Sequence record: PP400786
Length of the DNA: 64,000 nt
Source: Escherichia phage FL12
Reading direction: 5' to 3' (one strand)
Shown here: positions 1-64,000 of the stretch, piece after piece
How positions within the stretch are numbered: the stretch's first letter is position 1
Layout: the number at the start of each line of letters is the position of its first letter
Program-made: the position numbers and the translations under genes
Notes under the pieces: model-generated
What the model was told of the DNA's origin: nothing
The model's database searches: none
Seen by the model: only the letters and a program-made list of their open reading frames with translations

Positions 1-195
1 ATGTAGGTCTTTAGATGCTTTGCCCCACTTATTTTGATATTCATTTTTGAGATTAGCACGTGATTGAGCTAATAAAACATCATTAGTTGGAGGTAAAGAT
101 TCTAACCGCTGAATCTGGCGTCCATAAATCATTGCAGCCATCTCGGATTCATAAATCAATCCTTTGAGATGTTCAAATTGATGCCATGAAATCAT
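1..195 (-). CDS. hypothetical protein, 5' part only (continues past window start)
   Basis: ATG at 193-195 overlaps the stop of the upstream ORF (ATGA); open frame runs to position 1. Confidence 0.4.
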   Translation of the reverse strand, partial: MISWHQFEHLKGLIYESEMAAMIYGRQIQRLESLPPTNDVLLAQSRANLKNEYQNKWGKASKDLH

Positions 196-491
196 TTACA
201 TTTATCCTCTTTTAGCTCTTGACGATAATAACATATCATAGTTTTCTGGTCATGTACATATCGTTTTACATCATTAAGCCAAATACGAAATTCCTGGGAA
301 TCTTCAAATGGCATACCGACCCAAGCTTTACCATCGATAACTTTAACTTGCCAAGATAGTTTAGCTTCATCATATGACTTTATTTGCACAGGCCAATTAG
401 GATGAACTGTTTCTTTCTTTACTTCTAGAGGCTTTGTCGAACAACCAACTAGAAGACCAATAGATAATATTACTGCTGATAGTTTAATCAT
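192..491 (-). CDS. putative lipoprotein
   Basis: 99-aa ORF; N-terminal signal peptide ending in lipobox-like LLVGC. Confidence 0.5.
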   Translation of the reverse strand: MIKLSAVILSIGLLVGCSTKPLEVKKETVHPNWPVQIKSYDEAKLSWQVKVIDGKAWVGMPFEDSQEFRIWLNDVKRYVHDQKTMICYYRQELKEDKCK

Positions 492-841
492 TTAGAAAGG
501 TCCTGGATGTCTTCTGCGAACTTGTTGAAGGAGTTGTTGATTTGTTTTTCAACCAATCCTGGCTTATGAGCCACCACATCCGCCTTCTTTGCGTCTTTGC
601 GCAGTTTTTCATTTTCACGCTCAATAGCAGCAATTGCCTCACGATTTTTATTATTCATCGCATCAATATAATTATACTGAATTCGCAAATTATTTAATGC
701 TAAGGCGTTTTCATTGGCCGTTTTTGTAATTTCTACAACAGACGTTTCTAATCTTTCTACCTTATTTTTTAAAATAATAGATGTTCCGCCTAATGCTATT
801 ACAATTAATAGCAAACCTGCTGTCGTATTACTTAATTGCAT
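488..841 (-). CDS. hypothetical membrane-anchored protein
   Basis: 117-aa ORF; N-terminal hydrophobic helix then charged helical region; coupled to neighbours. Confidence 0.5.
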   Translation of the reverse strand: MQLSNTTAGLLLIVIALGGTSIILKNKVERLETSVVEITKTANENALALNNLRIQYNYIDAMNNKNREAIAAIERENEKLRKDAKKADVVAHKPGLVEKQINNSFNKFAEDIQDLSK

Positions 842-1338
842 AAAGTTTTAATAACCTCTACAATATCGTCTTGAGAAAGACCGTTAATTAAAATATGATG
901 TTCAGCCGGAGATTTAGAAATTTTAAAGCATGCCGCAACATCTTCTGCCATATCTGATGCACTACGATTTGGATTACTAATTCCAAGACGATGCTTTCCA
1001 GTCAAAGGATTAACGATGATATAGCATTTACAGCTATTGATATGAACATTAGGTTGAGTCTGATTAATGAATACTTCGCACTCATACTTAGCGAGTTGAT
1101 TTTCTAAAAAGACTTTCATCTCCTCAACCGCATCAGGAAGCATATCACGGGCTTGCTCAAGACGACGATTTCGATATTCTTTAATGGTCGTTTTCCGCTT
1201 GACTTGCTTAGCTAAATCTTTCTTAAGATCGGTGATATATCCAACTCGACGATTTCCTTTGAATACAGAAATCCCATCTGTAGTATCACCGTATGCTTCA
1301 ACGACCATTTCAGTAGTAATAAGCTGTAAATCCATCAT
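832..1338 (-). CDS. alc: Alc, inhibitor of host transcription on cytosine-containing DNA
   Basis: 168-aa ORF directly downstream of rnlA as in T4; size and sequence recalled as T4 Alc. Confidence 0.75.
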   Translation of the reverse strand: MMDLQLITTEMVVEAYGDTTDGISVFKGNRRVGYITDLKKDLAKQVKRKTTIKEYRNRRLEQARDMLPDAVEEMKVFLENQLAKYECEVFINQTQPNVHINSCKCYIIVNPLTGKHRLGISNPNRSASDMAEDVAACFKISKSPAEHHILINGLSQDDIVEVIKTLCN

Positions 1339-1399
1339 AAAGTCCTCATGTTATGTCAGTAAGACTACTATAACACAACATGAGGGACTTGTAAACAGC

Positions 1400-2987
<1,588 letters not shown>

Positions 2988-3014
2988 AATAAAATGGGCC
3001 TTGCGGCCCACTCC

Positions 3015-3516
3015 TTAAAAGTATTTTTTAAAACTCATCATAACTTTATCATCAACATCATTATCAATCTGTGCAACAAGGTAAGATGACAGTTCTACTT
3101 CTTGTGGCGCGGATTGAACATTATCAGAATTAAGATATTCACGAATCCAAGGATACGGATGTTTAACCGGAGCATCGGTAATTGGGCATGGAAGACCACA
3201 CTGTTTCATACGAGATACAGTTAAGTAATCAATAAAGCTCCACATGCTATTTGTATTTAATCCAGGAACATCACCATCTTTAAATAAATGAACTGCCCAA
3301 TCTTTTTCTTGGCGGTTAACTTCCATGAAAATATCAACTGCTTCTTGTTCACACTCTTGAGCAATTTTAACCCATTCATCACCATCAGTGCCGGATTGAA
3401 GTTGACGAATAATATATTGAGTGCCTTTAAGATGAAGCTGCTCATCACGAGCAATGAACTTCATAATCTTGGCATTACCTTCCATGATTTCCATGTTCTT
3501 ATGGAAGTTAAAGGTA
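3015..3516 (-). CDS. nrdB: ribonucleotide reductase beta subunit, exon 2
   Basis: ...TFNFHKNMEIMEGNAKIMKFIARDEQLHL... is the conserved R2 region that follows ...FYVSFAC; splice acceptor inferred. Confidence 0.7.
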
Positions 3517-4107
3517 CCGTTATGTTCGATTGAGCTCGCTAATTCTCAACCCGTTCTCTTATGAACTGCTACATATTACTATGCAGACCAGACTATATCA
3601 CAATCCCAGAGGGATTCTCCCCATTTCGAGTCGCTTGACCCTACGTCCGAAGACTAGTCGTTGAACCTTGCTTTGCAATTGTCGCCGTGCCATCGTTTAT
3701 ATGTTGATGGTGATAAATCTTTCTTATCACAATATGGACAATTCAATTGAATTCTATTTGGATTTAATTTACATCTGTCATTATGTTTTAGATAAAATCC
3801 AGGACCTTTACCAATGTGCCCGCAGAAATCACATGTGATTTCTTTTTGTGCAGGATGGGTCCCGTTCTTAACCATTTCTAATGTTTTTGCTGATGTTCTT
3901 TTCTTATGGTCCCATCAGAATCTTTAAGTAGGTCCGTCAGCATCTATCCAAATTTTTCTATAGTTCAATTGTGCATCCTCTTAAAAGTATAATCATATTA
4001 TACTAATTAAAGGTGCAAGCAAAACCTTGGCTGCTAGTTTTCCTATAAAGGACTTTCCAGCAATTAAAGGAGTTTTCGATAAACGTTACCGTTTAAAGGC
4101 GCATTTT
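3517..4107 (-). mobile_element. group I intron in nrdB (about 591 nt)
   Basis: Exon 1 frame stops right after ...FYVSFA; exon 2 resumes about 590 nt downstream; inferred junction GCGU|GUACC gives ...VSFACTFNF...; intron ends in G. Confidence 0.6.
3654..3875 (-). CDS. degenerate intron endonuclease ORF (I-TevIII-like, zinc finger)
   Basis: 73-aa ORF inside the intron with CDFCGH...CPYCDKK zinc-finger motifs; too short for a full HNH enzyme. Confidence 0.5.
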   Translation of the reverse strand: MVKNGTHPAQKEITCDFCGHIGKGPGFYLKHNDRCKLNPNRIQLNCPYCDKKDLSPSTYKRWHGDNCKARFND

Positions 4108-4783
4108 ACGCAAAAGATACATAAAAACGAATAGCTTCTAAGGCATTAATAACGTGCAAACAGAGGTAAAGAGATTTCATTAAAGCACGTTTAGCTTCGG
4201 CTTCTTGTTTAATAGCTCGGTTTAAACGAAAGTCGGCATCAGGAGATTCTTTAGCTAGTTCTACAAATTCTTTAGCATTTTCCCATTCACGGGTTTTAAC
4301 CAAGACATCATCATAATAACGTCCAATGGATTCAGCTCGTTTCATAATAGCTTCATCTAATACAATCTCATCAAATACCTTTGACGGATCAGTATAAAGA
4401 TTTCGCATGATATGAGTATATGAACGACTGTGAATAGTTTCACTAAAAGTCCATGTAGCAACCCATGTATCTAATGAAGGATCTGAAAGCAATGGCATAA
4501 GTACCGCAGATGGTGCACGACCTTGAATGCTATCAAGTAACGATTGATATTTAAGATTATTAGTAAAAATATTTTGTTGATACTGAGGAAGTTTATTAAA
4601 TTGAGTAGCATCCATCATCAAGTTAACTTCTTCAGGACGCCAGAAAAACGAGAGCTGACGTTCAATAAGTTCTTCAAATACCCTATGTCGTTGAATATCA
4701 TAACGTGCAATTCCAAGACCAGACCCAAAAAACATGGGTTCTGTTAAAACATCGACCTGTTTAGTATTAAAAACTGTACTCAT
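4108..4783 (-). CDS. nrdB: ribonucleotide reductase beta subunit, exon 1
   Basis: MSTVFNTKQVDVL... ending ...ALEAIRFYVSFA, the conserved R2 radical-site region. Confidence 0.8.
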
Positions 4784-6375
4784 TATTTTGTCCTGTAAAC
4801 TAAATTTCCACAGTCCCAGATTCTTCTAAGACCATTTGCATAACAATTTTCTACTTCAGTTATTGTATCATCATAATTTTTAAGCTTGTTTTTAAGCTTA
4901 TGTTTCATATAGCTTGAGCGGTGAAATACCTCTCCTTTATCGACGTACCAATAACACGGCTCAGAGATATGACTAAATTCCATGACAGAGTCATAAACAT
5001 TTGATAATGTACTGCACCATCTTCGATTGCCATAAGATAGACAATTAATTCCTTTTAATAATTTTGAGACTCCTCCTACAACACAAACCCCCAATTTTGA
5101 ACACATCCTTAAAAGTTCATCACCTGAGCTATATCTAGATTTACCGATAGAAATAATTTGAACTAACTCATTATTGTAATAAAGTCCTTTATACGTATGA
5201 GCTCCCGAGCAAAATCCTTGAAGATGATTCTTATTAATAAATTCTTTTGCCTCATCCTTATTAACAAAACGCGCTTTGCATTTTCGGGCTGGTATTCTTT
5301 CTGATAATCCTAATTTATGCTTTATAATGGATTTCCAGATCTCTCTTTTTGTATCATCAATCCATTCATTTTCGAAGATGTGAAGTAATTGAATTCCTTG
5401 TGCTTCACACATCTCTGTCTTCATCAAATGATAAGTTTCTTTAATTTTATCTGTTTCCTTTGACCCGCTAGAATGCCAATAAATTCCATCGTATTCTATA
5501 GCCAATTTTTTCTCAGGAATGTAAATATCTAATTCATACGGAGGAATAATTTTTCTAGTTTCTACGCAATCAAATCCTAGATCTAAAATGAATTGCTCTA
5601 TAGAACTTTGAGTATAATGAACGTCAATTAGTCCTTTGGATGAAAGAGCTCTATAAGCCGTCATCCGAGAACAATTTGCTAATTGTTGTAGTTCTTCTAT
5701 AGAAATTTTGTAATTGATTTTATCTAGTATATCATGATTAATATGACCGTTATTTTTAATAGATTTTCCTATAGATGAATATAACGATGCCTTATATTCT
5801 TCAGTCCAATTTAATTTGGTCTTCTTAGATTTTTCGCGAGATTTTTTAGAATGCAGAATATCAACTGATTTACCGTTTTCTATAACTTTTCTCGCTTCTT
5901 TCACACTTTCTAATTGTGAATTATGCGTTACCCCATATCGTTCAATTAAAGTTTTTCTATTTTTATTTCTTGAAATTTTTTGATGAGTTGTTCCATATTT
6001 TTCTAAAGAATTTTTGTGTTGAAGTTCAGACAAATATTTTTTATATTTTTCTTTTCCACCAAAATTTGTATCACGGCTTTGAGTTCTCTTATCCGCGAAA
6101 AATATCCCTGCGCAGGATTTACTACATGTTGCTGGAAATACACGTTTCTTTGCTGTTTTCAGAGAAATGAAATTTCCACAAACTGCACATTTTAGATCGT
6201 TAATGTCAATGCCTTCCATAATTTGGAACACATTGAGCTTAAAATCTATTCCATCAGTTAGAAGAGCTTTATCTTCTTCTGTTAGTCTAGATTTAAGTTT
6301 TTCTTCTCCAAATGGAAGAAACTTTCCGTTTTTGTATATATTATCAAACATAGCGTTATTCTTAGTTAACCACAT
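4783..6375 (-). CDS. large nuclease-like protein of unknown type (zinc ribbon, basic repeats, Vsr/DUF559-like motif)
   Basis: 530-aa ORF between nrdA and nrdB; CAVCGNF...CSKSCAG; repeated KYGTTHQ / RYGVTHNSQ; ...LAIEYDGIYWHS...GIQLLHIFENEW. Confidence 0.55.
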   Translation of the reverse strand: MWLTKNNAMFDNIYKNGKFLPFGEEKLKSRLTEEDKALLTDGIDFKLNVFQIMEGIDINDLKCAVCGNFISLKTAKKRVFPATCSKSCAGIFFADKRTQSRDTNFGGKEKYKKYLSELQHKNSLEKYGTTHQKISRNKNRKTLIERYGVTHNSQLESVKEARKVIENGKSVDILHSKKSREKSKKTKLNWTEEYKASLYSSIGKSIKNNGHINHDILDKINYKISIEELQQLANCSRMTAYRALSSKGLIDVHYTQSSIEQFILDLGFDCVETRKIIPPYELDIYIPEKKLAIEYDGIYWHSSGSKETDKIKETYHLMKTEMCEAQGIQLLHIFENEWIDDTKREIWKSIIKHKLGLSERIPARKCKARFVNKDEAKEFINKNHLQGFCSGAHTYKGLYYNNELVQIISIGKSRYSSGDELLRMCSKLGVCVVGGVSKLLKGINCLSYGNRRWCSTLSNVYDSVMEFSHISEPCYWYVDKGEVFHRSSYMKHKLKNKLKNYDDTITEVENCYANGLRRIWDCGNLVYRTK

Positions 6376-6391
6376 CCTTGTGGTAATTATA

Positions 6392-7381
6392 TCATAATTT
6401 ACAGGATGAACAATCTTCAGCTTTTGGAGTTTCTATTTCATAATCATCAGTACCAGAACCATCACGGGTATTATGATAATAGAAATTTTTAATGCCATAA
6501 TACCATCCGTATAGCATGTCATCAATCATTATTGACATTGGAACCTTTCCTTTTGGAAAAATCTGCGGGTCATAATATGTATTCGCTGAAGCTGATTGAC
6601 ATACCCATTTCAGCATAATAGCTACCTGCGTAAGATAAGGTTTATTACCTTTCTTAGCTAATTTCCATGTATAGTCGTAAAGGTCTATGTTATGCTCAAT
6701 ATTGGGCACGACTTGATTAAAGGAGCCCTCTTTTGATTCTTTAACAGAGACTGGTCCACGTGGAGGCTCGATACCGTTTGTACTGTTAGAAACTTGGGAA
6801 GATGACTCACATGGCATAAGTGCTGATAATGTGCTATTACGGATGCCAAAGAGCTTAAGGTCTTCCCGCAGCGCCGACCAATCACAAACGTATTTTGGAG
6901 CTGCGATTTGGTCAATCTTTTTATTGTACCAGTCGATAGGTAATTCGCCTCGAGACCAACGAGTGTCTGAATAATATTCGCAAGGTCCTTTTTCTTTGGC
7001 GAGCTTAATGGATGCTTTAATGAGTCCATACTGTAATCTCTCAAATAGTTCATGTGTTAAATCGTTAGCATCTTCATAAGAAGCAAAGTTACTTGCCAGC
7101 CAAGCTGCATAGTTGGTAACACCTACACCAAGATTTCGACGCTTTTTAGCTTTTTCTGCTTCAGGAACTGGATATCCTTGGTAATCCAAAAGATTATCAA
7201 GAGCACGAACTTGAACTTCTGCCAATTCATTAATTTTATCTTGGTCTTGCCAGTCAAAATTATCCAGTACGAATGCGCTAAGGGTACAAAGCCCCACTTC
7301 TCCCTTGTTTTCAATAACTTCTATTGTAGTATACTCATCATCTTCGTAAAATTCATCTACAAATTCATAATCAATATTCAT
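6392..7381 (-). CDS. nrdA: ribonucleotide reductase alpha subunit, C-terminal fragment
   Basis: ...GLCTLSAF...LSALMPCESSSQ...NTRDGSG...CSSCKL, matching the C-terminal third of class Ia R1. Confidence 0.85.
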   Translation of the reverse strand: MNIDYEFVDEFYEDDEYTTIEVIENKGEVGLCTLSAFVLDNFDWQDQDKINELAEVQVRALDNLLDYQGYPVPEAEKAKKRRNLGVGVTNYAAWLASNFASYEDANDLTHELFERLQYGLIKASIKLAKEKGPCEYYSDTRWSRGELPIDWYNKKIDQIAAPKYVCDWSALREDLKLFGIRNSTLSALMPCESSSQVSNSTNGIEPPRGPVSVKESKEGSFNQVVPNIEHNIDLYDYTWKLAKKGNKPYLTQVAIMLKWVCQSASANTYYDPQIFPKGKVPMSIMIDDMLYGWYYGIKNFYYHNTRDGSGTDDYEIETPKAEDCSSCKL

Positions 7382-8081
7382 TTAATTCTTTTACCTTTTT
7401 TCTAGTAATTCCTAAAGCTTTAGATGCTCGATGTATTGATTGATATTCTATACCGTTTATTTTTACAGCAATTAAGTTATGGGGTTTTAATCCCTTTGGA
7501 TGAGGTTTACTGACGAAAACTAAATTATCAAGCTCTGAAATCTTATCCAATTTCTTACACTTAAATCCTTTGTGATGCGACCGTTTACCTTTACAAACGG
7601 CTGACATTGCAGATGGATTTAAATTATGCTCTTTACAAAATTCGTTAAGACCTCGATGAATTTCCTCATGACCATCAGGAAATGTAAACACCCAAGATGT
7701 TTGAAGTCGAGATTTAACTTCTGGAGACATAGGAATACCTTTGTTCCAAGCTGGTTTGCCTTTATTATTTTCAGATACAGAAATAGCCAATTTTCTTCTA
7801 AGCCACCCATGGCGTTTATTGGTGTTCTTTCGTTCAATATTATCTTTAGAATAAACACACATCATATTAGCGGCAAATATCAATTTATGATTATTTGGAT
7901 ATATCTTTACTAATAATTGATGAGCTATGTAATGCTCTTCTGGCGTCAAATCTACCAGGTTTTCCTTTGTATCAGAACCACCAATACACAGAGGTATAAT
8001 ATGGTGTGATTCGGTATAGCAATCTAATTTTCTATTCTTAGCTTTAGAAATAAGGTTATTGTAAATTTTAAAATAATCCAT
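7371..8081 (-). CDS. HNH homing endonuclease inserted within nrdA
   Basis: 236-aa ORF with ESHHIIPLCIGGSDTKENLVDLTPEEHYIAH motif; stop overlaps the start region of the downstream nrdA fragment. Confidence 0.8.
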   Translation of the reverse strand: MDYFKIYNNLISKAKNRKLDCYTESHHIIPLCIGGSDTKENLVDLTPEEHYIAHQLLVKIYPNNHKLIFAANMMCVYSKDNIERKNTNKRHGWLRRKLAISVSENNKGKPAWNKGIPMSPEVKSRLQTSWVFTFPDGHEEIHRGLNEFCKEHNLNPSAMSAVCKGKRSHHKGFKCKKLDKISELDNLVFVSKPHPKGLKPHNLIAVKINGIEYQSIHRASKALGITRKKVKELNEY

Positions 8082-8126
8082 AACTTTTCCTCTTGTTATG
8101 GATTATTTATTAACGGTCTGTGTACT

Positions 8127-9560
8127 TTATTTGCTTTGAATTATACCGTCAGGATTAGCTTCATAAAACTTAGCTACATCCGACTTCTTAATTTTGATTA
8201 AACGGGTTTGTTGGCTATTCACATCATTTGTTGGAATAGCAATTTCACAACACAAGTTACTCTGACGAATAGGCGCCTTTTCGCGAATAAACGGAGTGTA
8301 GTTATTCGTATTATCAATGAACTGTACATAAATCCTTGCTGTTCCTGAACGTTCAGTCATGAGCAATTCAAATAGTTCACGGGCTTTAATACGCTTTTTA
8401 CGAATATTAGGGTCTTTTTCTGCTGCTTCGTATAATTCACGGAAACGGTCTTGGTCTTTAAAATAAGAATAATAAAGCTCGCCACCCATTTCATGTGGAC
8501 TGAACAAAGTAATGTAATCGTTCTTTCCAAAACGTTCCATCATCAAATCATTCAGCTGAACACCATAATCCATATGACGAATGCGGTTTTCTTCTACGCC
8601 TTTGTTATTTTTCAAAACGAGAAGATTTTCAACTTCCAAATGCCAAATAGGATAATAAGCAGTAGCAGCGCCGCCACGAATTCCACCCTGTGAACATGAT
8701 TTAACTGCAGTCTGAAAATGTTTCCAAAAAGGAATAACACCAGTATGGCGTACTTCACCCATGCCAATCTTAGAACCTTCGGCACGAATCATACCAACGT
8801 TAATACCAATTCCAGCGCGTTTAGAGATATATTCAACAATTGAAGCGGAAGCCTTATTGATAGACTTCAATGAATCTCCTGCCTCAATAACAACACATGA
8901 ACTAAACTGTCGAGTAGGAGTACGACAACCAGCCATAATAGGAGTTGGCAGTGAAATTTGTCGGGTTGATACTGCTTCATAAAAACGAATAACGTGTTTT
9001 AGTCTATCAACAGGTTCATCTTGATGCAGTGCCATTCCAATAGTCATAAATGCAAACTGTGGAGTTTCATAAATTTGACCAGTGGTTTTATCTTTAACTA
9101 GATATTTTTCTTTTAATTGCATCGCCCCGGAATAAGTAAATTCCATATCCCGCTCATGCTTAATTTTTGATTCTAAAAATGTAATTTCTTCTGCTGAATA
9201 TTTTGACAATAATTCAGGGTCGTATTTACCTTCATTTACACAGTAAGAAATATGGTCAATAAATGAACGTGGTTCATACTGCCCATAAACATGCTTACGA
9301 AGAGCGAACATTAGACAACGTGCAGCTACATATTGATAATCAGGCTCTTCAACCGAAATAGAATTCGCAGCGGCCTTAATGACAATAGTCTGAATATCAT
9401 CAGTTGTCATTCCATCACGGAGATAAGATTTAATATTTTCATATAATTCATAAGGATCTACTGATGTTCCTTCAGCTGCCCAAGATAAAACTTTAATAAT
9501 TTTTTGTGGGTCAAAGCTCTGAGAAACACCACTACTTTTGATAACATTAATTAATTGCAT
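8127..9560 (-). CDS. nrdA: ribonucleotide reductase alpha subunit, N-terminal fragment
   Basis: ATP-cone N-terminus; ...MAGCRTPTRQFSSCVVIE... and ...SNLCCEIAIPTNDVN then 26 non-conserved residues and stop. Confidence 0.85.
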   Translation of the reverse strand: MQLINVIKSSGVSQSFDPQKIIKVLSWAAEGTSVDPYELYENIKSYLRDGMTTDDIQTIVIKAAANSISVEEPDYQYVAARCLMFALRKHVYGQYEPRSFIDHISYCVNEGKYDPELLSKYSAEEITFLESKIKHERDMEFTYSGAMQLKEKYLVKDKTTGQIYETPQFAFMTIGMALHQDEPVDRLKHVIRFYEAVSTRQISLPTPIMAGCRTPTRQFSSCVVIEAGDSLKSINKASASIVEYISKRAGIGINVGMIRAEGSKIGMGEVRHTGVIPFWKHFQTAVKSCSQGGIRGGAATAYYPIWHLEVENLLVLKNNKGVEENRIRHMDYGVQLNDLMMERFGKNDYITLFSPHEMGGELYYSYFKDQDRFRELYEAAEKDPNIRKKRIKARELFELLMTERSGTARIYVQFIDNTNNYTPFIREKAPIRQSNLCCEIAIPTNDVNSQQTRLIKIKKSDVAKFYEANPDGIIQSK

Positions 9561-9877
9561 AAGTCCTCAACTTGAAAATCGTCTTTAAACAATCGGTTAA
9601 CTATATGAGCTATTATATCACCATGACACGGCTTTGGTTTACATGTGCATCCTAGCCTCATTCCACGTAAAGGCTCTAAATGTGCTTTAGTTATTTCTCC
9701 GGATTTAATTCGACGTATAAAATCTTTTTTGAATAATTCAATGGCAGCCTCCCGGCTGCCAGCATCTTTACCGACGTAATTTCCCCAAAATGTACCACGG
9801 TGAATATTAACATCAAAGTCGGATTTATATTTATTCACTACCCGACATAGACGGCCCACGCTGGAATAATTCGTCAT
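9551..9877 (-). CDS. hypothetical Cys/His-motif protein
   Basis: 108-aa ORF with [15 protein letters not shown]; stop overlaps nrdA start. Confidence 0.5.
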
Positions 9878-10106
9878 ATTGTTTTTCCGTTAAAACAGTA
9901 ATATCGTAGTAACAGTCAGAAGAAGTTTTAACTGTGGAAATTTTATTATCAAAATACTCACGAGTCATTTTATGAGTATAGTATTTTTTACCATAAATGG
10001 TAATAGGCTGTTCTGGTCCTGGAACTTCTAACTCGCTTGGGTTAGGAAGTGTAAAAAGAACTACGCCAGAAGTATCTTTAAATCGTAAAATCATATATCC
10101 TCGCAA
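9831..10106 (-). CDS. hypothetical protein
   Basis: 91-aa ORF between td and nrdA; start may be an internal Met. Confidence 0.4.
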
Positions 10107-10114
10107 TAATAAAA

Positions 10115-11798
<1,684 letters not shown>

Positions 11799-11808
11799 AT
11801 TATTTTCC

Positions 11809-12051
11809 TCAAACAGACTTTTTCACAATTTTCCAATCAGCTTTAAACTGTTCAACGTCAGAATGGTAAATCCAGAATCCTGCGCTTTCTCCATCCTCAT
11901 AAAGAGGGCATCCATCACATTCATCTTCCCATCCCATATCACGCAAAAGACGTTCAGTTTTTTCAACAAGTTCAGAATCTTTACCGATGATATTAAAATA
12001 CCATTTACCCCTAACTTCTGAATCTTTAATGCTCTGACGTTGTAATCTCAT
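11809..12051 (-). CDS. hypothetical protein
   Basis: Track ORF 11809..12087; shortened to an internal Met because an early promoter overlaps the 5' extension. Confidence 0.4.
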   Translation of the reverse strand: MRLQRQSIKDSEVRGKWYFNIIGKDSELVEKTERLLRDMGWEDECDGCPLYEDGESAGFWIYHSDVEQFKADWKIVKKSV

Positions 12052-12076
12052 TTTTATTCTCCTTAGTTGATAGGGT

Positions 12077-12107
12077 AATAGTATCACACTACTACCCTAC
12101 TGTAAAC
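12077..12107 (-). promoter_or_regulatory. early sigma70-type promoter
   Basis: Minus strand reads GTTTACA, 16-nt spacer, TACTATT; plus-strand tgtaaac at 12101-12107. Confidence 0.45.
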
Positions 12108-12487
12108 TACTTTTTGAAAGTTTTTCGTAAAAGTTCAATGATTTCATCTACATTGTTTTCATCTACAATGCAGTGAATTTTTGTTACGCCAGAAACTGTG
12201 TCTTCGGTTTCATCTTCTTCAGAAGTCGGTTCTTTATACTCACGAAAACAATGAAATTCGTCTTCGCAAATTTCTAAAAGTCTATCTTTGAGATAAAAAT
12301 GCTTTCCATTTGCGCATTCAATGTGTTTTACTGCTTTGTATCCATTGGCGACGGAAACTTCTTTAACTTCAAACCATCCGCCATTATCTCGAATAGCTTT
12401 AACTATTGATGAATTAGAACGTGGACTATAATTAATAAATGTATCAATAAGTCTTGGAACAAGTTCATACTTTCTACCGGTATACAT
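12107..12487 (-). CDS. hypothetical protein
   Basis: 126-aa ORF. Confidence 0.5.
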   Translation of the reverse strand: MYTGRKYELVPRLIDTFINYSPRSNSSIVKAIRDNGGWFEVKEVSVANGYKAVKHIECANGKHFYLKDRLLEICEDEFHCFREYKEPTSEEDETEDTVSGVTKIHCIVDENNVDEIIELLRKTFKK

Positions 12488-12531
12488 TGCGTTTTCCTCA
12501 TTTTAATAGGGGCTTGATAGCCCCTTGATAA

Positions 12532-12783
12532 TTACTGCTCAATAAATCCAGTGTAAAATTCTACATCTTCAGCATCCATACCGTCACAATATTCATTAAC
12601 CATAAATTGTTTAAGACGATTTAAAGGACCTTCAATAACAACTGAAACATTGCAGTTAGGATCATTTAGTGCGCTTGTAATACGGAGTTCAGGATAACGA
12701 TTACGAATAATTTCTTCAATATATTCAAAATCAACAACATCAATATCAATTTTAGCCATGTTATTTTCCTCTTTAATCATCAT
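12532..12783 (-). CDS. hypothetical protein
   Basis: 83-aa acidic ORF just downstream of an early promoter. Confidence 0.5.
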
Positions 12784-12802
12784 CAGCAGTATTGCCGATA
12801 GT

Positions 12803-12835
12803 TGTATAGTACCATAGTCCTTGTTGTATGTAAAC
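12803..12835 (-). promoter_or_regulatory. early promoter
   Basis: Minus strand GTTTACA, about 17 nt, TACTATAC; part of repeated hairpin-promoter cassette. Confidence 0.5.
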
Positions 12836-12859
12836 TGTTTTGTGAAAAAATTTTGAAAT

Positions 12860-12885
12860 AAAAAAGGGGACCTCTATGGTCCCCA
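12860..12885 (-). terminator. intrinsic terminator after gene 32
   Basis: Minus-strand hairpin GGGGACCAUAGAGGUCCCC followed by U6. Confidence 0.6.
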
Positions 12886-12906
12886 ATTAATTAGTAATAT
12901 AATCTA

Positions 12907-13815
12907 TTAAAGGTCATTCAAAAGGTCATCCAGGTCCGTGTCATCAGCACTAGATGAACTACCAGAGCTTGAGCTCATAAAATCATCTTCAGTTTTTGTA
13001 TTGAAGTCATCAACATTGAATGCATCCAAATCATCAGCAACTTTATCAGCTTTCTTAGCAGCAGTTGCTGCGGCACCACCCATCACAGCAGTTCCCATAA
13101 CTTGACTGAACTTAGTGCTCAGTTCTTCGAACGATTTGAATTTATCTTTAGAAGTCATTTCAGAAAGGTCAACCATTTGTTCGAACAGTTCTTTCTGGAA
13201 AGATTCGTCATCAATGTTTGGAATCGCAGATTGATTCAGGAATTTAGATTCGTCGTAGTTACTAAATCCGGAAACTTGTTTAACTTTCAGTACAAAGTTA
13301 GCACCTTCCCACGGACAAGTTACATCAACCGGAGTTTCACCCATTTCAACATCAACTGCAATCATCGCGTTGATTTTATCCCAGATTTTCTTACCGAAAC
13401 GGTATTTAAATACTTTACCTTCATTTTCTGGAGCAGCTGGGTCTTTTACAACAAGAATATTAGCCCAGTAAGAAGTTTTACGTTTAACAAGACTGTACTC
13501 TTTATTGTCAGTGTTGTACAGATCATTTTTACTGATGTATTGACATACTGGGCAAGAATCGTAATCACCGTGGGTAGATGAACATGTTTCAATATACCAT
13601 TTACCATTTTTCTTGAAACCGTGATTTACAAGAATTGCGAATGGTGCTTGTTCATCATTTTTAGACGGAAGAAAACGAATTACTGCTTGACCGTTACCCG
13701 CATTGTCGAGTTTCAGTTTCCACTCGCCTTTATCTTCAGAAGAAAAACCACCTTTATTTCCAGCCAGTTTAGCCATTTGTGCAGCGAGTTCAGCAGTAGA
13801 TTTACGTTTAAACAT
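12907..13815 (-). CDS. 32: single-stranded DNA-binding protein
   Basis: 302-aa ORF with Zn site ...[14 protein letters not shown]... and acidic Ser/Asp-rich C-terminus. Confidence 0.9.
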
Positions 13816-13898
13816 TTTTATTTCCTTTTTAATTTAATTAACAGTTGGTGCTATGACGATGTATGACCTCATAGCTGGTCAGTGAGATAATTATAATC
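13816..13898 (-). promoter_or_regulatory. gene 32 leader / autoregulatory operator
   Basis: AU-rich leader ...UUAAUUAAAUUAAAAAGGAAAUAAAAAUG before the start codon. Confidence 0.5.
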
Positions 13899-13906
13899 TA
13901 TTTATA
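13899..13906 (-). promoter_or_regulatory. late-promoter-like TATAAATA box
   Basis: Plus strand tatttata equals TATAAATA on minus strand, 84 nt upstream of gene 32 ATG. Confidence 0.35.
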
Positions 13907-13914
13907 ATAAGCAA

Positions 13915-14568
13915 TTAATACTTGCAAGATTTCACAGTTTCAATGAAAACATTTTTAGCTTTCTGTGAATCAATATTTAAAATTTTTCTATAAGCCTTTA
14001 ACTTTATAGAATAATTATTCCAGACTAAATTATCAGTCTGTTCATCGTGTTTATCAATTATATTTAAAAATGAATCAAGCAAGATAAACGTCTCAAACGA
14101 AATTATGTTCGATTGCAGAAGTTTAAAAATATAACTTGACTGAACTTTTGGATTATACTCAAAAATTTCTTTAAAAGCAGAAACTTCAACTTTTTTACTA
14201 AAATAATAAATGTTACGAATATCTTCTTCAAACTTAAATTTAATTTGCTTTAAGCGTCCGATATATTCACGATAAAACACAAGTGCATCAGCGTCAGAGA
14301 TGTCACCAATCCAAGCATCCTGGTTAGCAACCAGATTGCTTATAAAGATTAAAGCAAGTTCCTTTAATTTATATTTTTCTGATAACTTCTGGAAAAAATA
14401 CTTATCCCTTCGCTTTTGATAAGCGGCATCAGACACCCGCATGCACCAATTATACTTAATTACATCATACTTTCCATTCATATGTTGTTTTATCATTAAG
14501 TATAATTTATAAACTGATTTACCATCAATATATCTTTCACCACCAGCAGGCATGCGGAGTTTAATCAT
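13915..14568 (-). CDS. 59: helicase loader
   Basis: 217-aa ORF MIKLRMPAGGERYIDGKS...; T4 gene order 32-59-33. Confidence 0.9.
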   Translation of the reverse strand: MIKLRMPAGGERYIDGKSVYKLYLMIKQHMNGKYDVIKYNWCMRVSDAAYQKRRDKYFFQKLSEKYKLKELALIFISNLVANQDAWIGDISDADALVFYREYIGRLKQIKFKFEEDIRNIYYFSKKVEVSAFKEIFEYNPKVQSSYIFKLLQSNIISFETFILLDSFLNIIDKHDEQTDNLVWNNYSIKLKAYRKILNIDSQKAKNVFIETVKSCKY

Positions 14569-14903
14569 AGTAGAAAATCTAATGTATTAGTTTTTTCGCA
14601 ACGAACAACAGAAGGACGTAAAAGATTTTCATCAATAGCTTCTGACTGAATTTTTTCAATTATACCCGAAGGAATAAATTTAGCAAATTGAGTTTCAGGA
14701 ATAGAGTTTTCTTCCAAGAATGCTGTCGTAGCTTCAAGATAACTCATTCCAAACTCTTCTACCATTTTTTCAATAATAAATCCATTTTCTTGACGATCAA
14801 GAAGCTTTGCTATTTCATCCTTTTCTTTCTTAATTGAAAGTTCTTTTTCTGAAAGACCGGTCTCATCGACCGGACGAATATCATTTAGAGAAAACTGTGT
14901 CAT
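14565..14903 (-). CDS. 33: late transcription co-activator
   Basis: About 112 aa from internal Met of track ORF 14565..14912; position between 59 and dsbA. Confidence 0.75.
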   Translation of the reverse strand: MTQFSLNDIRPVDETGLSEKELSIKKEKDEIAKLLDRQENGFIIEKMVEEFGMSYLEATTAFLEENSIPETQFAKFIPSGIIEKIQSEAIDENLLRPSVVRCEKTNTLDFLL

Positions 14904-15150
14904 AAAGTTCAACTACCTCTTCAGTTTCAGCTTCAAACACATCACGGTTATCTTTATGATACAAAGCTAACAGACGATTAAACATCTTGCCATCAACACC
15001 AAGTTCATCTTTAGCACGAATTCGAATATCTTTAATCAATTCATTATAACCGGAAATTTTCAGTTTATGATCAGATGCTTCTTTAATAAATTTAGCCAAG
15101 TCTTCGCCGTGGATAGCTTCATCAAATTCAACCATTTCTTTTTTAGCCAT
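14881..15150 (-). CDS. dsbA: double-stranded DNA-binding protein
   Basis: 89-aa ORF MAKKEMVEFDEAIHG... Confidence 0.85.
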   Translation of the reverse strand: MAKKEMVEFDEAIHGEDLAKFIKEASDHKLKISGYNELIKDIRIRAKDELGVDGKMFNRLLALYHKDNRDVFEAETEEVVELYDTVFSK

Positions 15151-15158
15151 TATTCACC

Positions 15159-16076
15159 TCAAAATTCATTAATGCTATTAGTTAATTTAGAAAGACCCGC
15201 TTTTACAAAATATGAATAAATTTTGCCACGCGGTGGTAATTTATATGAATTATAGTAATTCACAATGTTTGAAGCAATATTATCAGGAATATAATCAAAA
15301 TCAATTAGAACTAGATTTTCTTTATAACGATTATATTCAGATTCTGTGAGAAGCACCTTAGCTTGCTCACGGTCATTAGCAATAGCTTCAACGATTGAAG
15401 TTTTCATTGAAGGAGTTCGTTCACCTTCAACTTTGGTAAACCAAAAGTCAGATCGTACTTTAACTGAAGCAACGTTATCCTTTTTGTCACCTTTAAGGAT
15501 TTTAGTCATACAGTCAATTTCAGCAGAACCGCTTTTAATTTTAACCCATTTCTTGTGCATCGGTGACCATTGCTTAACATTTGGATATTTGTGAAGCTGT
15601 GTAAAGTCACCATCCGACGAAATGATTAAAATCTTATGTCCTTCTAAAGAGAACTTTTTAACAAGAACAGCAATATGGTCATCTGCTTCATACTTATCAA
15701 TATCCATAACAATGTATGGCATATAAGCTTTCAATTCATCTATAACTTTATGGCTGGATTCAAAATAACCTTCCCAGTCCCAAGTAGATTCTTCTCGTGC
15801 TTTTCCACGGTTTTTCTTGTAATAATACGCAAAATCACGACGCCAGTATCCAGATTTCGCGTTATCAATACACAATACAATTTTAGTGTATCCAAGAGCT
15901 TTTGCTTTTTTGACATTAAACTTAATTGAGTTCAATATCAAATGACGAACCATTGATAAATTAATTTTTTCTTTATCTGGGAAGTTTACCAAAGCAGTTG
16001 AAAGCGCAATTTGACTAAAGTCAATTAAGCAGATTCCTTCTTTGTAATCTTCATCCAGCATCATTTCTAAATCCAT
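15159..16076 (-). CDS. rnh: RNase H (5'-3' exonuclease, FEN family)
   Basis: About 305 aa from MDLEMMLDED...; track ORF 15159..16091. Confidence 0.9.
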   Translation of the reverse strand: MDLEMMLDEDYKEGICLIDFSQIALSTALVNFPDKEKINLSMVRHLILNSIKFNVKKAKALGYTKIVLCIDNAKSGYWRRDFAYYYKKNRGKAREESTWDWEGYFESSHKVIDELKAYMPYIVMDIDKYEADDHIAVLVKKFSLEGHKILIISSDGDFTQLHKYPNVKQWSPMHKKWVKIKSGSAEIDCMTKILKGDKKDNVASVKVRSDFWFTKVEGERTPSMKTSIVEAIANDREQAKVLLTESEYNRYKENLVLIDFDYIPDNIASNIVNYYNSYKLPPRGKIYSYFVKAGLSKLTNSINEF

Positions 16077-16138
16077 ATGAACCTCGTTCAATTAGTGAGA
16101 TTTCTATTATATACCATCCGAATCTTAAAGTAAACAAG

Positions 16139-16146
16139 TATAAATA
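16139..16146 (+). promoter_or_regulatory. late promoter
   Basis: Exact TATAAATA about 35 nt upstream of gene 34 ATG. Confidence 0.7.
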
Positions 16147-16180
16147 CTTATTATTGAAAACACAATAGGAGCCCGGGAGA

Positions 16181-19100
16181 ATGGCCGAGATTAAAAGAAA
16201 GTTCAGAGCAGAAGATGGTCTGGACGCAGGTGGTGATAAAATAATCAACGTAGCTTTAGCTGATCGTACCGTAGGAACTGACGGTGTTAACGTTGATTAC
16301 CTAATTCAAGAAAACACAGTTCAACAATACGATCCAACTCGTGGATATTTAAAAGATTTTGTAATCATTTATGATAACCGCTTTTGGGCTGCTATAAATG
16401 ATATTCCAAAACCGGCAGGAGCTTTTAATAGCGGACGCTGGAGAGCATTACGTACCGATGCTAACTGGATTACAGTCTCATCTGGTTCATATCAATTAAA
16501 ATCAGGTGAAGCTATTTCGGTTAACACTGCAGCTGGTAATGGTATTACATTTACTTTACCATCTACTCCAATTGACGGTGATACTATCGTTCTCCAAGAC
16601 ATTGGAGGAAAACCTGGAGTTAATCAAGTTTTAATTGTAGCTCCAGTGCAAAGTATTGTAAACTTCAGAGGCGAGCAAGTACGTTCAGTACTAATGACTC
16701 ATCCAAAGTCACAGTTAGTTTTAATTTTTAGTAATCGTCTGTGGCAAATGTATGTAGCTGATTATAGTAGAGAAGCTGTAGTTGTAACACCAGCGAATAC
16801 TTATCAAGCGCAATCCAACGATTTTATCGTACGTAGATTTACTTCTGCTGCACCGATAAATATTAAACTTCCGAGATTTGCTAATCATGGCGATATTATT
16901 AATTTCGTTGATTTAGATAAACTGAATCCACTTTATCATACAATTGTTACTACATACGATGAAACGACTTCAGTACAAGAAGTTGGAACTCATTCCATTG
17001 AAGGCCGTACATCTATTGACGGTTTCTTGATGTATGATGATAATGAGAAATTGTGGAGATTGTTTGACGGGGATAGTAAAGCGCGTTTACGCATTATAAC
17101 GACTAATTCTAATATTCGTCCAAATGAAGAAGTTATGGTATTTGGTGCGAATAACGGAACAACTCAAACAATTGAGCTTAAGCTTCCAACTAATATTTCT
17201 GTTGGTGATACTGTTAAAATTTCCATGAATTACATGAGAAAAGGACAAACAGTTAAAATCAAAGCTGCTGATGAAGATAAAATTGCTTCTTCAGTTCAAT
17301 TGCTGCAATTCCCAAAACGCTCAGAATATCCGCCTGAAGCTGAGTGGGTTACAGTCCAAGAATTAGTTTTTAATGGTGAAACTAATTATGTTCCAGTTTT
17401 AGAGCTTGCTTATATAGAAGATTCTGATGGAAAATACTGGGTTGTACAGCAAAACGTTCCAACTGTAGAAAGAGTAGATTCTTTAAATGATTCTACTAGA
17501 GCAAGATTAGGCGTAATTGCTTTAGCTACACAAGCTCAAGCAAATGTCGATTTAGAAAATTCTCCACAAAAAGAATTAGCAATTACTCCAGAAACGTTAG
17601 CTAATCGCACTGCTACTGAAACTCGCAGAGGTATTGCAAGAATAGCAACTACTGCTCAAGTGAATCAGAACACCACATTCTCTTTTGCAGATGACCTTAT
17701 CATTACTCCTAAAAAGCTGAATGAAAGAACTGCTACAGAAACTCGTAGAGGTGTCGCAGAAATTGCTACGCAGCAAGAAACTAATACAGGTACTGATGAT
17801 ACTACAATCATTACTCCTAAAAAGCTTCAAGCTCGTCAAGGTTCTGAATCATTATCTGGTATTGTAACTTTTGTATCTACCGCAGGTGCTACTCCAGCTT
17901 CTAGCCGTGAATTAAATGGTACGAATGTTTATAATAAAAACACTAATAATTTAGTTGTTTCACCTAAAGCTTTGGATCAGTATAAAGCTACGCCTACTCA
18001 ACAGGGTGCAGTAATTTTAGCAGTTGAAAGTGAAGTAATTGCTGGACAAAGTCAGCAAGGATGGGCAAATGCTGTTGTAACGCCAGAAACGTTACATAAA
18101 AAGACATCAACTGATGGAAGAATTGGTTTAATTGAAATTGCTACGCAAAGTGAAGTTAATACAGGAACTGATTATACTCGTGCAGTCACTCCTAAAACTT
18201 TAAATGACCGTAGAGCAACTGAAAGTTTAAGTGGTATAGCTGAAATTGCTACACAAGTTGAATTCGACGCAGGCGTCGACGATACTCGTATCTCTACACC
18301 ATTAAAAATTAAAACCAGATTTAATAGTACTGATCGTACTTCTGTTGTTGCTCTATCTGGATTAGTTGAATCAGGAACTCTCTGGGACCATTATACACTT
18401 AATATTCTTGAAGCAAATGAGACACAGCGTGGTACACTTCGTGTGGCTACACAAGTTGAAGCTGCTGCAGGAACATTAGATAATGTTTTAATAACTCCTA
18501 AAAAGCTTTTAGGTACTAAATCTACCGAATCGCAAGAGGGTGTTATTAAAGTTGCAACTCAGTCTGAAGCTGTGGCTGGAACGTCAGCAAATACTGCTAT
18601 ATCTCCAAAAAATTTAAAATGGATTGTGCAGAGTGAACCTTCTTGGAGAGCAACTACTGCGGTAAGAGGGTTTGTTAAAACTTCATCTGGTTCAATTACA
18701 TTCGTTGGTAATGATACAGTCGGTTCTACCCAAGATTTAGAACTATATGAGAAAAATAGCTATGCAGTATCACCATATGAATTAAACCGTGTATTAGCAA
18801 ATTATTTGCCGTTAAAAGCAAAAGCTGCTGATACAAATTTATTGGATGGTCTAGATTCATCTCAGTTCATTCGTAGGGATATTGCACAGACGGTTAATGG
18901 TTCACTAACCTTAACCCAGCAAACGAATCTGAGTGCCCCTCTTGTATCATCTAGTACTGCTACGTTTGGTGGATCAGTTTCGGCAAATAGTACATTAACT
19001 ATTTCTAATACTGGAACGGCAACTCGTCTGATTTTTGAGAAAGGACCTCAAACTGGAACTAACCCAGCACAGACGATGACTATCAGAGTTTGGGGAAATC

Positions 19101-20053
19101 AGTTTGGCGGCGGTTCAGATACAACACGTTCTACTGTATTTGAAGTTGGTGATGAAACATCTAATCACTTTTATTCTCAACGTAATACAGCTGGAAAGAT
19201 ATTGTTTAATATCAATGGTACTGTAATGCCGATAGATGTAAATGCTTCTGGTTCATTGAATGCGAATGGCGTTGCAACATTTGGTAATTCAGTTACTGCT
19301 AATGGAGAATTTACCAGTAAATCAGCAAATGCTTTTAGAGCAATAAATGGAAATTACGGATTCTTTATTCGTAATGCTGGTAATGACACCTATTTTATGC
19401 TCACTGCAGCCGGTGATCAGTTTGGTGGATTTAATGGATTACGTCCATTATCAATTAATAATCAATCCGGTCAAGTTACAATTGGTGAAGGGCTTATCAT
19501 TAGTAAAGGTGGAGCAACAATTAACAGCGGTGGTTTAACTGTTAACTCGAGAATTCGCTCTCAGGGTACTAAAACATCTGATTTATATACCCGTGCGCCA
19601 ACATCTGATACGGTAGGATTCTGGTCAATTGATATTAACGATTCAGCCACTTATAACCAGTTCCCGGGTTATTTTAAAATGGTTGAAAAAACTAATGAAG
19701 TGACTGGGCTTCCATACTTAGAACGTGGCGAAGAAGTTAAATCTCCTGGTACACTGACTCAGTTTGGTAACACACTTGATTCGCTTTACCAAGATTGGAT
19801 TACTTATCCAACTACCCCAGAAGCACGCACCACTCGCTGGACACGTACATGGCAGAAAACCAAAAATTCTTGGTCGAGTTTTGTTCAGGTATTTGATGGA
19901 GGTAACCCTCCTCAGCCGTCTGATATCGGTGCTTTGCCATCTGATAATGCTACAATGGGGAATCTTACTATTCGTGATTTCTTACGAATTGGTAATGTTC
20001 GCATTATTCCTGACCCAGTGAATAAATCTGTTAAATTTGAATGGATTGAATAA
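16181..20053 (+). CDS. 34: long tail fibre proximal subunit
   Basis: 1290-aa ORF MAEIKRKFRAEDGLDAGGDKIINVALADR...; internal ...ITP(E/K)(T/K)L..R.ATE... repeats. Confidence 0.9.
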   Translation: MAEIKRKFRAEDGLDAGGDKIINVALADRTVGTDGVNVDYLIQENTVQQYDPTRGYLKDFVIIYDNRFWAAINDIPKPAGAFNSGRWRALRTDANWITVSSGSYQLKSGEAISVNTAAGNGITFTLPSTPIDGDTIVLQDIGGKPGVNQVLIVAPVQSIVNFRGEQVRSVLMTHPKSQLVLIFSNRLWQMYVADYSREAVVVTPANTYQAQSNDFIVRRFTSAAPINIKLPRFANHGDIINFVDLDKLNPLYHTIVTTYDETTSVQEVGTHSIEGRTSIDGFLMYDDNEKLWRLFDGDSKARLRIITTNSNIRPNEEVMVFGANNGTTQTIELKLPTNISVGDTVKISMNYMRKGQTVKIKAADEDKIASSVQLLQFPKRSEYPPEAEWVTVQELVFNGETNYVPVLELAYIEDSDGKYWVVQQNVPTVERVDSLNDSTRARLGVIALATQAQANVDLENSPQKELAITPETLANRTATETRRGIARIATTAQVNQNTTFSFADDLIITPKKLNERTATETRRGVAEIATQQETNTGTDDTTIITPKKLQARQGSESLSGIVTFVSTAGATPASSRELNGTNVYNKNTNNLVVSPKALDQYKATPTQQGAVILAVESEVIAGQSQQGWANAVVTPETLHKKTSTDGRIGLIEIATQSEVNTGTDYTRAVTPKTLNDRRATESLSGIAEIATQVEFDAGVDDTRISTPLKIKTRFNSTDRTSVVALSGLVESGTLWDHYTLNILEANETQRGTLRVATQVEAAAGTLDNVLITPKKLLGTKSTESQEGVIKVATQSEAVAGTSANTAISPKNLKWIVQSEPSWRATTAVRGFVKTSSGSITFVGNDTVGSTQDLELYEKNSYAVSPYELNRVLANYLPLKAKAADTNLLDGLDSSQFIRRDIAQTVNGSLTLTQQTNLSAPLVSSSTATFGGSVSANSTLTISNTGTATRLIFEKGPQTGTNPAQTMTIRVWGNQFGGGSDTTRSTVFEVGDETSNHFYSQRNTAGKILFNINGTVMPIDVNASGSLNANGVATFGNSVTANGEFTSKSANAFRAINGNYGFFIRNAGNDTYFMLTAAGDQFGGFNGLRPLSINNQSGQVTIGEGLIISKGGATINSGGLTVNSRIRSQGTKTSDLYTRAPTSDTVGFWSIDINDSATYNQFPGYFKMVEKTNEVTGLPYLERGEEVKSPGTLTQFGNTLDSLYQDWITYPTTPEARTTRWTRTWQKTKNSWSSFVQVFDGGNPPQPSDIGALPSDNATMGNLTIRDFLRIGNVRIIPDPVNKSVKFEWIE

Positions 20054-20061
20054 GAGGTATT

Positions 20062-21177
20062 ATGGAAAAATTTATGGCAGAGTTTGGACAAGGATATGTC
20101 CAAACGCCATTTTTATCGGAAAGTAATTCAGTAAGATACAAAATAAGTATAGCGGGTTCTTGCCCGCTTTCTACTGCAGGACCATACGTTAAATTTCAGG
20201 ATAATCCTGTTGGAAGTCAAACATTTAGCGCAGGTCTTCATCTAAGAGTTTTTGACCCTTCCACCGGAGCATTAGTTGATAGTAAGTCATATGCTTTTTC
20301 TACTTCAAATGATACTACATCAGCTGCTTTTGTTAGTTTCATGAATTCTTTGGCGAATAATAGACTTGTTGCTATATTAACTAGCGGAAAGGTTAATTTT
20401 CCTCCTGAAGTAGTATCTTGGTTAAGAACCGCAGGAACGTCTGCTTTTCCATCTGATTCTTTATTGTCAAGATTTGACGTATCATATGCTGCCTTTTATA
20501 CTTCTTCTAAAAGAGCTATTGCATTAGAACATGTTAAACTAAGTAATAGAAAAAGCACAGATGATTATCAAACTATTTTAGATGTTGTATTTGACAGTTT
20601 AGAGGACGTTGGAGCCACAGGATTTCCTAAAAGAACATACGAAAGCGTTGAGCAATTTATGTCGGCGGTTGGAGGAACTAATAACGAAATTGCACGTCTA
20701 CCAACTTCAGCTGCCATAAGTAAATTATCTGACTATAATTTAATTCCTGGCGATGTTCTTTATCTCAAAGCACAGTTATATGCTGATGCCGATTTACTTG
20801 CGCTTGGAACTACAAATATATCTATCCGTTTTTATAACTCATCGAATGGATATATTTCCTCGACACAAGCTGAGTTTACCGGGCAAGCTGGTTCTTGGGA
20901 ATTAAAAGAAGATTATGTGGTTGTTCCAGAAAACGCTGTCGGATTTACGATATATGCACAGAGAACTGCGCAAGCTGGTCAAGGTGGCATGAGAAATTTA
21001 AGCTTTTCTGAAGTGTCAAGAAATGGCGGTATTTCAAAACCCGCTGAATTTGGCGTCAATGGTATTCGTGTTAATTATATCTGTGAATCCGCTTCACCTC
21101 CGGATATAATGGTACTTCCTACACAAGCATCGTCTAAAACTGGTAAAGTGTTTGGGCAAGAATTTAGAGAAGTTTAA
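20062..21177 (+). CDS. 35: long tail fibre hinge protein
   Basis: 371-aa ORF directly after gene 34. Confidence 0.85.
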   Translation: MEKFMAEFGQGYVQTPFLSESNSVRYKISIAGSCPLSTAGPYVKFQDNPVGSQTFSAGLHLRVFDPSTGALVDSKSYAFSTSNDTTSAAFVSFMNSLANNRLVAILTSGKVNFPPEVVSWLRTAGTSAFPSDSLLSRFDVSYAAFYTSSKRAIALEHVKLSNRKSTDDYQTILDVVFDSLEDVGATGFPKRTYESVEQFMSAVGGTNNEIARLPTSAAISKLSDYNLIPGDVLYLKAQLYADADLLALGTTNISIRFYNSSNGYISSTQAEFTGQAGSWELKEDYVVVPENAVGFTIYAQRTAQAGQGGMRNLSFSEVSRNGGISKPAEFGVNGIRVNYICESASPPDIMVLPTQASSKTGKVFGQEFREV

Positions 21178-21182
21178 ATTGA

Positions 21183-21207
21183 GGGAGCCTTCGGGTTCCC
21201 TTTTTCT
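21183..21207 (+). terminator. intrinsic terminator after gene 35
   Basis: Hairpin GGGAGCC-UUCG-GGUUCCC followed by U5. Confidence 0.6.
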
Positions 21208-21208
21208 T

Positions 21209-21216
21209 TATAAATA
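21209..21216 (+). promoter_or_regulatory. late promoter
   Basis: Exact TATAAATA 24 nt upstream of gene 36 ATG. Confidence 0.7.
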
Positions 21217-21239
21217 CTATTAAAATAAAGGGGCATACA

Positions 21240-21929
21240 ATGGCTGATTTAAAAGTAGGTTCAACAACTGGAGGCTCTGTCATTTGGCATCAAGGAAATT
21301 TTCCATTGAATCCAGCCGGTGACGATGTACTCTATAAATCATTTAAAATATATTCAGAATATAACAAACCACAAGCTGCTGATAACGATTTCGTTTCTAA
21401 AGCTAATGGTGGCACAGATTCTCAAGGTTTCCAAAAAGAAGTAGAATTTAAAAAAGGTGTTAAGATTTCTGCAACGTTTCCTGGCGGTTCAAACCTGAAT
21501 GGGTTATATTCTGGCAATGGAGATGGAGCTTCCAGAGAAAAAGCTAACATGGATTTACGTTCATGGTACGGCATTGGTATTTGGAACTCATGCACAGGTG
21601 ATGGGTTCCAGGGACGCACAATCTGGTTTAATGTCAGGCGTGGTACAGTTGAAACACTTGGCGATATTGTTTCGGGCCGGCAAGTTATTTCTAATGCTTC
21701 AGGACCGACCGGCCCAGCACACTTAACTCGCAAAGATTATGTTGATGGAGCAATAAATAATGTTACAGCAAATGCGAACTCTAGAGTGTTGCGTTCTGGT
21801 GACACTATGACAGGTAATTTAACGGCGCCAAACTTTTTCTCGCAGAATCCCGCATCTCAACCTTCACATGTTCCACGATTTGACCAAATCGTAATTAAGG
21901 ATTCTGTTCAAGATTTCGGCTATTATTAA
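21240..21929 (+). CDS. 36: long tail fibre distal connector
   Basis: 229-aa ORF between 35 and 37. Confidence 0.8.
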   Translation: MADLKVGSTTGGSVIWHQGNFPLNPAGDDVLYKSFKIYSEYNKPQAADNDFVSKANGGTDSQGFQKEVEFKKGVKISATFPGGSNLNGLYSGNGDGASREKANMDLRSWYGIGIWNSCTGDGFQGRTIWFNVRRGTVETLGDIVSGRQVISNASGPTGPAHLTRKDYVDGAINNVTANANSRVLRSGDTMTGNLTAPNFFSQNPASQPSHVPRFDQIVIKDSVQDFGYY

Positions 21930-21937
21930 GAGGACTT

Positions 21938-24900
21938 ATGGCTACTTTAAAACAAATACAATTTAAAAGAAGCAAAACCGCAGGTGCACGTCCTGCTGCT
22001 TCAGTATTAGCCGAAGGTGAATTGGCTATAAACTTAAAAGATAGAACAATTTTTACTAAAGATGATTCAGGAAATATCATTGATCTAGGTATTGCTAAAG
22101 GCGGCCAGGTTGATGGTGATGTGACTATCAATGGTAAATTAACATTAAATGGCGCGTATGTTCAGACGCTGGCTGGTATTAATACCACGGGTGGTATTAA
22201 TTCTGGGGCCGCTATAAGTGCAACAACTTATTATGCTCGGTCTGGTTCTTTTTATGCTCGTGCTCCAGATGCCAATGCGAATACACATATTTGGTTTGAA
22301 AATAACAATGGTATAGAACGTGGTGTGATTTGGGCTGTTCCGAACACTTCAGACCTTGGCCAGGTCAAAATTCGTGCAAAAACTACAGGTGGTGTTTTTG
22401 CCGGCGAGTACAGTTTCCGCTCTGATGGCCAATTTGAGGTTCCTGTAGCAGTTAAAATCGGCGGGGCCGCGATGCTAACCAAAGACGGTAACATTACATC
22501 GGGTTCATTGTTTGGTGGTAATCTTAATAACTATTTGAATACCATTAAAAATGACATTGTTACTGGTGATAATAAGAAAGTGAGTAAAACCGGTGACACG
22601 ATGTCCGGTAACTTGACTATTAACGCTAACTTAAAAGTCGAAAACTCTAACGGAACGTTTGTTGATTTAGGTTCAGAGAACTCTGATAAGAATAGCAGAT
22701 TAACTCTTGCTCGTAAAATTGGCGATGGCGCTGGTGTAGCAATGCTTAAAGTTACTCCTGAAGGAAACGTGCAATTTGGTTATCAACCTACAGTTGCTAC
22801 TCCATCTCCTACCAAGTATATTCTAATTAAATCTAACGGTCTTGAAGTAGAAGGGGATTTAGTTTTTAAGCAAACTTACCGTGGTGTTGAAGAAGCAGTT
22901 GATATTACTAATCAGACTATTGACCTTAATAGCCTTATTATTAGAGGATCAGATTTAGGTACTCGTAAGCTGTATAAATGCAGATCATCTGGAGGTGGTT
23001 CTAATATATTGAACAAACCTACATCTGATGGCAACTTTACTCTTGAAGTTCTGTCTTTACGCAAGGTTTCTGATACCGATTGGTCATGTAAGCAGACCTT
23101 TACTACAAAGAACAATAATGTTGTAGGCGTATATGTTCGCTACGGGCAAGTCGGCTCATGGACTGAGTGGAAAGAGGTTGTTGCTGGTGTTCAACCAATT
23201 AATTTAGGTGGTACTGGAGCAACTTCTGTAGCTGCTGCCCGTAATAACCTTGGTGTTGGTGAAGGCCAAACTGTAACATTCGGTAATTTAGTTACCAACA
23301 ATTTAAATGCAAACGGACAAGTTAAAATCGGCAGGACCGGCGATGCATTAAGAATTTGGAATGCTGAATATGGTGCTATTTTCCGTCGCTCAGAAACAGC
23401 ATTACATATTATCCCGACTCCTAAAGACGCCGGTGAAAGCGGTGGAATAAGTAATCTTCGTCCATTAAGTATCGGCCTTAATAATGGTATGGTGCAAATG
23501 CGTCATTCTGTTGAGTTAGGCGATGATGGAGCTGGCGGTAATATGATTACTGTTGATAATGATAGTAAAAATGTTGTGATAACTTCTAATGCCAGATTAA
23601 GCCCTAATTTCCGCATGCAATTAGGGCAGGCGTCGTACATTGATGCCGAATGCACTACCTCTGTTCGCCCTGCTGGAGCTGGTTCATTTGCTTCACAGAA
23701 TAATGAAAACGTTCGTGCCCCGCTCTATATGAATATTGATAGGACTGATAATAGTACTTATGTTCCTATTTTAAAACAACGTTATGTTCAAGGAAATAGC
23801 TGTTATTCTTTAGGTACTTTAATAAATAACGGTGATTTTCGTTTACATTACCATGAAGGCGGCGACGGTTCTTCGACAGGTGCAGTTATAAAAGATATTT
23901 CCTGGGAATTTAAACGTAATGGTGATTTCTATTCTCCGGGGCGTTTGCGCACTGCAAACGTTTATATCGGAACTGATGGTAACATTACAGGTGGTTCTGG
24001 TAATTTTGCCAACTTAAATACCACGTTAAACCGTAAAGTTAATGTTGGCGGTTGGGCTGGTAGTTCTTATGGTGGATGGTACAAATTTGCTACGGTAACA
24101 ATTCCTCAAGGTACTGGTACAGTAACTTTTAAGATTTCTGGTGGTGCTGGTTTTAATTTTAAAAGATATAGCCAAGCTTCTATTGCTGAGATAGTTCTTC
24201 GCACAGGTAATAATAATCCTAAAGGCATAAACGCTGTACTATGGAACAGGTCAGACCTAAGTTTTAATCAGATAGCTACTATGAATACATCTGGTGATAC
24301 TTATGATGTATACGTGTTCTGTGACGGTTATACAAATGCATTAGTGGTTGAATATTCTTGTAGTGAAAACTCTTCGGTAACTGTAGTCGGTCTTAACGGA
24401 GGCATTCAACCGGCTGTTGATGCATTGCCTGAGGGACATGTTGTAGGTAAAACAGTTCGTCTGTTAAATAATATTGGCGGAACTTTCGCAGCCGGCGAAT
24501 CTGACATTGTTACTCGTGGTGAATACGTTACTGATAATCAAAAAGGCATGCGTATTAAATCTAACGGTAATAATATCGGTTCTAATGCTGCTATACTTCG
24601 AAATGACGGCAGAAGTTTTTATATTTTAGCTACAGATAAAAATACAGCAGAAAAATCCGATGCAGCTAATGGTGATTGGAACTCATTGCGTCCTTTTACA
24701 ATAAGCATGACTACCGGTGAAGTATCAATGAATAACGGCATAACTGTTCGTAACTATGCCACATTCTATAATGATATTGTTCTCAAAGATAATGGTTATA
24801 TTCACTTTAATAAGTCTGGCAATAATCCAAGAAACATGAGTATATTCCATGCCGGAGATGCCACACGTGGTAACCGTATTGAAATTGCTGATGATTCAAG

Positions 24901-25477
24901 TTATTTAGTTTATTTTCAACGTTTACCGGGCGGCGCTAACCAGTGTACATTTAACTCTGCTGCTCTTTCTGGTATAACGCAGACTAACTCTTTTGGTGTC
25001 AATACATCAAACGCACTTGGTGGAAATAGTATAACGTTTGGTGATAATGACACTGGTATTAAGCAAAATGGTGATGGATTATTAGACATATATACGAACA
25101 GCGTACAAGTGTTCCGTTTCCAAAACGGTGATTTGTACTCATACAAAAATATAAATGCTCCAAACGTTTATATTCGTTCTGATATTCGTTTAAAATCCAA
25201 CTTTAAACCTATCGAAAATGCACTCGATAAAGTTGAAAAACTTAACGGTGTCATTTACGATAAAGCTGAATACATCGGTGGAGAGGCAATTGAAACTGAA
25301 GCGGGTATTGTGGCTCAAACGTTACAAGACGTTTTACCAGAAGCTGTCCGTGAAACAGAAGACAGTAAGGGTAATAAAATACTCACTGTTTCTTCTCAAG
25401 CCCAGATTGCTCTTCTGGTTGAAGCTGTGAAAACACTTTCTTCTCGTGTAAAAGAACTTGAATCTAAACTTATGTAA
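21938..25477 (+). CDS. 37: long tail fibre distal subunit with C-terminal intramolecular chaperone domain
   Basis: MATLKQIQFKRSK...; conserved ...RIWNAEYGAIFRRSE... and ...RMQLGQASYIDAECT...; C-terminus ...SDIRLKSNFKPIENALDKVEKLNGVIYDKAEY... Confidence 0.85.
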   Translation: MATLKQIQFKRSKTAGARPAASVLAEGELAINLKDRTIFTKDDSGNIIDLGIAKGGQVDGDVTINGKLTLNGAYVQTLAGINTTGGINSGAAISATTYYARSGSFYARAPDANANTHIWFENNNGIERGVIWAVPNTSDLGQVKIRAKTTGGVFAGEYSFRSDGQFEVPVAVKIGGAAMLTKDGNITSGSLFGGNLNNYLNTIKNDIVTGDNKKVSKTGDTMSGNLTINANLKVENSNGTFVDLGSENSDKNSRLTLARKIGDGAGVAMLKVTPEGNVQFGYQPTVATPSPTKYILIKSNGLEVEGDLVFKQTYRGVEEAVDITNQTIDLNSLIIRGSDLGTRKLYKCRSSGGGSNILNKPTSDGNFTLEVLSLRKVSDTDWSCKQTFTTKNNNVVGVYVRYGQVGSWTEWKEVVAGVQPINLGGTGATSVAAARNNLGVGEGQTVTFGNLVTNNLNANGQVKIGRTGDALRIWNAEYGAIFRRSETALHIIPTPKDAGESGGISNLRPLSIGLNNGMVQMRHSVELGDDGAGGNMITVDNDSKNVVITSNARLSPNFRMQLGQASYIDAECTTSVRPAGAGSFASQNNENVRAPLYMNIDRTDNSTYVPILKQRYVQGNSCYSLGTLINNGDFRLHYHEGGDGSSTGAVIKDISWEFKRNGDFYSPGRLRTANVYIGTDGNITGGSGNFANLNTTLNRKVNVGGWAGSSYGGWYKFATVTIPQGTGTVTFKISGGAGFNFKRYSQASIAEIVLRTGNNNPKGINAVLWNRSDLSFNQIATMNTSGDTYDVYVFCDGYTNALVVEYSCSENSSVTVVGLNGGIQPAVDALPEGHVVGKTVRLLNNIGGTFAAGESDIVTRGEYVTDNQKGMRIKSNGNNIGSNAAILRNDGRSFYILATDKNTAEKSDAANGDWNSLRPFTISMTTGEVSMNNGITVRNYATFYNDIVLKDNGYIHFNKSGNNPRNMSIFHAGDATRGNRIEIADDSSYLVYFQRLPGGANQCTFNSAALSGITQTNSFGVNTSNALGGNSITFGDNDTGIKQNGDGLLDIYTNSVQVFRFQNGDLYSYKNINAPNVYIRSDIRLKSNFKPIENALDKVEKLNGVIYDKAEYIGGEAIETEAGIVAQTLQDVLPEAVRETEDSKGNKILTVSSQAQIALLVEAVKTLSSRVKELESKLM

Positions 25478-25479
25478 AA

Positions 25480-25495
25480 GAGGGCTTCGGCCCTC
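25480..25495 (+). other. RNA hairpin between genes 37 and 38
   Basis: GAGGGC-UUCG-GCCCUC; weak U-tract, so more likely a structure element than a strong terminator. Confidence 0.35.
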
Positions 25496-25507
25496 TAAGG
25501 ATTTTTA

Positions 25508-26287
25508 ATGGCAATTGTAGGTGTTCCTGGCTGGATTGGCGAATCTGCCGTGAATGAAACCGGACAACGTTGGATGGATGCTGCGATGAGAGCTGTTCGT
25601 GTTTCAGTTCCCGGTTGGATGAGCTCAATGGCTGGACAATCTAAAGAAATTATTCACACGCTTGGAGCAGACCATAACTTCAATGGTCAATGGTTCCGAG
25701 ATAGATGTTTTGAGGCAGGTAGTACACCTATAGTGTTTAATATTACAGGTGATTTAGTATCATATTCTAAAGATGTTCCTTTATTCTTCATGTATGGAGA
25801 TACACCGAATGAATATGTTCAGTTGAATATACACGGCGTAACGATGTATGGACGTGGCGGTAATGGCGGTAGCAATAGTCCTGGCTCAGCTGGAGGTCAT
25901 TGTATTCAAAACGATATTGGTGGGAGACTAAGAATTAATAATGGTGGAGCTATTGCAGGCGGCGGCGGCGGCGGCGGCGGCGGTAACAGGGGTAGACTAG
26001 TATTTGGTGGCGGCGGTGGTCGTCCATTTGGTGCTGGTGGGTCTTCCTCTCATATGAGTGCTGGTGCAACCGCTGGCACCATTTACGCTCCGGGTGCAGG
26101 ATCTGTCGGTGAGGGGTCTCTTAGTGCATATACAGGCGGGTCTGGTGGTGAAGTTGGCTCCGCAGGAGGTAGATGTAATACTCACGGTGCCGGTACAGAA
26201 TATAACGGCGGTGCTGCCGGTTATGCCGTCATAGGATCTACACCGACATGGCAAAACGTTGGAGCAATATATGGTCCAAGAGTATAA
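25508..26287 (+). CDS. 38: T2-type receptor-recognising adhesin with glycine-rich motifs
   Basis: [23 protein letters not shown]... N-terminus; poly-Gly segments [28 protein letters not shown]. Confidence 0.85.
25958..25984 (+). repeat. (GGC)8-GGT trinucleotide tract encoding Gly9 within gene 38
   Basis: Read directly: ggcggcggcggcggcggcggcggcggt. Confidence 0.9.
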
Positions 26288-26317
26288 TTTGAATAAATAT
26301 CCTTAAAAGGAGGGTCT

Positions 26318-26974
26318 ATGGCAGCACCTAGAATATCATTTTCGCCCTCTGATATTCTATTTGGTGTTCTAGATCGCTTGTTCAAAGATAACGCTACCGG
26401 GAAGGTTCTTGCTTCCCGAGTAGCTGTCGTAATTCTTTTGTTTATAATGGCGATTGTTTGGTATAGGGGAGATAGTTTCTTTGAGTACTATAAGCAATCA
26501 AAGTATGAAACATACAGTGAAATTATTGAAAAGGAAAGAAATGCACGCTTTGAATCTGTCGCCCTGGAACAACTCCAGATAGTTCATATATCATCTGAGG
26601 CAGACTTTAGTGCGGTGTATTCTTTCCGCCCTAAAAACTTAAACTATTTTGTTGATATTATAGCATACGAAGGAAAATTACCTTCGACAATAAGTGAAAA
26701 ATCACTTGGAGGATATCCTGTTGATAAAACTATGGATGAATATACAGTTCATTTAAATGGACGTCATTATTATTCCAACTCAAAATTTGCTTTTTTACCA
26801 ACTAAAAAGCCTACTCCCGAAATAAACTACATGTACAGTTGTCCATATTTTAATTTGGATAATATCTATGCTGGAACAATAACAATGTACTGGTATAGAA
26901 ATGATCATATAAGTAATGACCGCCTTGAATCAATATGTGCTCAGGCGGCCAGAATATTAGGAAGGGCTAAATAA
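26318..26974 (+). CDS. t: holin
   Basis: 218-aa ORF MAAPRISFSPSDILFGVLDRLFKDN... with one TM segment. Confidence 0.9.
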   Translation: MAAPRISFSPSDILFGVLDRLFKDNATGKVLASRVAVVILLFIMAIVWYRGDSFFEYYKQSKYETYSEIIEKERNARFESVALEQLQIVHISSEADFSAVYSFRPKNLNYFVDIIAYEGKLPSTISEKSLGGYPVDKTMDEYTVHLNGRHYYSNSKFAFLPTKKPTPEINYMYSCPYFNLDNIYAGTITMYWYRNDHISNDRLESICAQAARILGRAK

Positions 26975-27247
26975 TTATTTGTTCGTATACATCTCTAGAT
27001 ATCGATATACACCCTCAAAACCCTCGTTGAATTCGTCGATGAGGGTTTTCTTATCTTTTTGAGTTAATTCAGAAACAATTTTACGGAATGAATTCTGATT
27101 TAATTTTCTACCTTCATGCGTTACTCCAATCTCATTCAGAAATGCAATAAAATTAGCACGATTTTCAACAATATCTTCTCTGGAAAATTTAATCAAAATA
27201 GACGCAACAGTAATAATTTCACGAACTGTATCAATATTTTTATTCAT
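26975..27247 (-). CDS. asiA: anti-sigma70 factor
   Basis: 90-aa ORF MNKNIDTVREIITVASILIKFSREDIVENRANFIAFLNEIGV... Confidence 0.9.
   Translation of the reverse strand: MNKNIDTVREIITVASILIKFSREDIVENRANFIAFLNEIGVTHEGRKLNQNSFRKIVSELTQKDKKTLIDEFNEGFEGVYRYLEMYTNK
27019..27055 (+). terminator. candidate terminator for plus-strand late transcripts, inside asiA coding region
   Basis: Imperfect hairpin CCCUC...GAGGG followed by a U-rich run. Confidence 0.3.
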
Positions 27248-27276
27248 TAACTATACCACTCAATTAGTTGACTTTG

Positions 27277-27307
27277 TTATAATATCATCAGACGCTTGAT
27301 TTGTAAA
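27277..27307 (-). promoter_or_regulatory. early promoter upstream of asiA
   Basis: Minus strand GTTTACA, 16-17 nt, TATTATAA. Confidence 0.4.
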
Positions 27308-27408
27308 CTGGTCTGTGTTATTTTCTTCAAAAATTTTTTCTACGAATTCTTTGAACGACTCACGTTCCTGAGCTACATTATGCTCGATTACCTTTTCAAG
27401 ATTATGAC

Positions 27409-27687
27409 TCATTCAAAATAATCTTCAATTTCGTAATCATGGACATAAATCATTATAGTTTTTAATACATCATCAATACTTTTTCCTGGAGCTGGAATTA
27501 CGTAAAAATATCCTGCTTTTGAGAGGTCTTTATAAGTTCCAACCAAGAAATCATTATTCTCGAGATGTAGTTCTTCAACTAATTCATTAACAATTGAGTG
27601 GTATAAATTTGGTAGAAACTTATATAGCTTTTCTAGAATATCAATTTTGATTGTGTATTGAACCACAGATTGAGAATCAATAATCAT
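27409..27687 (-). CDS. arn: Arn, inhibitor of McrBC restriction
   Basis: 92-aa acidic ORF; T4 arn-like sequence and position. Confidence 0.8.
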   Translation of the reverse strand: MIIDSQSVVQYTIKIDILEKLYKFLPNLYHSIVNELVEELHLENNDFLVGTYKDLSKAGYFYVIPAPGKSIDDVLKTIMIYVHDYEIEDYFE

Positions 27688-27770
27688 AGACCTTCCCCTT
27701 ATGTTTCTGTTTGCGATTAGATTCTTTAAACGCTTTCTTCTTATCCTTATGGACAGAAGCTTTATTAAAA

Positions 27771-27989
27771 TTATGTTTTGCGACTAAATTGTTCATAGTG
27801 CTGAATTACCTCTCTCAAACATTTGCATGTGAATGAAAACTTTTTAGCTACACCACATTCAAATATATGTTCTCTTAAATCACGTGTATCAGTATATCCC
27901 ATCTCAACGATAAAATGCCGTATTAGATTTTTATCTTTATCATTGAGAGAATTAAAATAATCGGATTTTGAATTAATTTCCCTGGCCAA
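27771..27989 (-). CDS. hypothetical protein
   Basis: 72-aa ORF with Cys pair (CGVAKKFSFTCKC). Confidence 0.45.
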   Translation of the reverse strand: MAREINSKSDYFNSLNDKDKNLIRHFIVEMGYTDTRDLREHIFECGVAKKFSFTCKCLREVIQHYEQFSRKT

Positions 27990-28269
27990 ATTGAATCACC
28001 TTCAGTTGACGTTTTAGCTCTTTTATCATCTCTTCGTTCATCGCAATATAAAGATCGCGTAAAGCAGGTTTTAGCATTCCATTTACTGGAGAACTAAATG
28101 GACATACATAATCTTTTCCTACGAGCTTTTTAGTGAATTCCATATCACAGAACTGAAATGCCGGTTCATTAGCATAAATTCCCCAATTAGTTGACATCAT
28201 TTTATTGGCATATTCTAGTGCCTGGATTTGATTCATAATTCCATCAATTTGAAACTTTTTAATATTCAT
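27973..28269 (-). CDS. hypothetical protein
   Basis: 98-aa ORF. Confidence 0.5.
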   Translation of the reverse strand: MNIKKFQIDGIMNQIQALEYANKMMSTNWGIYANEPAFQFCDMEFTKKLVGKDYVCPFSSPVNGMLKPALRDLYIAMNEEMIKELKRQLKVIQFGQGN

Positions 28270-28730
28270 TAGTAAAGGTCCTCAGAGTAAAGTTCTTTTT
28301 CACTACCACCACGTTCAATACGTACTTGTCCAGCGTAAGTTGCAATAATCATTGCTTCTTCACGTGTCCAATAATTACTATATTGGTCAATAAACCCTTG
28401 GTCATCATCACAAACTTGTTGAGTAACTAATTGAGGTTTAACTACATCTAAAACTTCTGCCATATCTTTAGAATAATGACGAGCACCTGGAATAACAAGA
28501 GTTCGTCCATCTTTTAATTTAAAACGGTTGGCTGCGCAAACAATTCGTCGTTGATACTTTTGGTTTTCATCCCAGTATGCAGACTGCCAACAGATTTCAG
28601 GAACTTCATCTAAAACATTTTGTTCTGTGTATTCACCACTGTAAGAAGCTAATTTAGCCGCCAAACTTTCTGGAGTCTCACGTGACAAAGCTTTATCTAA
28701 CAGAGCTAAACGTTCTTTAAAAGTTTTCAT
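28269..28730 (-). CDS. hypothetical protein
   Basis: 153-aa ORF, stop/start coupled. Confidence 0.5.
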
Positions 28731-29056
28731 TTAAACCATCCTTTAATACGCCGCCACAAAGTTTTCTGTTGAGCTTTGTTAACACCAATTGAGCGAATAA
28801 CTGGTTGAGATTCCTGGAATTCTTTATAATCAGCAAGGTAAATTTCGTAAGCTGAATCCGTAAAGGAACTTATCGCTGCCATAAAATTATTGCGAATACC
28901 TACTGGAGCATCTTTACTTTCACGAATAATCATGTATTTACCAGTCTTAATCTTTACGATAGTTCCAAGATAAGCTCCGTGGTACCAAATATCCCAACCC
29001 TCTTGAGTAGGTTCTGCGCAACGACGGAGTTCATTAACAATTTCTAACTTGTTCAT
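28727..29056 (-). CDS. hypothetical protein
   Basis: 109-aa ORF. Confidence 0.5.
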
Positions 29057-29066
29057 TATTTATTCC

Positions 29067-29702
29067 TCACAGTTCAGATGCTACAGTGATTACGGCTTCA
29101 ATGTTTTCTGCCGAGCGTTTAATGTCAAGATACACATTACCGTTTTTAGCGATTTTACATGACATTCCGATGTCAGTAAATTTCTGAATATGATGTTCCA
29201 TCATTTTGTATCCAAAAATTCGCATATTTCCATTGTTGTTAATTTCAAAATTACGAATTCCGTTAGTGCGTTTTTCTAAAATAGCAAGATAATTACTACG
29301 ATAAATTTCAACCTTTTTAAGAACAAATCCATTTTTATCTAAAAGTTTTAACACGAAGTCTTTATCTTCTTCCATATCGGAAGTAATCTCGCGAGCTTTA
29401 CGAGTTGCTCGTTTTTTCAGTAGTTCCGGAGCATTTTCCTGTGCGTATAAAGTAGCTGCATTTGAAATAATATCCTGGGCTTCACCTGTAATGATTAATC
29501 CATCACCAGATTTCTCCACCAGGCCTTTTTTGATCAATACCCCAATATTACTATTAACTACTGCGTTACCTAAATCTGGATGCACCTCACGAACTTCTGC
29601 AGCTGTAATGAAATCTTTCTTAGCAATGGTAATTAAAATCACAGCAGTTTTTTCATTCAGAACATCGTTAGAAGCTTTGATGATGTAAGTTACTTTAGAC
29701 AT
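29067..29702 (-). CDS. motA: middle-transcription activator MotA
   Basis: 211-aa ORF MSKVTYIIKASNDVLNEKTAVILITIAKKDF... Confidence 0.9.
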   Translation of the reverse strand: MSKVTYIIKASNDVLNEKTAVILITIAKKDFITAAEVREVHPDLGNAVVNSNIGVLIKKGLVEKSGDGLIITGEAQDIISNAATLYAQENAPELLKKRATRKAREITSDMEEDKDFVLKLLDKNGFVLKKVEIYRSNYLAILEKRTNGIRNFEINNNGNMRIFGYKMMEHHIQKFTDIGMSCKIAKNGNVYLDIKRSAENIEAVITVASEL

Positions 29703-29741
29703 TTTCTAATCTCCGTAATTCTGTATCAGTAGTTGATAGTT

Positions 29742-29773
29742 GTATAGTACCACAGTATGCTTTGGTTGTAAAC
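29742..29773 (-). promoter_or_regulatory. early promoter upstream of motA
   Basis: Minus strand GTTTACA, 17 nt, TACTATAC; part of repeated cassette. Confidence 0.5.
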
Positions 29774-29805
29774 CGTTTTGTGAAAAAAATTTTTGAAATA
29801 AAAAA

Positions 29806-29825
29806 GGGAGAGCCGAGGCTCTCCC
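29806..29825 (-). terminator. intrinsic terminator
   Basis: Hairpin GGGAGAGCC-UCGG-CUCUCCC followed on the minus strand by U6. Confidence 0.55.
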
Positions 29826-29830
29826 TAAAA

Positions 29831-29980
29831 TTACTGCATGACAGTTATCACAGTCATGATAACACGTTGAATTCCGAACGCAAGAAGACCTCCTGCTATG
29901 GCTGGAACAACGCCTAAACCCGCCAGTAAAATGCTACCAGATACTAATGCAGCGCTTGTAATACCTATGAATGGACTCAT
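29831..29980 (-). CDS. small hydrophobic membrane protein (49 aa)
   Basis: MSPFIGITSAALVSGSILLAGLGVVPAIAGGLLAFGIQRVIMTVITVMQ; ATGA overlap with gene 52 stop; below track cutoff. Confidence 0.45.
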   Translation of the reverse strand: MSPFIGITSAALVSGSILLAGLGVVPAIAGGLLAFGIQRVIMTVITVMQ

Positions 29981-31305
29981 TTGATTTCCTCTAAATCTTT
30001 AGTGTATTCTGTAACTACATCAGTAGTTTTCCAATATTCGTTTTCTTCTTTTTTAGCTTTAGCTTCTTCAGCAAGTTTCTTTGCTTCGTCGGAAGTCATA
30101 TGAAAAATATTCATACCAACTAGTTTATCAACATAAGAAGAATACATATCGATTTTCGAAAGTTCTTCGGTCAGTTCTTTACGAGTTTTACCCTGCACAA
30201 CGATTTCACCTGAAATTACTTTCTTAATGAAATGCGCCTTGGCAAAGGCTAAACGAAAAGCTGATTCAGTTTCTTTAATTTTGTTATCAATTCGTTTTTG
30301 AACATAAGTTTTACGAACTTCAACAAAGTCTTTAATTAAATCAACTACGTTATCGTAAACTTGTAGTTTTCCTTTCTCATTAATAACCGTAATATTCTGA
30401 GAACGACGCTCAATCAACCCGAAGTCTTTCATGATTTTTGCATGGCGTTCTTCTTCATTATCACTCAAAGAGTATTCTTTGCGGAATTTAATTTTAAAGC
30501 CAAAACCATGCTCACCACAAGCATCATCCCATGTAATGAAGCCTTTATCTTCAAGCGGGTCTAAGATTTTACTCACATAAGTTTCACGATCATACTTATA
30601 TGGAATCTCAGTGATATGCATTTGAGTTCGTGAAGTAAACTTATATGTTCCACGAATTTCATACTGCCCATCAATTTCAACGACTTCACCACGAAATTCT
30701 GGGAATTCTACCTTCGGTTTAGTTACTTTCTTTCCTTGAAGAGCTTGTAATACAGCTTTCTTAACAGAAGAAACACTATGAGGAAGAATGTAAGTTGCAT
30801 AACCAGTTGCAATACCGGAAACGCCATTAAGAAGAACAGTAGGAATAACAGGCAAATAGAAAGCAGGCGGAATGTGTTCTTTATCTTGATGTACCGGAGC
30901 ATATTCAGTATCTTTATATACGTTATAGAAATTTTTACTTACACGAGCAAAAATATAACGACTTGCTGCTGCTTTTTGAACGGTACGAGAACCAAAGTTT
31001 CCTTGACCATCTAACAGAGGAAAGTTATTATTCCAAGTGTTAGCCATCAAAGCACCTGCGTCTTGCGCAGAGTTTTCACCGTGATGATATCCAAGGTCCG
31101 CTACACCACCTGCAATAGAAGCGAGTTTGTGAAACTTATCTTTATTTCCCCGTGCCAAATCAAGAGCTCGAGCAATAACAAATCGTTGAACTGGCTTAAA
31201 TCCATCAATCATATTTGGGATAGCACGATTTTCAACCGTGTACATAGCATAAGCCAATGCTTCATTATCAATGATACTTTTTAAATCGCGATTATTCAGT
31301 TGCAT
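29977..31305 (-). CDS. 52: DNA topoisomerase II medium subunit (GyrA-like)
   Basis: 442-aa ORF with ...FKPVQRFVI... and ...ASRYIFARV... (active-site Tyr region). Confidence 0.9.
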   Translation of the reverse strand: MQLNNRDLKSIIDNEALAYAMYTVENRAIPNMIDGFKPVQRFVIARALDLARGNKDKFHKLASIAGGVADLGYHHGENSAQDAGALMANTWNNNFPLLDGQGNFGSRTVQKAAASRYIFARVSKNFYNVYKDTEYAPVHQDKEHIPPAFYLPVIPTVLLNGVSGIATGYATYILPHSVSSVKKAVLQALQGKKVTKPKVEFPEFRGEVVEIDGQYEIRGTYKFTSRTQMHITEIPYKYDRETYVSKILDPLEDKGFITWDDACGEHGFGFKIKFRKEYSLSDNEEERHAKIMKDFGLIERRSQNITVINEKGKLQVYDNVVDLIKDFVEVRKTYVQKRIDNKIKETESAFRLAFAKAHFIKKVISGEIVVQGKTRKELTEELSKIDMYSSYVDKLVGMNIFHMTSDEAKKLAEEAKAKKEENEYWKTTDVVTEYTKDLEEIK

Positions 31306-31309
31306 AAAT

Positions 31310-31450
31310 TTACCATACTAGTGAATGTAGTGCCATAATAACATCAGAAATGAAAAGCACGACTTGAATTAATCCGAACATTACTCCATAATATAGTGCT
31401 ACCAATAAAGTAGCAAGGGCTAATGAATAGCCCAAGATTTTCTTAATCAT
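31310..31450 (-). CDS. small hydrophobic protein (about 47 aa)
   Basis: MIKKILGYSLALATLLVALYYGVMFGLIQVVLF...; between stp and 52, the position of T4 ac. Confidence 0.35.
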   Translation of the reverse strand: MIKKILGYSLALATLLVALYYGVMFGLIQVVLFISDVIMALHSLVW

Positions 31451-31601
31451 TGGTAGATAACAACACAAATGTTAAATATGCACACATACCCTGGGCTAAA
31501 GCTTGTGAAAACACACTGCTAGCATCGATACAGATAGTTAAAACACATGCTACTATCCAACAAATAAATGAAATAACTCCTAATAGTTTTGCAATATTCA
31601 T
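31443..31601 (-). CDS. small hydrophobic protein (about 52 aa)
   Basis: MNIAKLLGVISFICWIVACVLTICIDASSVF...; GAGGA Shine-Dalgarno before ATG. Confidence 0.35.
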   Translation of the reverse strand: MNIAKLLGVISFICWIVACVLTICIDASSVFSQALAQGMCAYLTFVLLSTND

Positions 31602-31608
31602 ATTTTCC

Positions 31609-31689
31609 TCACTGGCGTCCGAAGACGCCTTTAGTTTTAAGATTATTACGATAGAACTGCATCACATGTTCGTTGTGGAAATTACTCAT
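31609..31689 (-). CDS. stp: Stp peptide, activator of the host PrrC anticodon nuclease
   Basis: 26-codon [29 protein letters not shown]; start overlaps ndd stop (TAATG). Confidence 0.8.
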
Positions 31690-32147
31690 TAATATGCCTG
31701 CAAAACGAATTTAAAATTATCAGCCAACATACGGTTCATTTCTTCAAGTGTTTGATACTCAGAATGATGATTACGAGTAAACGCTAAAGCTAACTGTCCT
31801 TTTCCAAATCCCGTCGTCAGAGGTTTCATCTTAGAAGCAGGCAGATAAAATACTGTGTATGGAACATTGTTATTTGCAATAGTACGTGCAAGCTGAGACC
31901 GACGTTGACGAATATGACTTAAAACCGCACTGAATCCTTGCTTAGAACGCTGATTACCTACATAAAATCGTGCAGACACGCACGGATTACTAAATGGACG
32001 ACCATCTAATTTACACACTAAAAAGTAAAATCCAGGTTTAGATAAAATATCTTTATGCGGAGTTCCCAAAAACCATTCACCGTTCTTGATTGTACCAATA
32101 ACGGTAGCGCCTGCGTTGTTCAGATCAGTAACAGTCATATATTTCAT
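31689..32147 (-). CDS. ndd: nucleoid disruption protein
   Basis: About 151 aa from [18 protein letters not shown]...; internal Met of track ORF 31689..32195. Confidence 0.85.
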
Positions 32148-32207
32148 ATTAATTTCCTCTAAATTATTTTCTACTCCAAGGCCGCATGAATACACACGGC
32201 CATTAAA

Positions 32208-32423
32208 TTAATCGTCGCAGTCGACGCTCAATTCCCAGAATTCTTCTACGGTATAAGTTTCAGTATCATTTTCAATACAGAAACGTTCATTACTGTTATT
32301 TGCTAAAGTAGCGTTAACTGTCATTTTCTCGCTGGTGCTCTTGAGAGGTGAAATACGAATTAACTGATCACCACTATCCAAGCAAAAAATTTCACCAACT
32401 TTTACATCTTTAAAACTTTTCAT
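32208..32423 (-). CDS. hypothetical protein
   Basis: 71-aa ORF. Confidence 0.5.
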   Translation of the reverse strand: MKSFKDVKVGEIFCLDSGDQLIRISPLKSTSEKMTVNATLANNSNERFCIENDTETYTVEEFWELSVDCDD

Positions 32424-32538
32424 AATTCACCTCAAGGAGTATAAAATCCAAATGCAGTTGTTGACCATCCCATCCAATATGGAAAATTTGCGCCAATGTA
32501 AAACATAAGAATATAAAACCAAATGTTTAGTAAATTCA

Positions 32539-32757
32539 TTATTTTACACCATTCCAAATTGTTTCAACCACAGATTTTAAACCATTTTGATGAATATCAA
32601 TTCCGACTACCGCCATCAAATAGATTCCAACTACAACTGAACCCAAGGCGAAAATCAACATGAAAATGAATAAAGCCGGAAAAATATTATCGAAAAACCA
32701 TTCCATAAATGTAAAAGCACTGCGTTTACGCTTCATATTTTCCTCACATAAATCCAA
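32539..32757 (-). CDS. hypothetical membrane protein
   Basis: 72-aa ORF with one long hydrophobic helix. Confidence 0.5.
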   Translation of the reverse strand: MDLCEENMKRKRSAFTFMEWFFDNIFPALFIFMLIFALGSVVVGIYLMAVVGIDIHQNGLKSVVETIWNGVK

Positions 32758-32857
32758 AGTAAGCGTTTAATACATCAATCATTAAAACGATTGGGAATAT
32801 ACTCAAAACTACTAGTATTATAACTACATTCCATATAGCTTTAACAATCTTTTTCAT
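32744..32857 (-). CDS. small membrane protein (about 37 aa)
   Basis: MKKIVKAIWNVVIILVVLSIFPIVL...; the longer track ORF 32744..32992 is overextended across an early promoter. Confidence 0.4.
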   Translation of the reverse strand: MKKIVKAIWNVVIILVVLSIFPIVLMIDVLNAYFGFM

Positions 32858-32883
32858 TTTCTGTTCCTCCGTAGTTGATAGGG

Positions 32884-32915
32884 TAATAATACCACAGAGG
32901 AACAGTCTTGTAAAC
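32884..32915 (-). promoter_or_regulatory. early promoter
   Basis: Minus strand GTTTACA, 18 nt, TATTATTA. Confidence 0.5.
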
Positions 32916-33100
32916 AACTTTTTTAAAAATATTCGTAATAAATGTGAATACCAATCACTACTGCCGAAACTTGCGCAACCCACCACGCACAAGCAATAAG
33001 TACAGAATTCAAAATCTTCATAATAACCTCATCACAAAAGTAAATGTTAAACAAATTAATGGAATACTAATTAACCAAACAAAACACCACCATAATGAAC

Positions 33101-33364
33101 TCATAGTTCAATCTCAGCGATTTTCATTTCATTACTATTAATAGCCGCTTTAAGACTATCTGAAAGAATTACATTCCAGTGGTCATTCATATGACCATTA
33201 ACTAAGCGTGTAATTTCTTCAGGAGTTGAAAAATAAGGCGTATCAGACTCCCAATGCGATAGTCCCAAGCGAGTATAAATCATACCTTCATCATCGCTAG
33301 AATATTCAACTGACACAAACTCATCAGTTATTTTATGTTTAGCGTAATAAAATTTAAATTTCAT
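33101..33364 (-). CDS. hypothetical protein
   Basis: 87-aa ORF with GGAGG Shine-Dalgarno, just downstream of an early promoter. Confidence 0.5.
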   Translation of the reverse strand: MKFKFYYAKHKITDEFVSVEYSSDDEGMIYTRLGLSHWESDTPYFSTPEEITRLVNGHMNDHWNVILSDSLKAAINSNEMKIAEIEL

Positions 33365-33388
33365 TTTTACTCCTCCGTAGCTGATAGT

Positions 33389-33420
33389 TGTATAGTACCA
33401 CAGTCCTTGTGGTTTGTAAA
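33389..33420 (-). promoter_or_regulatory. early promoter
   Basis: Minus strand GTTTACA, 17 nt, TACTATAC. Confidence 0.5.
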
Positions 33421-33436
33421 CCGTTTTGTGAAATTT

Positions 33437-33994
33437 TTAAATGGAAAGATACCATCCGTTGTAGTTGCTTTTTCTTACAACTTTACGAAGGTCTTCTCTA
33501 TCACCGATGAACTTCGGAGTGTACTGGATGACACCTGGATGAATTTCTTTAGTGTTGAATATAATTATACAGTCAGCGACTTGGTGATTCAGAATGGGCC
33601 CTAGATTTATTCCAGAACCATATGGATACTCTCCGCTGCATCCGGTTGTTACCGAAATCCAACGTGAGTCAGTTTGATGTGTTTTGACTTCTACACGAAG
33701 CCCACAGTATTTTGGATGCGCCAGTACATCCCATGCGTACGTATACGGGTCATTAACATCCTCTTGGCCTTTGTTAACATACCCACTCAGCCAATCTGCT
33801 ACAAAAAACTCTGCATACACAGCGATACGGCATCTTTCGATAACTTCTGCTTTATCCTGGTTCGGGTTTTGTTTTAAAGAGTATCTTGCTGTATCAGCAA
33901 TTTTGACCTTCATTTCACTAGTCAAGTCACTGTTCGATAGGGTAAATGACGGAATCTGAAATAGTCTCTGCAAACCCGGATTCGTTTTCTGCAT
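33437..33994 (-). CDS. denB: probable endonuclease IV
   Basis: 185-aa ORF at the T4 denB position between ndd cluster and rIIB; assigned from size and synteny. Confidence 0.55.
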   Translation of the reverse strand: MQKTNPGLQRLFQIPSFTLSNSDLTSEMKVKIADTARYSLKQNPNQDKAEVIERCRIAVYAEFFVADWLSGYVNKGQEDVNDPYTYAWDVLAHPKYCGLRVEVKTHQTDSRWISVTTGCSGEYPYGSGINLGPILNHQVADCIIIFNTKEIHPGVIQYTPKFIGDREDLRKVVRKSNYNGWYLSI

Positions 33995-34049
33995 TTAAAC
34001 TTTCCTTTATGTCGGAATCACTGATATTCATATAAATCATAATTTCTCT

Positions 34050-34073
34050 TAAAACAAAAGGGCCGAAGCCCTT
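34050..34073 (-). terminator. candidate intrinsic terminator
   Basis: Hairpin AAGGGC-UUCG-GCCCUU followed on the minus strand by a U-rich run. Confidence 0.45.
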
Positions 34074-34076
34074 ATT

Positions 34077-34271
34077 TTATTTGAATTGTGCAATTCTTTT
34101 CTCTAAACAGTCAGCATAAGATTTCATTGAGATAAACTGCGAAAGTAACAGTTCTTGCTCAACTGCACTAACTGTTAGAAACTTTGTGCTTTCTAAAAAT
34201 TTGCTCAGTGCATTAATTTTGAGCATTAATTGATCGTATTCTTCTTTTACTCGTGCTTGATAACCTAACAT
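34077..34271 (-). CDS. hypothetical protein
   Basis: 64-aa ORF downstream of rIIB. Confidence 0.5.
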   Translation of the reverse strand: MLGYQARVKEEYDQLMLKINALSKFLESTKFLTVSAVEQELLLSQFISMKSYADCLEKRIAQFK

Positions 34272-34279
34272 AATTTTCC

Positions 34280-35218
34280 TTATTTAAATTGTTCAGTAAC
34301 GTCTTCAACTACTTCGTATTGGCAGGTACGCATTTTAGCATCGTTGTAATCAATTGGAATTGATACTACATCACGAGGATGCACTTTAACTTTTACAACT
34401 CGGCTAGTTGAACTGCCAAAGTGACGAATATAAGATTTAGAACACACATGCAGACCACGAGAACAAGTTTGTGTATCATCGTCATTCACACGAGTGCGTG
34501 GCATTTTAACTACTTTACCAGGACTGTTATCAAAGGTATTTGAGTGACAGTCAAAGTAATTGCTGCGAACTACTTTCCAAGCATAGAAGTAGCCGTCTTC
34601 TGTAATTTCAATATCGTTTGCTACCAAGAAATCAAAGAGTCGAGATACCGCTTTTTGGCTCGGGTTTTCCAACAGATTTTCCAAGAACGGAAAATAAAAT
34701 TCAAAGTTTTCGCCTTTTTCCATCGAATCGAGAATACGATCAACTAAACCAGACCGCAATTCAATATTTTGATAGAACAGGCTTCCACCTTCAATTCGAA
34801 CATCACCGGAAATATATTTTTCAACAGCGCGACGAACGTTAATTTTTTGCGCAGCTTCTTCTAATTTATCTGCAACAAGCAGATTAAGAATTTCCTGGAA
34901 GTTTGAATGAGTATTAGGAGTTGCGTTATAAGTTACACCATCAACAGTAATTGAAATGAATTTTTTAGATGCATTCCAAATAATGTCAGATTTAGCAACT
35001 GGAGCAATAGCTACATCACTCTTAACTTCAACTGTAATGTCACCGCTAATGGTAACTTTGGAGCGTTCAGCTTCTTCAGCATTTTTCAAAACACGACGGA
35101 TTGTGTCAACAGATACACCTTGCCAATCAGCCAATTCCTGTTGGGTGTAATTACCACTTGAATACAGTTTGACAATTTCAGCTTGTTCGTTTTTGGTCAG
35201 GCATTTAATATTGTACAT
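34280..35218 (-). CDS. rIIB: rIIB protein
   Basis: 312-aa ORF MYNIKCLTKNEQAEIVKLYSSGNYTQQELADW... (HTH N-terminus). Confidence 0.9.
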   Translation of the reverse strand: MYNIKCLTKNEQAEIVKLYSSGNYTQQELADWQGVSVDTIRRVLKNAEEAERSKVTISGDITVEVKSDVAIAPVAKSDIIWNASKKFISITVDGVTYNATPNTHSNFQEILNLLVADKLEEAAQKINVRRAVEKYISGDVRIEGGSLFYQNIELRSGLVDRILDSMEKGENFEFYFPFLENLLENPSQKAVSRLFDFLVANDIEITEDGYFYAWKVVRSNYFDCHSNTFDNSPGKVVKMPRTRVNDDDTQTCSRGLHVCSKSYIRHFGSSTSRVVKVKVHPRDVVSIPIDYNDAKMRTCQYEVVEDVTEQFK

Positions 35219-35229
35219 AATTTTCCTTA

Positions 35230-37407
35230 TTAGGCCGCAAGGGCCTTCATAGTTTTAGCGATTTGGGAAACTTCATCATCACTTAAAGAGTTGCGATAAC
35301 CGATGAAGTCGGAAACAATACGGAATTTCTTGGTAAACTCAGCAACCATTTTATCACTGTTTTTTGAAGCATTATTTGATAATACATCAAAAAGATTAGT
35401 TACTGTCCAGATGTCATGACCGATGGTATCTTTTCCACCGTTGAAATATATACCCTGCAATGAACTAACCATATTACCAAGGCGAGTATATTCTTCGGAA
35501 ACTTCATCTACACTGAAGTACTTCATCATAAAATCTAGTTCAGGATACTTAATAATTTTATCAATATATCGTTTAGCTGAACTTGAATAACCTACATACT
35601 TATCATAATCTACAGCATCAAAAGCATCTACATATAAATCACGCAGAGTTTCAAAAATACATTGGCACTGACCGAGTTCTTTTACCTTTTTCTGTAAAAG
35701 CGGACGAATAACATAAAATTCATTAATGCCAATAAGATTAGCCATACGAGTCAAAATACTCGTAGACGGATTACAAAGCGATGTAGTACCATCCATAGAG
35801 AAAATATCAGAACGATGCATGTATGCTACATAACCAGTAATTTCATCTGCTTCTGACGTAAGTGTAAACAGTTCCTCTTTTTCCCAACGCCCGTCTTTAA
35901 TTTCAAACTTAAATGCTGTAGCAGCTTTAGGACGAGGAGCTTTACTTTTAACTACCTTTGGAATATAGCTTTTAACTAAAGCTTCAATTTCTGACAAATA
36001 ATGAATGTTAACTTCATCACTTTCAAACATTGCCATAATATCAGGGAGTAAATCAATCTGCGATTCTACTTCCGGATTAATAAACAGAAGACGCTCATTG
36101 TGATGAATATTCAAAGTGTTATTAAATTCACTATCATCTAATGCACGTGCTAATCCACGGACAATATTAACACGATTTTTAATATTATCAATAACAATAT
36201 TAATTTTTGTCGTATTAATACCAAACAGACGATAACTTGATGCAACGGCTGAAGTTTCATGGCTTTGCTTAATGCGTTTCAGTCGAGGGTCAAGATTTAC
36301 TTCATACACAACCCCTGCATTGCATAACTTACTGTCAGGTTCAAACATGCTCTGCATCTTTTTATATGACAGATTTTTAGTCGTGAATTTGACTGAATTA
36401 CTAATCATATAATCTCGAGCAGAATACCCCATCTTCATTAATTCACGATATGTGTGACGAGGAGATGTAGATTCTTTAAATCGTTTTACATCTTCATTAA
36501 ATGCTTTCTCACTGAGTTCTTTAACTCGTTCAATAATATTTTTACGAGTGCGATCGTCTAATGAAAGAGCTTCGCGTGATGGGGCAATATCAAGTGAACC
36601 CATTGGAAATTTAATGTAATTCACTTCATTGCGAATGCTTAGCCAGTTACGGTCTCTAATAACACCATCGATAGGATAAACAATACCGCCATAGATAGCA
36701 TATAATCCACCGCGATCAGGCCAGTATCTTTCTGGATTTACACCGTAATAGTCATCAAAATCCGGAAAATAATCAACTTCACGGTCAAGACCATTAATGA
36801 TAGCCAAATCTTTGAACGGTCGCATGATATAAGAAACTTCATAAGCAAAGTTTCTAAAGTCTTTTTCTTCAACTGGAACTACGATTTCAATACCAGTTTT
36901 ATCATCTGGACCCATTTCTTTTACGAATGTAGGTTTAATCTGTGGACCATCACCGTCCATATAAGCTACATAACCACGAATTTCACCTTTATGGTATGAA
37001 GTAATACTAAACGTATCAGTATAACTAAATGGAGATTTAGAACCTAAACCAAATCCGCCAATAAAGTCATTAGATTCAGCCTTAGATGAACTAAAGTATG
37101 AATTATACAACCCAGGAGAATTATCATCACCTTGAATATCAAAATCACTCATACCCGGACCAAAATCTCGACAAACAAATCGTGGGTCTAAACGTCCAGG
37201 AACTTGTATGATAAATTTTTCAGGATTTCCATTAAGTGCATGGGCATCAATCATGTTAGTAATTAATTCACGGACTACTGCGCGAATCTTGTTTGTATAC
37301 AAATCAGATGACAGAATTTTAAATACTTTAGGAGATGCTGTGATGCTAAATGCTTTTGATTTAGAACCATTACCAAGAATTGTTTCTTTTTCAGTGGTGA
37401 TAATCAT
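35230..37407 (-). CDS. rIIA: rIIA protein
   Basis: 725-aa ORF with GHKL-ATPase-like N-terminal region. Confidence 0.9.
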
Positions 37408-37417
37408 AATTTCCTCA

Positions 37418-37621
37418 TTAATTCATATTACGCTTAATAACTTCGGCAACTTCTAGTAGTTCATCTTTAGTTGCGGTGTCGGATTGAATTTTATCTCTAA
37501 TATCCTTAAAGCGGTTTTTAAATTCTTCGGCTTCTCCCATATCGAAAAAGCGTTGAATGATTCTATATTCTCGATGAACTGCTTTATCAAAAAGTTCTAA
37601 ATTTACTTTATATGATTTCAT
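37418..37621 (-). CDS. hypothetical protein (rIIA.1 position)
   Basis: 67-aa ORF preceded by an early promoter. Confidence 0.5.
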
Positions 37622-37646
37622 TTCAATATCCTCATTTGCCCAATTA

Positions 37647-37677
37647 ATTATACCACATCCTTGTGGTAAAGTAAACT
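37647..37677 (-). promoter_or_regulatory. early promoter
   Basis: Minus strand GTTTAC, 18 nt, TATAAT. Confidence 0.5.
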
Positions 37678-37771
37678 ACTGGCTCATCCATTCTTTACGA
37701 AGGTCAGGATTAAATGGGACTGCACGAGATGGGATAAACATAACTTTCATAATTAAGCCTTATTAAAATTA

Positions 37772-37789
37772 AAACGAAGCTCCCGAAGG
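37772..37789 (-). terminator. candidate terminator after the HNH gene
   Basis: Hairpin AAGCUCC-UUCG-GGAGCUU followed by a U-rich run. Confidence 0.4.
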
Positions 37790-37792
37790 AGC

Positions 37793-38605
37793 TTAGGACA
37801 TCCAACACATTTTATAACCTTTGCAGGTTCTGTTAGGATTATTTAATGCTTTCAATATATTAGAAGACCCTATATCTAAATACTCCCTTAATTCATAAAG
37901 ATAGTTAAAATCAACAGTTTCACCTGTTTTTACACTTGTGATTCTTATAGGCCTTCTTTCATATTTAGATTTATACAACTCTCTAGTCTTAGCTTTAGTT
38001 TCTTCTGACCTAGGAGTGTATGGTTTAAATCCTTTTGTTTTAAATGTTTCCATTCTTGATTTAGTTATTTTATCCTGGTGTTCTTTTGTTTTTACAGGTG
38101 CTTTTCGCCCATTCTCCCAAGATAACTTGTTGGCCTGTATTATTTTATCTATTGCTTCTTGCGTATGAGTTTTACCATAAAATGGATTTAATTCGCCTAT
38201 ACGTTGTGAAGCAATATGTGACATTAATTCTCTTGTTGCTTTAGTATGTTTTTTACCTTTAAATGGGTTGCCATTTTTAGCAATCCATTCTTTCATAAAT
38301 CTAGAGTGCTCTTTAGAGAATTCTTGTTTAAGCCAATCATAATCTCTAGAATTTCTAGCTCCCATGTAAAAAGCTCTAATAGCCATAAGCATAGAACGGT
38401 TCTTATGAATTTTATAAAGCAATAAATGGGCGATAAAATGCTCTCTAGGGGTCATTTTAACTAGATTTGATTTAGCATTACTCCCGCCCATAGATTTAGG
38501 CAAAATATGGTGAGTTTCAGTATAATTAGGAATAGTGCTGCGGTTTTTAGCCGCAGCGATAAGTTTATCATAAATTTTACGATAATTCATTATCGTAGCA
38601 TCCAA
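37793..38605 (-). CDS. free-standing HNH homing endonuclease with NUMOD-like repeats
   Basis: 270-aa ORF; ETHHILPKSMGGSNAKSNLVKMTPREHFIAH; repeats NPFKGKKHT and NPFYGKTHT; 5' end overlaps gene 39 3' end by 16 nt. Confidence 0.8.
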   Translation of the reverse strand: MDATIMNYRKIYDKLIAAAKNRSTIPNYTETHHILPKSMGGSNAKSNLVKMTPREHFIAHLLLYKIHKNRSMLMAIRAFYMGARNSRDYDWLKQEFSKEHSRFMKEWIAKNGNPFKGKKHTKATRELMSHIASQRIGELNPFYGKTHTQEAIDKIIQANKLSWENGRKAPVKTKEHQDKITKSRMETFKTKGFKPYTPRSEETKAKTRELYKSKYERRPIRITSVKTGETVDFNYLYELREYLDIGSSNILKALNNPNRTCKGYKMCWMS

Positions 38606-40410
38606 TCTTTACGGAGTTCAGGGTCGTTACCCATGAGCATTTCAAATAGTTCTTTCCAATTTTCAGGAAGTTTAACTACGTCGTACACAGGGTTTTGAAT
38701 CATTTCTTTATATTCATCCCGCTGAAGTGAGCCCAATCCCTTGATGTATCGAATACTATGCTTAGGCAGTGTATCTTTAGCTTCTTCATACTCAGCTACA
38801 GTATAAAACCATTTTTGAGTTTTGCCAATTTGTGCAATAATTACAGGCGTTTTAACAAAGCGAATACGTCCTTGTTCAAACAATTCAGGCCAATTACTAA
38901 AGAAAGCAAGCAAAGCCGGATAAATACTTCCAAGTCCGTCATGATCGGCATCGGTCATAATAGCAATATTATGATAATTCAAGTTTTCAGCTTTTTCACC
39001 GAGAACTAATCCAGTGATTGCGCAAATATCAAATAGTTCTTTGTTTTTAAGCATATCTGCATAAGACATACCCCAACTGTTGAGAACTTTACCACGCAAT
39101 GGATAACCACCGTGAAGTTCTTTATCACGAACATCAATAAGATATCCGATAGCAGAATCACCCTCAGTCAAGAAAAGAGTAGTGTCAGCATCTTTACCAC
39201 AAAGATTCGCTTTGATATGTTTATGAACCTTAGCTTTAGAAGCCTTTTTAGCTGCCTTTGTTTCTGCTGCTTTTTCTGCCGCCAATTTACGAGCTAGTGC
39301 AGCTTCAATAATCGGCATTAAAATTGCTTCATTATTCAAAATAGCACGTGAAATCTTTTTAGCATCAAGTTGAATATGACTACGGATTTCACCAAATGGA
39401 GAAGTCAAACGCTCTTTAGTTTGAGAATCAAATCGCATGTTTTTCATATCACGAACAAACATAACGATAGTCAAACATTCTTTGACACGCGCTTTAGTTA
39501 CATCAATTTTGAACTTGCGTTTGATTTGTGGAATAAGGTCTTCACAAATATCATCCATAACACAGTCAATGTGATGGCCACCATTCTTAGTATGAATGTT
39601 ATTCACATAAGTTAATTGACGAAAACCATCCGGTGAACGACCAACCGCAATAGAACAGTTTTCTTGTTCTTGAACGATAGCATGCTCATCATACTGCCGT
39701 GCATATTTCTTAAAATTGCCCTGAACCTTTTTACCATTAAAGGTAAATTGAATATCAGGATAAACAACAGCAAGTGTCTGGAGACGATCCAGTGTAATGT
39801 CAAGATAAACCTGAGACAGCTCATTAGTTTCAAATGACATAAAATCAGGAATGAAAGTAACGCGAGTTCCTTTCCATTTTCCAGGAATATCTTCCCATGA
39901 TTTATTTTCCATGCCGTTTGAACAACGAACTACAATATTATTTTGACCATCGCCAGTTTCACCAACAAACATCACAGAAAAAATGTTTGTCAAACTAGAA
40001 CCAACACCATTCATACCACCGGTGACACGTTCTTTATCATCACCAAAGTTACCACCTGCTTTTGGAATAGTCCATGCAGCAACAGGACCAGGAATTTCTT
40101 CACCGGTAGGTGTTTTAACCATCGCTTGTGGAATACCACGACCGTTATCTTCAACTGTTACTTGATTGTTTTTAATAGTAACATTAATTTTATTTGCGAA
40201 TTTAAACTTAGTACGAATACCTTCATCTACTGAGTTATCGATAATTTCATCAATAAGCTTAACAAGACCAGGTACATACTGAACACTTTCCCATTTACCA
40301 AACAGAAAGCGCTCATGCATTTCATTAGCTGAAGAGCCAATGTACATGCCGCTACGCTTTTTGATATGTTCAATATCGCTCAGAATTTTAATTTCATTCT
40401 TAATCATCAC
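38590..40410 (-). CDS. 39: DNA topoisomerase II large subunit, uninterrupted (T4 39 plus 60 equivalent)
   Basis: 606-aa ORF with GHKL ATPase N-terminus and Toprim C-terminus (...IAIMTDADHDGLGSIYP...) in one frame. Confidence 0.9.
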   Translation of the reverse strand: MMIKNEIKILSDIEHIKKRSGMYIGSSANEMHERFLFGKWESVQYVPGLVKLIDEIIDNSVDEGIRTKFKFANKINVTIKNNQVTVEDNGRGIPQAMVKTPTGEEIPGPVAAWTIPKAGGNFGDDKERVTGGMNGVGSSLTNIFSVMFVGETGDGQNNIVVRCSNGMENKSWEDIPGKWKGTRVTFIPDFMSFETNELSQVYLDITLDRLQTLAVVYPDIQFTFNGKKVQGNFKKYARQYDEHAIVQEQENCSIAVGRSPDGFRQLTYVNNIHTKNGGHHIDCVMDDICEDLIPQIKRKFKIDVTKARVKECLTIVMFVRDMKNMRFDSQTKERLTSPFGEIRSHIQLDAKKISRAILNNEAILMPIIEAALARKLAAEKAAETKAAKKASKAKVHKHIKANLCGKDADTTLFLTEGDSAIGYLIDVRDKELHGGYPLRGKVLNSWGMSYADMLKNKELFDICAITGLVLGEKAENLNYHNIAIMTDADHDGLGSIYPALLAFFSNWPELFEQGRIRFVKTPVIIAQIGKTQKWFYTVAEYEEAKDTLPKHSIRYIKGLGSLQRDEYKEMIQNPVYDVVKLPENWKELFEMLMGNDPELRKDWMLR

Positions 40411-40476
40411 TTATCCTCGTTTGGTTTCGGGAATATTATACTCCAATAATCATAAAGCTAAAGGCCCGAAGGCCTT

Positions 40477-40746
40477 TTATTTAAAACGAATAGTCGAATC
40501 CTTGAAGAATAGTCCAGAACATACTGTTCCTTCTACTTTCTGCCCGGTAGGTCCAATAGCACGAAATCCAGTATGCTGGAAATCATTTTCAGAGCAACCG
40601 AACCAATTATATCCAGTGATTTCAATATTAGTAAAACCACTTGAAGACAAAACTTTGGTTGCATTATCAGCATCAGTACATCCTATTAAAGACACTGCTA
40701 ATACTAATGCTGCAATAGAACGATTAATATATTTCATAATTTTCAC
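40477..40746 (-). CDS. putative lipoprotein
   Basis: 89-aa ORF; signal peptide with lipobox LIGC. Confidence 0.5.
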   Translation of the reverse strand: MKIMKYINRSIAALVLAVSLIGCTDADNATKVLSSSGFTNIEITGYNWFGCSENDFQHTGFRAIGPTGQKVEGTVCSGLFFKDSTIRFK

Positions 40747-41114
40747 TTAAATTTAATGGCTTGAAGGAGACTAATAACTCTCAAGCGACTTCTTTCATCT
40801 TTAACTGTAAAAGAAAGAGGGTCACCAGACTTCATAGTAATAGTGCATTCAAAATCAAAATCTTCAGGAACTTCTTCGAAGAAGTCAAATTCTTCATCAT
40901 AAATTAGAACATTACTCTGAAAACTGTGAAGAATTTTTCCATCATTTCCAGATGCTGTACTAATCATTGTAACATTATTACCTTTCATATCTTCAACGAT
41001 AAATTCGCTTGTAGATATTACAGCATTAATAGAACCATTCCTATAAATAGCAGACATTAGATATTTCTTTTCTTCGCCTTCGCGAATACGATATTTCTTA
41101 CCGATTTTAAACAT
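40743..41114 (-). CDS. hypothetical protein
   Basis: 123-aa ORF. Confidence 0.5.
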   Translation of the reverse strand: MFKIGKKYRIREGEEKKYLMSAIYRNGSINAVISTSEFIVEDMKGNNVTMISTASGNDGKILHSFQSNVLIYDEEFDFFEEVPEDFDFECTITMKSGDPLSFTVKDERSRLRVISLLQAIKFK

Positions 41115-41116
41115 AA

Positions 41117-41293
41117 TTACCCTTTAAGTAAGTCGTAAAATCCGCCATTCACATGCTTAGGGGCAGAGACTAACCGAATAGCAATCCGATGACAATCAGG
41201 ACATACATCAGTATCTCTTTCAGAAATTTTCTTGATTTTTTCGTATTCTTTTGCGCAGTCTTTTGATTGACATTTATAATCATAAAGCGGCAT
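41117..41293 (-). CDS. small zinc-ribbon protein (about 58 aa)
   Basis: MPLYDYKCQSKDCAKEYEKIKKISERDTDVCPDCH... (CxxC...CxxC); below track cutoff. Confidence 0.45.
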   Translation of the reverse strand: MPLYDYKCQSKDCAKEYEKIKKISERDTDVCPDCHRIAIRLVSAPKHVNGGFYDLLKG

Positions 41294-41295
41294 AA

Positions 41296-41709
41296 TTATT
41301 CCTTAAAGTGAGCTTTCAACATCTGATACAAGGACCATGCCTGTTCATCATTTTCAATAGTAACTTTCATTACAGGGAATTTAGATTGATCAGTTATCGG
41401 TGCAGATTCTTCCTGCTCTTCAGCTGCCTGGTATGGATTTTCAACTTCATTAAAGAATTCAGCTTCATTCGATGAAAGCCAAATAAAATCTTCATCCAAA
41501 ATATCTTTACCAGAAGATAGTACTAAATTTCCAGCAAATGACATAATTTTAATAGGACGCCCAAGAGCATCCACATCTAAAATTTTAAAAGGATGCATAC
41601 CTAAACGGCGTGCATAGATTCCGTTATCAGTATGGTCTTTAATAAAATTTTCTTGAGCTTGTTTATTTTTAAATTGATACCATTTATTAACTTCAAATTT
41701 AATAGCCAT
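41296..41709 (-). CDS. hypothetical protein
   Basis: 137-aa acidic ORF. Confidence 0.5.
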
Positions 41710-41927
41710 TAATAAATTTCCTTCCAGTAAGTTGTACCATCTTCAGTGATTTCACGAAATACACCGTAAATTGGTTGTTTATCCCCAACCTTTTCATACA
41801 CATAAACCGAAGTCAAGTGAGTAAACTTAGCAGTGTGTTCCTTTTGAACTACTACCAAATCTGGATCGAATAACACATCTTCAAATTCGTCATTAGTGCA
41901 ATTCTGAACAATTTTACGTTTCATCAT
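41709..41927 (-). CDS. hypothetical protein
   Basis: 72-aa ORF. Confidence 0.5.
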
Positions 41928-42097
41928 AATTTCCTCATTAATTGAACATTGGAGCGATGCGTTTCAGAAGAGTATCAGCGCACCTTTAACGAATTATTCA
42001 TTTTATTCTCCAAGTTGTTTTCTGTATCAGTAGTTGATATTGATATAGTACCATAATCAACTACTGATGTATATAGTTTTATGAAAAAATTTAAACT

Positions 42098-42589
42098 TTA
42101 TGCATAGCGAGCTTTGCTGTAGTGTTTAATCCAACTTTCAGGAATGACTTTGTATGTTCCTAAAAATACCGCGTTGTATAACTTAACGCCATCTTCTACC
42201 CATTGATCAGTAATGTATGCACACATAGCGCGAGTACGGTTAACAACACCTTCCTCACCTTCAGTAAATTCAAACTCATAAGGAGCAACGAACTTGATAG
42301 CTTGACCGAGTTTCCACTTAAAGTCTACACCTACATGCGAAGTATCAATCGTTTCAATTCCTTTAGCAGGAACAGCTTTCAAAAACGCAGATTCAAGAAA
42401 TTTCGCGCGAACATAACCAAACTGAGGTTTAGACTTTCCATCTTTAGGAATGATACGAACTTTTACTTCAGAATCTTCATCTTTAACGCCGTGTTTAAGC
42501 TGAATGCTTACAATTTCGACCAATTTTCCTGCTGCTTTAGAACGGGATTTATCAGATACACGAGCAATTTCACCAATATTAATAATCAT
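42098..42589 (-). CDS. hypothetical protein, tandem paralog A
   Basis: 163-aa ORF; C-terminal motif ...AYITDQWVEDGVKLYNAVF shared with neighbour. Confidence 0.5.
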   Translation of the reverse strand: MIINIGEIARVSDKSRSKAAGKLVEIVSIQLKHGVKDEDSEVKVRIIPKDGKSKPQFGYVRAKFLESAFLKAVPAKGIETIDTSHVGVDFKWKLGQAIKFVAPYEFEFTEGEEGVVNRTRAMCAYITDQWVEDGVKLYNAVFLGTYKVIPESWIKHYSKARYA

Positions 42590-42633
42590 AGTTATCTCTC
42601 ACTTGTTAAAAAGATTTTATACTCCACAGGACC

Positions 42634-42663
42634 ATTATACTCTGGTCCCAAGAGTTTGTAAAC
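42634..42663 (-). promoter_or_regulatory. early promoter
   Basis: Minus strand GTTTACA, 17 nt, TATAAT. Confidence 0.5.
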
Positions 42664-42705
42664 TATTAATTCAAAATAGCTACCACCGCACTACGAGGTA
42701 CTACA

Positions 42706-43209
42706 CTAAAATCTCCTTGCATGGACAACGTTCAGAAGCTCAACACCATCTTCAATCCACTGGTCTGTTACCCAACCACAGACCGAAATAAATGGGGTCT
42801 TGATAGCTACTGCACGAGTTAGAAGGTCAGTAGGATCAACTTCTTTGAAGAGGATAAGCTCTGCTTCAAAGACTATAGTTTTAATTACTTCATCATTATC
42901 TAAGCGATGTGCTCGAATCACGTAAGCTTTATTCTTATCATACCAATTACTTTTTGAAAAACTTTTAACCACAAACTCACCTTCACCAAAAACACTGGTC
43001 AATGCTTTATAACCCAAATTTAATTCAGTAGTTTTAATTTCAGTTTCAACCAGTTTGTAGGTTTTGCCAGTTTCGATGGTCCGAGCAGTCATAAATGTTT
43101 CCTTAATTTCCAGTGGTTTAACAGGGCATACATAAGTGCTTACAACATCAAAATCAATCAGTTTAGCTACCGGATTTGGTATGTATTCAAGATTATAATT
43201 AAATTTCAT
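42706..43209 (-). CDS. hypothetical protein, tandem paralog B
   Basis: 167-aa ORF; C-terminal motif ...GWVTDQWIEDGVELLNVVH. Confidence 0.5.
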   Translation of the reverse strand: MKFNYNLEYIPNPVAKLIDFDVVSTYVCPVKPLEIKETFMTARTIETGKTYKLVETEIKTTELNLGYKALTSVFGEGEFVVKSFSKSNWYDKNKAYVIRAHRLDNDEVIKTIVFEAELILFKEVDPTDLLTRAVAIKTPFISVCGWVTDQWIEDGVELLNVVHARRF

Positions 43210-43211
43210 AA

Positions 43212-43751
43212 TTATCTCATTTCAATAAAATCTACGAGTTCAGCATGCGATTTGCGGAACATTACTTGATGCCCACCAATGATAACTTCATCTTCAGGAA
43301 CTTCGTATACAGCGAGATAAAATCCTTTAGAAGATAATTCTTCCCGCTCTTCTCGTGTGAACCATCTCATCATATCATATTCGCTAGCGAAAGCAAAATG
43401 ATAAAGAGCTATAAACCATCCTGGAATATGATATTCTACTCCAACATAATCTTTCTTGAACTTAGTATTAATTACTATATTAGCGTTTTTAACTAATAGT
43501 TTATCTTCGTGTGGTAAAGGAATTCTTTTATTATTATCGCTATGATGCATAAAATTAGGTCTGTCATAACCTACGTGTAATAGCCACTCTTCGCTCCATG
43601 AATCTATTATACTCCTGTATGGCGTTATTTGAACACAAAGATTTCGACGTATTGTTATAGCATCTTCACAATTAAGAATACTAAACGATGATTCAACACG
43701 GTAAATTTTCATTTTATTATCCTCAGTAGCTATGGTGTTATAATACCACAA
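43212..43751 (-). CDS. hypothetical protein
   Basis: 179-aa ORF. Confidence 0.5.
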   Translation of the reverse strand: MWYYNTIATEDNKMKIYRVESSFSILNCEDAITIRRNLCVQITPYRSIIDSWSEEWLLHVGYDRPNFMHHSDNNKRIPLPHEDKLLVKNANIVINTKFKKDYVGVEYHIPGWFIALYHFAFASEYDMMRWFTREEREELSSKGFYLAVYEVPEDEVIIGGHQVMFRKSHAELVDFIEMR

Positions 43752-43771
43752 CTAACCGAGGAAGTAAACAA
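43738..43771 (-). promoter_or_regulatory. early promoter
   Basis: Minus strand GTTTAC, about 19 nt, TATTATAA. Confidence 0.4.
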
Positions 43772-43775
43772 CTTT

Positions 43776-44459
43776 TTATCGTTTTGTTGGAAGAGATAGA
43801 GGATCGCATTCTTCCTCTGATGGAGCATCTTCAAGACCCATAGCATAGCGCAAAGCATACTTCATCATCAGGATGTCTTTCGCACAGTCATGAATAGAAT
43901 CATGTGCAACGAATCCATCTAAAGTTCCCTTTGGAAGGGGGCATGTGGTCATATCACGAACAAGCAGAAGTGCTTCAATTCTGGTACGAATATCACGCTG
44001 ATTCCAAAATTTACAAGGTTCTAACTTAAATGTATCAAGCTCATTCTCAGAAACGCCATTAAGACGTTGAATATCACGAATGAGATCGACTAAAATTGGA
44101 AAATCAAACGACATTCCACGGCACCAGCCTTGAGATTTCCAAGGATCGATATTATGTGCATTGATGTAATCATTAAATTTTGCAATACCATCGATAGTGC
44201 TTACATCTTCATCGGATGGTGCAATATTTTTTCGAGCTTCAGGAGACTGATTTTTCCACCATTCGATAGTGCTTTTAGTAAAAAGACGATGTCCTTTTTG
44301 GCTTTTTAAATCAAATTTGATTTTAATGCCACGTGAAACTAATTCATCAAATGTTTCAACTACTTCTGGGTTAGGGTCAAAAGCAATTACAGCCAAATCA
44401 ATAACAGCTGCTTTTTCACCGCTTCCCATTGTTTCAAAATCTATAATAAAATCAAACAT
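43776..44459 (-). CDS. dexA: exonuclease A (DEDDh 3'-5' exonuclease)
   Basis: 227-aa ORF MFDFIIDFETMGSGEKAAVIDLAVIAFD... (exo I motif). Confidence 0.85.
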   Translation of the reverse strand: MFDFIIDFETMGSGEKAAVIDLAVIAFDPNPEVVETFDELVSRGIKIKFDLKSQKGHRLFTKSTIEWWKNQSPEARKNIAPSDEDVSTIDGIAKFNDYINAHNIDPWKSQGWCRGMSFDFPILVDLIRDIQRLNGVSENELDTFKLEPCKFWNQRDIRTRIEALLLVRDMTTCPLPKGTLDGFVAHDSIHDCAKDILMMKYALRYAMGLEDAPSEEECDPLSLPTKR

Positions 44460-44734
44460 TAAATTTTCCTCGCTAAATCACGAATTTGGCCTACAGTATA
44501 GTCTTGAATATAAACTTTATTAATAGGTTCATCAATAAATTTTGCCATAGATTCAATGTCTTTTTGCATCTCTTCAAGACTGTATATTATCTTTAAAGCT
44601 TTTTCGCGAATAGTAACATTATCAGGTCCTGAATTTTCTTGAATGACAGCTTTAACATTTGCCGTAAGAGATTTAAACTGATGCAAACTTAATTCAATCA
44701 TTAATAACCGCCTTATAAAGATGGCTAATTTCAC
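44459..44734 (-). CDS. hypothetical small protein
   Basis: 91-aa ORF; resembles next ORF (SLEE...DY.VGQI pattern). Confidence 0.4.
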   Translation of the reverse strand: MKLAIFIRRLLMIELSLHQFKSLTANVKAVIQENSGPDNVTIREKALKIIYSLEEMQKDIESMAKFIDEPINKVYIQDYTVGQIRDLARKI

Positions 44735-44954
44735 CTAAAACATAATCACTGATTGTAACAGTTTTCACTTCGCCGCAAAAGAATTCTAACGCAATCAAAT
44801 CTCGTTCAATTTCTTCCAATTGAAGCATTAACTTGCCTGATTCAATTTTCACGTTTTTGCGATTTTTACTATAAGCTATTTCATAAATTTCGCTCACTTT
44901 ATCTTGAAGCAGATAAAACTGGTCTTTAGTTATTTCCACGAATAGCTTCCTCAA
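44694..44954 (-). CDS. hypothetical small protein
   Basis: 86-aa ORF; pattern QLEEIERDL...ISDYVLGEI. Confidence 0.4.
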   Translation of the reverse strand: MRKLFVEITKDQFYLLQDKVSEIYEIAYSKNRKNVKIESGKLMLQLEEIERDLIALEFFCGEVKTVTISDYVLGEISHLYKAVIND

Positions 44955-45186
44955 ATTTAATCAGCAACTTACAGACACTTTCATCTAATGTAATTACCGT
45001 ATCTGTATTACTGTGATATGATTGTTTTTCAATTCGTTTAATTGCTAGTATAGTATCACTTATAAGATTAAGCTTATAAAGGAGCTCAGCTCCTGTTACC
45101 ATAACACTGAGGTTATCTTGCTTATCAGTGTGCTTCTTTATACCATCTATTAGACGATTTAAATATTTTGAATTGATGTTAATCAT
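44926..45186 (-). CDS. hypothetical small protein
   Basis: 86-aa ORF downstream of dda. Confidence 0.4.
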   Translation of the reverse strand: MININSKYLNRLIDGIKKHTDKQDNLSVMVTGAELLYKLNLISDTILAIKRIEKQSYHSNTDTVITLDESVCKLLIKFEEAIRGNN

Positions 45187-45192
45187 ATATCC

Positions 45193-46512
45193 TCACACAT
45201 AAAACACATCATAACGACCACGAGTGACACCAACATAAAGAAGCTGCTGAGCCAATTCAGCATCTGCATAATGAATACAAGGCGTATAGATGAAAGCACG
45301 GTCTACAGACATACCCTGCGCTTTATGGAATGTTGATGCAGGAAGTGCTTTCACTTTACTAAACTGTGATTTAGCATCCCAAAAATCACTCCACGGAGCT
45401 TTTCCACCTTTATTCCAATTTTTATAAGTTTCTGCTGTTTTACCTAAAAATAGGTTAAACTTATATAGCTCTTCATCAGATGAAATTATTTTAATCTTTT
45501 CACGATAATATTCATCATCGCCGTAAGTTTCTACTGTTAAATCCCAATGACGAATTAGATATTCTCCAGGAACACCACGAGCTTTAACAAACGTTGATGT
45601 ATACTCTGCTTCTATAATACGAACTAATTGTCCGTTATTAAAAATAATTTCTGACACAGGCTTTCCATCAATTTTATATGTTTTAATTAATGGTTCCTGC
45701 ATTACAATAATTTCACCGACAATAAAATCTTTATCAGTTTCAAAAATCTTTTTACGAATAATGCTATTTAACTTGTCAACAGATTTATTCGTAAATGCCA
45801 TTACGCGATTTTCAAACAAATCATCTAAAGATTTGACGATTGAAAAATAATTTACCATAAAATCGCGTAAAGCGGTATCACCAGTAAATCCACGTACTCC
45901 ATGCCCGTCAACAACTTTATCATAAATCCACTTACCGTTACGAACATCAGTAGCTACATCAATAATAGGAGCATTACTGCGTTTAACTTCAGTGAGTTCA
46001 CACTGATAAAAATCTTTGTGTGTAAAGAACGGACTGATATAAGCAGTGTTTTCTCCTGGGTCAACAGGTCTAATTTGCTTATTATCGCCTATTCCAATTA
46101 TAGTACACCAAGGTGGGATAGTTGAAAGCAGAATTTTAAATAGCTTTCTATCATACATTGACACTTCATCGCAGATTAATACTCTGCATTTAGCTAAATC
46201 TGGTACTTCCTTCTGTTCAAAAAGAACATTTTCTTCATATGTTACTGGGTTAATTTTAAGAATACTATGAATAGTACTTGCTTCTTTCCCTGATAGTTTT
46301 GAAAGAATCTTTTTAGCTGCATGAGTAGGAGCTGCCAAAATGATACCAGTTTCACCCGTAGATATTAAAGCTTCAATGATGAACTTAGTAAGAGTAGTCT
46401 TACCGGTACCAGCAGGTCCATTAATAGTTACATGATGTTTCTTTTCTTTAATAGCCTTCATAACAATGTTAAAGGCATTTTTCTGGCCTTCGGTCAAATC
46501 ATCAAATGTCAT
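45193..46512 (-). CDS. dda: Dda DNA helicase (SF1B)
   Basis: 439-aa ORF with Walker A GPAGTGKTT and Walker B ...LICDEVSM... Confidence 0.9.
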   Translation of the reverse strand: MTFDDLTEGQKNAFNIVMKAIKEKKHHVTINGPAGTGKTTLTKFIIEALISTGETGIILAAPTHAAKKILSKLSGKEASTIHSILKINPVTYEENVLFEQKEVPDLAKCRVLICDEVSMYDRKLFKILLSTIPPWCTIIGIGDNKQIRPVDPGENTAYISPFFTHKDFYQCELTEVKRSNAPIIDVATDVRNGKWIYDKVVDGHGVRGFTGDTALRDFMVNYFSIVKSLDDLFENRVMAFTNKSVDKLNSIIRKKIFETDKDFIVGEIIVMQEPLIKTYKIDGKPVSEIIFNNGQLVRIIEAEYTSTFVKARGVPGEYLIRHWDLTVETYGDDEYYREKIKIISSDEELYKFNLFLGKTAETYKNWNKGGKAPWSDFWDAKSQFSKVKALPASTFHKAQGMSVDRAFIYTPCIHYADAELAQQLLYVGVTRGRYDVFYV

Positions 46513-46820
46513 CGTAAATTCCCTGCAATTGGAATACTAACAATACGCCCAGTATCTAAAATTCGCTGATATAATCTTTGTGTGTCTACGTCAGGCTTAA
46601 CATGTTTAACTTCTATTTTATTAAACCAAAATTTACGTGGAGTCTCAACTAATCTCGGAATTCCCATACCTAAAGCTAGTCGATACTGCTCTTTAAGAGT
46701 TGTAAAAACTTTATCAGCAATCTCCCTTTCAAAAAATACAGCAGGGCGGTGTTCATCAAGAGGAACTGGCGCCGTAAATCCGTCTTTGTCTCGGTAAACT
46801 ATCGCGTATACATAAACCAT
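46509..46820 (-). CDS. hypothetical protein (dda.1 position)
   Basis: 103-aa ORF coupled to dda. Confidence 0.5.
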   Translation of the reverse strand: MVYVYAIVYRDKDGFTAPVPLDEHRPAVFFEREIADKVFTTLKEQYRLALGMGIPRLVETPRKFWFNKIEVKHVKPDVDTQRLYQRILDTGRIVSIPIAGNLR

Positions 46821-46821
46821 A

Positions 46822-47568
46822 TTATCCTCGGATAAGTTTAAAAATTGAACAATTTAGCGGGTATCCTCTTTTCAGTTTAAGTTTATCAATAAAAGACAAA
46901 TTTTGATACCGCTCTACACCTTGAATAATTTTATCACACATATCATATTGCATTTCTGCTTCTGACAACTTTTTCACAATTTTCCAATCCGAGCCTTTAA
47001 GAAGAACATTCAGTTTAACAACTTCAGCGCCTTCTGCTATGCGAGAACCATCAATACGTGCTTTAAGTGCTATAATCCTTAGCTTAATGTCAGAGGTCTG
47101 TTTTGATTTAGAAAGCTGAGAAATGTGTTCAATTCGGTTTTCACGTTTTTTCTGTATAGCTTTAATTTGATTATAAGTCTTTTTGATTTTAGCCCATTTC
47201 TTTTCATCTAAATTTAGTTTATGAACTTTTTTCGCAGATGAACGACCAATTCGCAAAGCAAATAAATCCCGTTTTTCAATCAACTCCTCTAAAGTATAAT
47301 CAGAACGAAATGTATTATACTTTTTCTTTACTGCAATAACATTCCCTTTAATGTATCCAACGTTATTATCAAAACGTTCTAATGATAATTTCTCTCCTTC
47401 AATACGATTATCAAAAGGTTCTCCCGAGTAAGCACAAACTTTTTGATCTAAAATGTTCTTAATGTAATTGAAGTCTAAGTTAAAATCTTTAGAACGTCTT
47501 TTTGCAGATGCCTGAGTATGCTCTAAACGACGTTTAATTTTACGAATTTGGTTATTAGACAGCTTCAT
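46822..47568 (-). CDS. srd: Srd-like protein
   Basis: 248-aa basic ORF upstream of dda and downstream of modA; assigned mainly by synteny. Confidence 0.55.
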   Translation of the reverse strand: MKLSNNQIRKIKRRLEHTQASAKRRSKDFNLDFNYIKNILDQKVCAYSGEPFDNRIEGEKLSLERFDNNVGYIKGNVIAVKKKYNTFRSDYTLEELIEKRDLFALRIGRSSAKKVHKLNLDEKKWAKIKKTYNQIKAIQKKRENRIEHISQLSKSKQTSDIKLRIIALKARIDGSRIAEGAEVVKLNVLLKGSDWKIVKKLSEAEMQYDMCDKIIQGVERYQNLSFIDKLKLKRGYPLNCSIFKLIRG

Positions 47569-47602
47569 ATTTTTCTCACATCTTACGGACGGTTAACTAC
47601 TT

Positions 47603-47635
47603 ATACTATAACATTTTTACTTTAACTTGTAAACA
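47603..47635 (-). promoter_or_regulatory. early promoter
   Basis: Minus strand GTTTACA, 18 nt, TATAGTAT. Confidence 0.5.
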
Positions 47636-47691
47636 ACTTTATGTAAAAATGCTTTAAAAATTTCATGGTATAATGAATCTAAGTCCTTCCA

Positions 47692-48294
47692 TTATAGATT
47701 AAATCCTTCAAAATCAAGAGTATAGATAGTGTATGTTGAATACTTTTTGTACTCATATCTATCTGCAATTCTAAATACACTTCCAGCTGGTATCATTACT
47801 TCTTGTTCATCTGAAACTAATTCCATATTACGATAACGATGGCTATCTGGAAACTTAAAACTTGGACTATATTCTTTACAACGTAGAGCTTTTATAGCAT
47901 ACTCCTGGAAATTAAACACCATAGGAGCTTTGAATTCAAAAATAACTTGTGTGTTGTATTCTAATCCAGAAGCAAAATGTAGAGCTATATTTTTATCATA
48001 TGAAGCTGATACTACTTTATCAAATGTAATAATATCAATTCCTTGATTTAACACCTGTTTAGTCTCAACTGGAACACCTCTCCAAAGAGGTTTATCGTTT
48101 GGAACCAAACGAGATTTGATTATTTCATTTAACCAAGAATGATCGTCTGGCTTATTAGTAATACAATGAATTAAAAGTTCAATTTCGGATAAATTAAATC
48201 CTTCAGAAAGTAATTCTTCACGAATAGAAGCACGCACCGATGCATCCATTGATTTGATTTTAAAATCTTTTAATTGCATTGCTGAATATTTCAT
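47692..48294 (-). CDS. modA: ADP-ribosyltransferase ModA
   Basis: 200-aa ORF; ART-like features (R...S.S...EQE); tandem with a paralog as in T4. Confidence 0.7.
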   Translation of the reverse strand: MKYSAMQLKDFKIKSMDASVRASIREELLSEGFNLSEIELLIHCITNKPDDHSWLNEIIKSRLVPNDKPLWRGVPVETKQVLNQGIDIITFDKVVSASYDKNIALHFASGLEYNTQVIFEFKAPMVFNFQEYAIKALRCKEYSPSFKFPDSHRYRNMELVSDEQEVMIPAGSVFRIADRYEYKKYSTYTIYTLDFEGFNL

Positions 48295-48926
48295 TCAACT
48301 ACCTCAATATCATACACTTTAAATGTTCCAAACGAATCGTGTAATTTTTCTTTTGAAATAGAAGTTATTTTATACTTTCCAATTGGAATCATCCATTCTT
48401 GTTCACGTACAATCATCATTAAGTTATCAGTACGTTCTGAATCTAATCCATCTGTATCTTCATATGTATACTTAAACTCAGTATTAGGAGAAGAAAGTAT
48501 AATATCGCTGATATGGTCAGAATAATTAAAAGCTTTATCAGTTTTTAAGCGAAATATTATTTCAGTGAAATACTCAAAATAAGAAAAACCACATGCTGTG
48601 TGCAAACTAGTAGTAAATGAATCTACTCTGTTCGTTGAAAACACTTCTCCGACTTGTAAATCTTTAATGAGTTCTTTTGTCGATTTTGATATACCACGAT
48701 ATAACTGATAAGGCGATTTAGTTAAATGCTTTTTAACGATTTTATTCAACTGTTGATGAAGAGCTTCATTCTTTTTGGCTTCCATACATTGCCAAAGAAC
48801 TGACTGTTCAAAGTCAGTAAATTTTTCACAGACCTTTTTATACATATCATATTGAAAATCAACACTTTCAGCTTTTATAGATAATTGTTCAACATCTGCA
48901 AGATTAATAATCATGATAGCCTCCAT
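48291..48926 (-). CDS. modB: ADP-ribosyltransferase ModB
   Basis: 211-aa paralog of the neighbour; R-S-EQE pattern. Confidence 0.7.
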   Translation of the reverse strand: MEAIMIINLADVEQLSIKAESVDFQYDMYKKVCEKFTDFEQSVLWQCMEAKKNEALHQQLNKIVKKHLTKSPYQLYRGISKSTKELIKDLQVGEVFSTNRVDSFTTSLHTACGFSYFEYFTEIIFRLKTDKAFNYSDHISDIILSSPNTEFKYTYEDTDGLDSERTDNLMMIVREQEWMIPIGKYKITSISKEKLHDSFGTFKVYDIEVVE

Positions 48927-48940
48927 ATACTTCAGAAGCT

Positions 48941-48972
48941 ATCATATCATTGTTAGGAAGGAAAGTAAACAA
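48941..48972 (-). promoter_or_regulatory. early promoter
   Basis: Minus strand GTTTAC, 17 nt, TATGATA. Confidence 0.5.
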
Positions 48973-48981
48973 CTTTTTGAA

Positions 48982-49164
48982 TTATTTTGCCCAGGGAGCC
49001 CAGGGCGGAGGGTCAAGATGGTATGAAGCTAGTTCTTCTAGAAGAGCATCTGGGGCTTCAATTCCATAATTCTGTAATACTATACGGTACTCTTTCTTAT
49101 AATCACTAGAATCATTCTGGATATTCGTAGAATGATTATCTTCTAACATCTCAAATAAATCCAT
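48982..49164 (-). CDS. hypothetical protein
   Basis: 60-aa acidic ORF. Confidence 0.4.
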   Translation of the reverse strand: MDLFEMLEDNHSTNIQNDSSDYKKEYRIVLQNYGIEAPDALLEELASYHLDPPPWAPWAK

Positions 49165-49172
49165 ATTAATTC

Positions 49173-49655
49173 CTAGCGATAAAAACCAAACCGACGATTA
49201 GTTTCAATAATCTTTCTTTCTTCTTCGGACATTCTCCAGCGTAGTCCAACATCAAAATGAGCCCAGACCATCTTAACAAATGCATTTATATCTTTAATAT
49301 CTTCAATAATGAATGTTTTACTTTTAGAAGGTTGACCTGCTAAATTAAGTGCTAATTTAACTTTATCGTCTTCAAACATGTCAAAAAGACCATATTCATG
49401 AGCTCTTTTATAGCCTTTAATAGTTAAAGCTTCGGAAGAAGAAAACGGTGAATCTGTATTCTGCAAAATATCTTCAGTATGCTTTATAATTAGAATAACA
49501 TTTTCTGGATATTTTCTTTCTTTTATATCTTTAATTAAAATATCCGGATTTTCTGCTAAAGGAATAATTAACGAGCATTTTTTATCAAGTGTATTTACTG
49601 ATTTACCTTCTTTAGACATAAATTCTATTGAATAATGTTTTGCTACTTCAATCAT
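49173..49655 (-). CDS. hypothetical protein
   Basis: 160-aa ORF. Confidence 0.5.
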
Positions 49656-49808
49656 GGGATTTCCTTTTGCCTACTAATGGACCATCGGGAATTTTGTTTT
49701 CCTGAATGTATTTCTCATTTTCTTCCATCATTTTACTACCGATTTTAAGAAGCAAATCCAAGGCTTCATTTGCTTTTGCTTTGGCCTCTTCTAACGTCAT
49801 ATCTTTGC

Positions 49809-50012
49809 TCATGATTTATCACCGTAAATATCTCTCATTAATTTAAGAGCTGAGCGCTCTAATTTCTTTTCTTGCTCAGCTTTAATCATAGATTTCATCC
49901 ACTCTTCTGATTCGTTCTGCATTTCTTTATTTGCTTGTTCAACCCAGCCATCGTCAATATACATTGAGTTTGATCTATTGAACCATTCAAGCATTTTCTT
50001 CAGAACTTTCAT
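49809..50012 (-). CDS. hypothetical protein
   Basis: 67-aa ORF. Confidence 0.45.
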
Positions 50013-50021
50013 TTGTTTTAC

Positions 50022-50489
50022 CTAAAACAATAGTAGGAGCATCGTCAAATTCATGAATTTTAGCAATTTTGGATTTAAATTATTCCATACATAATAAATA
50101 AAGTATGATAAAGCATCTTCACTCGCAATTATAAATTTATTTCCTTTATCTATTTTCCAACTATATAATGAATCGTACGAATAGAAAGATAAAGGTTTAT
50201 CATTATATTGTTCTGCGCTAACATTAATGTATTCGGATTTAGTAAATGCTTCAATTGCTCTAAACGGAATATTTGGTACAGTTTCAATAATACCAATCTT
50301 TTTAAGTTTTATTTCAGCATCTTCTGGAACTGGCATTGAAACGAAATTTTCTACGAGATACATAGGGTTACAATAACCCTTATCAATCACTACGGCTACA
50401 GTAATTGGAACATCTTTAGCAAACGACATGCTATTACTGCTAATATACATTTCAAACAAAATCGCTTCCATAATTTTCCTCAATCGCAA
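50022..50489 (-). CDS. hypothetical protein
   Basis: 155-aa ORF. Confidence 0.5.
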
Positions 50490-50821
50490 GATGTAGATGA
50501 ACAGCCAGAATCACAAGAACTTCCACATGAATCGCCCATCCATACATGAACAGGAACATTAGTATCATATGAATCAGAACTAGACTGTGTATTCTGTGCA
50601 TTAGATGATGTAGTAGGTACTGACCAGCGCCAAGGATTTTTATAATATTCTTGGGCTTCTTCATAAGTCATAGTAACTGCTTCTACTGTTCCATCTCCCA
50701 TATAAACATACTCAACTACAGTTAAAGGAAGATAGTCATTTGAAATAGGAACTACACCTTCTCCGGGAGTTGTAGAGAAAAAATCTGTAAAGAAACTTTT
50801 AAACCAATTAAAGATAAACAT
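50480..50821 (-). CDS. hypothetical protein with Cys/Ser-rich C-terminal tail
   Basis: 113-aa ORF ending ...[20 protein letters not shown]. Confidence 0.5.
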
Positions 50822-51027
50822 TACAAAAAGCCTCTCTTGAATTCGACTTGCTTTTCGCCATAATCATATCGAATCTCTGCATTAAATTCGACAGAACCAT
50901 CTGCGTACATCATAAATGAATGCACAACAACTTCTGTGGACCATGGCTGCAGTTCATATTTCTTCATTACATGCCGTGAAATGATAATATCTAAATCTTC
51001 ATTTGGTTTAATCCAACGATTTAACAT
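50821..51027 (-). CDS. hypothetical protein
   Basis: 68-aa ORF preceded by an early promoter. Confidence 0.5.
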   Translation of the reverse strand: MLNRWIKPNEDLDIIISRHVMKKYELQPWSTEVVVHSFMMYADGSVEFNAEIRYDYGEKQVEFKRGFL

Positions 51028-51053
51028 AGTGCTCTCCTCTATAAGATAATTCT

Positions 51054-51083
51054 ATTATACCATACTCATTTTGATATGTAAAC
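51054..51083 (-). promoter_or_regulatory. early promoter
   Basis: Minus strand GTTTACA, 17 nt, TATAAT. Confidence 0.45.
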
Positions 51084-51091
51084 TGCAAAAA

Positions 51092-51120
51092 CGAAAAAAG
51101 GAACCCCGAAGGATTCCTTA
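51092..51120 (-). terminator. intrinsic terminator after soc
   Basis: Hairpin AGGAAUCC-UUCG-GGGUUCCU followed by UUUUUUCGUUUUU. Confidence 0.6.
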
Positions 51121-51124
51121 AATT

Positions 51125-51382
51125 TTAACCACCAATACCTGGAGTTGGCGTAACAGTCCAAAGACCTTCATTAGCAGTAATCCATTCAGTACGCTGATTT
51201 TCTTCATATACTGTAGAATATGCTGCTTTTTCAGAAGGGAATGTCTGATAATGAGCACCAGAAATTTTGTGAACATCAGAATAAAGAGGGAAAGCTACAG
51301 AAATTTCTTTACCCTGAATTGTACCACCATCAACTGCTTGGTCAAATGTTTTGATATTAACATAACCGCGAGTACTAGCCAT
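51125..51382 (-). CDS. soc: small outer capsid protein
   Basis: 85-aa ORF MASTRGYVNIKTF...ISVAFPLYSDVHKISGAHYQTFPSEKAAYSTVYEENQRTEWI... Confidence 0.85.
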   Translation of the reverse strand: MASTRGYVNIKTFDQAVDGGTIQGKEISVAFPLYSDVHKISGAHYQTFPSEKAAYSTVYEENQRTEWITANEGLWTVTPTPGIGG

Positions 51383-51398
51383 GTAATTCTCCTTTTAT

Positions 51399-51608
51399 TT
51401 AAATTACATGATTATTTATAATAAATTCTCGCGGAACGTTAAAATATCCGATTTTAGTTAATATAACAACATCACCGTTAATAATTACCGGAGAATAATC
51501 TTCTGGAGCATTAAATTTCCAATGGGCTCTAATATTATATCCATCAGAACCAAATGCTCGAGTAGCCGGTCTCCCGGCTTTTTGCCACGCGTAGAAATCA
51601 AATTTCAT
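51399..51608 (-). CDS. hypothetical protein
   Basis: 69-aa ORF. Confidence 0.45.
   Translation of the reverse strand: MKFDFYAWQKAGRPATRAFGSDGYNIRAHWKFNAPEDYSPVIINGDVVILTKIGYFNVPREFIINNHVI
51413..51420 (-). promoter_or_regulatory. late promoter for soc
   Basis: Plus strand tatttata equals TATAAATA on minus strand, about 30 nt upstream of soc ATG. Confidence 0.55.
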
Positions 51609-51805
51609 TTTGAATGCTCTATAATTAATTTTAAGGCTTCTTCGCTGACAAAAATTTCGTCAGGACCTTCTTCTATAACCCAATCAACCATACGAAGTTG
51701 ATTAGTTAAGAGCTCACATACGAGCTCCTTGTTATAATCTTTAAATAGCTGGTTAATACGTTTCTTATGGGCTTTCTTAAGCTGACGCTTATTTAAACGA
51801 GCCAT
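51605..51805 (-). CDS. hypothetical protein
   Basis: 66-aa basic ORF. Confidence 0.45.
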   Translation of the reverse strand: MARLNKRQLKKAHKKRINQLFKDYNKELVCELLTNQLRMVDWVIEEGPDEIFVSEEALKLIIEHSK

Positions 51806-52323
51806 TAATAACCTCGGTCTTGACGAGCGAAGTTTTCAGCATTTTTCAGGTAATAAAGTTTAAAGATTTCTTCAGCTGACATTCCAAGAGCAATAAATTT
51901 ATTCATGAAAAAGTGAAATTGGTCAATCAGTTCAAATTTAATTTCAAGCTGATCTTCGGGAGATAAATCTTGAATTTTCTTGGATTGCATTTCAGAATAA
52001 CGTTTCTTCCAAGGTTTCCATACAGCAGAAGCTTCTTTTTCACCATTACTCATACCACCAAGAGAAGTATATAGTTCGCGAGTTTCATCTGCGATATAAT
52101 CGTCTTGGTTTCGCAACCAAGCAAGAACTTCTCCTGCGGTTTCAAGTGAATCAGGATGACGATTTGTTTCTGGTTTATCATTAGCCAAACGAATCTGTAA
52201 ATGCCGCTGCATATCAAGCATAACCTGCAGTGGGTCAATATTGTGCATAATATTCTCAGCATATGCACGATTTGCTTTATCAACACCTTCGATCAAATGA
52301 GCACATTCATTAAAGTAAGCCAT
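51805..52323 (-). CDS. 56: dCTP pyrophosphatase (MazG-like)
   Basis: About 172 aa from MAYFNECAHLIEGVDKA...; ...EASAVWKPWK...KLYYLKNAENFARQDRGY; internal Met of track ORF. Confidence 0.8.
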   Translation of the reverse strand: MAYFNECAHLIEGVDKANRAYAENIMHNIDPLQVMLDMQRHLQIRLANDKPETNRHPDSLETAGEVLAWLRNQDDYIADETRELYTSLGGMSNGEKEASAVWKPWKKRYSEMQSKKIQDLSPEDQLEIKFELIDQFHFFMNKFIALGMSAEEIFKLYYLKNAENFARQDRGY

Positions 52324-52358
52324 TATTTTTCCTTTCAATTCATGGGTTAGTAGATTAA

Positions 52359-52384
52359 TTATACAATAAATATATAAAGCAATA
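52359..52384 (-). promoter_or_regulatory. possible MotA-dependent middle promoter for gene 56
   Basis: Minus strand ATTGCTTTA (MotA-box-like), 11-12 nt, TATAAT. Confidence 0.3.
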
Positions 52385-52394
52385 AGGAGGACAT

Positions 52395-52595
52395 ATGGTA
52401 CAAAAATTAATGGCACTTGTTAATGCCATAAAAGGTAATAAAAAACGTATAGCTTTTACTATTTCTGCTATGGTAGGAATTTTACTCTGGAACTTTATTC
52501 TATCACCTGTTGCAATTGCGCATGGTATTAATATTCCAGTAGTTACTCTTGATACATTTGTAGATTTAGCATTTGCTTTAGTTGGGTTGATTTAA
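52395..52595 (+). CDS. small membrane protein on the plus strand
   Basis: 66-aa ORF with two hydrophobic helices; AAGGAGG Shine-Dalgarno 7 nt upstream; convergent with gene 61. Confidence 0.45.
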   Translation: MVQKLMALVNAIKGNKKRIAFTISAMVGILLWNFILSPVAIAHGINIPVVTLDTFVDLAFALVGLI

Positions 52596-53620
52596 ATCTT
52601 AGCATATTTAGATAGCCGCATTTTAGCCATCAACCCCTGGGCAATATTATTTTTCATATATTCCATAATTTGTTCAGGGGTTGCACCTTCCTTTCTAATC
52701 ATATCATTGACATCTTTTGATTTCCAGGGAGATTTATCCCAAAACATAACCCTTTCTCCTGCATCAACTAATTTAGTCATTCGTTTGATAGTGTCAGGGT
52801 GACGAGGTTCATTATCTAAAACCCACACTCGTCTATCTTTAAATGGAACAACTTCTAGGTCTAATTGACCACCTGTAATAGCTATACCATTTTCAATAAA
52901 AAGTGAATCTATAGGTCCTTCTAGAACATATACATCACCATCTTTAACTCGTTCAACTCCATAGATTTTTGTTGCCTCAGGATAAGCTTTGATGGTGATA
53001 TATTTTTGAGGAGCATCTTTCTTTAATGCACGTCCTTGAAAAGACTCAGCTTTTCCATTAGCATTATAAATTGGAATAACAAGACGAGGCTCAGATATTT
53101 CCTTTTTATATGTTCCCGGTGCTATACTATTAACTAATTTAGGCCATTCGGTTGTAAACCAAAGATATTTCCATTTATCCTTTGGAATACAACGAGCTTT
53201 TACGTATTTTATAATTGGGTGGTCTTCCGCCAGTTTATCTAATCTAACACATGACGGAAGAGATTTAATTATTTTCTTCTCAGGTTGTTTAGGAAGTTCT
53301 TTAGGTTTTTCTACTGGACGACTTTTACCTTTTTCTTTTCTTATTTCAAAGATATACTCACGATATAAATCAGGTTCAAACTCCTTTAAATATATTCCGA
53401 TTGGTGCATGATAGTTACAGTTATAACAATGAATATTTCCTTCATTATTATCACCATAATACCATCCACGAGCTTTATTCTGGTCGGTTTTTGAATCTCC
53501 ACAAACAGGGCATCTAAACCGCAATTTAAAAGTTGAACTATTATTTACTTGTGTGAATTTAGGTAAATGAGCTAATGCACGGTATGCAAACTCATTATCA
53601 ATCCAAGGTATTGATGACAT
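52592..53620 (-). CDS. 61: DNA primase
   Basis: 342-aa ORF with zinc ribbon ...FRCPVCGDSKTDQNKARGWYY...HCYNCNYH... and Toprim region. Confidence 0.9.
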   Translation of the reverse strand: MSSIPWIDNEFAYRALAHLPKFTQVNNSSTFKLRFRCPVCGDSKTDQNKARGWYYGDNNEGNIHCYNCNYHAPIGIYLKEFEPDLYREYIFEIRKEKGKSRPVEKPKELPKQPEKKIIKSLPSCVRLDKLAEDHPIIKYVKARCIPKDKWKYLWFTTEWPKLVNSIAPGTYKKEISEPRLVIPIYNANGKAESFQGRALKKDAPQKYITIKAYPEATKIYGVERVKDGDVYVLEGPIDSLFIENGIAITGGQLDLEVVPFKDRRVWVLDNEPRHPDTIKRMTKLVDAGERVMFWDKSPWKSKDVNDMIRKEGATPEQIMEYMKNNIAQGLMAKMRLSKYAKI

Positions 53621-53622
53621 TT

Positions 53623-53787
53623 TTACTCTTCTTTTTCTTTAGATTCCTCTTTTTTCTTTTTAGGAATCTGCTCAGGACCTTTATTTACTACAGCGCCTGA
53701 CGTTGTTCCAGTAGAGATATTTTCAGGATTACCACCTGAATCTCCAGCGACCATATCTTCTTTGATAAATTCTTTATATGTTTTCAT
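53623..53787 (-). CDS. small hypothetical protein (61.1 position)
   Basis: About 54-aa ORF MKTYKEFIKEDMVAGDSGGNPENI...; below track cutoff. Confidence 0.4.
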   Translation of the reverse strand: MKTYKEFIKEDMVAGDSGGNPENISTGTTSGAVVNKGPEQIPKKKKEESKEKEE

Positions 53788-53788
53788 A

Positions 53789-54138
53789 TTAACCTCTATT
53801 CATAAAAGCATTAAAAATTTGGTCATCAATAGATGGCGCAGTAATATTTTCTGCATCATTTAGCAAATCATTAATTTCATCAGATAGCATAACACATGTA
53901 CCTTTATTTCCTGTAATTGTTACTGCACAATTACGAACGTTTTCTTTATCAAATTTTAGGTTAATATTTTCGTAGTGAAAATCCTTTAATGCCGAATATA
54001 TCTTTAAAATGAAATTGTCTTTTACTACAATAAACCCAACCTCACTATTAAAACGTGGTTCATGGAAACTGTAATAAACCTTTTCATCTATAAAATCGTA
54101 TGAAATTTTTCCATTTTTAAATATGAAAATTCAGAACT
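53789..54138 (-). pseudogene. frameshifted, truncated paralog of the upstream 210-aa gene
   Basis: Frame encoding ...FIVVKDNFILK...SIDDQIFNAFMNRG has no usable start; an ATG in another frame stops after 18 codons; last about 40 nt nearly identical to 54141-54190. Confidence 0.5.
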
Positions 54139-54145
54139 ATACATA

Positions 54146-54778
54146 TTAATCTCTATTCATAAAAGCATTAAAAATTTGATCGTCAATAGAAACTTTTACT
54201 TTAGGCTGTTCTTCAAACGGTAATTCATATCCACATATTACAATTTTGTGATCGATACCAAAATACACAGAAGCAATATTATTAATATTATTTTCAGTGA
54301 AATCTAAATCAACATCAATATCTTTTTGACTAACGCTCAAAGGATAATTAATACGAATAATTCGATTATCTTTAACAAAGATTCCACCGACATACTCTGT
54401 GCTGCGTTTAAAGTTTACACGTTTCCTAAATGAAAAATATTCAGGTTCTTTATGGGCTCGACTCATAGGGCTTAAAGTGTATTCCGAATATGAAATATCA
54501 AATCCTACACCTTCAATATGAGCCAAAGTGTCATGATTAAACCAATTATAATCGTATGCCAAATCCATTAAATTGTAATATGTGAAAGGCACCGGATTAA
54601 CATCATATGTTGTACCTTTAAAATCTGCCCAGGCAACGATTTCGTTATCTTTAACAATTACAAAAATTGTGCCAATAAGATATCCACGGTTATTTTCATC
54701 AGGCGTTATATTATAACATTGTGCATCAGGAAATTTACCGTATTTAAACGGTGGATTTTTGTGCATATAATAAATCAT
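54146..54778 (-). CDS. hypothetical protein (61.2 position)
   Basis: 210-aa ORF ending ...SIDDQIFNAFMNRD. Confidence 0.55.
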   Translation of the reverse strand: MIYYMHKNPPFKYGKFPDAQCYNITPDENNRGYLIGTIFVIVKDNEIVAWADFKGTTYDVNPVPFTYYNLMDLAYDYNWFNHDTLAHIEGVGFDISYSEYTLSPMSRAHKEPEYFSFRKRVNFKRSTEYVGGIFVKDNRIIRINYPLSVSQKDIDVDLDFTENNINNIASVYFGIDHKIVICGYELPFEEQPKVKVSIDDQIFNAFMNRD

Positions 54779-54779
54779 A

Positions 54780-55073
54780 TTATTCGCCTGTGATTTCGGT
54801 TACGATATTTTTATTATTGAAGTTTTTATCACAATACAGAACGTAATTATACTGCATTACCCCACCAGACTTAAGCTGTTTTTGTACTTCAGCTTTCATT
54901 TCAGGACGATCACGCTCAACGATATTCATAATATCTGCTTCAATTTGAGTTTCAACCTCAGTCTGATCCGCAGTCATAGACCATTCGCACAAATCTTTAT
55001 CATAGCCTGCCATAGCAGGCTGAGCAGCACAAGAAGATAAAGCAAAAATTGTAGCAAAGATAAATTTTTTCAT
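54780..55073 (-). CDS. sp: Spackle periplasmic protein (superinfection exclusion)
   Basis: 97-aa ORF MKKFIFATIFALSSCAAQPAMAGYDKDLCEW... with signal peptide. Confidence 0.85.
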   Translation of the reverse strand: MKKFIFATIFALSSCAAQPAMAGYDKDLCEWSMTADQTEVETQIEADIMNIVERDRPEMKAEVQKQLKSGGVMQYNYVLYCDKNFNNKNIVTEITGE

Positions 55074-55098
55074 GATAATCTCCTCAGTAGTTTATGTT

Positions 55099-55130
55099 TA
55101 TAGTATCTCAATTTCCAACAAAAGTAAACA
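55099..55130 (-). promoter_or_regulatory. early promoter upstream of sp
   Basis: Minus strand GTTTAC, 18 nt, TACTATA. Confidence 0.5.
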
Positions 55131-55131
55131 G

Positions 55132-55389
55132 TTATTTTAAAACTTCTGCATAATCACATGTTACAAACTGTTTCTCTAACTTGACGATTTTACGAAAGTA
55201 TCTTTTGCATTGGCGAATCTGCCGCTTCGTAGGGCGAACAGCAAACTTAATAAATTCCACTCGACCAAATGGAGGGTTTTCTTCTGCTGGAATATCTAAC
55301 ACCAATTCCCACGTATCCGCAATAAGTGCTTTGAATTGAGTATTTTTCCTAACGTTATACGGAGTAGGTTTAAATAAAACAATATGCAT
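55132..55389 (-). CDS. hypothetical protein
   Basis: Track ORF 55132..55443, shortened to internal Met to avoid overlap with dmd. Confidence 0.45.
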   Translation of the reverse strand: MHIVLFKPTPYNVRKNTQFKALIADTWELVLDIPAEENPPFGRVEFIKFAVRPTKRQIRQCKRYFRKIVKLEKQFVTCDYAEVLK

Positions 55390-55390
55390 A

Positions 55391-55573
55391 TTATCCTCGG
55401 CAATCCACTTCACATACTTTCTTGTCATCAATAAAAGCTTCAACTAATGCTTTATTAACTTCAGCATACTGAGTAGTAGCCCATTGAACGTCATCTTTCA
55501 TCATTGTGGTTTCTTTAGTAAACATGCTTTCATTCTTAAACCACCCCATAAAAACTACCTTTACCAATTCCAT
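55391..55573 (-). CDS. dmd: Dmd antitoxin
   Basis: 60-aa ORF MELVKVVFMGWFKNESMFTKETTMMKDDVQWATTQYAEVNKALVEAFIDDKKVCEVDCRG. Confidence 0.85.
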   Translation of the reverse strand: MELVKVVFMGWFKNESMFTKETTMMKDDVQWATTQYAEVNKALVEAFIDDKKVCEVDCRG

Positions 55574-55601
55574 AACAATCTCCTCATTTAACCAACAAGA
55601 C

Positions 55602-55632
55602 TACTATACCATAGTCTCGTCAGCTTGTAAAC
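55602..55632 (-). promoter_or_regulatory. early promoter upstream of dmd
   Basis: Minus strand GTTTACA, 17 nt, TATAGTA. Confidence 0.45.
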
Positions 55633-57059
55633 TAAAATTTTAATTCATTCGCCAAAGCATCTAACTGAGCTCGAGCTGATTCGTTTCTTTGATAGCGATT
55701 CTGTTCAGCCTGAATCTGTTGTGAACCTGCTACTTCGTTCACTTCAGTTGGAGTAGAATCTTGTTCAATTTCTACCCATTTCTGATTTCCCTTTTGAACA
55801 CCCATCAAAAACTTATTCCATTTGTTCTTATCGCCATATCGTGATTTGATTTGCTTAATGAGTTGTTGTTCAGCAGCTGCTAGCTCCTCGGTTTCAATGA
55901 CTGCAAGCATAAAATCAGCTGTTGCTGGAAGACCGGCAGATTCTGCAATATCGCTCATGTTAACATCGGAAGAGTCCCAAGCTTGTTTACCAACCTGTGC
56001 TGCAGTCCAAAGAACAGTTTCGGTTTCAACAGCCAGAGCACGCAATTCCTCGGCAATAGCTTTAACAGTTGTGTAACTATTTTCTGAATAAACTCTAATG
56101 CGGCAAGATTTACAAATACCTAGATAGTCGACAATAATGATTGTTGGAACAAAATTCTTCTTGAGCTTCAATTCGTTTAAAAGTGATCGAAATGTATTAG
56201 CATCTGCTCCACCAGTAGGATATTGTTTAACGATTAAACGACCGAGAGTAGATTTCTCACGCCATTTTTCCATTTTTCCTTTATACTCAGCGTAAGAAAT
56301 ATGCCCATCATCAATGTCATCAAGAGAAACATCAAGCATATTAGCGTCAATACGTTTAGCACAGACTTCTTCTGCCATTTCCATGGAGATATAAAGAACG
56401 TTATGACCAAGCTGTAAATAATCTGCTGCCAATGAACACAATCCTAATGATTTACCAACGTTAACGCCAGCCATTAAAACGTTCAGTGTTCCAGTCTCAG
56501 CTCCGCCTTTAGTAATTTTGTTTAGAATTCTGAGTTTAAATGGAACCTTACGAGCTTTATTCATATAAGATAGCCAGCGTGCTTCGTAGTCATCCATCCA
56601 ATCATGACCAACGTAGCTATCAAATGAAATTGATAATGCTTGACGCATGATGTCAGGAATAGCACCAACATCCGGCATTTTCTTATTTCGTTTTTCCGGA
56701 GGAAGCTCAGCATTAGTTTGAATTTCGATTATTTTAGACGTAGCATTAAACATCGCCCTTTGCTGAACATATTTTTCTGTTTCTTTTACTAACCAGCTGT
56801 GGTCTTCTGGAGAATCGGCTAGTTTTGAAATAAGTGTTTTTACACCAGAATATTCCGTTTCAGTAAATGAACTATTTTCTAATGCAACATTTAACGCATT
56901 AATAGATGGAACGCTATGATACTCATTGACATGAGATTTAATTAATTTGAATGTATTTTTAGCTGGACCACTTTCAAAATATTCTGAATCCATATATGGC
57001 CAAACTTTTGAAAAATAAGCTTGATCAAATATGAGATGAGAAAGAATAATTTCTACCAC
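55632..57059 (-). CDS. 41: replicative DNA helicase (DnaB-like)
   Basis: 475-aa ORF with Walker A ...LMAGVNVGKSLGL... Confidence 0.9.
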   Translation of the reverse strand: MVEIILSHLIFDQAYFSKVWPYMDSEYFESGPAKNTFKLIKSHVNEYHSVPSINALNVALENSSFTETEYSGVKTLISKLADSPEDHSWLVKETEKYVQQRAMFNATSKIIEIQTNAELPPEKRNKKMPDVGAIPDIMRQALSISFDSYVGHDWMDDYEARWLSYMNKARKVPFKLRILNKITKGGAETGTLNVLMAGVNVGKSLGLCSLAADYLQLGHNVLYISMEMAEEVCAKRIDANMLDVSLDDIDDGHISYAEYKGKMEKWREKSTLGRLIVKQYPTGGADANTFRSLLNELKLKKNFVPTIIIVDYLGICKSCRIRVYSENSYTTVKAIAEELRALAVETETVLWTAAQVGKQAWDSSDVNMSDIAESAGLPATADFMLAVIETEELAAAEQQLIKQIKSRYGDKNKWNKFLMGVQKGNQKWVEIEQDSTPTEVNEVAGSQQIQAEQNRYQRNESARAQLDALANELKF

Positions 57060-57068
57060 ACTTACTCC

Positions 57069-57413
57069 TTAAAAGAATTTAAACTTTTTCTTTGACCTTT
57101 TATTAAATGCATCTTGTAGTTGCATTGTAATACATTTTTCTACATGAGGAGCTAACTCAGCTTTTCTTTCTTGGTCAAGAACAGCAAAGTCCATTACGAC
57201 TTTTCCATCAACCCAATCTAATTTTGTCACATACACAATGTGCGTAGAACCATCTTCTAGTTTAATGACAATCTCCTGGATAACATTTTCCATGGCAGAT
57301 TTAATTATCTTAAGAGACTCATTAAAAAGACGTTCTTTTCTTTCTTCTTCCCCCTCCGAAGAGGGGGATTCATCGATAATTTCTAGATCTAAATCTAAAT
57401 CATCTTTATTCAT
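57069..57413 (-). CDS. 40: head vertex assembly chaperone
   Basis: About 114 aa between uvsX and 41; assigned mainly by synteny. Confidence 0.55.
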   Translation of the reverse strand: MNKDDLDLDLEIIDESPSSEGEEERKERLFNESLKIIKSAMENVIQEIVIKLEDGSTHIVYVTKLDWVDGKVVMDFAVLDQERKAELAPHVEKCITMQLQDAFNKRSKKKFKFF

Positions 57414-58581
57414 TAAATTCTTCCATATCACTTAACTGTTCGAGGTCAGTTTCTAAATTAGCAGCTGATTTACTTTTACTTTCTGGAGATTTAAATTTTT
57501 CAACCTTTGAGTTAATCAATTCATCAACTTCAGCTTCAACAATTTCATTACTATCAATAGCACCTAACTGATAAGCACGTTTAATAGCATCTCGGAATGG
57601 TTGATGCTTAAATAAAGGACCCCAGAATGTAGTGCAGTTGGTATCTTTTGCACGCCAAGATTTTTCTTCGCGAATCATCTCGCCGGTTTCTTCATCAAGA
57701 AATTCACGAGCATACCAGCCATTTTTAGGTTTTACCACGAATCCTAATTCTAGAGCCATATCTAACAATCCAGAATAAGGATCGATACCACCGTCAAATT
57801 TAACATCAATAAAGAATTTACTTTTTTCTTTAACGGTACGAGATTTTTCTACATTTAGAACAAATTGATACCCTTGAAGATCAGAACCATCTTTAATCTG
57901 GCGTTTACCGATAATGAATACGGTATCAGCCGAATACATCGGTCCAGTACCACCTCCCATAACTGTTTTACTAAACATTTCTTGTGTTTCGTATGTATGG
58001 TTAATAGCAATACATGGAATATTTTTAGTACTAAAATAGGGAGTTACGATACGAAATAAGCTTTTCATTGTTTTAGCTCTAGTCATATCACTAACAACTT
58101 TTTCATTTAAAGCATCTTCAGTTTCTTTCTTAGAAGCTAAGTTACCAAGTGAATCGATAAAAACGACTACCTTTTCGCCACGTTCAATTGCATCCAATTG
58201 ATTAACCATGTCAATACGTAATTGCTCAAGTGATTGAACCGGAGTATGAATTACTCGTTCTGGATCGACTCCCATAGACCGCAAATAAGCAGGAGTAATA
58301 CCAAATTCACTATCATAAAACAAACATACTGCATCAGGATATTGACGCATGTAAGATGACACCATTGTTAATCCAAAGTTTGATTTAAATGATTTTGATG
58401 GACCTGCCAAAATTAACAGACCAGATTGCATACCACCAGTAATTTCACCAGAAAGTGCAATATTCATCATAGGAATTTTTGTTCGAACTACATCTTTTTC
58501 ATTAAAGAATTTAGATGCTGTTAATTCTGCAGTCAATTTAGAAGTAGAAGCTTTAATCAAACGAGATTTTAAATCAGACAT
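57406..58581 (-). CDS. uvsX: UvsX recombinase (RecA-like)
   Basis: 391-aa ORF MSDLKSRLIKASTSKLTAELTASKFF... with Walker A ...GPSKSFKS... Confidence 0.9.
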   Translation of the reverse strand: MSDLKSRLIKASTSKLTAELTASKFFNEKDVVRTKIPMMNIALSGEITGGMQSGLLILAGPSKSFKSNFGLTMVSSYMRQYPDAVCLFYDSEFGITPAYLRSMGVDPERVIHTPVQSLEQLRIDMVNQLDAIERGEKVVVFIDSLGNLASKKETEDALNEKVVSDMTRAKTMKSLFRIVTPYFSTKNIPCIAINHTYETQEMFSKTVMGGGTGPMYSADTVFIIGKRQIKDGSDLQGYQFVLNVEKSRTVKEKSKFFIDVKFDGGIDPYSGLLDMALELGFVVKPKNGWYAREFLDEETGEMIREEKSWRAKDTNCTTFWGPLFKHQPFRDAIKRAYQLGAIDSNEIVEAEVDELINSKVEKFKSPESKSKSAANLETDLEQLSDMEEFNE

Positions 58582-58589
58582 ATAATACC

Positions 58590-59267
58590 TTATAGTAGTG
58601 TTCTTGTTCCACGAAATACTTCGAGCATTCTTGCATAAGATTTATTTGGAAATCCAGCTTCAATTGCTAATTTTTTAAGCTTAATAGCACCGGGTTTTCC
58701 AGAGTTTTCCCATATTTCTTTAATCTTTTCAATGTTATCCCACATTATTGGGTCACGTTTATGTGATGGTTTATTTCTATTATAACCATATGGATTATTA
58801 AGCAAAGCTTCTTTTCGTTTTGCTTTAGTTTCTTCTGACTGCTTTTTGCCTAGCTGGGCTTTCCGGCAAACATCACTAAATCCAAGATGTTTTGGTTTTC
58901 CTTTTTGAGCTTTTGAAATTTTTTCTTTGGTTTCTGATGAAACTCTATAACCAATTCTTCTACCACCCTCTCCACCAATTTTTAAATTATAAGTCATAGG
59001 ATCATTTACCACATCTATTGTTACTAATTCTCTTTCAGCATCACGGGCTGATTTAAAATCTTTATAAAACCCAAGAATGCTTAAATTAAAATTTTTCTTA
59101 CCATACTTTTTCTTGGCTTGTGCTAATAAAGTTCCTGATCCCATATAACCATCATTTAAATCATCGGTTGAATGAGTTCCATAGTAAATTTTATTATTAA
59201 CTAAATTAGTTATAACATAAGTATAATTATATTTCTTTTCTTTATGTCTTTTCATGTCATTAATCAA
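58590..59267 (-). CDS. segA: GIY-YIG homing endonuclease (SegA-like)
   Basis: GIY-YIG motif YNYTYVITNLVNNKIYYGTH...; between beta-gt and uvsX as T4 segA. Confidence 0.7.
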   Translation of the reverse strand: MINDMKRHKEKKYNYTYVITNLVNNKIYYGTHSTDDLNDGYMGSGTLLAQAKKKYGKKNFNLSILGFYKDFKSARDAERELVTIDVVNDPMTYNLKIGGEGGRRIGYRVSSETKEKISKAQKGKPKHLGFSDVCRKAQLGKKQSEETKAKRKEALLNNPYGYNRNKPSHKRDPIMWDNIEKIKEIWENSGKPGAIKLKKLAIEAGFPNKSYARMLEVFRGTRTLL

Positions 59268-59419
59268 CTGCTATTCGATGAACTTCTCTCTTTTCTAATC
59301 AATATAACAAAAGAAGTCCCAAAAAGCAAACAGACCTAAACCGATAATAAGCAATAAAGGTCCTAACATTTATTCCACCGGTTAAAGATAAATAACTTTC
59401 TAATAATAGTTCATAATTT

Positions 59420-60475
59420 TTATAAATCAATAGCTTTTTTGAACGCATCTTGCCATTCGGCTTTCTTTGCACGGGTTTTATTTAAAATATCATGTTGAAT
59501 AGAAAGCATCTCTTTACGTAAAACATCACTGTGTTTTAACTCATTGACTCTATCAATGAGTTCAGCACGATTATTTACATAAAAACGAGCATCATTAATA
59601 ATTCGATGTTTGGTATCAAATTCTTCGTCAATTAGCATCACTGCATCAGATGCCATTGTTTCCCAGACGCGTAAGGTAATAAAGTTGTCATTATAATTCT
59701 TGTCACCAATAATTAATGCAGCAATAGCTTGACTATTCTTTTCAGATACCATGTTCATAGGAATTTTTCCAGTAAACGCCGGAGCTTTGGTCCAAGGATA
59801 TTTAGGATTTTTAAACTGTTTTTCTCGTGCATTGCCAAAAAACTCAATATTTAAACCGGTGTCAAATAAGAATTCTACCATCTTGGATTCGCGTTGACCG
59901 GACCGAAATGAACCGCCATAAATAACATCCAAAGTTTTCTTGGTAGGCTTAGATAATTGAAAATCGTTCATATGAATTTTATATTGTTCAATAGGAAAAT
60001 ATTCAAATTCAATAACATTATCAACTTTCTTATGCGCAGCCTTAGCAATGTCTAAATTTATACCTTGGGAAATCACTTTAATTGGTGATTTAATTAATAG
60101 CTCTTCTTCAGTGTACAAATATGCCCATGGTCTATTTTTAACATTTGGCCAAGACTGCGAAAACGGCAAACGTATATCTGTAAATAAATAATAAATTTTA
60201 CTTTTGTATTTTGCCATAAATTTTTGCGCAGATAAAATTGCTAAATTAAGTTTACCGCCAAAAAAGTTAATAGAAGAATTAACAACTATCAAACGGTCAT
60301 AATCATTAACATCTACTTCATCAAAAGATTTAGTGTAAACACCATTTTTAAGAGAAATAATGTCGACATTAAGACCCATTTCAGAAATAACTTTAAAAAG
60401 ATAAATAGTTTCAGAAGATGGAACAGTTTTAAAATTAATAACATTATTACCCATATTAATTATAGCAATTTTCAT
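59420..60475 (-). CDS. bgt: DNA beta-glucosyltransferase
   Basis: 351-aa ORF MKIAIINMGNNVINFKTVPSSETIYLFKVISEMGLNVDIISL... Confidence 0.9.
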   Translation of the reverse strand: MKIAIINMGNNVINFKTVPSSETIYLFKVISEMGLNVDIISLKNGVYTKSFDEVDVNDYDRLIVVNSSINFFGGKLNLAILSAQKFMAKYKSKIYYLFTDIRLPFSQSWPNVKNRPWAYLYTEEELLIKSPIKVISQGINLDIAKAAHKKVDNVIEFEYFPIEQYKIHMNDFQLSKPTKKTLDVIYGGSFRSGQRESKMVEFLFDTGLNIEFFGNAREKQFKNPKYPWTKAPAFTGKIPMNMVSEKNSQAIAALIIGDKNYNDNFITLRVWETMASDAVMLIDEEFDTKHRIINDARFYVNNRAELIDRVNELKHSDVLRKEMLSIQHDILNKTRAKKAEWQDAFKKAIDL

Positions 60476-60498
60476 ATTATTCCTTTTATGTTAAACGA

Positions 60499-61239
60499 TT
60501 AAGCGTATTTTCCTACATAATCTTTTTTCGAAATATGTGTTTCGCCAGTTTTCCACCAATGATCAACCAAATAAAAATGACGAGAATACACATGTAGGCT
60601 TCCAACATTCCATATAATGGAACCTGCTTTATACTGGCGAGTTGAATCACCTGCATTCAAATCAGATACTAATTTATCTAATACGTATTTTTGCCATGCA
60701 TAATCATTACGGAATCCGAAGACCACGTCATTTGAGCGCATGCTTACTACTGCATTGACTTTCTTGTCACGAATCAGGTATTGTACTGTATTCGTGCACA
60801 TGAAATCTGACATACCATCTTTATTATAGTCAAACTGCATAGATGGACGAGTATAAATCATGATACCACGTCGAGAATCAGGATTTTGACCAAGTTCAGC
60901 TAAACACATGTCATATTGAGCATAGTTATCTTCTGACCAGATAGCCCAACCATAATTCGAGTTAATTTCACCTTTAGAAGATGCTACTTGTTGCCAAATC
61001 TTCGGTGTTTCACCTGGAATATCTTTAACAAACAAACTCTTAGATTTATACCATTCAAGTTCACGCTGAATGTATTCATCATTAAGAGCGCCAAAAATAA
61101 AAGGTTCATCTGCTACAAATGATGCGCCAATAATTTCAATAGTTTTAACACCAGTTTTATCAACTACGAAATCTTTTTCTTTTAATGCAAGCCCCAAATG
61201 AAGACGGATTTCTTCAACTGTCATAGAGTCACTAATCAT
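60499..61239 (-). CDS. 42: dCMP hydroxymethylase
   Basis: 246-aa thymidylate-synthase-like ORF. Confidence 0.9.
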   Translation of the reverse strand: MISDSMTVEEIRLHLGLALKEKDFVVDKTGVKTIEIIGASFVADEPFIFGALNDEYIQRELEWYKSKSLFVKDIPGETPKIWQQVASSKGEINSNYGWAIWSEDNYAQYDMCLAELGQNPDSRRGIMIYTRPSMQFDYNKDGMSDFMCTNTVQYLIRDKKVNAVVSMRSNDVVFGFRNDYAWQKYVLDKLVSDLNAGDSTRQYKAGSIIWNVGSLHVYSRHFYLVDHWWKTGETHISKKDYVGKYA

Positions 61240-61392
61240 TTAAACCTCAATTGATACATTCATATTTAACTTGTAACAGTAATAAACCCCAACCTAAAAT
61301 AATAGTTGGAATCATAAGAGGAACCGTTACACTATAGTATATACTTATTATAACCATCAAGATTAAAAGCAATGCTGCTATAATTTTGCTTT

Positions 61393-61644
61393 TCATTCCT
61401 TCTCTCTGATGATAATTACCTGATTTGGCTGTGCAGACTTTTTAGTTTCACCTGCAATTGACCAAATAAATGTAATAAACCAACCAATAATTGACCAGTT
61501 AAACAGTAAAGATGTGAAAAAGATTCCTACTGTCGATTTTGACCCACGCATCAAGGCGATAAACCATGGAAGCATGTATATAATAATAGCCAACACACCT
61601 GAAACTAAAACCATAAAAATTGAACCTGCTACTAAAGTTTCCAT
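61393..61644 (-). CDS. imm: superinfection immunity membrane protein
   Basis: 83-aa ORF with two TM helices, between 42 and 43. Confidence 0.7.
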   Translation of the reverse strand: METLVAGSIFMVLVSGVLAIIIYMLPWFIALMRGSKSTVGIFFTSLLFNWSIIGWFITFIWSIAGETKKSAQPNQVIIIREKE

Positions 61645-61651
61645 CTTTTCC

Positions 61652-62032
61652 TCACTTAGTCAAATTTTTTACACATGAATTATAAGAATTCACTACATAC
61701 TCCATCGGAGCAGTTTTACCTGTGCGCCATTGGTAATTATTAGCCCAATTTGCCCAAAGTTCAGCGCAGTAGTTTTCAATTTTTTCTTCGCGTGTAATTA
61801 CATCAGAATTACGATATGCTTGAGCAGATTCATCTGGACGAATAGCTTCGTCAAAATTCGCCTGCATTTGTTCTACTGTCTGTTTTGGAGCTTCTTTATA
61901 ACACTTGACATTAGGATTATAAAATTTGCTTGAACAGTTTACAATTTTTCCTACATCAGACTGATTTACTACCGGTCCTTGAGCTACACAACCAGCAAGA
62001 CCTAATGCAATAACCAAAATAGCGATTTTCAT
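61652..62032 (-). CDS. putative lipoprotein (imm.1 position)
   Basis: MKIAILVIALGLAGC... signal peptide with lipobox; internal Met of track ORF 61652..62044. Confidence 0.5.
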   Translation of the reverse strand: MKIAILVIALGLAGCVAQGPVVNQSDVGKIVNCSSKFYNPNVKCYKEAPKQTVEQMQANFDEAIRPDESAQAYRNSDVITREEKIENYCAELWANWANNYQWRTGKTAPMEYVVNSYNSCVKNLTK

Positions 62033-62064
62033 TTCATTCTCCAAATCCGTATCAGTTGATAGTT

Positions 62065-62096
62065 GTATAGTACTATAGAAGAGCAGGGATGTAAAC
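62065..62096 (-). promoter_or_regulatory. early promoter
   Basis: Minus strand GTTTACA, 17 nt, TACTATAC. Confidence 0.5.
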
Positions 62097-62178
62097 AGTT
62101 ATGTGAAAAAATTTTTAGGGAATCCAAAGGGTCCAGAATCATCTCTTTTTCATAAGTATAGATTTATATTACTTGTAT

Positions 62179-62200
62179 GAAAAAGGGACCTGGAGGTCCC
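62179..62200 (-). terminator. intrinsic terminator after gene 43
   Basis: Hairpin GGGACC-UCCA-GGUCCC followed by U5. Confidence 0.55.
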
Positions 62201-62213
62201 TAGATTTATTCTA

Positions 62214-64000
62214 TCAGCCAAACAGGAAGTCTAACGAAGCTTTTTCTTCATAGTCCATGCCAGCCGATTCACACATACCCGCAAGCGGTTTAACAAACGA
62301 TTTTTGGAACAAAGTTGAGTAGTCAATCCAAGACAATACATCAGAACGAATTTCTTTTGGAAGTTCTGTACCCGACGGCCAAGCAATGCACTTATCACCA
62401 AATGGATTTCCTTCACGCAATGGAAGAACCATTACCTTATTTCCATCCAAAATTGGAGCTACACCTAGACCACTAACAGCTCGACGATAAGTTAGCACCC
62501 CACGAATGTGGAACGGGCATTTAAATCCTGGCCAACCTTTATCATCATATTTCGCTATATCGTTCGCAGTTTTTACTTCAGCAATAACTTTATAGTCAAG
62601 TTGACGATATTCTTTCTCGAAGTTCTTGTAATATTCTTGGACAGACTCTTCACCTTCCTGAAGAATACGACGAATACTTTCTTCGAGAGCTTCTTGTACT
62701 GCTTTTGGTGTTGAACTCTGTTGAGTTTCCATACCCATGATTTTTAGATGCGGTTCAGCAAATCGCTTATCTTCCATATCATAAACGTTCAGAGCATAAC
62801 GCTTTTTCGCTTTCCAAAATCCACCAACGCCCTTTGAACCAAGCGGAGGGCAAGAAATAGCTTCACGGTCCATATGCATCAGATGCTCGCGGTTATTCAT
62901 ATAATCACATAACTCGCGATATGCAACATCAATCATAGGTTCCATCTTTTTCTTACCGAACTGATTCATGAATTCAACTAAATCGTTCTGCTCTTTGAAT
63001 CGGTCAAGACCAGCTTTTTCAATAACTTTATCTACACAAACATATACCGAATCAGTATCACCTGCTGCGATGAAATCTTCATCATTAGTTCCGCATACTT
63101 TATTCAGATATTCATTAATTTTGCGAGCAATCCACTGAATACCAACTTGACCGAAAATTGTGATAGCAGTAGCATTTCGCAAATCATAGTAGCGGAAATG
63201 AATATTACCAAGAGCACCATAAAGACTGTTAATAAGAATTTTACGGTTCAGCTGATTTGTGTTAGCAAGTGTAGCAGCTTTTTCACATTCTTCAATCAGA
63301 CTATTAAGAACAGATTCGGTGTAATTCGATAATTCGTTTAAGAAATCATCACTGAACTTAACATATCGTTCAACTTCCGGTTTAGTTGAACAAGACCCTG
63401 CACCTTTCATAATAATTTTTTTAATAGCTTCGGCATTCATTTCTTCCGCGAACATTTTCTTTTTCCAGTCTTTACGCTGGAAAAATACTTTAGCGATTTC
63501 CTTTGGAATGATACCTTCTTGATGCTTATCATACATCCATCCATTCGGAGAACAAGAATATTCATCACTCGGTTTAGGAGCTGTTCCTGCAATATATTCA
63601 TGAATTGGATGAACTTTAAACTGCCCACGAATAGTCTCAGGACTAATGTTAACCTGACGAATAATGCTAGGATACAGAGACGTCAAGTCAAAACTCATAA
63701 TATATCGACGAGCAATTGGTTTAGGTTCAAACACAAATGCACCCGGAAAACTTTGTTTAACGTGCGAACCCTGTTGAGGAATAACCTTATGTTCACCTTT
63801 CAATGAGTTAAAAATAATAGCATCCCAAGTTTTAATAGGACTCATTACACCAGAAAAAGGCATTTTAGCATAATAAGACATACTTAAAACTAGATCGATA
63901 AACCCGCGAATTTTATCAATTGCTTGAACTGATTCTACGTCAATGATGTTATAACTAATGTATCGTTGATGATTAGTCTCACGAAGTTTATTAATAGGAC
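62214..64000 (-). CDS. 43: DNA polymerase (family B), C-terminal part; 5' end beyond window
   Basis: Open frame to window edge; ...SFDLTSLYPSIIRQ... (motif A), ...YGDTDS... (motif C), ends ...KASLDFLFG. Confidence 0.9.
   Translation of the reverse strand, partial: PINKLRETNHQRYISYNIIDVESVQAIDKIRGFIDLVLSMSYYAKMPFSGVMSPIKTWDAIIFNSLKGEHKVIPQQGSHVKQSFPGAFVFEPKPIARRYIMSFDLTSLYPSIIRQVNISPETIRGQFKVHPIHEYIAGTAPKPSDEYSCSPNGWMYDKHQEGIIPKEIAKVFFQRKDWKKKMFAEEMNAEAIKKIIMKGAGSCSTKPEVERYVKFSDDFLNELSNYTESVLNSLIEECEKAATLANTNQLNRKILINSLYGALGNIHFRYYDLRNATAITIFGQVGIQWIARKINEYLNKVCGTNDEDFIAAGDTDSVYVCVDKVIEKAGLDRFKEQNDLVEFMNQFGKKKMEPMIDVAYRELCDYMNNREHLMHMDREAISCPPLGSKGVGGFWKAKKRYALNVYDMEDKRFAEPHLKIMGMETQQSSTPKAVQEALEESIRRILQEGEESVQEYYKNFEKEYRQLDYKVIAEVKTANDIAKYDDKGWPGFKCPFHIRGVLTYRRAVSGLGVAPILDGNKVMVLPLREGNPFGDKCIAWPSGTELPKEIRSDVLSWIDYSTLFQKSFVKPLAGMCESAGMDYEEKASLDFLFG

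Follow-up and report, generated by a model that had tools for sequence, protein, structure and literature searches.

A half-length paralog of the anti-DarT factor gene adfA, out of frame in the sequence of Escherichia phage FL12 and continuous in related phages

Introduction

AdfA, or anti-DarT factor A, is one of the few known phage inhibitors of DarTG. It is the product of T4 gene 61.2 (LeRoux et al. 2022, as cited in PMC11825919). The protein is small and associates with DarT1, an ADP-ribosyltransferase toxin (PMC11257639/PMC11825919). Residue 164 decides whether the toxin is neutralised: RB69 AdfA carrying the R164H change binds DarT1, and the form with R164 does not (PMC11825919). Removal of adfA from T4 caused no phenotype on DarTG1 (PMC11257639/PMC11825919), and T4 without both adfA and adfN remains resistant to DarTG (PMC11257639). 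Phage T2 has been described as naturally lacking an adfA homolog (PMC11825919).

We analysed a 64,000-nt stretch of Escherichia phage FL12 (PP400786), referred to below as the window, in which adfA is followed directly by a second coding sequence that lies out of frame and is here called gene X. The described counterpart of X is RB32ORF033c / HY01_0032 / phrog_4122. X resembles AdfA in its C-terminal domain (37% identity), in an invariant C-terminal tail and in its genomic slot, and the AdfA region homologous to X holds the DarT1-binding switch residue (RB69 R164H). X differs from AdfA in having one domain rather than two (118 versus 210 aa), in forming its own PHROG family and in being frameshifted in the window. 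Programmed -1 frameshift sites, such as A_AAA_AAG of E. coli dnaX and that of the phage tail chaperones G/GT, offer a second comparison, since they too combine a slippery heptamer with a two-frame ORF; in contrast to these, the split in X comes from a private indel, is unconserved in relatives and is accompanied by no stimulatory structure. A third is provided by the PeSL elements of T4-type phages, which work by Arbiol and colleagues in 2010 is said to have described as driving modular cassette shuffling in hyperplastic regions via repeated regulatory motifs.

The explanation that we prefer, with a probability of roughly 85%, is that the window holds two tandem genes of the AdfA family, that X is a conserved half-length paralog broken here by the private loss of a single A, and that the matching tails of the two genes act as a cassette joint.

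Results

Organization of the adfA locus

The window comes from a T4-like (Tequatrovirus) genome, and the region of interest, on the - strand, is colinear with T4 from gene 41 to gene 61. The closest phage record matches it at 98.8% over the adfA/X locus and at about 95% over 24 kb. The features of the locus, in gene order, are as follows.

55632-57059, - strand: gene 41 helicase, first in the gene order listed here
55391-55573, - strand: dmd, after gene 41
between dmd and sp, - strand: 61.4, placed by gene order
54780-55073, - strand: sp (spackle), Pfam T4_Spackle E=1.8e-45, upstream neighbour of adfA
54146-54778, - strand: adfA (T4 gene 61.2), 210 aa, intact; Pfam PF23813, phrog_3781
53789-54144, - strand: gene X (RB32ORF033c / HY01_0032 / phrog_4122), frameshifted, 356 nt versus 357 nt in relatives
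54088-54144, - strand: residual ORF MYSSEFSYLKMEKFHTIL*, 18 codons, the sole translation from the X start codon
54106-54110, - strand: A5 run in codons 13-14 of X, the site of the one-base deletion
53623-53787, - strand: gene 61.1, 54 aa, phrog_1823, its start overlapping the X stop codon
52592-53620, - strand: gene 61 primase, after 61.1

The stop codon of sp overlaps the start region of adfA, which sits between sp and 61.1 just as it does in T4. The 210-aa ORF ends ...SIDDQIFNAFMNRD, as the initial annotation of the window had recorded, and is AdfA: Pfam PF23813 matched residues 1-209 on profile positions 1-210 (E=1.7e-138), and the score of 459.3 bits against a cut-off of 27 marks a full-length family match. 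At the site aligned with RB69 position 164, where most close relatives have His and the RB69-like phage P0018 has Arg, the AdfA of the window carries Asn167 (54278-54280), and the His variant was not found there. It is possible, judging from this residue, that the adfA allele of the window has a different specificity, or none.

Among phage records, the adfA-specific N-terminal half (54485-54778 in the window) is present in 486 and falls into two sharply separate allele groups, a window-type group with at least 90% identity (~253 records) and a T4-type group at ~60-63% (~222 records); the C-terminal half is far more conserved than the N-terminal half. In phage Elenatom (PP925844; L013 868-1490), a small frameshifting deletion where the two halves of adfA meet (GVGF|DISYSEY) has left the gene annotated as two ORFs, and the X downstream of it is intact, at 119 aa. 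Thus, lesions at the adfA/X locus are not unique to the window. Elsewhere in the window, the topoisomerase large subunit is a single 606-aa ORF (38590-40410), as in phage Lutter, and the T4 split into gene 39, mobA and gene 60 with its 50-nt translational bypass is absent from that interval.

Sequence comparison identifies gene X as an ancient paralog of the AdfA C-terminal half

In every relative whose annotation was read, X is an uninterrupted 357-nt ORF of 118 codons, so that a version of this region with one continuous frame does exist. Its ATG overlaps the adfA stop codon as TAATATG, its stop codon overlaps the 61.1 start likewise as TAATATG, and translation of X in these phages would begin at its ATG. 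In the window, a two-domain gene, adfA/61.2, and after it the single-domain X occupy the slot between sp and 61.1. The position of X between 61.2 and 61.1 is that of RB32ORF033c in relatives, and phrog_4122 matched X over 118/118 residues (E=2.1e-72).

BLASTP aligned X residues 21-117 with AdfA residues 111-209 (37% identity over 105 aa, E=2e-10), and the conserved motifs YxSF and VG.I.VKDN.I lie well upstream of the tail in this alignment. Intact X, that is the Lutter sequence or the window sequence with one A restored, scored 31.9 bits against the Pfam AdfA profile (cut-off 27), and its match covers profile positions 113-211 only, the C-terminal half. Similarly, phrog_3781 and phrog_4122 are reciprocal matches over about 96 residues. 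The two-domain architecture of ~210 aa typical of AdfA was not found in X, which is 118 aa long, has a single domain and has no counterpart of the N-terminal half. Between the AdfA C-terminal half and X, outside the tail, pS was 0.87 and pN 0.50; synonymous sites in the body are saturated, and the duplication is ancient. By these comparisons, X is a true, ancient paralog of the C-terminal half of AdfA.

A narrower reading is that there is no true paralogy and that the two ORFs share just a mobile 3' cassette made up of tail peptide, promoter and RBS. High DNA identity between adfA and X is indeed confined to the last 49 nt, remoter members of the family match Pfam AdfA mainly or only through their last 14-17 residues, and a 145-aa protein of Gaprivervirus has little in common with the others beyond the tail. 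For that 145-aa family, the sequence matches suggest that sharing of the tail alone may well be the right account. For X it is very improbable, given that the BLASTP, Pfam and reciprocal PHROG matches described above extend through the whole C-terminal half and that the order of secondary-structure elements is equal in the AlphaFold2 (AF2) models of X and AdfA. A similarity limited to the 3' 40 nt, the outcome that the initial annotation had named as fatal to a duplication, is therefore not what the alignments gave.

It could also be argued that adfA was once duplicated in tandem and that X is what remains of the second copy, an old, decaying pseudogene that is 5'-truncated and unselected. In favour of this, the match of X to AdfA is limited to the C-terminal half, the frame of X is broken in the window, and the frameshift-split adfA in the deposited Elenatom sequence shows that lesions arise at this locus elsewhere. 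Against this, X has its own start codon and its own PHROG family, and it holds a steady 117-125 aa in Tequatrovirus and Gaprivervirus, with metagenomic clusters in the same range; this is the native size of the family, and X is not truncated. X-like sequence was found by tblastn in 337 phage records, in 336 of which a single place accounts for 80% or more of the query. The 60 rows sampled from these records are all single-piece, single-frame matches. Values of dN/dS were 0.11 for Lutter-T2, 0.35 for Lutter-Elenatom, 0.24 for Lutter-EAWsc9 and 0.21 for EAWsc9-DK13, which indicates that X is under purifying selection. X is also retained in T2, which has no adfA, and, compared to its relatives, the copy in the window shows nothing more than one deletion and a single synonymous substitution. 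Taken with these observations, the decaying-pseudogene reading is largely refuted and we give it very little weight: X is a functional gene in relatives, neither decaying nor truncated. Of the tandem duplication with a truncated, frameshifted downstream copy that was initially annotated, the duplication itself stands, since the two genes are paralogs and X is out of frame in the window; the truncation does not, and neither does the description of X as a decaying duplicate.

The frame break in X is private to the window

The frame that stops with the TAA at 53789-53791 encodes ...GFIVVKDNFILK...SIDDQIFNAFMNRG and, followed upstream, stays open to about 54130. No ATG, GTG or TTG start occurs in this body frame before Met86, which begins a 33-aa ORF (53789-53890). 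The ATG at 54142-54144 lies in another frame and yields MYSSEFSYLKMEKFHTIL*, so that the earlier description of a downstream body in one frame and a single nearby ATG in another, stopping after 18 codons, was accurate.

Alignment to Lutter, teqdroes and NR1 placed exactly one gap in X, with about 99% identity otherwise. Where relatives read GGAAAAAATTT, with a run of six A, the window reads GGAAAAATTT, with a run of five; compared to Lutter, this one-A gap is the sole indel over 6.2 kb around the locus. Re-adding the A to the X of the window gives a protein 100% identical to that of Lutter, which the window copy, lacking that base, cannot encode; apart from the deletion, it differs from the consensus by a single synonymous change. 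Among 294 phage records that contain the segment, the 73-mer with A5 has an exact match in none and the 74-mer with A6 in 205, and every one of the others that was sampled spans 74 nt. A single exact match was found in IMG/VR for the A6 version, and none for the A5 version. The one-A lesion is private to the window sequence. We propose that one A was lost from the A6 run at codons 13-14 of X, which would leave only an 18-residue peptide to be made from the X start.

Could X nevertheless be expressed by programmed recoding, either through a -1 ribosomal frameshift or through transcriptional slippage that adds an A? A canonical X_XXY_YYZ heptamer, T_TTA_AAA, lies in the zero frame at codons 8-10 of the 18-codon ORF; slipping by -1 at this heptamer would produce MYSSEFSYLK-NGK-ISYDF..., which differs from wild type in two residues, and at G_GAA_AAA it would recover the wild-type X sequence exactly. 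Both T_TTA_AAA and G_GAA_AAA, however, also occur in relatives with an unbroken frame, and the heptamer was therefore not selected for recoding. A run of five A is too short for efficient transcriptional slippage, which counts against recoding as well. With, in addition, no stimulatory RNA structure (MFE -15.9 kcal/mol versus a shuffle mean of -16.7, z = +0.26), no Shine-Dalgarno-like element seen upstream, no sampled relative that would need recoding, and no relative in which the two-frame arrangement is conserved, recoding has next to no chance of being the explanation, and the earlier suggestion of a gene that needs a frameshift can be set aside. A leaky X product is possible, expected in trace amounts at most. 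In an annotation, 53789-54144 is best entered as a conserved gene with a frameshift, or corrected should the missing A prove a sequencing error, rather than as a recoding site or an intergenic gap.

Returning to the private loss of one A, the absence of any other decay in X together with the private nature of the lesion implies that the base was either lost very recently, as a null mutation, or missed in sequencing. The odds between a very recent loss-of-function mutation and a homopolymer sequencing or assembly error appear roughly even, judging from the sequence comparisons. Over the 64-kb window, private indels relative to T4 and Lutter with a length not divisible by three comprise two homopolymer cases, at 54110 (in X) and 50058, and others at 41980 and 42717. 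The contraction at 50058, close to the 3' end of the mrh homolog (ORF 50022-50489, - strand), reduces a run of five T to four on the + strand; the fifth base is present in phage T4 and in Lutter, and the 73-mer of the window occurs in 0 of 195 phage records. The contraction changes about 12 residues at the C-terminal end of Mrh, and mrh no longer overlaps srh, whereas in T4 the two genes overlap. Because of this contraction in mrh, the sequencing-error option for X is kept open. Two private contractions in runs of 5-6 would fit low-rate homopolymer miscalling and would fit real mutations in dispensable accessory genes just as well, and two in 64 kb are too few to call the assembly error-prone. 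At 41980, two nucleotides (GC) are inserted in the gap that separates ORF 41709-41927 from ORF 42098-42589, and at 42717 a single nucleotide is inserted some three codons short of the stop codon of ORF 42706-43209. The frameshift in X is in itself ordinary and of little general interest.

The gene tails form a direct repeat with a middle-promoter-like motif

The near-identical 3' ends noticed initially, over about 40 nt, proved to be a 49-nt direct repeat, its copies 46/49 identical (94%) and 357 nt apart, each with a predicted promoter-like motif.

54142-54190, - strand: tail copy 1, the adfA 3' end encoding SIDDQIFNAFMNRD, plus the TAATATG stop/start overlap
53785-53833, - strand: tail copy 2, the X 3' end encoding SIDDQIFNAFMNRG, plus the TAATATG overlap with 61.1
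54143-54167, - strand: predicted MotA-box/-10 motif TGCTTTTATGAATAGAGATTAATAT in tail copy 1, T4 middle-promoter-like
53786-53810, - strand: predicted MotA-box/-10 motif in tail copy 2, upstream of 61.1

The tail peptide, DDQIFNAFM(N/K)R(G/D), ends all proteins of the family, even where the rest is <30% identical. Synonymous sites in the tail do vary between genera (tail pS up to 0.75), and therefore the primary constraint appears to be on the peptide. Within the window, tail pS between adfA and X was 0.29 compared to a body pS of 0.87, which points to gene conversion or recombination between the tails, or to an added constraint at the level of DNA.

Both tails contain a MotA box with a -10 element (TGCTTTT-N12-TAATAT), and both sites are annotated as 'promoter' in phage Lutter. 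The pattern TGCTTYW-N11-13-TANNNT occurred 19 times in the window, mostly on the - strand, versus 5.07 expected, and 0 of 100 shuffles reached 19; these matches fit a dense set of predicted T4-type middle promoters. The literature search returned no usable record of a middle promoter mapped upstream of 61.1, and scans for sigma-70 promoters and terminators gave nothing specific to the adfA/X locus. We suggest that the near-identity of the tails would come from the constraint on the peptide, from the embedded middle-promoter-like motif with its RBS, and from recombination or gene conversion.

Relatives differ in which genes of the slot they carry

In the T4 61.1-61.2 region, with which a comparison had been suggested, adfA is present and X is absent, and at the junction the 49-nt repeat is single-copy, the two flanking BLAST HSPs overlapping by exactly 49 nt. 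In its tail, T4 has the three bases that are diagnostic of the X tail of the window. This fits, but does not prove, loss of X from T4 by a recombination-mediated deletion within the 49-nt repeat. In T2 (MH751506; L008 1501-1857), X follows sp directly, with no full-length adfA; it is annotated there as 'gp61.2' and its Pfam AdfA score of 32.5 bits is above the cut-off of 27. The Gaprivervirus phages EAWsc9 (L009 1062-1869) and DK-13 (L010 1017-1809) have in the same slot the 145-aa protein and then an X homolog of 117-122 aa, and both of these proteins end DDQIFNAFMKR(D/G). The 145-aa protein is phrog_8539-like; in one record it is named 'serine/threonine protein kinase', a label for which Pfam gave no support.

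From these junctions, the 49-nt tails look like a recombination joint at which cassettes are added or removed. Such a joint would account for the cassette states seen: adfA only in T4, X only in T2 and both in the window. The arrangement is similar to PeSL elements in that short promoter-bearing repeats flank optional small genes that vary among T4, T2, the window and Gaprivervirus. It differs in that the repeat is part of the coding sequence itself, taking in the final 14 codons and the stop/start overlap, in that the motif is of the middle (MotA) type and not an early promoter with a stem-loop, and in that the role in recombination is here inferred from the junctions alone.

Predicted structure and possible function of X

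In the AF2 model of X (pLDDT 82.9, pTM 0.72), five strands come first, then a helix, one more strand and a second helix, and last a C-terminal helix of lower confidence. The X product is thus predicted to form a five-stranded sheet with helices, and then a flexible C-terminal helix, DDQIFNAFMNRG. This invariant, flexible tail helix may be an anchor that the family shares.

In a BFVD fold search, only family members were found at E<=0.001, so that structure gave no functional lead. Among PDB sequences, a profile search found no match with E below 0.3, and PADLOC and NCBIfam gave no matches. Only 6 clusters were retrieved by a profile search of 1.84 billion representative proteins, and there are therefore no distant relatives to inform function. 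X Asn72 aligns with Asn167 of the window AdfA, equivalent to RB69 position 164, and by this alignment X would contain a homolog of the helix that bears AdfA residue 164. By analogy with AdfA, X is probably a stand-alone binding module of different specificity. Its homology with the DarT1-binding AdfA makes it most likely, in our model, that X would by itself bind and inhibit a toxin or another defence protein, with its own specificity. The proposed function draws solely on the 37% identity to half of AdfA, and the DarTG resistance of T4 lacking adfA and adfN (PMC11257639) counts against it.

A broader proposal, which we offer tentatively and consider rather doubtful as a whole, is that X is an independent single-domain inhibitor of a DarT variant or another toxin, that the 12-residue tail is an anchor helix common to at least three families (118, 145 and 210 aa) that otherwise diverge, and that the tail DNA, with its middle promoter and TAATATG, is a site of cassette swapping. 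If this were true, T2, reported to be without an adfA homolog, would carry a functional half-AdfA. A half-length paralog in 337 records, T2 included, together with the invariant tail could offer an inroad to target recognition and to the exchange of anti-defence cassettes. The locus is of modest interest for DarTG counter-defence, as it presents a single-domain member of the AdfA family that is also in T2, a shared tail and a cassette polymorphism that the tail may mediate.

In the AF2 model of AdfA (pLDDT 70.8), the strand and helix order of X occurs twice, which suggests that AdfA may itself be an internal duplication of an X-type domain. The profile of the AdfA N-terminal half aligned with the X family in register but weakly (hhalign E=0.0039, probability 8.6%).
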